NCBI GenBank assembly: GCA_951406725.2
Contig: OX597841.1
Coordinates: forward strand, 8,122,001 to 8,186,000
Source of the DNA: Octopus vulgaris
Taxonomy: Eukaryota
Length of the DNA: 64,000 bases
Reading direction: 5' to 3'
Positions 1 through 64,000 of the stretch are shown here, one piece after another. The notes under the pieces were generated by a model, which was not told the DNA's origin, made no database searches, and saw nothing but the letters and a program-made list of their open reading frames with translations. The position numbers and the translations under genes were made by a program. Positions within the stretch are counted from its first letter, which is position 1. Each line of letters starts with the position of its first letter.

Positions 1-396
1 GGCCATTTTGAATTGCGAGTACAACTCATTTTTGCCAATGTGAAATAAAGTGTCTTGCTCAAGGACGTGCCAGTGAAGATTGAACTCATGAGCTTCTGAT
101 CATTAACTGAATACCTTACCCACTGAGCCATGTTCCTCCACTCACTACATATATACATAGATACACACACACACACACACACACATACATATATATATAT
201 ACAGAGAGAGAGAGAGAGAATGCATACATACGCATGCATATATACATATGTGTGCGTGTGGGTGTATATATAAATGAATAAAAATCTCAAGAGTCAGAGG
301 AATCGAATTAAACAAAAAACAAAAAAAGGCAAGAGAGAAAAAGAAGAACAACAACAACGAGTTTGTAGTAAAAGTGTTTCCTATATTGAATGAATG

Positions 397-604
397 TCAG
401 TGCCGCCGGTAATTGGGACGAGGGCCTCGACTGTCGAGTGGAGGGCATGGGTTGTCTACCCTGCTGCTGGCTGCTATCGCTGGTGATCGAGACCGTTTTG
501 GTAGAGTGAGGGCAACAGAAGATGTGTCCATTGCTTCTGGGTCATCTCGCATTGAGCTATGTCCTGCTAGGCATCCATCCATCAAAGGGGCCATGGTTGA
601 TGGA
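397..604 (-). CDS. RPS6KB1: p70 ribosomal protein S6 kinase, terminal coding exon (S-PSTMAPLMDG...RPNYRRH*)
   Basis: Acceptor ttgtgcAG at 605-606. Phase 2 matches the preceding exon (AG+T = Ser). The frame is open to TGA at 397-399. Assigned by splice phase and position, not by recognisable homology. Confidence 0.7.
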
Positions 605-849
605 CTGCACAAATAAATACAGAATACATATATACGCATAAATATATATATACAGATAAAATATATATATACATACATACACACACACACAAATGATTAT
701 ATAGAAAAGAAATATGTATATATACACATGAATAAATACAGACAGAAGGTTATATACACACACACACACACACATATATATATATGTATATATAATGTAC
801 TGTTCCATGATAGAAAATTCAACAAAAAGTACTCCATCTGGTGAGAGAT

Positions 850-1830
850 GAATACTATTTACTTAAAGGACACAATACATGTCTTTAAGTGCTGCTAATA
901 GTTTCATGTGTTGAGAAAACTCCAAAATATTCCTCAGGCACAAACTAATTATCATTACTAAAGAAATTGAATAATTAAAGGAACTCGAAAAAAACTAAGG
1001 CAGCGTGCAGAAAATGCAGACAGTAAACAATGGAAAGCAAAAAACAGAAAATGGAAAGTGGAAAACAGAAACTAGAGTGTAAAAAGGTCAGAAAAGGTAA
1101 AAGAGCTCTCCACCTTAGAGCTTAAATGATAAGGCTGAAAAGATATGAAGTCAGTCAGGAATAGGCAGAAGTCACTACAATCCGAAATCATAATACAAGC
1201 GATAGGAAGACCTATATTGGATTATGTGAAGGTGAATTGAAAAATCGCTCTGCTAATCACATCAGCTCCTTCCAACAGAGGGACGAAAGTAAAGCTACTA
1301 AGTTGGCTAGTTACGTATGGAGTTTGAAAGATAACGAAACGCCACATGGGATTAAATGGAAGGTAATTGAAAAATCCATATCTTATGTGAACAGATCGAA
1401 TAAATATAGACTTTGGCTGAAAGAGCGCAGATCCTGTTCAGATCAGAGATCCCTAACTCTCTATTGAACTCCAGGTCAGAAATTTTCAGTGGTTGCGTGC
1501 ATATGTATAAATATATTTTGAAAAATTGGAAAATTCCACCTACCCCTGACCGACTTGATGTCTTTCCAGCCTTATCATTTAAGGTCTTAGGAGGATAACT
1601 CTTTTACCTTTTTACTTTTTATTTTTGACATTTTAGTTTTCCATTTTCTCTTCTTTCTCTCGACATTTTCTTCATGCTGTCTTCTCAGTTTTTTTCGCAT
1701 TTCTTCTATTATTCAATTTCTTTAGTTTGTTATGATACGTGGTTTGCACCCAAAGATTATGTTTCAGTTTTCTCAACAGGAAACTATTTGTAGCACTTTA
1801 ATACATGAGTTGTAACCTTTAATTGAATAA
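850..1830 (+). mobile_element. Penelope-like retroelement relic: GIY-YIG endonuclease fragment between inverted pLTRs
   Basis: ~1205-1500 translates as KTYIGLCEGELKNRSANHISSF...LASYVWSLK...IKWKVIEK...LNSRSEIFSGC, a PLE GIY-YIG C-terminus. ~850-1170 and ~1535-1830 are diverged inverted repeats. Confidence 0.75.
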
Positions 1831-1989
1831 CATATAACTATATACACATACACATATATATATATAGAGAGAGAGGGAGGGAGGGAGAGTCAATAGCTGA
1901 GATCCAGAGCTTCTCACTCTAACAAATTTTATAATCTTATCTTCAGTATTAAATCTCGTAGTAACAACTTCAATTGGTTTCTCATGTGC

Positions 1990-2940
1990 AAGTCCAACTC
2001 TGTTGTCATCTCAATGAGCAAAGAGACAATGCATTGCTGATTTGCTCTGGGCAGGAGATGACCATCAAGCAAATTTCTGAGTTGGTTAATGTGTCGTTAA
2101 GCACAGTTTACGACATCAAGAACTATTTGGATAACACCAGAGGTATTCAGAAGAAACTGAAGCAACCAATAACAAGTGAGATCCAGCATACCTGAAGGCC
2201 CTCAAATCTAAAATTTCAAAGGATCCAACGACATCTCTGACAAAACTGACAACTGAAATGAAAATTGATACCAAGACTGTTAGAAATACTGTTCACTGTG
2301 ATTGAATCCTGCAACATTTTGTGCCAACTCCAAGACACCCCCTGACCGATTCAATGAAAGTCAGGAAGCTTGAGAGAGCAAAAAAAGTGTTGTGCCTTCC
2401 TGAAGAGGTCAGGATCCACTGCGGAAAATAGTTTCTGACGAGAAAATCTTCACTGTGGATTCTGTTGTGAACAGACGAAACGATTGGTTTATTGCTGAAT
2501 CACTATCTCAAGTGAAGGGTGTCTACAGAGCAAAGCATCCTGCTCGGGGGAGGCAGTTGTGGCATCACATGACAAAAGAAAAACAATGGCCCAACATTTT
2601 TTACATTCTCCTGAGAGAATCGGTGCTGATGTCTATTACAAAGCGTGAAGATAGCATGTCCTGCTTTAGCCTAATTAGCTAATTACCCTAAACGTAATTA
2701 TATGTAGATTCAGGATGGAACACCTGCTCATACAGCAAAGGAAGTACAAAAGCAACGAAGGGACAATTTTGCTGATTCGTAGCCCTTCTCCAGCCCCGAC
2801 TCGAATCCACTGGACTATTCTAGTTGAGGCACTTTAGAGCAGTCTACCAACAGAGTTTTGAAGAAAGAATGGGCCAAATTGCCCAAACTTCAGATGCCAT
2901 ATCCAATTGGTGACAGACAATATTGGGGGTCACATTAGAG
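1990..2940 (+). mobile_element. Degraded IS630-Tc1-mariner (maT/DD37D-like) transposase relic
   Basis: Fragments: HTH (IKQISELVNVSLSTVYDIK), SDEKIFTVD, QDGTPAH, SSPDSNPLDYS. Multiple stops and frameshifts. Confidence 0.75.
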
Positions 2941-3312
2941 CAGACTCTCTATTATTGGCAGCAATAACTTAAGGATAAATAATCTTGCTTAATGTTGACC
3001 CTTCCATCTACAAATAAACATTTCCAAATTCTTTTTGGCTTTTCCAAGTTTTGCTTTTCTATCCTGTAAATGTCTGTATGTATATGTATATATGTGTGTG
3101 TGAGTGTGTGTGTATATATATATGCATGTGTATATATCTTATACATACATATATGTATGTATATCTGCATGTATGTGTACATATCTATACATATATATGA
3201 GTGTGTATGTGTAAACATATATACTTTTATTTTTATTCTTCGGTTTAACAAAGTTATAAAACGAAGTTATAACATTATTCTCCTATACATATGTATCTCT
3301 CTCTCTCTATGT

Positions 3313-3343
<31 letters not shown>

Positions 3344-3445
3344 CATATACATACAAACATACATGTGTGTATAAATAAATGAATATTTGAAGGGAGAAAC
3401 TGAGATATACACAAGTTATATACACGGTGGTGGATTTAGCTTTAC

Positions 3446-3540
3446 CTTGTTGGTCCACGGAAACCAGCCATCAGTTGACAACGTGGAGACTTTGATTTGA
3501 GTAATTCAGTGAAGACAGATGGCGCCACATATGTGAAACC
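3446..3540 (-). CDS. RPS6KB1: p70 S6 kinase exon with hydrophobic motif (GFTYVAPSVFTELLKSKSPRCQLMAGFRGPT)
   Basis: tttccAG acceptor and GTaaag donor. With the previous exon it gives FLGFTYVAPSV, the S6K hydrophobic motif (Thr389 equivalent). Confidence 0.95.
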
Positions 3541-3964
3541 CTGGAAACAGTTCAGAAGAAAAAAGAAGAAAATTATTTAAGAACTTGAAGAACAATCAGA
3601 GACCAAACCCTTCTTCCCCGCCCTAAAACCTTTTTCCTCGCATAAAAACTGAAATGTATATTTAGGTTTATTCAGACATAGTGTATCTAGGAGAACATCA
3701 TTTAATGTATCCTTCCTTGTTGTTTAACTCCAGCAAACCTATGATCATAGATGTTCCAACTGTGACCATCCTGTCTTCCACTCATTCATTTCCAACTCAC
3801 CCCAACCCTCTTGCTCTCCCATCCCTATACTGTATACACTACCGCCACCATCACCCTAGTTCCTCCCCAAAAAAGCCACGGTTTAAGACCAGCCTTAAAT
3901 GGGTCAGTCTCTTCGCTTTGAGAGACAATGTCAACAACATCAACACCGACCATTATTAAATACC

Positions 3965-4002
<38 letters not shown>

Positions 4003-4004
4003 TG

Positions 4005-4725
4005 GTTCCAGATTTTGCCTCAAGGGCAGCAGTCTTGTTGGAAAGGATGAATTGATTTTATTGACCCCAGTGTTCAACTGGTACTTATTTTATCAACCCC
4101 AAAAGGATGAAAGGTAAAGTTAACCTCGGCAGGATTTGAACTCAGAACCTAGCGCCAGGAGAAACACTGCTAAGCATTTTGTCCAGCACACTAACTACTC
4201 TGCCATCTCCCTGCTTCCATAATAATAATAACAATAATAATTATAATTATTATTATTATTATTATTATCCTTTCCACTGGAAGCACAAGGCCTCAAATTT
4301 GGGGGAAGGGATTAAGTCGATTGTATTGATCCCAGTGCATAACTGGTACTTATTTAATTGAAAGGATGAAAGGCAAAGTCAACCACGGCAGAATTTGAAC
4401 TCAGAATGTAGGGACAAGCAAAATACTGCTAAGCATTTCGCCCAGCACACTAACAATTCTGCCAGCTTGCTACCTTAATAATAATGATAATAATAATAAA
4501 AATAATAATCCTTTCCATTATAGGCTCAAGGCCTGAAATTTGTGGGGAGGGGCCAGTTGATTAGATTGACCCCAGTATGCAACTGCTACTTAATTTACCA
4601 ATCCCGAAAAGATGAAAGGCAAAGTTGATCTCAGCGGAATTTGAACTCAGAATGTAGGGGTGGTTGAAATACCACTAGGCATTTCGTCAAGCGTACTAAC
4701 GATTCTGCCAGCTCACCACCTTCAT
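4005..4725 (-). mobile_element. Three head-to-tail tRNA-derived SINE copies separated by (AAT)n/(TTA)n tails
   Basis: ~4010-4215, ~4270-4475 and ~4510-4722 share near-identical blocks (gaaaggatgaaaggcaaagt...atttgaactcagaa...gctaagcatt). The same family recurs at ~15470-15690, ~17170-17370 and ~38200-38405. Confidence 0.8.
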
Positions 4726-5390
4726 AATATTAATGACCTAAGATTAAGAGACATTCCTCTGAAACACTCTGGCCAAATACCAGGAAAGCCCCGAGTTGTC
4801 TGAAGTACAAATAAATGGCTCTTAGGGACACTGCCAAGGAACTAAGGAAAATATTATCAACCGGAAATTACCTGATTCTTTGAAAACTACCAAAAGTGAA
4901 ATAATTAAGATTTCAGAAAAATCTTGGTTCTTAGGTTGTAGTGTGGTTTGCATAGAATATATGGTTGCTAACGATAAGAGGCAGAAAGTGTAAAACGTCC
5001 AGTTTGCTGTTGGTTGAGGTGTGTGGATGAGGTTTGGAACTGGTCATGTAAAAGCAAACAACAATAAGGTAAACCCTTGGAGGTTGTTGCCGAAAATCTA
5101 AGAATACTTCAACCAAATAAGGAAGGAAGGGAAGGATGAAGGGGGTGGAGGAAGGAAGACAAAGACAAACAGACAGACAGATAAGCAGATTGAGAAAGAA
5201 GGATAGACAAACAGAGAGACAGGAAGATAGCCTGGCAGAGAAATCCTTGCAGAGGGAGGCAAAAGAATGGCGAGAGGGAGGCAAAGAGAATGGCAGAGAG
5301 ATGGAGACAGAGGGAGGCAAAGAGAATGGCAGAGAGATGGAGACAGACAGACAGACGTGTAGATAGGGTGGCATGCATGGACATACTAAC

Positions 5391-5498
5391 CAGAAATAAC
5401 TCGTTAGCACTGTCACTAAGAATGGTGTCATCAGGGGAATCGACAGGGGTCTGTCTGGTGAATTTACTGTCAAAATGGCTAACATCTTCATCTCCACT
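5391..5498 (-). CDS. RPS6KB1: p70 S6 kinase exon, AGC C-tail turn motif ([36 protein letters not shown])
   Basis: 108 nt, AG/GT bounded, phase 0. Closely matches vertebrate S6K1 [35 protein letters not shown]. Confidence 0.96.
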
Positions 5499-5689
5499 CT
5501 GGTTAAAAAAAAACAAAAAACAGGAACATATAGAGTAATATACACACAGCATATATATATATAAATATACATACATCCACACACATATATATATAGAGGA
5601 CGTTTGCATGGAAGGGCAAGAAAACACAACATCCCAGTGAAAAATAAAAGCATTTTGAAAACAAAACTGGCCAACTATCAACTAGGTTA

Positions 5690-6400
5690 TGGTTGGGTGA
5701 TAACAGCTTCTTCAGAGTAGCTTCACTCAGCTTCCATCACGGCCTCAAGATGGCTCTGGAACCTGGCACATTCGTTCCTTACTATGTTGGCCAAGGTGCT
5801 ACAGGAAGAGCTGCTGGTGTCTTTCTCGACCGTGCCCCACACATAGTAACCCATGGGATTACAATTAATTAGGCGGGGCCAAAAACTGGGGCTGGACAAG
5901 TCATAAAATTTCTCTGATAACTACTTCTGACTGTTTCCAGGGGGATGGCAAAGAGCCAAATCCTTCTGCCACACACACATGGCCTTCCAGTACCAAGCCT
6001 CTCCTGCCAGGCTTTGACAATCGTCTCCAGTATGTTTACATTGCTATCTAAATTGAGCCTTTAAACCCTTTCCAAAGATGCAGGACATCTCACCCTAACT
6101 GGAGATACACCCAGAGCCCATCACAGTTTAGGGGAACTTGGTTTTCATGATACAAGGGGCATGAAATTGTTTGTAGGCAACAACCCTGCTGTTTCTGGGT
6201 GTCATGCAACCTCTCCTGGTAGAAGTTCTTTTCAGCTGAGAAGAGCCAAATTGTCCCCGTTCACTCGGATACTTCAACTTGTTCAGGAACTTCTTTGCGA
6301 TTCTCCTTGGCCTTCGCTCTTAGAATTTCTCCCTGGCACCTTTTCTATGAATAGTAGCAAAAGTCCTCATTCAGGGCCAACTCCGGCCAGACCCCGGCAC
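5690..6400 (-). mobile_element. Degraded Tc1/mariner-superfamily transposase relic
   Basis: Minus-strand fragment with FWP...NCNPMGYYVWGTVEK (decayed SPDLNPLDYYVW motif) and upstream DDD-domain-like pieces; heavily interrupted. Confidence 0.6.
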
Positions 6401-6444
6401 GAGTGCAACACCCTCACCATTAGGCCATGCGCCCTCATATATCT

Positions 6445-6812
6445 TTTATCTTTTACTTGTTTCAGTCATTAAGCTGGGGCCAGGCTGGGGCACCACCTTG
6501 GATTTTCAGTCAAGTGCTAATTTTTTAAGCTTGGTACTTATTCTATTGGTCTCTTTTGTCAAACTGCTAAGTCATGGGGATGTAAACACACCAACATCAG
6601 TTGTCAAGCAGTGGTGGTGGGAACAAACACAGACATACACACATATATATGATGGGCTTCTTTCAGTTTCCATCTGCCAAAATCCACTCACAAAGCCTTG
6701 GTCGACCTGAGGCTATAGTAAAAGACACTTGCCCAAGGTGCTATGCAGTGGGCCTGAACCTGGAACCATGTGGTTGGGAAGCAAGGTTCTTACCACACAG
6801 CCATGCCTGTGC
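6445..6812 (-). mobile_element. tRNA-derived SINE (octopus-type family)
   Basis: Minus strand begins ggcatggctgtgtggtaaga...ggttcaggcc (Pol III A/B boxes) and ends gaaacaagtaaaaga. Other copies at ~9300-9570, ~16890-17050, ~17450-17880, ~19050-19460, ~25960-26310, ~45220-45440. Confidence 0.8.
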
Positions 6813-7695
6813 CTATATAAATATATATGATATCTTATTCGTAATGAGATCTTTCAAGAGGTTTTCATCCTGCTCAGCTAACAGAAGCAGCAGCCATCTT
6901 ATTGCCAGGCTTCTCAATCGGCCACCGACAAAACGACACTTTTAAATAGAAACCCATCTGTTATCTCACATTCATATATCAGGGGTGGTAATTCAGTTGT
7001 GTCCCTTCCACCTTTAGCCCTATACTTCCCTCACAGCAGTGGTTTGCAACCAGGGTCCATATGGATTCCCTGTAGGGGCCACAAAAGATTTTGTTGTTAA
7101 AAATTTACAGGCAACAAATTGGTTTTGCTTCCACAATCTTTTTTAAAGCAATTCCTGATAATATCTAATAATAAATATATAATATGATTTTTTAAACATC
7201 GGATGGCTAAAAGGGTCGACCAGAGAAAGATAGCAATCAAAAGAGTCCCTAGGTAAAAAAAAAAATGATTGAGAAACAGCCTCCCAAGCAATATTTTAGC
7301 CCCCAAAGTGATTTATAACATTCATCCATCCCTCTATGATGGAACGGCTGAACTGGTTATTGCATCTGAACAATATTCCATCTCCCTCTACCCGAGAGTG
7401 GTCGAGTATTCCATAGCTTCTATTTTCATGCAGAAAGACAGTATGCAGGTGAAACAAGCTTAGTCTTTGTTTTACAGGTACATTTCTTCCGACGGGCTTC
7501 TCCACAGTTTCCAGAGAATTGTGTCCAATTTCTCTGACAAGCTCACCACCAATGTTGCACAACGCTTCCCCAAGATGCCAGTTAATGGGATTGAACCCAG
7601 AAGCACGTAGTTTGCAGCAGAGCGAGCTTCTTAACCACAAAATCATTCCCCCTCATTCACACACATCCAAACAAGGAGATCAGACTTCAAATTTA

Positions 7696-7851
<156 letters not shown>

Positions 7852-9392
7852 TCATGTAACAAAGCCATACCATCACTGTAACAATACCATACCCTCATCA
7901 TACCATTTGCATACCATAAACACATCACATACCATCACCTTACTCTCTCACTCTCTCCATACTGCCTCGTACTACCACCTTACTTTCAGCCATCCACCCA
8001 CCTCCAATCACCATACCATCCTGTGATACACAATCATGTTATCACTTCCATACCATCACCATACCATCAGCTGGTACCTGGCCATTAATGTCATCACACA
8101 CCTTACAGTCGTATTGTAGAGCTAAAGTGAGGAGATATATATGTGTGTGTGTCCGTGTCCGTGTGTCCTTTGTCTGTAGAATAGTGAAGAATAAAAAGTA
8201 GAGAGAGAGAGAGAGAGCACACACCACACACATGCCTTGGATAGGAAAGCAGACATAGGACAGTAACATTCCAAGGTGACCTTGTGCATCTCTCAACAAC
8301 AATACCAATTTCAGCAGAAAAATTGAGGAAAGGCGTGATGAAGCGAAGTGAAGTAAAATCTATCTCCTGGAAGGAACGTCAGTCCCTCTCAGCCTATCGA
8401 CAGCATCTAATGCGCGTAGAAGCAGAGGCAAGCATGAACATAGAAACACAGATTAGAAAAGGCACTTGTGCATGCATATATGACAGAGCGCAGGTTTTGG
8501 GCCGAAGCAATGCAGCATAAGGAATGGTTTGCTTCTGGAAGATCTTTACAATGCAATACAAGAGATGAGAAGCCAGAGATTTCTCTCTCTCTCTCTCAAT
8601 AACCTTTTAAGAAATACATTTTCTGCATTGTAACAAGCTTAGCAAACACCTGTGTGTGTGTGTGTGTGTGTGTGTAATTAACATGAAGTCATTATTTTTA
8701 AGCAAGATAAAGAATGACAACAGAACAGTGACTGGTTGATGAAACGAAGTTGCAGTCAACATGAATTCTACAATATCTAACAAAGCTATCCACACACACA
8801 CATTTATTTGATTGTTTCACAAGATTCCTGATGTGAAATTGTGTGTTGAAACAGACATTGTTATCCTTGGGGATGGTCATATGTTTGCCAATTAACCAAA
8901 TGCACTCTTCCCTTCATTCTTATTATTTTCCATCTCAGCTCTTTCCTCACACATCCTGTGACCTCTTCAGTCACTCTCCATCCCATGTGTCTCCTCTTAA
9001 AATATTAATAAGCTCAACCGAAAAACAAATTGGCAAAATACGACCATTCCCAAGTATAAATATATCATCATCATCATCATCATGTAGTGTCTGCTTTCCA
9101 TGCTGGCATGGGTTGGACAACTTGACTGAAACTGGTAAACAGGAGGGCTGCACCAGGCTCCAATCTGATTAGGCAGGGTTGCTATGGCTGGATGCCCTTC
9201 CTACCTTTTTCTCTTATCTTTTACTTCTTTCTCTCACTTGACCACAGCTAGCACTCAGTTTTGTAAAGCCTCCTGTTTATTCTGTCAGTGTCCTTTGCCC
9301 CACCGCTAAGTCACAGGGGTGGGTGGTTAAACACACCAACATCAGTTGTCAAGCAGTAGTGGGGTACAAACACAGACACAACACATACATAC

Positions 9393-9435
<43 letters not shown>

Positions 9436-9892
9436 CAGGCTTCTTTCAGTTTCTGTCTACCAAATCCACTCACAAGGCATTGGACAGCCTGAGGTCATGC
9501 AATGGGACTGAACCCACAACCATGTGGTTGGGAAGCAAGCTTCTTACCACACAGCCATGCCTGCACCTATATATAATGTACATATAACGCTCAGCATCCT
9601 CATCATTGAAGCTCCATTCTCCCTGCTGGCATGGGTTGGATGGTTCAATGAGCTGGCATGTCAGAGGGCTGCACTAAGCTTTACTCTCGGCTTTGCGATG
9701 GTTTCTAAAGCTGGATGGCTTTCTTAATGCCAATCACCACAGAGTGGACTGGACGCTTTCTACATGGCTTCAGGGTCTCAATTTTACTTAGATGAACAAG
9801 TGTGTGCGTGTGTATACATATACACACACACACACACACACACATATACACTCCCATGGATATACACAAGTACATGGACACATACTTATACA

Positions 9893-9950
<58 letters not shown>

Positions 9951-10428
9951 AGTAAATCTAAGGATAAGCCAAATGCTTGCCCCTACATTTACTCCTCCAC
10001 CTGTGCTCAGTTGAAACCCCTTGAGCATTACAAAGTATATTCTACACGAAGAATATCTGATTCTCATCATACATATGTATGTGTGTGTGTATGGAGTTCT
10101 TGGTGCAGAATAATATATTTGAGAAAATGAGTAGAGATGGCTTTGTGGGGGAATCATTTTTATTTTAATGGTAATGTTTACAGTTACTCCAAAGAGTTTC
10201 CAGCTTTTCAATAGCCATTTTCAAACTGAAATTCTGGGGTTTAGAAGGTTGTTTATAGAGCAAAAGATCTTTTTTTCTTATAAGAATATGAATAGAAAAT
10301 AAAAAAATATAAAAACTAATATAAAAAATGATATAAAAACAATAATAAAAGAAAACAAAAAGTACAACAAAAGTGAAAAAGAAAGAAAAAGGTGGAAAGG
10401 AAAAGAGTAAGAGGCTGTATATGTATGA

Positions 10429-10487
<59 letters not shown>

Positions 10488-10522
10488 CGTGTATGCATAT
10501 GATTGCTTATATATATCTGTGC

Positions 10523-10553
<31 letters not shown>

Positions 10554-12048
10554 CACACATGTGTATGTGTGTATGCATATATGTGTATCTATGCGTGTGT
10601 ATGTGTGTGGATATTTGTCCATATACTTATGTGCATGTGGGTGTATGTGCAAATGTATGTGTGTGTGGATGTCTGTATACATGTGTGTAGAGGTGTGTAT
10701 ATGTGTCTGTGTGTGTGTGTGTGTGTGTGTGAGTAAATAAGGACACACCATACCAACTGTGAAAGATGAATAAAATGACCTCAAATCAAAAGATTCACAA
10801 AGGTCATCTTCTGACAAGAACCCAACATCTTTGACCACTCCTAAGAATATTCCATTGATGACCTCAGAAATTATATATATATAAATATATATTAAATATA
10901 TGTGTGTGTGAGTGTGTGTGAGTATATGTATGAATATATACATACATACATATATATATAGATACATATATATATATACATACATATATATATGAATATA
11001 TATATATGTGTGTGTGAGTATATGTATGAATATATATATATATATTACATGTATATATATGCATATATATGTATGAATAGATATATATGCATATATATAT
11101 ACACATGTATATATATGCAGGAATATATATGTATGCATATATATATATACATATATATATGTATATATATATACACACACACACACATATATATATGTAT
11201 AAAAACACATATATACGAACAAAATGCCCCCCCCATCTCCCCGTCCAATGGCCGGTGCCGAGTTGTCAAACATTTAAACCAAATTTTCTCAAAACAACCT
11301 GTCCGACAGTCCCATAGGCCACCCCTTTGAGAAGCACTGATTTAACCTAAATTTGAGACACCAGCAAAAGAAGAAATAAAGATAGACTTTTTTTCTATTC
11401 CAAAGAAAAACGATTTTATTCACCCAAATATGCAACCGAAGAGTTTAAAGTACCAGAAATGATAAGTCTGTAGACTGGGAGAACACAAACATGGAAAATC
11501 ATTTATTAACAAGAAAATTATATTTTCTTCCTTGAATAAAAAGCAATCTGTGTTTTCTTTTCATTAAAAAATAATTAAGCATGCCTTTATTTCAATAAAA
11601 TTTTTGGTTTTGTTAAACGAAATTAAGGCAAAAAAAAAGAAAAGACTTCTTCAGAAACAAAATAGTTTTTCCTTCCTTCATGCCAAGTTTGGAGAAAATA
11701 TCTCTTTTGCATCTTACTTTTTTGGTCTCTTAAATATTCTGCATTTTGTGGCATTATTTCAAGCCAGCCGGCTTTTTTACGCAAACTGCACGTGCAATTT
11801 TCTCGCGTATGCGTAGTATCGATCGCAACAGCTAATGTACTTGTGCGTACAAATGCACGTTCCCACGGCTTTGCCAATCGTATTCTCCCCTGGAATCGAT
11901 TTTTGTAATTTTTTCAAGACTTACACACGCCCTGATACCGTCAGTATCTACATATCAAATTTGAGTGCAATCGGATGGAGGATGCCCGAGATCCTAGAAG
12001 ACACACAGACAGACAGACAGAACAGGAGAACGGGTTTTATATAAGAAA

Positions 12049-12140
<92 letters not shown>

Positions 12141-12220
12141 TTTTAATATGTCTTTGTAGTTTGATAGTTGATGATCTATTTCTAGCATGCGGCCAACCAC
12201 CTAACGGTCGTGCCCTGTCA

Positions 12221-12266
<46 letters not shown>

Positions 12267-12385
12267 CCATCATTCTAACCATACAACATACATATATATA
12301 TGTTTATATATCAGGGCATTACCATACATAAATACCTCACACTATGAGGAACTATTACAGTCAAACTACCATAACAAACACATAC

Positions 12386-12423
<38 letters not shown>

Positions 12424-12439
12424 TTTCAATTTGACCATA

Positions 12440-13170
12440 GATTCCCTATTTCTCGGTCAGTTTAAACATAAACCAGCTGCACTCTGCTACACCCTCTATA
12501 AATTCCCTCCTGGGAATCACCAACTTTAAGAGAATCTTACATTGCTTATAAACTCTACATCTGGATGGACTCATATTAAACTCTGTTGGACTTTTGGATT
12601 TTACTCAAAGGATACTGGAATATTGCACATATATACCCTGATGCCTATAAAACGGATTTACGAATCCAATACCCATACATATCTTACATCTATTTTCTTT
12701 CCTCCATCTCACTCGCTATTTGTATCACATTGAAACTATGACTTAATTTTTCCTCTCACACCGTCTCCGATGAAGGGATATTATTAATTAATATCCTACA
12801 AACAGCTGTAAGACCTTCTATCTATAAATGCTCTAATATCTATACAGCCTTGGTTTTTTTATCTCATTACGCAAAAAATTCATATATTTAATCGAAGACT
12901 GTTTGATTTCCTTATTTTCCTTCTTTTTACCTGTGTGAGTTACAGGTAAGGCTATCTGTGGAGTCATATTTTGTAGCGAAGAAGAAATAACGGTCTTTTG
13001 GCTGCTATTTCTAAATTTTCGGTATGTGGAGAAGCAACTTGTTGCTAAACCCTTAATTACTGTTATAATTAAATATAGAACTTCTTGTATAAGTTTTTAC
13101 TGAATATGGTTCTTTTCTATACCGAAACTACTTGGTAAAATTTATTAATTATAAATTAATAATTTTTTAA
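12440..13170 (+). mobile_element. Penelope-like pLTR relic with decayed hammerhead motif
   Basis: 12763-12814 reads gtct-CCGATGA-stem-CAAAC-agct-GTA-agac. 13000-13170 resembles the pLTR sequence at 55690-55840. Confidence 0.55.
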
Positions 13171-13234
13171 ACCTATATCTATAAAATATATATATATATA
13201 CATATATGTATATATATATATATATTTAATAACG

Positions 13235-13730
13235 AACCATGTAATTTGGAACCCCTATCTTGCACAGAACATTGACCTCCTGGAATCTGTCCAGAGACGT
13301 GCAACCAAACGCATACCCTCCATCAGACACCTACCATATTCTGAGCGCCTTGTTTCCCTGGGCATGGATTCACTGAAGCTCCGGCGTTTGGCGACGGACT
13401 TGGTAAACACCCACAAAGTTATCAACCACCTCACCAACAACAACACTGAACACCTTTTTGATCTCCATGTGTCTAACACACGTGGACATGCCTACAAAGT
13501 CAGAAAACAATACAGCTCCCATGACTTTCGGAAACATTTTTTCACGCTCAGAGTTGCTGAAGCATGGAATAAACTGCCTGCGTCAGTTGTTGACTGCCAT
13601 GACACTGCATCTTTTAAGGCCCTCATGCTTTCCGAAATCCGCCGAAACTACACCTGATTATATATACACTTTAGATGAGTTGTAGTGCACCTGAGCACTG
13701 TACACAATTATTATTATTATTATTATTAAT
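13235..13730 (+). mobile_element. CR1-clade LINE 3' end (RT C-terminus, 3'UTR and (ATT)n tail)
   Basis: WNPYLAQNIDLLESVQRRATKRIP...YSERL..LGMDSLKLRRL...RGHAYKV...FFTLRVAEAWNKLP followed by a short UTR and (att)n. Confidence 0.9.
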
Positions 13731-13759
13731 TCACACTCTGGAAAATTTATTTTTGTAAA

Positions 13760-14405
13760 ATGTTGGGAGTGGGTAAAATTTCAAAGGCTTCCACATCACC
13801 CCACCCCGTTTTGCGGACCCAAAAAGGGTTTTCTGGGATATTAGGGGGTCACAGCATTTCATTCAACAAAATAAAAAAAAAAGATTTCCAATGATTCTGG
13901 GATGGCACAGGGGGTCCCCCTCGAACCCTATTCCTAAACCAAAATAAGGGATTTGCAGCATATTAGGAGGTCACGGTACTTGATTCCATGCAAAAAAATG
14001 TGATTTTTTTTCCCTTAGTGAAAATGGTGCTGGTGAAAAGATCACTGAGGATTGGGGTGGGGTGAAATTTCCGAGGCTTCCGCCTCACCCCACTCCATTT
14101 TTCGGACCCCCAAAAAGGGTTTTGTAGCATATTAGGTCACGGGAATTCATCCAACAAAAACCAACAATAATAATTTCCAATGATTTGAGAATGGGGTGGG
14201 AGTGCGTCCCCGTCGTGGCACCCTTTTCTTCTGAACCATAATAAGTGATTTCCAGCATATTTGGAGGTCAGGGTACTTCATTCCATGCAAACAAAATTCG
14301 AGTTTTTTTCTTTCTTGGTGAAAATCGTGCGGGTGTTAATCTGAAAGTTTACCGAGGTACGACAACCCCCTCCCCACCACTGCTAACAAGATATTGTATA
14401 TAAAG
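13760..14405. repeat. Interspersed element containing two diverged ~285-bp direct units
   Basis: The units starting near 13770 and 14058 share aaatttc..aggcttcc.c.tcacccca...cggaccc..aaaagggtttt...atattagg. Confidence 0.55.
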
Positions 14406-14522
14406 GGTGCAATGTAGCAGCGATAACCCGCTGGTGGAGAATCTGCCTTGGGTTAAACTAGTAGTAACCTTCAGCAGCCACTTTGATGTGCTGACTCACT
14501 TTACTTTGTGAGATTTTACAAA

Positions 14523-14572
<50 letters not shown>

Positions 14573-14576
14573 TAAC

Positions 14577-14630
<54 letters not shown>

Positions 14631-14636
14631 CTATCT

Positions 14637-14667
<31 letters not shown>

Positions 14668-15430
14668 GTCTGTCTCTCTCTCTCTCTATTTATTATGTAA
14701 TGAAAGAAAGGACACGACCATCATGAAATACAACAATGTCTCTTTCAACACGCAACTTCACATGAAGAATCCGGCAAAACAAATGCATAAAAGTATGCCT
14801 GTGTCTGTGTGTATCTTTTATCTTTAATGTGTTTCAGACATTAGACTGTGGCCATGCTGGAGCAACACCTTGAAGAATTTCTAGTCGAAGAATTGAACCC
14901 AGTACATCTTTGTGTTAAGCCTTGTATTTATTCCATCGATCCCTCCATATAGCACCTTCTTTTTCACTCGCCATCCTCTCTCTCTCTCTCTCTCTTTCTA
15001 ACAAACTGAGTCACAATGCAAATATTTCCTTCAGGCATTACACAGTATAATGTGTGATTTAAAGGGATTTGACTGCTATTTCTGCAAGAGAAAATATCGA
15101 TACAACTATATTCACAGATATACAAGAAGTGACTCCCAGACCTCAAAAAGAATTATAGTTCCTCATCCACGCCAGAAATTTTAAGGGGACGGGTTAAATC
15201 GACATTTACCGAAAGTGGTCTAGTCACCAGATAGGGGTCCTGCATGGCCTCACCAGACACACATAAGAGAGTACGCTGTAATTAATTGGTAATTCCAACG
15301 AGCCTACTTTCATTGCAGATAATCCCCTCAGATATTACACAGTATGATGTGTGATTTCAGGAGATTTGACTGCTATTTCTAGAAGGAGATGTATTAGTAC
15401 AACTATATTGATATATATTATTGTTGCTAT

Positions 15431-15475
<45 letters not shown>

Positions 15476-15984
15476 GTGGGGAAATTGGTAGAATCGATGC
15501 CATGCTGGAGGAAATGCTTAATCGCATTTTGTATAGCTTCATGTTGTGAGTTCAAGTTCTGCCTCGGTCGATTTATCCATTTCATCGTTCCAGGGTCAAT
15601 AAATTAAGTACCAGTCAAATACTAAGGATGAAGTAATTGATTAGCTGCCCACAGTAATTGCAGGCCTTGTGCTAATAGTAAAAAGTGAATTAGAGAGAGA
15701 GGGGTAGATAGATCTGTTATAGTATGTGTGTGTGTGTGTGTGTGTGTATAAGCCGATGAGGTGACAGAATCGTTCACACGCAGGGTCGTTGGAGTCAATT
15801 AGTTGCCTCTACTAGAATTCCAGGCCTTGTTTTCTTTAGACAAAGAATGATCACATATGTGTATGGTAGAAAGCGGAAGTCTCCATGGGTGCCCTGGGAC
15901 TGAATGTCGATGTGGGTGAAGATTACAAGGAAAATTTCTGCTCCCAAATTCTGAGAAGAAAAGAGAGTAACAGACAAATGGATG

Positions 15985-20393
<4,409 letters not shown>

Positions 20394-20954
20394 CATCCAT
20401 CATTCTAACTATACAACATATATATATGTTTATATATCAGGGCATTACCATACATAAATGCTTCACACTACGAGGGACTATTAAAGTCAAACTACCATAA
20501 TAAACACATTATATGTGTATATATATATATAAATATATATATAGACTGAACCTGGAACCATGTAGTTGGGAAGCAAGCCTCTTATCACAAAGACTCTCCT
20601 GTTGTTATTTGGATTCGATTTTCACTTCCTCCCTCTTAAGATCTAAAAATCCATTTTGAAATAATTCCACTTGTTTCCAACTGATAAAGCATTCATTTAC
20701 ATTTACTCAACAACTCAAGTGTTTTGTTTACACATTGGTCCCAAAAATGCATATATATATATATATATATACACATGTTTGTGTGCTCCACAAATGTATA
20801 GGCACAGGTGTTCCTGTGTGGTAAGAAGTTTGCTTTTCAACCACAGGGTTCTGTGTTCAGTCCTACTGCATGGCACCTAGGACAATTCTCTTCTATTTTG
20901 ACCTCGGGCCTTGTAAGTGGACCTTGTCAGATGGAAACTGAAGTGAGCCCATCA

Positions 20955-21054
20955 NNNNNNNNNNNNNNNNNNNNNNNNNNNNNNNNNNNNNNNNNNNNNN
21001 NNNNNNNNNNNNNNNNNNNNNNNNNNNNNNNNNNNNNNNNNNNNNNNNNNNNNN
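20955..21054. other. Assembly gap (100 N)
   Basis: Run of exactly 100 N, a typical placeholder for a gap of unknown size. Confidence 0.99.
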
Positions 21055-21058
21055 TGCA

Positions 21059-21093
<35 letters not shown>

Positions 21094-22589
21094 CAGTTAG
21101 TGAGGGAGAGGAAGAGGTGAACGCTTTTGCAAGGGAGGTGGGCGGTGATTAAAATGAATATATAATGAGGTTCTGAGAGAAAGGAGACAAAGAGGGAGAA
21201 GTGGGAGGATATGTTTTGTAGGGGGAGGGAGAAAGAGTATGAAAATGCATTAAGGGTTTAGTGAGGTACAGACAGAGGGAATTAAGAGTAAAAGCAAGGG
21301 AGGGGGAAGCATTGGGTAATATATGAGGAGGTGGGAGAGGGAGGCGAAGAGAAAGAGACAAAGAGGGAGAGCGCGCTTATTGGACGATATATATTTAGTA
21401 ATAGGGGAAGGGTATGAGTTAATAAAGAAAGCAAAATGGGCGGAGTCAGTCTACATTATGCAAAGTGGTGGGAGGAGTCAACGTTGAAAGGGTAAGAACA
21501 ATAACTCTTATTGAATCCCTTTTCGCTTTAAATTCTATTTTTTTCTTTCGCAGAATTTGAAGATTTCCAAAAATGATTTAATGTAAATAATAGATCGAAG
21601 GGTTTAATATTGCAATTCTTAGCCCTTAATTTCCTCCTCGTAATCTTCACACTGCACCCTGCACCTATTGTGGATGCAGCTGCTAGAAATAGCAGCCAAA
21701 CATCGCATACTAAATGAAACCTCTGATTTCTTTAATTGCTTCAAAATTTATTTATTAAGTTGAGGAAAAAGTTCGTGCGTTTGGTCTTTATTTTGAAGAA
21801 TATTTGTTGCTTTTGAATAAATTCTTGCATAAAACAATCATTATTTTAACACGACGCACGGACATTTCCCTCAATCTAATAGTTTCTATTTTATAATTGG
21901 CATTTGGTCAGATAACTGCAAAGATTAGCCATTGACTGTCCACTACAAAGAGAAGGGAGCAAGAATATGCAATGAAAGTGCAGTTTAGTGCAGCCGTGCA
22001 CTGGTTGTCGTCCTATTTTAAGCTGCAAAAATGTGAAAGTAAACTTCGAGAAGGAAAGGGATCAGACCGGAAGTGATGAGAATAGAACAGGAAACAAGTG
22101 AATGCCATCTAACGGAGAACAATTCAGCTCATAGTGACGACGCCTCTACCACCGAAACATCTCGACACACTGTTTTTACTCATCGCAGGCCGGTCTCATG
22201 GATGTGTGACGGAGCTGTGTTGCCGGGAAACAGCTACGAGAACGGAAATCGACGGAAATTGACGCATCTCGACGGTTATGAAGGAGTTCAGTGTGAAGAT
22301 ATTAAATGCCTTTCGGTATTGCTTCAGATGTTTGACACCCGAATTTCCTGCCTCAGAGCTTCCAGAAAATGGAGATTTTAAATTATATTTTCTAAAACTG
22401 AGCTTCTGATGCTGTAAATTGCGATTATATCGGAATATTTGATGAAAACATTTTTCCTACTTCGATGTGAGGAGTTTTGGAAAATTCACACAAGGCGTCT
22501 GGCTTTTTTCACAACTTTCAGAAAAATAATAAATTTTTTATGGAATTTTCTATAAATGCCTTTCAGAGTGTGTCGATTACAATTATAAA

Positions 22590-23710
22590 AAATAATAATA
22601 ATAATGAAATTATTGTATACAGTGCTCAGGTGCACCACAACTTGTCAGAAAGTGCGTATAAGGTGTATGCAGTAATGTACAAATGTCTGGAAAGCGAACA
22701 ATGTATGAGTCAGATACATGCTTGCGTGTGTATGGAGGGGAGAAGATCAGGTGTAGTGTTGGCGAATCTCAGGAAGCATGGAAGTTTTGAAGGATGCAGT
22801 GCTCCGACAACTAACAACTGATGCCGGCAGGTTGCTTCCATTCTTGAGTGTGTATGGAGGGGAGAAAATCAGGTGTAGTGTTGGCGAATCTCAGGAAGCA
22901 TGGAAGTTTTGAAGGATGCAGTGCTCCGACAACTAACAACTGATGCCGGCAGTTTGTTCCATTCTTGAGTGTGTATGGAGGGGAGAAATCAGGTGTAGTG
23001 TTGGCGAATCTCAGGAAGCATGGAAGTTTTGAAGGATGCAGTGCTCCGACAACTAACAACTGATGCCGGCAGGTTGTTCCATGCTTGTGTGTGTATGGAG
23101 GGGAGAAAATCAGGTGTAGTGTTGGCGAATCTCAGGAAGCATGGAAGTTTTGAAGGATGCAGTGCTCCGACAACTAACAACTGATGCCGGCAGTTTGTTC
23201 CATGCTTGCGTGTGTATGGAGGGGAGAAAATCAGGTGTAGTGTTGGCGAATCTCAGGAAGCATGGAAGTTTTGAAGGATGCAGTGCTCCGACAACTAACA
23301 ACTGATGCCGGCAGTTTGTTCCATGCTTGCGTGTGTATGGAGGGGAGAAAATCAGGTGTAGTGTTGGCGAATCTCAGAAGCATGGAAGTTTTGAAGGATG
23401 CAGTGCTCGACAATTAACAACTGATGCCGGCAGTTTGTTCCATGCTTGTGTGTGTATGGAGGGGAGACAATCAGGTATAGTGTTGGCGAATCTCAGGAAG
23501 CATGGAAGTTTTGAAGGATGCAGTGCTCAGACAATTAACAACTGATGCCGGCAGTTTGTTCCATGCTTGCGTGTGTATGGAGGGGAGAAAATCAGGTATA
23601 GTTTGGCGAATCTCAGAAAGCATGGAAGTTTTGAAGGATGCAGTGCTCAGACAATTAACAACTGATGCCGGCAGATTGTTCCATGCTTCAGCAACTCTCA
23701 GCGTGAAAAA
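22590..23710 (-). repeat. CR1 LINE 3' end containing 8 tandem ~121-bp units (LINE-derived minisatellite)
   Basis: (AAT)n tail and 3'UTR at ~22590-22715. Units start near 22717, 22839, 22960, 23080, 23201, 23322, 23441 and 23562, each encoding AWNKLPASVVSCRSTASFKTSMLPEIRQHYT on the minus strand. Same family as 13235-13730. Confidence 0.92.
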
Positions 23711-23828
23711 TCATATCGGAAATGAATATGAGAAAATCAATTTGGTGGAGTATTACACATACATGGCACAACAGGTCACATATTGACAAAAGGAAACTTG
23801 AAGTTTCGAAGAAAATTAGGATGTGCGT

Positions 23829-23870
<42 letters not shown>

Positions 23871-24324
23871 CCATTATTTTTTCTTTCCATATTAAATTCC
23901 AATATAATCGCATTTTACACACACTGTAACGTATTTGTAGAAAATTACCTTAGAAAATAACCCATTTTTGTTAAAGTTCTGAGCAAACACAGACAAATCG
24001 TGTGAATTTTACGAAACTCATCTTTCCGCCGACAGACAAATTTGTTTCGCTACAAATTCCGATATAATCAGAATGATCACCATCTGAAGCGTATTAACAG
24101 AAAATTTAATTAAATATGTCCGTTTGGCGGGGAGTTATGAGGAAACAAATTCGGTGCGTCGCACACATCTGTGAGAATGGCTGCCTTCCCAAGACGGGTC
24201 TTCTGCTGGAAATCGCTGTTCCAGTCGGGAAGCTTCTCGGCTCTCCTCTCCCGCATCTGTGCGTGTTGGTGGGACATTACCGTCAAATCCAAGCACCATT
24301 TGAGTCGTCTCTTTTCCTCACTAA

Positions 24325-24369
<45 letters not shown>

Positions 24370-25220
24370 AATTCTTTTTTCTTTCTTTCTCTCTGAGTGT
24401 TATGTTGCAGCCCTACCCAACCATCAGAATCATCCTCACCTGACCTAAGACCGACAATGACAGAGAAAGTAGCTGTCCATCTGCAGCTGACATGTACCCT
24501 AAGCCTCGACTCCTTGAAGCATCAACGGCTTAAAATGTGTAAGAAGCCGGTTCCCATTGTTAACAGCATGTCGGTCGACGGCAGAAATATCTGGTCGGTG
24601 GTGGAAGATTGAGACAGATGCACAGGTATCTCGACGAAATTCAGCTGCGGGGAAGTGGTATCCGTCTTTACGATCCACCATGTGTTTCATTTTTCTTGAA
24701 TCTTTTATTTAAATAAGAAATTTCAGTGTTTTTCCCTTTTGTACAGACATATTACGTTTATTAAGTTGTCCAAAAATGTCTGACAAATAGAATAATTTGT
24801 ATAACGAATCTTGATTGTGGAACAAATCTGAATTTAATCCCAGCAGGAATATTATGTCTTCATTTTCTTAAAGTTCTAACAATTGTTTCAAAGCTTCTCC
24901 ATTTCAGATTCATCACACTTCTGTTCTTCATAAAACTTTGCTGAAATTGGATGCCATTTCTCACAGAAGAGGAAACTATTGAGAACAAGAATTTTAATAA
25001 CGTTAATAATTTTAACCGCTTCTTGTAATATTGCAAAAGTATCTGGAAATATTTTGTGAGAAACAAACACCTCTCAGTGAAGATTGCAATAAGTGACAGA
25101 AATAGGGTTTTTATCTTACAAATTTAACTTGAACCCCAATTTCCCTCCTTATCATAGCTTCTGCATCTTTATTACATACTACATTACATTTATACCATCC
25201 AAGGCATACTTCTATCTCTC

Positions 25221-25622
25221 TTTTACTCTTTTACTTGTTTCAGTCATTTGACTGCGGCCATGCTGGAGCACCGCCTTTAATCGAGGAACTCGACCCCGGG
25301 ACTTATTCTTTTGTAAGCCCAGTAATAATTCTATAGGTCTCTTTTGCCGAACCGCTAAGTGACGGGGACATAAACACACCAGCATCGGTTGTCAAGCAAT
25401 GCTAGGGGGACAAACACAGACACACAAACATATACACACACATATATATACATATATACGACCAGCTTCTTTCAGTTTCCGTCTACCAAATCCGCTCACA
25501 AGGCATTGGTCGGCCCGGGGCTATAGCAGAAGACACTCGCCCAAGATGCCACGCAGTGGAACTGAACCCAGAACCATGTGGTTGGTAAGCAAGCTACTTA
25601 CCACACAGCCACTCCTGCGCCT
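25221..25622 (-). mobile_element. Near full-length tRNA-derived SINE
   Basis: The head aggcgcaggagtggctgtgtggtaag...ggttcagttccactgcgtggca carries A and B boxes; internal (CA)/(TA) tract; tail gactgaaacaagtaaaagag. Confidence 0.85.
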
Positions 25623-26519
25623 TTCATCTACTTTTAGCTACAAAGTCCCCTTCTAACGAACCAATCTTCCTGGACCCTATTCTATATTACTATAGTTTGT
25701 AATTTTACTTGCTTCATCTAATTGAATTGCATGTTTAGAGACGTTGTTTAAAAACCTTCGCATAATTTACTCCAATTAATCATTATTCATTTCTGAAATA
25801 CAAATACCAACATTATCATTTCGCAGTCGAACTTTGATTCATCTGCATGTTATTTCAATGAATAATTCCAGATGTTTTCATTGCTGCTGCTAATACAAGT
25901 TCTTCGCCGATGTTGTTTGGGGTTTCTTTTATCTCTTGCAATTAAATAAACAGCTTCAAAAGATGCCCTTCTACTATAACCTCTGCCCCATCAGAATATC
26001 GTGAGTGTATTTGGTAGATGGAAACGGAAAAAAGCCCGTCGTATACATATATACATACATACTTATGTGTTTGTGCTTGTATGTTTGTGCGCGTGTCTTT
26101 GTGTTTGCGTTCGAGAAGCCACCCCGCTTGACAACCAGTGTTTCTTTGTTTACGTCCTTGTGGTATAGCCGTTTGGCAAAAGACACCGTTACTAGAAGTA
26201 GTATGCATAATTATAAAAGAAAAATCTAGAGGGGTAATTCATGCGATTAAAATTCATCAAAACGGTGCCCCAGCATGGCCGCAGTCGAATTACTGAAACC
26301 AGTAAAAAATATAAGATTTAAATAAAACAATAGTTTCCTCTTCGCTAAACTTATTTGCCTTTTATAATCAGTTCGATCTCTTATTTCCATTCAATCATAT
26401 TTGGCAGTTTTCTGAAGTCTTCGCAGAGACACAGATTCGATTTAACCCAACCGAAAGTAATTCAGTTGAAAAGAAGAACGGGGTGTCAGAAGAGGAATTA
26501 TCTTTGCCCCGTCTGGGAT

Positions 26520-27290
26520 AATCTCTTCCCTCTCATCCTTCTCTTTATTCCATTATCACGTCCTATTTCTTTCAATCTCGTTCATTCCTTTTTTCCTTCC
26601 TTTTTTCTTTTATTCATTCATTCTTTTTTCTCTTTTCTTCCTTCTATCTTTCAATATAACTTGCTTTCTTTCTTCCTTCTTTCTGTCTTTCAGTTTATCT
26701 GCCTTTTTTCAGTCCTTCTTTCCTTCCTTCTTCCTTTCTTTTTTCTATTTTCCATCTTCTATCTTTCTATCTCTGTTTCTTTTGTTCTTTCTTCCTTCTT
26801 TCTGTCTTTCTGTCAGTTTTTCTTTATTTCCTTCTTTCTTATCTCCTCCTTTCTTTCTTTCTTTCTTTTATTCTTTCTCTCTTTCTTTCTTTCTTTCCTT
26901 CTTTACTTTCTCCCTTCTTCCTTTCCTTCTTTCTTATCTCTTTCTTTCTTTCATTCTCTGTCTCATTTGTTATCAATCTTATTTTCTCCTTCGCAAAATA
27001 ACTTCGCCGTTTGTTTATTCTTCCTTTCTTTTTTCCACTCTTTCTTTATTTCCTTCTTTCTTTCTCTTCTTTCTTTGTTTTATTTCCTTCCTCATTTCCT
27101 CCTTCCTTTCTTTTCTTCTTTCTACTATTCTTTCCTCTTTCTTTCTTTCTTCCTTTGTTTCTGTGTTTTTCTTTCTTTCTTTCACTCTTTTAGTTTTCCT
27201 TTACGTACTCTTTTTTCTCTACCTTTCTATCTCTCTTTCTATCTCTCTTTCTTTCTCTCTTTCTTTCTCTCTCTCTCTTTTCTTTCCTCG
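26520..27290. repeat. Long C/T-rich low-complexity tract
   Basis: ~770 bp of degenerate (CTTT)n/(CT)n. It accounts for the F/S/L-rich spurious ORFs. Confidence 0.9.
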
Positions 27291-27949
27291 TAAGTCGCGG
27301 TTTTCTCTTTTCGTCTAGCGTCATTTGGGAAACATGACAACAAAGCTATAAGACGGACACACCGAACAAAGCTAGCAGTCAGAAACTCACTGGAGAAAGG
27401 CGGTTCGGTTCGACTTCCAGGGAGACTTAGACAGATAGACACACATGTTGACGTCATGAAACGAGAGGATGTATATTTTGGTGGTGGGATCCATCTTTGC
27501 CGGCACCGTTCAGTTTTGATCATTTGCCGAGTGATTCGTGTCGCCGATGTCGTCGGATACTTCTAAGTTCTTTACACCGAGCTACACTACACCTCGGATG
27601 CTGGTTCATGTCTTTCGAAAGACACAGCGCATTGTAGTAGCTGTTCTCTAAAGCAAGTCTCTCTGAACAATATCACTAATCATAAACTAACGATGGTTTT
27701 CACCTCGTCCAATGAAAGGGTACCCGCAAGATTGTTTGTTTTTTATATCATCGGACAGCGATGGTAAGCGGAATGACAGCAGATCACCGCTTAAGTGGAT
27801 CCTTTTTCTAACGTCTGGATACCATTTCTAACGTCAGCCAGTTTATAGAGTGTTCTGATTGTGTTGATGTGGCACCAGTGAGGCTGAATGTTACATTGCA
27901 CCAGCCTCCACGAGCGCACAAGATTAGGTACGCTCAGCTTAAAAGAGAT

Positions 27950-28680
27950 GCAGGGGACATGCCTATATGCAAGATCAACCACGATTTTACTTCGCCTGAC
28001 GTCTTTTCTCAAGCATAGCAAACCGTCCTGTGTCTCGGTCCTTGTCATCCCTTCTGTGAGACCCAACGTCTGAAGATCCTTTCTCCCCATTTTGTTCCAC
28101 GTTTTCTTGGGCCTACTCCTTCCGCAGTGTTTCCTTCACAATTAGAGATCAGCACCTCTTGATGAGAGAGTTTTCATTCATACTCATTACATGATCATAC
28201 CAGCGCAGTCTTCTCTCTTGCACACTACATCTAATGCCTCGTATACACAGTCCTTCTCTCAAATCACTTACAAACTGTTGTATACGCTCACTGATATTAC
28301 TCATCCAGCGGAGCATACTGGCTTTATTTGTTTCAAGCCTTCGCATATCTTCACTAGTCACAGCCAATGTTTCACAATCATGTAGCGCAGCTGTTCGTAC
28401 ATAGGCATCATACAATCTGCCTTTCACTCAGAGGGAGTGACCTATCGTTACTAACAGATGTAGTAGCTCTCAGAACTTTGCCCAGCCTATTCTTATTCAA
28501 GCAGTTATGCCTTTGGAACAACCTCACCCACAACATTCAACTTGGCCACCTAAGCAAACAGTCTGCTACTTCTAAGGGTCCTCCTGACTTTTGAGGGAGT
28601 CTATTTTTGTACGTTCCTAGTGTTTAAAGAACCTGGACATCTGCTACACGTAAAGACTACATTCTCATCTTAGGCTTCCA
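27950..28680 (-). mobile_element. RTE-clade LINE 3' fragment
   Basis: KGRLYDAYVRTAALHDCET...RRLETNKASMLRWM...VQERRLRWYDHV...GRPKKTW..., the RTE ORF2 C-terminus. Confidence 0.85.
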
Positions 28681-30302
28681 ATGATACAAATAGATGTTGA
28701 ACAAATACAGCCCCAAGGTAGTCAGGACCGGCTTTAATTTCCTTGATTCCCTGATGAACTCAGTGTACAGGGAAACCGGTGACCCCCCAGCTCAGCATAA
28801 CTCCGTTATATAGAAACCTGTTTCTATAATTGTTATTCAGCAAAAAGGTGGAGGGTCATTCAAACACAATGTCATACCAACTTGAAAGATGGAGATTTCC
28901 TATATAACTCAACCAATTCTCTTTCTTCACCATCATCATAGTCGTCAACATCATCCTAGGAATGTCCAGCTTCTCTCTTTCAGACTGGTGTAGGTGGGAT
29001 GTTACGGACAGTAGGTCAGAGAGAGCTCTGTCCAACCAATCCCTCTGTTCCTGCCTTGCTTGAAACTGAGCCTCAGTAGTATTTCTCCTTGGCATAAAAC
29101 AAAAGCGGCATCTCATCTACGCTAATTCTCTGAATGAAGTTTAATATTTTGAAATGTATCGGAGCACTGACCCTTTTCAACCAATTTGAAGCGATTCAGT
29201 TTTCTGAAAAAAGGGATTTCAGCTATAGGGCATAGAATTGGTTTCGAAACAGTAAATGTTGACCTAAAGAAGATTAATAACCCATGGTTGTGTGGTTCAA
29301 AAGCTTTCTTCCTAAGTATGTGGTCGCGAGTTCAGTCCCACTCCACGGTTACTTGGGCTATTATCTTCTCCTTTAGGCCAAAGGTTAACCAAAGGATTTG
29401 TATGTGGATTTAGTAACCGGAAACTGAAAGAAGCTCATCATGTGTGTACTTGATATCATGTGATGACTAAAAACGGCCTTACCATCAATACAAGTGATGT
29501 CGATCATTTCCAATCTTCCTTCAGAAACATGTCCGGCCGTCGGAAAATATTGCTGTGCTTGGGAACAGGTGAGAGTTGGAACCAGCAATTGCGTCCAGCT
29601 ATAGAAAATCTGCCTCAATAAATTCTGTCTGACCCATGCGAGCATGGAAAAGTAGACGTTAAATGATGACAAAGAGAATGGCATGGGCGATGTGTGTACT
29701 TGTACATATGTATATAACACACACACACACACACACACACACGCATTTTTTAATCGAGACCCATTATGATCGGTGGGAACGTCTGAGATTCTAAGTTGGG
29801 TTTCTCTAATAGCCTGACCATCGTTTCTTACACAAACGAATCAAATTTAATCCTCTTTAGAACAAACACTGTGTATATATGTGTCGGTGTGTGTTTGTAT
29901 GCCTGTGTATGTATGTTTGCGGATGTGTGTGTGTGTTTGTGTGCGTGCATCCGTAAATGAACTTAATGTTGCTGTAAACATATTTCAGACAGGTGGCCAA
30001 TACAATGCCTGATTCCATGCAGTCTCTACAAATTCTACCCGCACAGCTTATATCGATCTTGTCTAAATCTACAATGAAGATCTGTGGTAGTCCTTACCAA
30101 GTTCTTCTGTGTTGCCACTGAACATTTAGAACGGCTGCTCTTCATCGAAATTACAACAAAATATCTGGAACAGATTCTCTCTGTGACAGGCTGAAATAGT
30201 ATCAAAGATTTGTAAACTAGACCTATCAAACCCCATTAATATCAAAACAGTTTTTAAAAATAAGAAAATCAGGAAAACATCTTTTTGTTGAATAATATAT
30301 TA

Positions 30303-30308
30303 TTTATT
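30303..30308 (-). promoter_or_regulatory. Candidate polyadenylation signal of the ANK-RING-propeller gene
   Basis: AATAAA on the minus strand ~590 nt after the stop codon. Another lies at 30720-30725. Confidence 0.35.
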
Positions 30309-30896
30309 TACATTGAGATGAATCACACAGCTCTATAACGTATGATGTAATATATATTTTAGAATATGTTCTGCCGTAGCTTTACAATGTAATATATATT
30401 TCGAGCATTGGTTTATGAATATAATTTTGTGATTAATTCAAACAAACTTTCTAAGATTAAGCATTATCTTTAAATTAGGGTTAAATATATAAAATATATT
30501 CAAGTAAAGAAAAAAAAACATTTGAAAGATTTGCTGAGAGGAAAGACGACATGGTGAGAAAAGATTAGAATTTAAATGGAGTTTTGTGTTTCTTTTATAA
30601 GATTGTTAACATGTAAGAGTAACAATTTGAATCAGATAATGTCGTCATTGTGTGTGTGTGGATGGGGGGTGAAACGCTATTCCAGTGGAATACATACACT
30701 GTTTCTAGTTCATTAATATTTTATTATCAATTAACTAATTAGGAATCATTATGGTAACTATCTTTGTTCAAGGATCCAGGTTAAAACCTACGTATTTTGT
30801 GTGACTATTCCAGAAGCGTCCCATCGAATAAAGAAATATAGTCAAAAGGCTGCTAATGCCAATTGCTCGTAACATATATTGATTCAATGTAGGGCC

Positions 30897-32858
30897 TTAT
30901 CTCTCATAATAAAATAATCCATCAAAACGGTTGTCCAAATTTCCGTAAATCATGATGAAATAATCCGAAACATGTATGGCCTTGATGTGACAGACTTCAA
31001 TTTCCTGAGAGCTGAGAAAGATTTCGCATTTGCTGTCTACAGATACTTGGTGGATATTGTTATTAAAATCTGATATGTAAATATTTTCGCCGTGGATGGT
31101 CAAGGATTTGTTGAAAATGTTTGGAAATGGTTCCTCACCTTGAATCATTAGTTGTTGACTTCTTACCCAATTGTCTCTGTACCAACATACATCGTAATGA
31201 TCTTCCTTGTACTTAAGAACGACAATGTCTTCATTCGATGTCACACCCATTGCTACAACCTTCCCCTCCTTCCCTAAATTCACTCGGCCCTTATACTCGT
31301 ACATTTCACCGCCAATGTGAAGTATGTCTGCGTATGTCCCATATGGAATATTACTACATTCATTTGGAGCGTCTTCAAACACACATACCAGATTTTGCCG
31401 TTCTTTTTGTACATTAAATTGTATGGTTTTTCAGTTGTGATCTTTTTTAAAAGACACAAATCTGTATCGAAGAACATCAGTTGTTTATCGTCCCGAAAGA
31501 GGACTACAAATGATTCATCGGTCCATTGACATATATCTTGAGCTTCTTTTTCAAATGTTTGACTGTAAAGCAGATGACCGTCTCCACTGGTGACCATGAG
31601 AGTACATTTATGGAGGAGCACGACGATACTATTGTCTTGTAACATAATTAGCTTAAAAGCATTAAGAAAACAAAACATCGAATTTGAATCTAGTAAACCA
31701 GATAGAGAAAATGAAAGCGGGAACATTGCTGTTCTATGTGGCAGTCTTCTCACTGATATTTCATCAATTCCTAACATACTTTCCGCTATGTAATTACCAC
31801 GTCTTACTTCTATTTCTCTTGATGTACTTCTTCTTTCTCCTCCATCGCCACCGTTTTTAAGTTTGTTAAATAATTCATTACTGAACATTCCCTTCTTCTT
31901 CTGAGATGTAATGGAAGGGAAGTGAAGGCCAAAATCAAGATTCGATAACGACATAGATTCCAGAACCTTCAGTTGGTCCCCATCAATTTTTATAGTATCA
32001 CATTCAATCATGTTGATATGTACACACCAGTAAATATTTCCCACTTTTCTCCATATTATACCATAAGGTACTCGACTTTCCCAAACTTTATATTTCTCCA
32101 AGTTTTGTGACTTCAGTTGAAATATTTCTTGTCTGTTAGGGAGTGTAACCAAGATATTTCTTTCTCCTGTAAAACATACACCACCAACAAAACTTCCAAA
32201 ATCTCTGTAACATAGCAACTTCCCGTCATCATCAAATAGTTTAACATTTCCACTATTGGCCATTTCGCACACAACTGTCTTTCCTTCATCAGAGATATCG
32301 ATATCTTTTACTTGAACAGGACAATTGTTTGTTTGTAACCGTGAAACGGGGAATTTTTGCCGATTAATCTTGTACAAACCTTCAATATATAAGTACGAGT
32401 CATAGTTTGCAACAATTCTCGGGCCTTTACAGTTAATACTGTTGAAATCCAACGGACGTTTATAATGTCTTTCATTTAAGAATATTCTCTTGTATTCACC
32501 GTTCTGCAACAATGAGACAATACGATACTTTTTCGTGTTTTCATAGATGTTCTTCCGTCCAGTAATGTACAAATAAGTATCATCGGTTGCCATAGAAATG
32601 GGTCGGGAATAAATACTGTGCTTAAATGAATATAAATATTGCCCGTTCGGGTTCAGAATAGTGATGAGCCTCTCGGTATTGACGATGATGTTGTCATTAG
32701 CAATAACTGAGATATGGGTGATATTATATCTGTAGCACATCCAAAATAAGTCTATTTCTCTCATAATACGGACAGCTGACTGTATTTCATCGATATATAT
32801 ATAAAACAGGCCGTTTTCAATTTCGGGTATGCGGGTACCACCACCAACATTACTGCTG

Positions 32859-32920
<62 letters not shown>

Positions 32921-35763
32921 GCTTCTGCTGCTGCTGCTGCTGCTACACACCAGTAGATTGTCGGATCGACAAGCGATACAATTGTATCTATTTTCCGTGT
33001 GGTAAGTTGCCAAGACCAATGGGAATTCCACTTTTAATGTCAGCAGTTGATAGTTATTGGTCGTTATAACCAATGTGTTTGATCGCCAGCAACACATATG
33101 TCTAGGGACAACATTTAACTTGATAGAGTCAACAAGTTGACCATCAAAAGTTAATATCTTAATGTTTTCATTTGTGCTGTCATATAAAGCAACCAGGTTA
33201 TTTTCTGTAATAACCAAACAACCAATCTCCACTGGATGTTTATCTCCAAAACTTTGAGGGACAACAACTTCATGAGCTTTATCAGAAACTGTGAGATCTT
33301 GTAGATACAATCTAGAAGACAACATTTCACTGAGACTGATGTTTCTAGAAAATACATCTACCAGATCGATGAACATGTTAATTTGGCTTCTTGTGACATG
33401 ATCTTTCACCAGCAAGTCATGCTCATTTACAGCAAACATGCGGCTGTTGTCTATCAAATGGACACACATTTTATCAATACGTCCACCATAGAGATTGGAT
33501 TGTGTTTTCCCTTGCGACAGTAAAATATTGGGTATCATCTCAATGCTATAAGGACCACCGTCATAACCATAGAGATTGGAGGGTGTTTTCACTTGGGATG
33601 GTAAAACACTTCTTCTCCTCTTCCTGATGATCTTGTAGAAGAATACTGCTTTCTTACCAACAATCAATAGTTTTAGTGTTTCATTTTCTAACGATAATGA
33701 TTTCATTACAAAAGGAATATTAATTTTATGAATTATTTGAACTTGATTACAATTTTTAATGTTTAAAATATCTAAATGCGATGGTTTATCGCAATAACAA
33801 ATAATATGACTTTCACCCAGCTTACACACCCGTACATAAGCCTGGTTTAATGCTACACTTATAACTGCCTTTGATACGTTTCCGAAGACCCGTAATTGCT
33901 TCTCTAGAGGTAATGTGACGCCTATCTGATTATAATTCCATCGACATATATCTGTAGCTGTAGACGGCAGAGATAATCTAGACACAATGTTCCCTTCGTT
34001 GGAAATGTATAACAAACAATCATTATATATGTCGGACAACACCAACTGTCCATTTGCCAGATGACATATTTCACCAATGAGAACTTGGTCATTCTCCTTT
34101 TCTTCGAGTCGAATATTTAGATTTTTATTATAAGGGTTTTGAAAGGTTACATGACAGTCTGACCAGTCATGGTACTTGTAAAGAAGAATCCGACTGAGCA
34201 GATCGTCCAGCACATAAGCTGTTCCTTGGAAAACAGCAGCGTGACAGCGAAAGTTTGAAGGAAGTTTCAACTGCCATTTCCTTTGTCCAGTTATATTGTA
34301 ACAAGTCATCAAAGACTCTCTCCTGAAGATAACATAGAAGTATAATTTGTCTGTGAAAACATGATGAGGATAGCCATTGAACTCAATGTGTTTCTTGGAA
34401 AGCTCCTCACCAAAGCTTGAATAAAATAACAAGTTACGTTTCTTTCTGTCTACAACTACAAAATTAATTGGAGTAGCAGCAATGGCGACATTGTCATGTT
34501 CCAATGAAATTCTGTTTACAATGTCGACATGATCCTTTTTAATCAATAAAATATGTACCTCCACTTTACCTTCATTGGTGGTCAGAGCCAAACACCTATT
34601 TGATACCATATGACACATTTGAATGTAATTGTTTTCGACGTCTATTAAATCACCTTCAGTTAGTTGTGGACAGGTAATATACTGAAGTTTCCTGTCCTCA
34701 CTAAAAAGGACAAGAAATGTGTTCGAATCCACTCTGCAGAAAACAGAAGGCTGGAGTTTAAAGGTTAAACATTTTCCACCAAACGGTTGCCCTTCGTCAG
34801 TAACTAATATAGCTTTTAGATCCCGATATATAATTACTACTGAAGAGGCTGACATAGGTAGAATCGTTGTAATGTTGGAGGGGTCATCAATATGGATTTG
34901 GTTTATCAGGCTCGGGACATGGTCTTGGTGATGGTAAGACAGCCGAGGCCAAAAATCTTTATTTGTCCTAATAATATGTGCAAGACCAAAACGGTCAGTC
35001 AAGTAAATATTATTTGTTGCCACACAAATATATCGAGCTTTTATCCCAATTTCTCTTTGGGACACAGCACCGTTTGCTGAAATCTTGTAAATTACATTTC
35101 CTTGCAGAGCGTAAGAATAATTTCGATATACGGTGAGGTCGGTTGGAATATCGATGGAATGGGTCCTCAACTGAAACAAGTGTCTGCCATCTATTGTGTA
35201 ACAGCTAATTCTATTTATATTAGCTAAGGCTATTAAGATATGATACTGTGGACCAACTGCTATGTTTCCAACAATTTCTTGCACACTAAATTTTTCTTCA
35301 AATTTATTTTTATCCCAGTCTATGAGATATATTGTCTTACTAAACATTTCAGTCCCTACAAATGTAGAATGTTCGAAATAGGAAATTGTAAAGAAACTAT
35401 AATCCAGAGATTTTATGTGGAAACTTGATGGATTAATGAAAACTATTTTCTTGCGGAAAGGAATTGTGGCTAGAACAGTGTGTTCACCAATTCTTGTCAT
35501 GTCTGTGACATTAGAAGAACAATGAAAATCAAAATCACCGCCTGTTGTGGCACAACTTATTAACTTCAAATCTGGTGAATAGGTTACTATTCCATTGCAG
35601 ATTTCAACGATTCTTGAAACTGTGACCAGGTTCTTGGAATCATTATCGGAGTCTGTGAGCTGCAATATTTTGGACACAGCTGGGCAAAGGGGACGGAATT
35701 TGGATGAATGCGACTTCATAATACTTTTACAGTCAAAACGTGGTATCTGCATGTAGTGATCAT
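30897..35763 (-). CDS. Giant terminal exon of the ANK-RING (Mind-bomb-like) gene: six tandem NHL/TRIM-like beta-propeller units, with a 1-nt frameshift at ~31395
   Basis: Acceptor gttattcAG at 35764-35765, phase 1 (G+AT = Asp, DHYMQIPRF), matches the upstream mini-exon. A 1490-aa ORF continues in the overlapping 161-aa ORF. Six repeated units begin near aa 46, 294, 559, 843, 1148 and 1365 with a pattern like I..i.....++v.d.....+...G.......p.d+C......+.V..p.... The fold call is by eye. Confidence 0.8.
32852..32944 (-). repeat. Coding (AGT)n/(AGC)n microsatellite encoding a poly-Ser tract
   Basis: In-frame trinucleotide run giving ~30 Ser within the large ORF. Confidence 0.95.
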
Positions 35764-36395
35764 CTGAATAACAATAACAACAGAAATAAAATTATATTAA
35801 ATTTTCAAAAGACATGAATGGGTAATATTAATTTGTAACAGCAACTTCCTACGCAATTCGAGTCACAAAACAAATCAAATCTTCTCAATTTAACGAAAAC
35901 ATTGCACAACATTCCTACCACACCATTTTCAAGACACTTTCCATTTCATTTATTGTAGATAAACACGGAAATAGCGACATCAGTGGGGTTACAAGCTGAA
36001 AACACTGATATACACCAGCGGAGTTTGTTACTGAAGAGCGATATCCATGATGATCTGGCTATGTATACCTTGACCACTTCAATTGTGGTTAATACTAGAA
36101 GGTCTACACATGTACAACCACATACTGTACAATGAGGAAATAATTTATTGCATCCCGACTGCTACCACACTCCACCCCACAAAACAAAACACTGTATTTT
36201 GTAAGTTAACTCTGTGATGTTTAACAAGATGAAAGAATGGAATATTTGACGGGTTAGATCTGGGTGTTTTTTACGGAGGCTGTGACCAGCTGCGTATTGT
36301 TATATATATATGTGTGTGTGTGTGTGTGTGAGTACTAAAGATGGCCTGAGTAGCTATTACACAACCAATCGTAAGATTTATGCTCTCTCTCTCTT

Positions 36396-36432
<37 letters not shown>

Positions 36433-37884
36433 GACCCCATGTTAGACGTTAAAAATTAGATTAGCCCCAACACCAATTCTATCAATGAATGAGGTAAATA
36501 AAATTCGAATAAACAAAACAGAAATTGCCTTTTACCGATTTAGAGATAACGAATAATTATTGATAATTTATAGTCAATAACTTTCTGCACTCCACTTCCT
36601 TAATGCTGGGCTAATTCTAGATGCTCTGATTTAAAATACCAATTAGTGTTTTACAAATATACAGATATATATGAAAATATTCACAGAAATATATAACCTG
36701 TAATTACCCATGTGATCTTTTAGTAATTACTAGTATTTATGGCAATCCAGAAACCTGTAATTATCCATTATCTCAGTTGAGATTTGGTCAGTCTATCTCC
36801 TAATTTAACATGTATAACTTTGATGTATTTGCAAGTAATTAGCATCCATCGCTACCTACCATCACTACCACTATCATCATTTAACGTCGGTTCCCCATTC
36901 TGGCAGGGTTTGTACGTTTTGTCAGGGGCTGGCTAGGGAGAAGAATGCACCAGGCTTCACTGTCTCATTTGGCAGGATTTTACAGCTTGATACTCTTCCC
37001 AACACCAACAACCTTACAGTGGGATCTGGATCCACAAGCACTGGTGGGAGTCACCAAAGAACTTGCAAGACAAAAAGCCTTTGAGAGGGAGAGCATTGGA
37101 GGAGGAGGTGGGCGTGTGTCAGGGGATGACAGATTCGACTGTGACAGAGGGACTGAAACAGGTGTCTTATAGTAGAAGACATACATGATTACCCAGTGAG
37201 AGGAGGAGGGCAAGAGAAACAGTGAGAGTGAGCAACCAAGGAATGTTAATAAATAATTAAGCACTCTGGTACCTCACACACCGTTGTAACTCAGTCTCCA
37301 TCATTTACTGTTGTCAGCCTCCACCGCTCCTTCGAATCACTTTTTTTATCCTTATTGTCTCGTATCTTTTAGTCTGCATTCCGATTCTTCTATAATCTCT
37401 TCTTCTCCCATCTTAAACATATCAGTGAACAAACACATCATAGAGTAGTGAGGACTAACTTTCTAATAATTTGGAATGTGACTCAACCTCACTAATGCTG
37501 GTGCTATGATCAAATGCTCCCACTACGCACTAGGAGGTGGTTGTTGGATGAGAGTAGACACCGTAAGGTTGAGAGGGAGGTTTAATCTTGCCGAGGACAT
37601 GGCAATCTCTTGTAGTGTTTGTGCCACAATTATATTCACCCAGGACCCTTTGTAAAGTGGTTGGTGATAAGAAGGGCATACCACCATGAAAAAGCTGGAA
37701 TGGTTAATTGAGAGGTAATCCTCAAGCAATCATTATGGGTAGTTTACTGTTAATAAGAAATGACATGGACAGTGACCACCCATCCAGTACATGGGAGCAT
37801 AGAGAGCAGATGATAAAAGGGAGAGGATGATATCATTTACTGTATTGAAACTTGCAGATAGTGAAAGGGAGCGAGAAAGAGACA

Positions 37885-37920
<36 letters not shown>

Positions 37921-38937
37921 CTGAGCTGCAAAGCAGCCTTCTACTTGAATAAAGGCAATATTGAATAGATGTAATGGTTGAATAGTGGACGTAATGACAG
38001 TGAAAAAAAACCAGGCTGTTCACTATTGGAACAAGTTTCACCATAAGTTTCTGGTTAAGCAAAAGCGCCAACAACAATAATCAATCAGTAAGCTTACTAA
38101 AAATGTAAAACGAACAAACACTTTGTCATTAAATCACCCGTTTACCTTTAAACAACAAAATCCTTTTAGTTCCTATTCTAAAGGACAATATCATTTTCTA
38201 CTCTAGGCACAAGGCCAGAATCTTTTGGCGACGGAGTCAGTCGATTAGATCGACCCCAGTACGCAACTGGTACTCAATTTATCGGCCTCGAAAGGATGGA
38301 AGGCAAAATCGACCTCGGTGGAATTTGAACTTAGGATGTAAAGACAGATGAAGTAAAGCTAAGCATTTCGCCCGGCGTTCTAATGTTTCTGCCAGCTCAC
38401 CACCTTCCCAAAGGACAATATTAACTCTATTCTGTTTTCTAATTTAGCCATTTTGCCAACAGCGATAACCTTGGTGGACATTTTATTAAATTTCAATAAT
38501 AACAATATTTTAAAAAACAAATTGATGTGGTTACTTGACTGGGAACGAGAGGAGCTGCTGCTTGTTGTATACAAAGGGAGTGGAAGAGAGCGAAAAAGGG
38601 AGAGGACGAGAGAGACTAAATTGAGATGACAGACGGTATTTATTCTCCTTAAAGGGACAGAACCGCTTAAGGGTTTATATTTTATCTTTTGCATATTTCT
38701 CCTTATCTTGAGACGCCTTTTTTTCTGAGTGGAAGAATATCTGATGCTTCCACTTTTCTATAAAATCCATTTCTTGGATATTCCTGTAGTTGTACAAGAA
38801 TAGAAAAAAAATGTGTAGCTAACCATTCGAAATAAATGTAGCAAAAGAACTTGTTCTCAGTCATTCTGTCAAACAAAGTTGCTCGGAAAATGGTAAAATT
38901 GATAGAAATCAATAAGGTATTGGCAATTTATACTCAC

Positions 38938-38988
38938 CAGCTGGCTCCACCTCTGTTTGGACTTCATTGTCAACAAGCGTTAAAGTAA
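38938..38988 (-). CDS. 51-nt symmetric (phase 1-1) mini-exon, (V)TLTLVDNEVQTEVEPA
   Basis: ttgtttcAG acceptor and GTgagt donor; open frame; paralogue of 40146-40196. Confidence 0.8.
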
Positions 38989-39782
38989 CTGAAACAAAAT
39001 TTTCTAAATTTTACACTTTACAGAAAAATGTCTTTATCTTAATTAATAATCTAAATTTTGTTATTCTGTGACATTCCTGTCATTGATGGTCAACTGGTGA
39101 CCCGTACGGCTTGGGTCAACATTTTCATACTTCCTATAGGGATACCATGTAATAACTCAATATTCAGGTCCACCACTAAATAGACTAACCTTCATATATC
39201 TCCATATTAAGACATCCCACATAATCTAAGGATCACTCTATTAAGATATCTACATAATCTAATAATTATCTTATATAATTATCACTTGATAACACTGATT
39301 ATCTCTTAGCTTAATTTTCCCTTTCATCTATCGGAGCCCAGTCTATGATATGGAATTGTTCTCTCACCTCCAGATTTCCCTAATGAACTCCCAGGAAGAA
39401 TGGGACGAAATGGTGAGTAATGATCTTGAAATGTTGAGCCTAACAGTCACTTGGCAGTTTGCTGTGCTTGAGAACAACCACCAACCTAAATCAAGGGCAT
39501 AAGCGCCTGTTTGTCCCCCAACAATGCCTCCCCCACAGATGTCGCATTCTCCTCCCTTCTCCCTCATGTACCTACATGCACATATGATGCCCTACTGTTT
39601 CTCATCCCCAACCATATCCACCATTCCTCCTCCCGCTACTACCTTCCTTTCACAAACTTATAAACTAACCCTCCCTCCCAGATCACTCTCTGTCGTATTT
39701 CACCATTTTCTGTATCGACACATGAGGCAGCCATAGAAACAAAGGCAAAATAGGCATTTGTGGGCTGTTATTTTATACTTAT

Positions 39783-39836
39783 CAACTGGCTCTGCTACCA
39801 TCGTCTGCACTTATTTCCCTTCAAGCTTTAGATTCT
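39783..39836 (-). pseudogene. Dead third copy of the mini-exon (ENLKLEGK*VQTMVAEPV)
   Basis: Intact tatttcAG acceptor, but in-frame TAA at 39811-39813 and donor mutated to ATaagt. Confidence 0.75.
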
Positions 39837-40145
39837 CTGAAATAAATATTATTTACACTAAAACCATTTTATCATTACCAATAATCTATATTCTGTTATT
39901 GTGAGAGATTCCTATCATCAATGGTCTACAAGAGTTCACACAGGTTTCGGTCAATATTTATATACTTTCAACAGTGGGCCCATTATTGATGCCCTCCACA
40001 AAATTGATTGGCATTCCTAAATCTCCGCTCTCAATTAAGACATCTTACATATCTCATTTACTTCTCACGTATCCACCTTAATAAAGTAGATGAGGTAATG
40101 GCAAACTTGATAGAAGTCAAAAAGGTAATGTTGATTTATACTCAC

Positions 40146-40196
40146 CAACTGGTTCTACTTCTGTTTGAACTTCATTGTCAACAAGTGCTGGCGTCT
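40146..40196 (-). CDS. 51-nt symmetric (phase 1-1) mini-exon, (E)TPALVDNEVQTEVEPV
   Basis: tatttcAG acceptor and GTgagt donor; phase 1 matches the end of the RING exon. Confidence 0.8.
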
Positions 40197-41073
40197 CTGA
40201 AATAAATATTCTAAATTTTACACTTCATAGAAAAACATCTTTATATTTCTTAATAATCAAAATGTTATTCTTGTGAGGTATTCCTGTCGTTGCTGGTCAG
40301 CTGGTGACCAGTACTGCTCGGGTCGACATTTTCATACTTTCTACAGTAATACCATGGAATAGCTCAATATCCAGGTCCACAACTAAATAGACTCACCTTC
40401 CTATATATCCCAATTATGGCATCCTACATAATCTAACAATAACCCTATTAAGATATCTATATAATCTAATCATTACCTTCTTTAATTTTCATTTGAAAAC
40501 ACTGATAATCACCTAGATTAATTTGCCCTTTCATCAGTCGGAGCCCTATCAATGATTTGGCCTTGTCTTATCACCTGCAGATTTCTCTAATCAACATTCT
40601 TCTCCTCTTCTCATTCTGATGTCAATGAAGCTGGTCTCCAAACATCTAACCATAAACGCATGTCACAATACATCAAGTAGGATTAATATACACCTGCTCT
40701 CTTTTTAAAAGGTTGCTGCTGGTAATCTTTAATCTTAAATCCCCACATCACAATTCATCAGAATAGAATATGATTCTGGAAACATTTGAAGATATTTCAA
40801 TGTAATTAATCCTCCTTAATAAGCAGCTATTTTCAGGTGAACAATCTTTGTCCTAAGCAAGTGGAGCGGAAAGTGATATCAGGTATCCCAAAACACTGTA
40901 CTCTTGTATAGAAACTCATTAACTAGACACACAAACACACACACATATACACACATGCACACAATCACACACACATACACATATATTTATGTGTGTGTGT
41001 ATGTATATATGTATATGTATGTAGATGTGTATGTATATATATACATAGGTTTATACATACATGCATACATATA

Positions 41074-41126
<53 letters not shown>

Positions 41127-41483
41127 GGAGAGAGATAGATGGATAGATTAATAGATAGATAGATAGATAGATAGATGCATACATACATACATACATACAT
41201 AATATATATATATATATATGCATACACACATGCTCACACACACACATACATATATACATACACACAAACATTGATAGATTAATAGATAGATAGATAGATA
41301 GATAGATAGAGAGTGAGAGTGAGAGAGAGAGAGAGAGAGAGAGATAAGAAAGATAGATAGATTTATGAACGTACATTTACATATCATTGCAAAGGAATTA
41401 TATCTGGAATAGTACTGACTCTCAAGAATATATAAGCAAGACAGAGACATAAATCAAACTGGAAGCGCCAAATCTATTTTGCA

Positions 41484-42215
41484 CTAGCATTAAAGACCCG
41501 TCGTTGCCGGGTCATAGTGCTAGTGCATGTATATATGTGTATATATTTGTGTACATATTACATTTACATCTATAAATATACATCTACACATAAAATGCAA
41601 AATACAAAGTTATATCTTGATATCGCTAGTGATAACAATACTCAAAATATATAACAGACTGGAATTGTTAGCTCTTCTTTTTTCTCTACATTGTATACTT
41701 TACAGACAATAGTCTTTTCTTTAATTTAACTTTTTACTATCCATCTGGACTATTTCATTTCTGCACGCTAATTTTATTTTTAATTTATTCCCATTCATGT
41801 GAAACCACTTATTCTAGTTCAAATCATTGATGCAATTTTATACCAATTGCGACTTTTCCTTTTGTTATGTTACGATTATATTATAATTTAGTTTGATTTT
41901 AATTATTACTTACTACATATAATTCAATTGTTATTATTATTTTTATTGTTAAAGTGAAAGCATCTGACATAAAATAGAGAATTATTTTTGTTTCACTTTT
42001 AACACGTAATACTGAAATAGCGAAGATATGATATTGCTATGGGCTCGCTCTAGGCAAGAAGTTGAACATTTTCGTTGGCCCATGACACTCCCCGGACCCT
42101 AAGTAAGGCATATGTAAAATCTGAATGAAATTGGTTGTGTAGTTCTCAAGTTTTAGGGAAACACACAGACAGACAGACAGACAGACACACATTCTCAGTT
42201 TTAAATATATAAAGA
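41484..42215 (-). mobile_element. Non-autonomous Helitron-like element
   Basis: The minus-strand 3' end has hairpin gacccggcaacgacgggtc then CTAG|T; the 5' end is TC...tatat followed by (GTCT)n. A fragment of the same family lies at ~45790-46010. Confidence 0.65.
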
Positions 42216-43399
42216 TTATATATGTTGTTTTGTCACCGCATCACAGTTTGTGCCTTGATCCCATTGCCTCAAGACGTGTCTCTCAGCAAGCTACCGTACC
42301 ATTGTCTTCAAGCTTTTGGCATGATTTCTCCTGCTATTTGTAACTTCACTTGTTTCTGCTGATCATTTACAAACGATACACAGCACTACTTATTCGATTT
42401 AAACCACACTTTTGCCCAAATAATGAGTTAATCCAGCCTAACCAGAATTATTTGCATATCCTTCTGATCTCTCCTTAGTATTATTAAGTAACCCATGAAT
42501 GCCTTCTTGTTGTAATTCATTTGAGCCGTTTCTGCTGATATAAGTAACATCCTCATAACCATCTCAAACCAAATTGCTCATATTGTCAACCTCCGGCTAT
42601 TCAAATTCCTGTCTCAACACGATGCCAGTCTGTCGTAACATTTTCTGTGATGAACCGCATTGTGAAATCATTATAGCAGCTCCTCATCAGATCATTAATC
42701 TCCTTTTAATCGTTCATTGTTTCCATCAACCATTTCTATGGTATAGAACAATATGCATTAGCCACACCAGGCCATACAACAATCAACTCAATTATATTCT
42801 CCTTTCCCTCTTGTATTAATTCCAGATTGAAAATGCTTGTTGCGCACACGCTGGAGGTCCGGTGATTCCAGTCCTCTGGACACATTTAGTCAGATAGCCA
42901 TTCTTTTATAGATATGTAGCTGATCTCTAAGCCCATGTAAATCTGACCATTCTCTATTGAAATTGTCCTGCTGCCGCTTGCTTTGGTAAGTAAACACTTT
43001 CTTGTATGTACAGGTCATCAATCGGTTCAGCTTTATACCCCAAATCTCTTCTTCCAGGATTTGCTTATAACATAACTGAGTACAACGTTTCTATACGTTC
43101 TGTGGTACAGCATCACCTCGTGTTGCACTCTAAACTCTTACTTTCTTCACACAACTCTCAACTTCTTTCTTCCTCTTTCTTCATGAAATCACTAAGCTGA
43201 AATATTTTGATTCTTCGTTTCATTCGGCATTTCAGACTGTCCATGGCTGGGAATGGTTGATTTCGCTTTAGGTCACTGTACATCTCTTGTATATTCCCAT
43301 CATTTTCCATGCCTTATAGCCTGCGACACATGGCCTCAAGAAACACCATTCTAGTACCATTAGAATGGTCCTTTAGAAACTGCTATCTAAAACTATTTA

Positions 43400-44650
<1,251 letters not shown>

Positions 44651-45459
44651 ACTAGGCTATCTAAAAGGTTCAGTTTCCTTTCTTCCTTCAATACGTGTGT
44701 CATTTCTTTGAATGCATTGGCTTGCATTGCATCATACAGTCAGTATCTACTTTTATGAATGGGAAAGAGGCAATGGTTGTCTGTGCAACAGACAAAAGTC
44801 TTCCACTTGGATAAAGACAATGTTTAATGGATGTAGTGATAGATTTCCTAGTCGTGAAGAAAGAAAGGTGTTCACACTAGGAATGCATTTCCTTGTAAGT
44901 GAACCAGATAATGAGAGGCACCTGCTTGAATAACAACAACAATAACCAGTCAGTAAACGTAGTAAAATGTAAAACAAACAAAATCTTTTACTCACGTGAT
45001 AAAGTATAACATATTATATATCCCCGTTCAAAAAGAGAATATTCAATATATTGTTTCTTCTAATTTATCAATTTTACCAACCATGTTAACTTGAGTGGAT
45101 AATTTATGAAATGTCAGTAATATCGAATCCCTTTAATATAATCAGTTTACAGCTAAAACGTGCAATTGGAATTTAGGAATAGAACATATTATTAATAGCT
45201 CTGACAAACAAAAAAGCTCACCAGTTGTGAAGCAGTGATGAGGGTGAAACACAAAGACACACACATACACTTACATATATACATACAATTGATTTCTTTC
45301 ACTTTCTGTCTACAACTTCCACTGACAAATCTTTGGTTGATCTGAGGCTATCGCAGAAGACACATGCCAAATTTCCACGCAGTGGAACTGAACTGAGGAC
45401 CATGTGTTTTGGAACCAAGTTTGTTACCACACAGCCACACTTGTACCTATATATGTGCG

Positions 45460-45503
<44 letters not shown>

Positions 45504-45623
45504 TATGTGTTCGTGTATATATGTATGCATGTGCATATGTGTATATATATGTGTACATATTACATGTACATCTATATATATATATACATCTAGATATACA
45601 TGTATACATATACATCTATATAT

Positions 45624-45658
<35 letters not shown>

Positions 45659-45691
45659 CATATAAATAAATATATATATATATCCATATAT

Positions 45692-45769
<78 letters not shown>

Positions 45770-47435
45770 GCATCCATATACATACAATAGAGATGTTTTT
45801 GTTTCACTTTAACACGTAATACTGAAATAGTGGAGATGTGATATTGCTGTGGGCTCGCCCTAGGAAAGAAATTAAACATTTTTTCACATGACTCGACATG
45901 GACCCTAAGTAAGGCATGTGTAAAATTTGAATTAAATTGGTTGTGTAGTTCTCAAGTTTTAGGGATTCACACAGACAGACAGATTCATATTTTCAGTTTT
46001 ATATATATAGGTATCTTGTTATTGTGAGACATTCAATTCCTGACGTTAATGGTCAACTGTTGATTACTATGGTTTTGGTCAATATTTCTGTACTTTCTAC
46101 AGTGGTCTCATGTAATAGCCCAATATTTATGTACACAATAGAATAGACTAACATTCCTAAATCCCATCTCTCTATACAGACATCCTACATAATCTAATAA
46201 TGTTGCAATTATCTCGTAAAATTAACACTTGATGACAGTTTTCTCTTGGCGTTGTCTTTCTTTTCTTATAACTGTGCCAAATCTATGGCATGGCACTGTC
46301 CTCCCATCTCTAGAATTTACTAATCAACATTCCTCTCTAATTAAGTAAAACTGAGGCCATTAAGACATGTTCTTTATGTGCATACCCTCCACCCCGCACA
46401 CAATCTGTCCCCTAAAAATCATCTCCACAACATGATCCCTAACAAGATGTAAAATGTTAGGTGAGGGTACACAATGTTCCTATGACAAAATATGTTTACA
46501 TTTCAGACATACAAATGTAAGAGAGTTAATGAATTATAGCTTATTAATTATCATGATAATTGGGTATATATGTGATACAATGGCACTGTGCTTGACGGTG
46601 CAATACTAGATATCAATATAGATTGTATATAATCTGAGTAAAGAACATATAACCTTCATTACAATGAATATGATTGTGTCTCAGCACAGCTAATATTATG
46701 GTAGTTCCATGAGCAAACAAAGAAAGATATAACCAAGTCCACTGCCAAATAATAATGATTAATTCATTTCCTGGTCAAATAACAATGACTAACTTCCATT
46801 AAATAATTTGAACGCAACAATCAAGACCAAAGGGTGAAACACTCAGAAAACTGTGCCTCTTTTAGCATTAATATCATCTAAAATCTAACAAGAGTGAGAA
46901 AAAGAATGACTATATGGATGGTAAATGTTGTTCAAACAATGTAATAAGTGTATATTATATATAGTTACAAACAAGGATTTGTGAGATCAAGTCACACAGG
47001 GAACTCATATTTAATTCCTATCTTTATATTTTATGTCAACACCAATGTTTTGTTTAAATGTAAACAGATGTTCACCGTTCAATACTAAATTTAATATTTA
47101 ATCAACGTTAATGATCATTATACTTATACTCTTAGAGATTTGATTTTTAATTTTATTAATTTATAACAATGTTATTCTGACCTGAGACATTCAGGGTAGC
47201 TACCTAAACAGCATATCATGACAGACATCTTGAAGTGTGACATCTTAAAATTAGATAAAGACAATATTTAGTGGATGTAGTGATAGATATACTGTCACAA
47301 AGAAAAGACCTCAGGGACACCTATCATAAATCTGTCCCATTATGACATACCTGGGTCTACACGAAAGCTTGAAGCACATTATTCCACACAATAAGGTCAA
47401 CAAGACAACAAACAGAGCCCCAAAGATTATCTTAC

Positions 47436-47578
47436 CAAATTCACTTTTGCTGAGTGTGTATTCTCGACACACGGGGCATCTCTTAAATGTCATTTCAGAA
47501 GAACAATTCTCGCAGAGAACAAGATCTCCACATGGTTGCAGTCTCACGGTGGCCATGTTCTCTTGACACCAGCGACAT
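47436..47578 (-). CDS. RING finger exon (CRWCQENMATVRLQPCGDLVLCENC...KRCPVC) of the Mind-bomb-like gene
   Basis: ttccatAG / GTaaga. Phase 2 in (CC+A = Pro) and phase 1 out. MIB/IAP-type RING spacing. Confidence 0.9.
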
Positions 47579-47922
47579 CTATGGAACAAAATATAAACAC
47601 ATTTCATCAATAACATTCATGTATATCAATTTTTACATGGTATACATGTTTACAGGACAAAATATTATGAAACTCTGCAGTGACCCCCATGAGTGTCTCA
47701 CAATTTCTATTTTAAAGAACCACGTTCGGACAGATTTATGTGTGTATAAGTGCTACGCAGACACACACACGTGTATATTTATACAGATTTTGTTAAATAT
47801 ACGTCTTGACTCTGATATATTACAAAAGCAGTGCACCACATATATTCCAAAACCATACTTCACTTCTAGACTCCATTTCTGCTGAACAAAACTATATATG
47901 TACACAACTTTGTGTCTATATA

Positions 47923-48738
47923 CGAGGTCTGATCAATAAGTATCCAGACTGTTGCTATAGTAACGAAGGAAAAACACGCAGAGTGAAGCCGCTTGGCAAA
48001 GATTGATCTCAATCTGTGCTGTACATGCGCACTAATTTTTATGTTCTAGCTCATATCCGCTGTTTACAGCAGTGCTTGGAAGCCTACGTAAAGTTGCAGA
48101 AAGTGCATGGAGAGGAGTGTATGAGCCACACACACATGTAAGAGTGGTTCAGACATTTTAAGTATGGCCGAAAATGTCGATATTGATGAACATTCTGGAA
48201 GATCTGCAACGAGCAGAACTGAGAAAAAACATTGCTGATGTGCGTACAGTTGTGTGGGTAAACCGTCGAATTACCATCCTTGAATTATCAGAGGATGTGC
48301 AGGTTTGTTACGGTTCGGGCCATTACCACTGAAGATTTGGGTTTGAGACGCGTGTCTACCAAATTTGTGCAAAAACTGCTTTCAGATGACCAAAAGGACA
48401 CGCGGGTTTCAGATGCACAACATGTCCTTGATTGTGTCAGGGACGATAAAAATTTATTGAAAAATTTCTAGGGCCCTCTGAGTAGGAATCGTCAAACTTT
48501 TGACAAAATTTGATGCAGATTCTCTGCTCAGCTTTCTATATCATTGTCAATGTGACGATCACACACTACACACCTTCCGTCCAAGCACTGCTGTAAACAG
48601 TGGAATTGCTCTAGAAAGTCAAAACTTAGCGTGCATGCACAACAGAGATAAAGGTCAATCTGTGCCAAGCAACTTTACTCTGTGTGCTTTAGCTTTGTTA
48701 CTATGGCAACAGTCTGGATACTTATTGATAAGATCATG
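47923..48738 (+). mobile_element. Internally deleted mariner element with TIRs and TA target duplication
   Basis: TA|CGAGGTCTGATCAATAAGTATCCAGACTGTTGC...GCAACAGTCTGGATACTTATTGATAAGATCATG|TA. Internal transposase remnants (EWFRHFK.GR, DEHSGR, EDLGLRRVSTKFVQKLL). Confidence 0.9.
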
Positions 48739-50209
48739 TACAACCATTAATATATGTATATATAAAACTCTTCATTGTATCTAATCTGTTTCGCAAGTCC
48801 TCTATATTTAGACATCTGGTTTTGAATTTTATGGCTGGAGAGACGGGACACATTTGCTATAGCTTCATATATACAAGATCCGTATAACTAAACAAGTCAC
48901 TGTTCTAAAATAGAAGAATGCTTTGAGAATACAATACAATGTATATGTACAAAACTGGAGAATATTTTAAAAACAGATGAGTTGTACTGAGTTTCTATGC
49001 ACCATTAACTTCAGGCCAATCAAAGATGCATTATGGTTGTATGATCCCCACGGTGGCTGGCCCGTGTGTCTTTCCCCATCTTTGCAGTCGAACAAAATCT
49101 TACCATCCACAGGAAAATTCTGGACATTTGTTGTGACGGATATTAAAAGAAAAGTTCCTTACGTAATCCGACATTAAAGGTCCATATAAGAAAACATCAG
49201 GTAAAAATCTACCCCTAGTTATAGCTAAATCCAGGGACATTGAGAAATAAACCACTGATTCTGCCACACATGATGTAATTGTTATTGGTGTATCTAAAGA
49301 AATCATTGATCTACAAACATGTTTTGACAACTTGTCCACTTCAAATGTATTTCTACCCAAAATTTTATCTGCCTAAATCGATTGTACCAAAACCTAGATT
49401 TTGCAGATTTACCTTCTACTGAGGCACAGGCATACTGTTTAGTCTCCGGTAATCTTTCCTTTTTAATGTTTATAATAAATAAAGACACACATTTTACCTA
49501 TTTCGGTATTGATACCATTTTTGACAATCTTAATTATATTTTTCATACAACATAGCAATATTGTTTATAAGCAATCACACATAATAAAATTTCGTCTGCA
49601 TTAACATCCTTGGTTTCTTTGCGCCTTGCCCCTTTAACTGGTAATCAACATCATGATTTAAAGTCTTACACTACTAAGCCTCTTTTTATGGACACTTACT
49701 TTATATCCAATTGACTACCCCTAATGTCTTCTTTCTGCCTAGAGGAAAGGGAATACATATGACAACATTTATGACCATACCTAGCCATGAGCTGTCAACT
49801 CATTCTTGTCCTTTATTCAAAACAGGACACTGTCTTCTGGTCTTAGATTTAGTAGTTGATAAAGAGATAAATGAAATTAGAAATGAATTACAATCCTTTA
49901 CAACACTATGACTCCAATAGCCTCCATGCGATTCTTGGAAGTGTAGTTTTTTTTCTTAGCTACAATATCGATAACATTAATTTCTTCCATCTTCTTACTC
50001 TGTTAAAATAGTTTAGAAACATTACAGTAATGTATCCGAATGGTTAAAATTCTATTCATTTATTTCTACAGCTAAAGATGGCACTGCATTTAAATTGATG
50101 TATTGATTGCATTGTTCAATTGAATGGAGGCGCTTGAAACGGTCGTATTTTATCACGACTTGATATCCTGTTGCTTAATTTGATTATATATATATATATA
50201 TAAAGATGC

Positions 50210-50525
50210 AAGGCTCAGTGGTTAGAACCTCAGGCTCACACTCATGAGGTAGGGAGTTCGATTTTGTGCTTGAGCAAGACACAATATTTACATGTTTTTC
50301 CAGTTCAATAGGCTTTAGAAGTGAGTTCTGATGCCACTGGTGTCAAGCTGTATCGGCCCTTGCCTTTCTCTTAGATGACATTGGTGGCGTGGAGAATGGA
50401 ATGTGGCATACATAGGCCACTGTTTGTCTTCCATAAAAACATTACCCGGCCTCGTGCCCCGGAGAGTAACATCTAACATCCTGGGTGCTATCCGATGATC
50501 ATTCATAACCGAATGATTTCTTTAC
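50210..50525 (+). mobile_element. tRNA-derived SINE (second family)
   Basis: ggctcagtggttaga...gagttcgatt head followed by gcttgagcaagacac. A related head lies on the minus strand at ~45-135. Confidence 0.6.
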
Positions 50526-50584
<59 letters not shown>

Positions 50585-50594
50585 TCAGGGTGAA

Positions 50595-51393
50595 TCTCTC
50601 TATATATAAACGGCAGTTTGTCTGTCTGTGTGTGTGTCAGGTTGTACCCTCACCCTGACCAAGGTTTTCAACCGATTCTGATGAAACTTGACACACACAT
50701 AGCCCAATGTCATAATTCAAAACTAACGCAGCGAAAATTTTGAAAAGTTCCTCCAGTCCTGAAAAATAATCGATAAATTCGACAAGGGTCGAGAATCTAA
50801 GCTTTTTATATGCAACACATTTTCTACAGACTGTCTAGGGGACGCAACTCGACCTTTTTAACTCTCGGAACACGTGGGGTAAGTATCCCAAAATGTATAA
50901 AGATGTACAAAAACGGCAAAAAAGCGGGCAGCAATGTGAGTGACAACAACGAAAAAGTCAAAAGTGACCAAACTGAACAAGCGAATGGAAAAGGTTTGTT
51001 TGGTGCACACGACAAAAGCGGTTTATAATAAACCACGAGTTTGCAAGTAGCGTCCGAGGACCCTTAGGGTACGTCAAAAATTTAAGGAAAAACGTTTGGG
51101 GTGGTAGTTATAAAGAAAGTGTAAACAAAAAAGTATTCGAATAACTTGCGGCTGCAGCAGCTATTAGCAGAAGTGGCGGTGTTGGGGGTAAAGTCTCGAA
51201 TGTAATTTCTTCCTGGTAGGAATTGGTTGGGTTGAATTATCGATAGCTGTTTGATAGTTATTTGGGAGTGAAGAGAAGACATTGCAACCTACACATGCGC
51301 CTTCGTTCCCTAGAGGGAAAGGACTAGATTGGGATTAGTCGTTGCCTACTAGGGGCTCTTACATACCCGGGCAACGCCGGGCTATGCTGCTAG
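50595..51393 (+). mobile_element. Non-autonomous Helitron
   Basis: A|TC 5' start, subterminal hairpin CCCGGgcaacgCCGGG and CTAG|T 3' end. A deleted copy lies at 59329-59656. Confidence 0.8.
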
Positions 51394-51587
51394 TACTTGA
51401 TAAATGTAAGCACCTGTATATGCCAGCTTGTGGTATAGGTGATAGGATATATGTATCAAAAGAAAAACAGGACGTAAAGGATTTTGCGGTACATATGTTT
51501 CGGGCTTTATTGAACAACTTATATCAATGCATAATTGATATAACAGGTAGATCAAAAGCCTTCTTCAGCCACGTACAATTACCACAC

Positions 51588-51852
51588 CAAAGACATGTAT
51601 CACATTATAGCAGGTTTGAGAAAAGGTTTGAGAAAAAACCGAGTTTCATTGGGAAAGTAAATCCTCACAGGCGTATATGGCATTGCGAGACTCCAAAACA
51701 AATCGTCCTTACCGTTTTTTCACTCATTCTTTATCGAGTGAAAAAACGGTTTGTTTTGGAGTCTCGCAGTGTCATATACGCCTGTGAGGATTTACTTTCC
51801 CAATGAAACTCGGTTTTTTGTCAAACCTGCTATAATGTGATACATGTCTTTG
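51588..51852. mobile_element. Fold-back MITE / near-perfect ~265-nt palindrome
   Basis: caaagacatgtatcacattatagcaggtttg...gagtttcattgggaaagtaaatcctcacaggcgtatatg pairs with its reverse complement ending ...gtgatacatgtctttg. Confidence 0.85.
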
Positions 51853-51911
<59 letters not shown>

Positions 51912-51966
51912 TGTGTATTTGTGTGTATGTGTGTGAGTGTGTGTGTGTGCGTGTGTGTGTGTGTGT

Positions 51967-52300
51967 AATCAAAATAAGCAACAGGATAACAAGTAGTAAT
52001 GCAGTACGACCGTTTCAAGCGACTCCATTTAATTGAACAAAGCAAACATTACATCAGTTTAAATGCAATTATATCTTCAGCTGCACAAACTAAATGGAGT
52101 TTTTTAATAAATGGACACAAAAACATGATTTTTTAATATAACATTAATGTAGCCTACTAGTTAAAAAATAATATTTATTTTGTGCAGCTGAAGATAGCAC
52201 TGCGTTTAAATTGATGTAATAATTGCATTTTTCAAGTCAATGGACTCGCTTAAAATGGTCGTACTGCATCACTATTTGATATCCTGCTGCATATTTTGAC
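51967..52300. mobile_element. Diverged fold-back MITE
   Basis: The ~130-bp arms (aatcaaaat..gcaacaggata...gcagtacgacc...tcttcagctgcacaaa) are inverted. A single arm also occurs at ~50060-50185. Confidence 0.7.
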
Positions 52301-52379
52301 TTTATTCACCTTACTTCGATCCGCGCGGATTATAACGGACTGACTTGGTGCTTCAACTTAAGAACTCAATTCAACTGAA

Positions 52380-52574
<195 letters not shown>

Positions 52575-52582
52575 ATATATAT

Positions 52583-53547
52583 TGTTACGGGGGACCTCCG
52601 AACGAAAGCTGTTACGGAATCCCTCACACAGGCCCGATCGATCAGTAAATGTTCGCCACGGAAACTCGGAGAGGAGAGAGAGAGACAACTACTACAACAA
52701 CAGCCGCAAGAAGAGACACAGAGGCAATCGAGAGAGACACAAAGAAGGCAATTGGCCTACATTTAACGTACTAGTTTATAACACTTTATAATTGTTACAA
52801 CATCAAATACATATCAGATACATCAAAGAGGAAATACATGCAAGTAACAACACATCAAATGCAATAACAACAGCATTTAAAGAGTACACGTCGAATTAAA
52901 CATCAAGTCAATACATCATACAGTCCGGAGACAACAGTTCTGTTTCAAATCACATTAACGTTACAGTTCAAAGAACATTAAAGGCATATACAGTTCAATG
53001 TTCATTAAAGACTACAACAGAATCTCTCTCTTGCTTTAACAGTTCTGTAACACATATCAATACAGTTCACATTGTTCTTTTTACTGTTTCATTTCTTTTT
53101 CCAGCTTTTATAACACATCGAAAAGTCCCTTACTCAATTCACGTATCGTTACATTAGCCAATGTCTCACATTGTAGTTCATCTCTCTTAGCACTGCTAAA
53201 TCCAACTGCCAACCGCTAAATCCAACCGCCAACCGCTTGCATTGAATACCAAATCCTCACTGCTAAATCCGACTGCCAACTGCTCGCCTTGACTCCCAAA
53301 TACCGACTGATTTGTCACTACCCCAATCTCTCTGTCGCAATCTCCCTCTCTCTTAGCTCTGCAATACTCTCTGCCTGTCTTCCTCAGCCCCTCATCCTCT
53401 CTCACTGTCTCTCACAAACTGAACTCTAATTCACCTGACAGGGTCGGGGAGTTTCCCCAGAGCTAATTAATCAACCCGCATCTGGCAGAACAATGGATTC
53501 ATCCCCAAAGTAGGTCGCCGGCTCTGTCCTTAAGCTGAACCACAACA
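52583..53547. mobile_element. Solo LTR, related to 54163-55340
   Basis: TGTTACGG...CCACAACA termini. Shares internal blocks (actagtttata, cagtccggagac, taattcacctga, caatgg.tt.atcc..aaagtaggtc) with the neighbouring LTR. Confidence 0.65.
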
Positions 53548-53558
53548 CTATATATATA

Positions 53559-53625
<67 letters not shown>

Positions 53626-53643
53626 GTATATATAATATATATA

Positions 53644-53804
<161 letters not shown>

Positions 53805-53864
53805 TATATATATTTTCGGTATGTGGTTTTGAGCAATTTGTTGCAATTAACCCTTTATTATAAT

Positions 53865-53927
<63 letters not shown>

Positions 53928-53929
<2 letters not shown>

Positions 53930-55840
53930 TTATAATAAAGGGTTAATTGCAACAAATTGCTCAAAACCACATACCGAAAATATTAGAAATAGCAGCCAAA
54001 TAAATCACTATTTCTTCTACTAATAAGTGTCTCCAGAAACAAACAGAATTTGTAACTCGTATATGGTAAATAGAAAGAATATAACGAAATCCCAGCCTAT
54101 TGGATTAATTATAGACGAATCGTTTCTGGATTAGAACCGAAGGCTCATTCCCTTGTCAATATTGTTACGGAACGGACTGGAATCGCCCGTCGTCGCTCGT
54201 CCCGAACGGCTCGCACACTAGTTCCGCCACGGAACCCAAAGAGGCGGAGAGAGGAGATACAGATGGATACTGCCACCACCTCCTCAGCACAGAGATACAG
54301 AGGCACAACCCGAGATACAACCCAAAGAGGCAAGGCAACAACTGGCAACACTGGCTTATATTCAACAACTACTAGTTTATATGACAATCAATTGCTACAC
54401 ATCAAATACATTTAAGGCAAACAACAAATCAATACATCATACGGGTATACCACAGATCAATGCATTTAACAACATCATGTAACAATATATCAGTCCGGAG
54501 ACACAACAAGTCATATACAGTATTTCAAAGGTACACGTCCGAAGACACAGTTCTTTTAAAGTCTTTTCTAAACATCACAGATAATGTCACATCAACACAA
54601 TTCTGAACATGAATACCACAACTCGATAATCGACATATCGACAAGTCCTTGACTGTTCTTTTCACTGTTCAATACATCGTGACACGTATCAATGCACAAA
54701 CACATACCTCAATTCCTAATTGAATCTGCCAGTGTCCCATTCCTCTCAATCCTGCCAATTCCTCTGAATACTGCCAAATCCTTCTGTACATATCCCTTCT
54801 GCATATTCCAATCGCTTGCTCTTCAAATCCCAAGATCCCTGCTGATCTGTCCAAGATCCGTCTGTGTTCTTCCACGACCAACTACCAACTGCCCTTCTTG
54901 ACGACCAACTGCGAACTGCCCTTCTTGACGACCAACTACCAACTGCCCTGATCCGTCCTTCCTGACGACCAACTACCAACTGCCAAGACCTCACTTCGTC
55001 TCTGTGCTTCTTCCACTCCCTCATCTCCCTCTGTTCTACCACCTATAGTCTTTCTATTTGCTATCTGATTCCTTACTCTATCTATATCGCCTACTGTCCC
55101 TTAGCCTCTCTATCTGTCCCTTAGTCTTATACTCTATCTCTCTCATGACAGCTCTACCAAACTCTCTGCCTGTCCTTCTCTCCTACTGTCAATACCCTCT
55201 CCATCTGCTCTTAGATTCCCTTAATCTGTCTTCCTCTTTCACATTCTTCACTGACCCTTAATTCACCTGAATCTGACAGGACAATGGGTTTATCCTAAAG
55301 TAGGTCATTGGGACATACTACACTAGCTAACCCCGTAACAATATAATATTTCCTATAAATCTAGAAATGCTAGGAAAAAAAAACTCACCCATTACACCGG
55401 CTCGATCAAGCGACATCGAACGATCTAACGGACTGCTAGCATCTCTACATTTATATAGACAGGCGAATTCGTATCTCCCTCCAAAATTTTTTCCTAGCAT
55501 TTCTAGATTTATGGGAAATATTGTGTTGACAAGGAAATGAACTTTCGGTTCTAAATCAGAAACGATACGTCTATAATTAATCCAATAGGCTGGGATTTCG
55601 TTGTTTTCTTTCTCTTTACCATATACGGGTTACAAATTCTGTTTGTTTGTGGAGACTTTTTTATTAGTAGGAGAAATAGTGATCTATTTGGTTGCTATTT
55701 CTAATATTTTCGGTGTGTGGTTTTGAGCAACTTGTTGCAATTAACCCTTTATTATAATTATATAATTCTTATCAAATATGGTCTTTTCCATACCGAAAAA
55801 TCTACTAGGTGAAATTTATTGATTTTATTAAATTAATTAT
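53928..55840. mobile_element. Inverted Penelope-like pLTR pair interrupted by a solo LTR
   Basis: 53928-54162 plus 55345-55380 is the reverse complement of ~55487-55760. Each arm has a decayed hammerhead (TTGACAA...gttc...GAAAC-gat.c-GTC-tataa). Confidence 0.65.
54163..55340. mobile_element. Solo LTR (Gypsy-like) with 4-bp ATAT target-site duplication
   Basis: atat|TGTTACGG...CCGTAACA|atat with 8-bp perfect terminal inverted repeats; internal 27-bp tandem repeat at ~54873-54985. Confidence 0.85.
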
Positions 55841-55914
55841 ATTTTACCCGTTTTTGTATATATATATAAGTATGTATGTATATATATGCATATACACATA
55901 TATATATATATATA

Positions 55915-55985
<71 letters not shown>

Positions 55986-56525
55986 ATATACATATATATG
56001 TATGTATATATCTATGATTCTATGTATGTATGTATGGATGGAAGGATGGATGGATGGATGTATGTATGTATGTATCCATGTATGTACACTCATTGTATGT
56101 GTTTGTAGGCGATTTTCTCAGGATAGCTCACATGGACATGACTGGGTGGGACAGAGAAGACAGAGGAACAATCTGTTGGTAGAGAGATAAATTCCATCAC
56201 TTCACTATTTACTTCTACATTTTCTCATTGGTCCCAAATCTTTAAAATAGGGAACTGAGAGAGGTGGGTGGGGATTTTAGGAGAGGTATAACAGTCAATG
56301 CAACCAATCATTTGAATGTAATCAAAATAGTGTTCTTTCTTTAATTAGCTTAACAACTGCATATCGTTTATTGTTCTTCTTACTGTTGTTGTGTGTAACC
56401 TTTCATTAAGCCACTAAGACAGTATAATGTATCAGTAGAATTAAAACAATATAAACATATAAACACGGTTATATACAAAACAGAAAATGTAATGGTTTAT
56501 CTTGTCATTGCCAGTGAATACTTAC

Positions 56526-56704
56526 GGCGTTGGTGGGAATAACGTCTTTAACGTTTTTTTTAATTTTGCCTTTTTTATTAGGTCCAATGGTGTTCTGCCA
56601 CTTTTGTTTTTACAGTAAAAGTTGGCCCCGTGGTGGGCTAGGTAACTGGCAACCACCACGCCAGAGTACCTTTCTTCGCTTCCCAGTTTCAGATCCTTGC
56701 AGAA
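56526..56704 (-). CDS. Last ankyrin-region exon of the Mind-bomb-like gene (FCKDLKLGSEERYSGVVVASYLAHHGANFYCKNKSGRTPLDLIKK...LFPPT)
   Basis: tttgtAG / GTaagt; 179 nt, phase 0 to phase 2; ankyrin motif GA....N..G.TPLDL, as in MIB1/MIB2 just before the RING. Confidence 0.9.
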
Positions 56705-57211
56705 CTACAAATGATGAAATATAAAATGATGAGTTAAAGATTACACAAACATATACTAAAGATGCCCCAAATTACACAACAGTTCAACTACATTTACACA
56801 TAGTTTTGTTTCTCCAGTGATTAAACTATTCACACAGCGTTGATTTCTTACATCATCTCTTAGTTGAGTCGACTTTTCATTATCATTTGTTTTACTTTAC
56901 GTTCTACATTAAGACAAAAATTATGATCATTATATTGAACAAAACGCACATTAGTGGTCAACGTTATTGCTTAACAATGATATTTAATGAGTAAATATTT
57001 ACTTGCCAATCACAAATGTCACAAACTATTCAATAAAAACACAATATAAAGTTATTATAACATCAAGTCAAATATACACAATATAAGGACAGAAATGTCA
57101 CAATAATGAAAGACAACAAACCAACAAGAACCTATCTCTACAACTGGCTTGATAAAGCCAAATGGCCATAGCAAGAGAAATACTTACGGAAGAGTATTGT
57201 ACATATAAGTA

Positions 57212-57960
57212 CTAGCTTAAGGTGACCCGCTCTACGCGTGGGTGAGGGTGTGATTGTTACTTTCTGTTGCTTCCTTTGTTTCTTATCGCCATATTCACCC
57301 TCTTTGTTCCTCTCTCCTTTCTCTCTCGCATCCCCACTCTCTTACTCTTCCTTTATCTCGGACTCTCCCTCACTTTCTCTTGCTTTTTATCTTTCTCTAT
57401 CTATCTATCTCCCATTTATAAAAAATTAGATTTCCGTGCTTAAATTACAAATCTTCTACTTTACCATGTTGAAAATTTGATTGAAATCGGGCAAAAGGTG
57501 TCCAATCTAAACCCCCAATTGTCCCCCAAAATCAATAAAATCCCTATTTTCACACCAAAACGACCACAGTAGCGCCCCAAAAGTCTCTCAAACAATTTCT
57601 CACCGCAAGTTACCCCCTCTTTTAAATTGTAATCCCATTCCAGGCCCAATTACACATATTTTTACATAAAAATCCAATTTGTATCATCGTTCGCCTTCTT
57701 CATTTGATAGATTAGAAATACATACCCGGCCTTGTTCGGAATTAAAATAGTTTATTATTGTTTTACTCGTTTTGGTATTATAACCCGATTTCATTCGGGT
57801 CTAAGCGGCCACATTTTAAAAGATGAGGAATTTTGCCCTAGAGTCCATGCCTTTCAATTGAGCAAATTCGAAGTTCCAATACAAACTCGCTAGCACTTTT
57901 AACATAGGTGTGCATATTTTTAGCACAATCCAACCACATATGCACACAGTATATATATAA
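57212..57960 (-). mobile_element. Helitron-like non-autonomous element (boundaries uncertain)
   Basis: a|ctagc...acccgc.ctacgcgtgggt is a minus-strand hairpin plus CTAG end. Confidence 0.45.
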
Positions 57961-58519
57961 ATTAACACAATATATCTGTTTAATAATATCTGTTATGACT
58001 GTGCGATGGAGGTGGGCGATATTAATTCACCGTTCTAAAAGACCTGTGGCGAGAATAGTTAAACTTTTGCGGTTGTCATCGCTTTCTGTCTATAGATACA
58101 GACAGACGTACAGTGAGAGAGGTGGTGGAAGAAAGAGTGACAGAGAGACATCGTTATAGAGGGATCAAAAAATCACTCTTTTTGCCATAGCAACCACATC
58201 TTATAGCTTGCGAATTTTAACCATCGCGGGTCTCATTCTCACCACGCATTTAGTATCCTTGCCTCGGTTTGGCTGCCATTAACCTCCAAAGCAAAATGTG
58301 CATAAAATTTTCGTCAAAGGACTGTCTTATAGATATGAATAACACCACAAATAATATAAGTTATACCAGAAAAGAGAACAGCAACAACATAGCAAGGCCT
58401 TCAGACATAACAACTAAATCAACACCACATAGACATATCCACGCAGATCAATAATGTTTCTTTAATTAAGTGGATTGGAGAGAAAAACAGGGTATATAAG
58501 GCATCGGATTTTGTGCGCA

Positions 58520-59070
58520 GAGAGAAGTCTACCATGGTATGGTTATGTGATGCATATGGATGAAGATAGCTTCATCAAGAAGTGGTGATCTCTCATTGTG
58601 GAGGGAATGTGTGGAGGGGGTAGACCCAGAAAGACGTGCAATAATGTGGTGAGAAAGGACCGTCAGACGTTGGGCCTCACAGAGGGGATGAAATGGGAGC
58701 GATACTTTTGGCAGTCTGCTGTACTTGAGATGATATGCCAAGCTAAGTCGTCGTTGTCCTTGCATACTGTCATGACCCCTGTATCATTCTTCGTCTGAGA
58801 TATCCTAATCTTGTGGGATCATGGGTGCTGATGCTTCGGAAAAATCACCCATGCTGGTGTCACATACAAATATCCGTGTCGGTGCTGCAGAAAAGCACGC
58901 AGTACATTATGTAAATTGGGTGGCATTAGGGAGAACGTCCAACTGTCGAAACCATGCGTAAAGAGATATGGAGCCCAGGTAGCTTTTCAGCTGACAAGCT
59001 TCTGTCAAAGCGTCGAACCCATGCCAGCTTTGAAAACAGTCGATACATTATCATGATGATGATGATGATG
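58520..59070 (+). mobile_element. RTE LINE 3' end
   Basis: WYGYVM...EGMCGGGRPRKTCNNVVRKDRQTLGL, then a 3'UTR ending in (GAT)n. Confidence 0.75.
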
Positions 59071-59328
59071 AATTAATAAGGAAACATCTTTTGATGAAGA
59101 AAGTGAAGTAAGGGAAGTAAGAATCGGTGTCACAGTTGAGGCAGAACACCAACGCATAGTTGATAATTTGTTCAGTGTTAGTCTGATGGACTATTCCAGT
59201 AGGTGGGGAGGTCGCTGGCTGTCAGAGTAGGTTCCTCTCACCAAAGTAGACATTACAACAATACACAGATGACCATCAACTGCCTGAATAGTAGTCAGTC
59301 ATCTGTAGTGAGCTTTATTCATATGGGA

Positions 59329-59656
59329 ATAGCCCAATGTCATAATTCAAAACTAACGCAGCGAAAATTTTGAAAAGTTCCCCCAGTTCTGAAAAAATTC
59401 GATAAATTCGACATGGGGTCGAGAATCTAAACTTTTTATATGCAACACATCTTCTGTCTAGAGGACGCAACTCGACCTTTTTATCGCCCAAAGGGACAGC
59501 TAGGAACATCGTATACACAGAAGTATTCGAGTGAAGAGAAGATATTGCAACCTACACACGCACCTTCGTTCCCTAGAGGGAAAGGACTAGATTGGGATTA
59601 GTCGTTGCCTACTAGGGGCTCTTACATACCCGGGCAATGCCGGGCTATGCTGCTAG
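59329..59656 (+). mobile_element. 5'-truncated copy of the Helitron at 50595-51393
   Basis: Near-identical blocks and the same 3' hairpin-CTAG|T end. Confidence 0.8.
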
Positions 59657-60115
59657 TATTATATAAAAGAAATGTGACAGAGAGCTGTTTCAGGCAGAAT
59701 TCTTCATGGAATGGACAAGATGTATTTATTATCATGGCCCCAGCACTATAAATGTTACTGTCTATCATATGAACCTCTCTTCTACCCAGTATCATTGTTA
59801 ATTCAGAATAATATCTCCTGTCTTGAATAGATCATTTCTCCTTCAAATTTTGATGACCGTGTTTGTATGGCCAACATTCGAGATGGATCACCTTCTCTAC
59901 CATGGAGAGGTCGTGCCTTTGAGGACGGAAGGGGACGGAATAGAGAATAGTGTTTGTTACATAATAATATAACTAAGGGTTACCATTGTGACTGGATCAG
60001 GAAATGGTAATGGAGGATGGGGTTGGTAGGTGAGAATTGCGATATAAACAATGTCTGTTTCTGTCTGTCTTTCTCTGTCAGTTTGTCTATTTTACACACA
60101 CACAGACGCACAAAT

Positions 60116-60163
<48 letters not shown>

Positions 60164-60170
60164 GCACAAA

Positions 60171-60203
<33 letters not shown>

Positions 60204-60226
60204 TCACAAACAATGTGAAAACTTAC

Positions 60227-60439
60227 CTGATCTAACATGGTCATGTGCTCCACCTCTGAATGAAAGTTGTTTTCTCTTTTTAACGCCAGATGCAGGCAAT
60301 TATTTCCTCCATGTTCGACAACATTTACATTCGCGCCCCTGGCTATCAGCCGCTGCATTATTCCGAGGTGACCGTCCGAAACAGCTTCAAGCAATGGTGT
60401 CCTATATTCTTTGTTCACAATTTCTAAATTCACCGAATC
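60227..60439 (-). CDS. Ankyrin-repeat exon of the Mind-bomb (MIB2)-like gene (DSVNLEIVNKEYRTPLLEAVSDGHLGIMQRLIARGANVNVVEHGGNNCLHLALKR...MLDQ)
   Basis: ccacaaAG / GTaagt; 213 nt, phase 0-0; canonical ankyrin consensus (TPL..A...GH..+...L+..GA.VN.....G...LH.A). Upstream exons lie beyond the window. Confidence 0.93.
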
Positions 60440-60850
60440 CTTTGTGGAGGTAAAAATGGAAAATGAAAATTTACATGAAAATCAGGGTTGATATCAATGT
60501 CATTACAGTTTTCTACTGGGTACTAGATCAAACTGATCAAATACATTTGATGTTTGTCAGTGAAATAAATCTTCCATAAGGACCTTCTATAACCTGATAC
60601 ATGTGTGTGTTAGAGACATGATAAACATATTAAGATGTCCTACATTTGCCCCTCACTATAGTAAGTTGTAGGGCAACAGAACTAGAGTAAACACATGATT
60701 AGCAGATCAAGTCAAGTAAAGAAGAATTATAATTTCTAATGTTTACTTTTGACGTTGCTACATTAATAAGGGGTTCATAAAACTGCTGAGCCGGTTAGCG
60801 TCCACATGCATAAAACTAATGCGCACGCACGCACACACACACATAAACAT

Positions 60851-61345
60851 CAGTGTTACATATATAAATACATATAATGAATTGGGGAAACGGAGTTCAC
60901 GAAAATATGCATCACAACGACCGTTTCGACCCATCTTGCATCGGTCGCTTGCGGGTGGGCTACTATACATGTTGTGTTGCATCCTCCAGTGCAGATGCAT
61001 CTCATCGGGTACCTTGTTTTAATGTAAAGATACCTCACTAAATATATTCAGTTTCACTTGACATGTTGTTGCTAGAGCTTCTTGGATTACAACATGAGAG
61101 ACAACAGCCTTCTGGCAACAACAACATTCCAAGCGAAACCGAATATATTTACAGAGGTATCTTCTTTAAAAGAAGACACCCGATGACATGCATCTGCACC
61201 GGAGGATGTACCACAACCAGTTATACAATATCCTACCTGCAAGGGACCGATGCAAGATGGATTGAAACAATCGTTGCGATGAATAAAAATTCTCATTAAC
61301 TCCATTTTCTGCTTCCCTCATTCATTATAAACTGAACGAACACTG
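60851..61345. repeat. Diverged inverted repeat (~220-bp arms, ~45-nt loop), probable old MITE
   Basis: ccatcttgcatcggtc...gtgcagatgcatctcatcgggt pairs with acccgatgacatgcatctgcac...gaccgatgcaagatgg. Confidence 0.75.
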
Positions 61346-61499
61346 CAGAATACATGAGGTTAGATCCAGTGTCACTTATAGCTCAACTGTGGATGACATG
61401 AGGTAACCGAATCAGCGAAAGATCTTTAAGTAGCATACTTCTAAATGTATACACAAATTCCAAATATTTACAAATACACACGCACACACACACACACAT

Positions 61500-63370
61500 A
61501 CAGGGAAGATGATGCTTTGGACGGGAAGAATTACAGAGGTATCAAACTATTAGATGAAGCAATGAAAATTACAGAGAGGGTCACAGACAAAATAATTAGG
61601 ATGTGTGTTAGACCAGAAGAGATGCAATTTGGTTTTGTGCCACAGCGAAGCACCTCTGATGCTATATTCCTGGTAAGGCAGCTGCAGGAGAAGTACAAAG
61701 CCAAAGATAAACTCTTGTACTGGGCCTTTGTTAAACACGGAGAAAGGCTTTGACAGGATCCCTTGATCCCTTATTTGGCGGTCACTGCAAAAACTAGGGA
61801 TGGACGAATGGTTGGTGAGAGCGTTACAAGCCATGTACAGGGATGCTGTCAGTAAGGTGAGGTTTGGCATCGTGTGTAGCAATCAATTAGGGTACAAGTA
61901 GGGGTTCACCATGGATTAGTCCTCAGCTCCTTCCTGTTTATCAGAGTCCTCCAGGCAATAACTGAGGAATTTAAGATGAACTGCTTCTAGGAGATCCCCA
62001 ATGCTGATGACCTTGTTATCATAGCCGAATAACTTTCAGAACTAGGTAACGTTCAGTAAGGACTTGAATCAAAGGGCCTTAAACTTAGTCTAACAAAAAC
62101 CAGTCTTAGTAAGTAGGAAAGCGGACAATTCACAAATCCCCTTAGGAAGATGGCACTGTTCGATCTGTAGAAAAAGCGTAGGCAGGAAGTTCATAAGATG
62201 TGCCCAGTGTAAGGTATGGACACATAAGTGTTGCAGCAATATCAGAGGAAGGTTAACAGGGATAATAGTTTTTTCTGTGTGGAAGGTGCACAGGTACAAT
62301 AAACAGCACAAATGTAGAGAAAATAGAGCCCATCAATTGCCAGGTAGGTAAGCTACTGGGAGTTGATAGTTTCCGCCATCTAGGTGGCCAAGTCAGGAGT
62401 GTGGTTGGTTGTTCCTTGAGTGTAGCTGCAAGAATAAGAATAAGACGTGCAAAGTTCAGAGTAATCTTAACTCTAATGGTAACAAAGAGCGTCTCCCTGA
62501 GATTGAAAGGCAGACGTTATGATGCCTGTGTGTAAACAACTATGTTACATGTCAGTGAAACATGGGTTGTGACCTCTCTGAGGACTTCCATAGGCTTGAA
62601 AGAAATGAAGCCAGTATGCCTCGCTGGGTGTACAATGTCAGTGTGCATGTACGACAGAGTATGGGGGCCTTGAGAGAAAAGCTGGGCATTGGAGACATCA
62701 AATGGAGTGTGCAATGAGACGTCTGCGTTGGTATGGTCTTGCGATGTGTATGGACATGGACAGCTGTGTAAAAAGTGCCGATCTCTAACTGTGGAAGGAT
62801 CCTTTGGAAGACGGAGACCCAAGAAGACTTTCGATGAGTTGATGAAGAATGATCTCCAACCGTTGGACATCATGGAAGAGATGGCAAGTGACCGAGAGCC
62901 CTGCTGATATTCTCTGCAGGAGAGGACATGTCAGGCCAAGTGATGATAAGGATGTGGTCGTGCCAGTGTCCTATAAGTGGACACTTCCGTTCACTTCCGG
63001 TGCCATGTCAATGACACCTGGGTATCGTAATTGTGGCCACTGATGGTGCCATGTAAATTGGCACCTGGGAATTATCGTCGTTGGTGGTGCCATTTAAATG
63101 GCAACCATCCGTGAATCGTAGTCGTGGCCATTGTCGGTGTCATGCAAGTGGCACCGTGCCGGTGGCATGTGAAACGCCAATTACACACCTGGGGTGGTTG
63201 GCATTAGGATGGACATCAAGCTGTAGAAACCATGCCAAATCAGACAGGAACGTGGGGCAGCTCACCGACTCATAATCTCCTGTCAAACCAGCCGACACAT
63301 GCCAGTATGGTGAGTGGATGTTAAATGATGATAATGATGATGATGATGGTGATGATGATGATGGTGATAA
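61500..63370 (+). mobile_element. Degraded RTE-clade LINE (reverse transcriptase to 3' end)
   Basis: NYRGIKLL...EMQFGFVPQRSTSDAIFLVRQLQEKY...KA(F)D...ADDLVI, then a Cys-rich insert and GRRRPKKT; (GAT)n tail near 63330-63365. Confidence 0.9.
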
Positions 63371-63612
63371 CGCACAAACAAACACATAGACATACACAAA
63401 TATGAAAATAACAATCAAAACTATCATTGGTTAAAAATATATATATGTGTGTGTATATATATATATACATGTGTATATTTAGGGCTAAAAACAACTATGT
63501 GAACAGCCATGTGCTAGTAGATGATCACATACGATCTAACCATAAATCCATGCATCTCCAGTACATATATATATGTATGTATATGTCTCTCTCTCTATAT
63601 ATATATATAGAC

Positions 63613-63791
<179 letters not shown>

Positions 63792-63827
63792 GATAGAAAA
63801 GAGAGAGATAAACAGACAGACAGACAG

Positions 63828-63924
<97 letters not shown>

Positions 63925-64000
63925 AATAGATAGACACACACATCCATATATACATGGTTGTAGTGTAAGGAGCATTTTTCCAACCATACACGGTTCTACG

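Follow-up and report, generated by a model that had tools for sequence, protein, structure and literature searches.

A duplicated mini-exon cassette with putative LC8-docking sites beside the RING exon of an Octopus vulgaris ankyrin-RING gene

Results

Layout of the gene

The window analyzed here, i.e., the whole stretch of 64,000 nucleotides from Octopus vulgaris, carries on its minus strand a gene in which a cassette of tiny duplicated exons is placed between a RING exon and a giant last exon. The most upstream exon found encodes ankyrin repeats (60227..60439, phase 0-0; Pfam Ank E 1.6e-8, splice sites) and is probably preceded by more exons outside the window. It is followed by a degenerate ankyrin/pre-RING exon (56526..56704, phase 0-2), recognized by tblastn with P0033, by its splice sites and by residues identical in the public model P0066, and by the RING exon (47436..47578, phase 2-1), which is of the C3HC4 type with Asp where His is expected as the fourth zinc ligand (PF13920, 37.8 bits on P0066 vs. 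a cut-off of 27). Downstream of the cassette, the last exon (30897..35763, phase-1 acceptor) was delimited by its open reading frames and by its joint from the mini-exon before it. The splice phases along the gene (0, 2, 1, 1, 1) are unbroken. The public model P0066 matches the gene in its ankyrin, RING and last-exon residues with the RING connected directly to the last exon, so that it omits both of the mini-exons described below. The proteins closest over the large exon (96-99% identity) bear O. vulgaris and O. sinensis names.

Copies of the mini-exon unit

Two mini-exons of 51 nt, E1 (40146..40196) and E3 (38938..38988), are live, each with an AG acceptor, a GT donor, phase 1-1 and one likely LC8 site, whereas E2 between them (39783..39836, 54 nt) is dead, with an in-frame TAA and AT where the GT donor is expected. 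Each of the three is accompanied by a duplicated intron part: 40197..40595 in unit 1 (82% identity to that of unit 3), 39837..40110 in unit 2 (shortened; 72% identity to units 1 and 3) and 38989..39388 in unit 3 (blastn and alignment). A further copy consists of the intron part only (46013..46328; blastn E 3e-27, alignment), and a repeat adjoins the site where its exon would be expected. The intron parts share 68-82% identity with alignment scores of 125-508, vs. a maximum of 42 among 100 shuffles per pair, and units 1 and 3, at 82% against 68-76% for the other pairs, diverged most recently. Among the exons, 39 of 51 bases are identical between E1 and E3 and 33 of 51 between E2 and either of them; the next best match to the exon in the window reached 27 of 51, and no further exon copy was found there. 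A preliminary description of this DNA had listed two live 51-nt phase 1-1 exons retaining the same 12 residues, a middle copy disabled by a stop and a GT>AT donor, and a fourth, intron-only copy; all of these are confirmed, as is the birth-and-death of units that it proposed (two live, one dead and one exon-less copy in this gene). The duplicated mini-exon cassette is thus real. A candidate second coding exon hidden in the intron part (40340-40270) has an open frame and mostly silent changes, but it is followed by a stop, lacks a donor and takes part in no joint, and was rejected.

E1 and E3 are under purifying selection. Between them, 6.5 silent changes in 11.8 sites contrast with 3.5 replacements in 36.2 sites (pS 0.55 vs. 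pN 0.097; Fisher p=0.005), and none of the replacements falls inside the 8-residue motif. Measured against the intron divergence of 18%, the replacement divergence of the whole exon is not significantly lower (binomial p=0.20), the numbers being small.

Splicing of the mini-exons

The contigs of seven sequencing runs were examined for splice joints; the RNA type of these runs is a guess, and we relied on exact GT-AG joints. The joint from E1 to E3 occurs in five of the seven (X1, X2, X4, X5 and X12), representing five studies and two organisms, at depths of 54-439 and with 21-48 bases on the shorter side. It was found neither in X7 nor in X15, the latter, 76% read, being a weak DNA-like control only. 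The joint from E3 to the last exon is present in all four runs whose stretch spanned it, and in a second contig set the letters of the last exon appear as a loose end at E3 in X2 and X12. Both joints have canonical ends (CT..AC on the plus strand), and none of the seven runs contains a joint that uses E2. The mini-exons are hence spliced in, as the preliminary description had supposed, and a retrocopy, though possible, is not needed to account for the joints. The connection of the RING exon to E1 lies outside the stretches examined, and we infer it from phase, order and the architecture of the paralogues. A single contig of X4, at a depth of 8.4 vs. 23.8 and with a side of 23, connects E1 with the last exon; since a one-exon paralogue could yield such a contig at 90% likeness, skipping of E3 in this gene is only a candidate event.

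A family of ankyrin-RING proteins with variable linkers

A search with the ankyrin-RING part gave 31 matches among 91 candidates, all from Octopus; more came from cluster look-ups and from a profile search. The profile search (1.84 billion proteins) found a RING in five of its best 150 matches besides the known ones, again all Octopus; it was dominated by generic ankyrins and has no bearing on the range of the family outside Octopus. The RING-linker-death part gave no usable Atlas match. In the usual paralogue, the order is ankyrin, RING, linker and death domain, with PF00531 above the cut-off in P0082, P0165, P0228 and P0276 and below it in P0084/P0119; the gene studied here has the propeller exon instead.

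The paralogous linkers hold zero to six units homologous to E1/E3, mostly of 17 residues, and within single genes the annotated isoforms vary by entire units. One O. sinensis gene has one to four units among its isoforms (P0087, P0121-P0124), one O. bimaculoides gene three to five (P0084, P0119, P0120), and a further gene shows combinations of four units in the 14 isoforms read, all of these counts being taken from database models. Judging by unit length and by these isoform differences, the paralogous units are presumably exons as well, and the whole-unit skipping suggested earlier is present in the annotated isoforms of the paralogues. One ankyrin repeat type of the family (21 distinct copies) combines an invariant framework with variable surface positions, which fits a reading of these proteins as variable ankyrin sensors.

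Conservation of the motif, and a spacer alternative

With the Gln of the VQT of E1 and E3 taken as position 0, we compared 33 distinct units (15 clusters) that had been delimited by unit starts and not by motif; one unrelated 22-residue unit was excluded from this comparison and from the motif count given below. Conservation is highest in columns 0 and -1, and VQT is thus preferentially conserved among the paralogues, as had been anticipated. Only two of 560 position triples equal or beat the triple -1/0/+1, and 18 of 4,368 five-position sets are as conserved as -4, -3, -1, 0, +1, although the units share descent and are therefore not independent samples. As a weighted consensus, the units read D-K-x-V-Q-T (D 0.55, K 0.67, V 0.80, Q 0.85, T 0.69).

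Conservation of the anchor is far from complete. Strictly, it is found in 17 of the 33 units, and among 44 complete linkers intact anchors number none in 24, one in nine, two in six, three in four and four in one, i.e., 11 linkers have two to four. Thirteen later units, read by eye outside the column test, include three intact anchors, with Gln at 0 in five, Lys in six and Glu in one, besides one further, short unit that has no anchor. All six units of P0228 lack an intact anchor, units with Lys at 0 (VKT) have expanded in the P0228/P0276 clade, and the nearest propeller-type paralogues, P0004/P0067, carry just one unit, in which Glu occupies 0. Unit arrays thus also grow and get spliced where the anchor is lost, which agrees with a mixture of live and dead sites and also with a different explanation, namely that the units are frame-neutral spacers, perhaps seeded by an ancestral LC8 site, with selection on linker length or composition and with unit number drifting by unequal crossing-over. 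The linkers lacking any anchor, the expanded Lys units, the Glu of the closest paralogue and the dead and exon-less copies of this gene all speak for such spacers, as does a Pro at -8 that is as conserved as the Thr at +1. However, conservation across three Octopus species peaks at 0 and -1 and covers -4/-3, and the motif of E1 and E3 has accepted no replacement while their silent sites differ. Further, the linkers contain 34 instances of T/V/I-Q-T in 2,378 residues, as against none in the 18,850 other residues of the same proteins (56 proteins; isoforms redundant). Hence, we consider the spacer explanation possible but unlikely.

The last exon, the RING and possible decay of this copy

The first 655 residues encoded by the last exon give an all-beta model (mean pLDDT 76.7) whose best fold matches are tandem beta-propellers, and the exon has an NHL-like Atlas lead (0.92) and no Pfam match; tandem beta-propellers are therefore the predicted product. 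This exon belongs to a family of its own with 64 matches, of which 60 share 38-60% identity, and those relatives with a recognizable exon start have unrelated N-termini without LC8-like units. Phase-1 exon shuffling, with the propeller exon replacing the death-domain exons, is presumably how the gene arose. As assembled, the reading frame of the last exon is shifted by one base near 31395 relative to P0003 and P0033, which read through; the shift reflects either an error in the assembly or a null allele.

The frameshift raises the question of whether this copy, though transcribed, is a fusion gene in decay whose cassette has no current function. The His>Asp change in the RING, the dead and exon-less units, and close paralogous models that are truncated or without Ank-RING would agree with decay. 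On the other hand, the gene is spliced in five studies and two organisms, about 1,450 open codons precede the frameshift, the shift is a single base within a run of A, where assemblies commonly err, and the Asp RING is common to 23 of the 54 sequences parsed. Decay of this copy thus appears distinctly improbable, while the Asp in place of the His ligand means that ubiquitin ligase activity is only predicted.

Comparison with LC8-binding motifs

We compared the units with the LC8 rules in PMC6607443 and, by eye or by hand count, with the 79 binders and 32 non-binders of its Table S4. The VQT of E1 and E3 fits the anchor rule (T/V/I at -1, Q at 0, T/V at +1; PMC6607443), and Asp at -4, Glu at +2 and the absence of Pro from -5 to +2 agree with the rules for a polar residue at -4, for D/E/P at +2 and for no internal proline. 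Residues at -4, -2, -1, 0, +1 and +2 are favorable by Table S4 (PMC6607443), where hand counts give V at -1 in 6/79 binders vs. 0/32 non-binders, E at -2 in 13/79 vs. 1/32, and E at +2 in 17/79 vs. 3/32. A large, often basic residue, which LC8 prefers at -3, is missing from both window copies; these have Asn there (1/79 binders and 1/32 non-binders in the same table, PMC6607443), whereas the paralogous units mostly have Lys (0.67 weighted). Several like charges are also disfavored (PMC6607443), and the window motif has three acidic residues, although binders with three exist in Table S4. The two window sites are, in sequence terms, probably weak on their own. Bivalency is reported to raise affinity strongly and to rescue neighboring weak LC8 sites (PMC6607443, PMC12017986), so that two sites 17 residues apart could rescue each other. 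LC8 motifs are expected in disordered regions, and E1 and E3 supply a linker between folded domains, 34 residues here and of variable length, that may be disordered; the next 25 residues have pLDDT under 50.

Several paralogous units come closer to proven binders (all by eye, Table S4). A P0201 unit equals the ZFPM1 binder at seven of eight positions, a P0096 unit equals gephyrin and a P0082 unit BMF at six of eight, and the window motif equals the ASCIZ/ATMIN and WWC1 binders at five of eight. ZFPM1, gephyrin, BMF and WWC1 are single-site binders and otherwise unrelated proteins, and this likeness, at five to seven of eight positions (PMC6607443 Table S4), is confined to the 8-mer. The LC8 consensus given in PMC3078936 matches the unit consensus D-K-x-V-Q-T. 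It should be kept in mind that many peptides with the anchor fail to bind LC8 (PMC6607443), and that structure prediction has proved able to separate binders from non-binders (PMC12057147).

The motif might instead be a selected docking site for some partner other than LC8 (e.g., an adaptor of a death-domain pathway), its likeness to LC8 ligands being convergence on a beta-strand ligand. Consistent with this, the units tolerate Lys, Glu or Trp at 0, Met at +1 and Val at +2 against the LC8 rules (Val at +2 in 10 of the 33 distinct units vs. 1/79 binders and 4/32 non-binders by hand count in Table S4 of PMC6607443), and such rule-breaking units are still kept and spliced in annotated isoforms. 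Yet D-K-x-V-Q-T in its entirety agrees both with the LC8 consensus and with proven binders that are nearly identical, and the consensus patterns for TRAF, SIAH and ATM sites fit the units poorly (by eye only), which leaves another partner very unlikely. LC8 is a subunit of dynein. That its binding here would load the protein on dynein for transport instead of dimerizing it is nevertheless extremely unlikely, given that the reviewed clients are dimerized by LC8 in symmetric polybivalent complexes (PMC12017986) and that several sites per chain fit the dimerizing mode.

Discussion

We favor, with reasonable though by no means full confidence, the explanation that the spliced and selected mini-exons constitute an LC8-docking cassette of variable valency. 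It is rather probable that the unit family as a whole evolved as LC8 sites, and somewhat less so, if still the better bet, that the two sites of this gene bind LC8 in a cell. The preliminary interpretation, in which turnover or skipping of the exons adjusts the number of LC8 sites, is borne out as far as splicing, conservation of the anchor and birth-and-death are concerned, but it needs to be qualified in that many paralogous units are without an intact anchor.

Many RING ligases require dimerization. In the model that we propose, each live mini-exon would supply one 17-residue unit and with it one docking site for the dimeric hub LC8 (DYNLL), within a linker that presumably follows the RING of an ankyrin-RING protein. 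Since the mini-exons are symmetric (phase 1-1), a unit can be duplicated, killed or skipped without a frame shift, and site number would therefore differ by gene and isoform. LC8 dimers would then zip two chains in parallel directly behind the RING, as in known multivalent clients, and the RING, together with the C-terminal death domain (in most paralogues) or the propellers (in this gene), would pair the more tightly the more sites there are, with the probably weak sites of this gene depending on the avidity of the two sites 17 residues apart. That site number measurably tunes ubiquitin-ligase output is a more tentative hypothesis, which we regard as doubtful at present.

The cassette may be likened to a multivalent client of the ASCIZ type combined with a splice switch such as exon B of myosin Va. 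Like ASCIZ/ATMIN, in which occupancy is proposed to tune activity, the octopus linkers have several QT-anchored sites, some of them weak (PMC12017986), and this gene would place two putative sites, spliced together, in one chain. However, ASCIZ has a fixed number of sites per species (7 or 11; PMC12017986) while the octopus number varies by paralogue and isoform, the octopus unit is one symmetric exon adjoining a RING, and LC8 binding is proven for ASCIZ and predicted for the octopus units. In myosin Va, the splicing of a tiny exon likewise decides whether an LC8 site is present (PMC3078936; Hodi 2006, Wagner 2006), exon B being a 9-bp tissue-specific exon (PMC9284544). There, a single on/off site is completed by a three-residue exon, whereas each of the duplicated octopus exons holds a putative site in full. 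LC8 clients with several sites are known already, as is one LC8 site under splice control. In the open-access literature, we found nothing on the linker of the octopus family, on LC8 arrays with one site per exon or on LC8 sites adjacent to a RING, and no RING-adjacent cassette of one-site exons that are born, die and are spliced in combination; PMC11463336 and bioRxiv 2023.09.15.557927, in the parts available, have no bearing on the octopus ankyrin-RING family.

By domain test, the gene is a member of neither the Mind bomb nor the TRIM-NHL family. It resembles MIB1/MIB2, after which the databases name the octopus family, in having ankyrin repeats followed by a PF13920-type RING, but the octopus relatives scanned (the 5' end of this gene being outside the window) have no Mib-Herc2, ZZ or REP and only one RING, and are continued by a death domain or propellers. 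TRIM-NHL proteins consist of a RING, a B-box, a coiled coil and a C-terminal NHL propeller. The octopus gene shares with them a RING, a linker that is here presumably dimerizing, and predicted C-terminal propellers that may be NHL-like; in contrast, it has no B-box or coiled coil, only 34 linker residues between RING and propellers (if the RING joins E1 as proposed), ankyrins in front, and several propellers. The annotation can accordingly be corrected in two respects, in that the public gene model omits both mini-exons and the name 'MIB2-like' is misleading. If LC8 binding holds, the family would further offer a natural series of zero to four sites on one scaffold for relating LC8 valency to dimerization and E3 output, and would show exon duplication as a route by which linear-motif arrays grow.

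More broadly, and as a rather unlikely extension, the family could be a set of octopus sensor ligases with variable ankyrins and an activation threshold set exon by exon. Duplication and combinatorial splicing would in this case set zero to four LC8 clamps per chain, the RING-plus-clamp module would be portable and would move by phase-1 exon shuffling, and in this gene, a TRIM-NHL mimic, LC8 would replace the coiled coil beside the giant propeller exon. As a separate observation on the hub itself, the LC8 sequence L009 is identical to DYNLL2 at 87 of 89 residues.

Gene architecture and paralogues

The minus-strand gene under study (47578-30897) looks like an exon-shuffled fusion, in which the ankyrin-RING-linker portion of the Ank-RING-death family is joined to the giant propeller exon of another octopus family. 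A near-identical propeller exon is attached to a different ankyrin-RING in the paralogous model P0033, and that join represents either a second fusion or an annotation artefact. The last exon also contains an A-run (~31395, minus strand) with a one-base frameshift relative to P0033 and to P0003, a further paralogous model of this exon, which cuts off ~170 residues and reflects either a null allele or an assembly error. Within the same exon, a trinucleotide microsatellite (32827-32946) encodes a long poly-serine tract. In the RING exon (47578-47436, minus strand), the His zinc ligand is replaced by Asp, as it is in 23 of the 54 family sequences parsed.

Among the Octopus ankyrin-RING(-death domain) paralogues P0068-P0136, one ankyrin repeat type keeps its framework invariant across 21 distinct copies and varies at surface positions, and several of these models end by read-through of the unit donor into the intron, the death domain being dropped. 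The P0276 cluster represents one O. sinensis paralogue, with isoform numbering up to X22 and combinations of four units, only one of which has an intact LC8 anchor.

Intron parts of the repeated units

Contigs from another unit copy cover the intron part of the unit (40230/39887, at a depth of 48-396), so another gene may use this stretch as an exon or retain it in its transcript. The frame is open at 40340-40270, and the changes between units 1 and 3, the two live units, are mostly silent there. A repeat is present in two copies, at 45887-46009 and 42081-42211, and one of them adjoins the exon-less unit (46013-46328) at the place where its mini-exon would be expected; therefore, the mini-exon may have been lost through insertion.

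Other features of the window

The exons at 397-696 and 4931-5674 (minus strand) match the C-terminus of P0066, the public model of the gene under study, which carries a protein-kinase C-terminal domain (Pfam PF00433). These exons probably belong to a neighbouring kinase gene that was fused to the gene under study in the public model. ORF pieces that resemble retroelement remnants in their motifs and a ~121-bp tandem repeat are located at 43836-44597 (minus strand), 13163-13657 (plus strand) and 22811-23373; the first two locations gave no Pfam match. Finally, over a short high-copy repeat (38185-38405), which may be SINE-like, contig depths added up to 15,000-21,000 in each of four sequencing runs.
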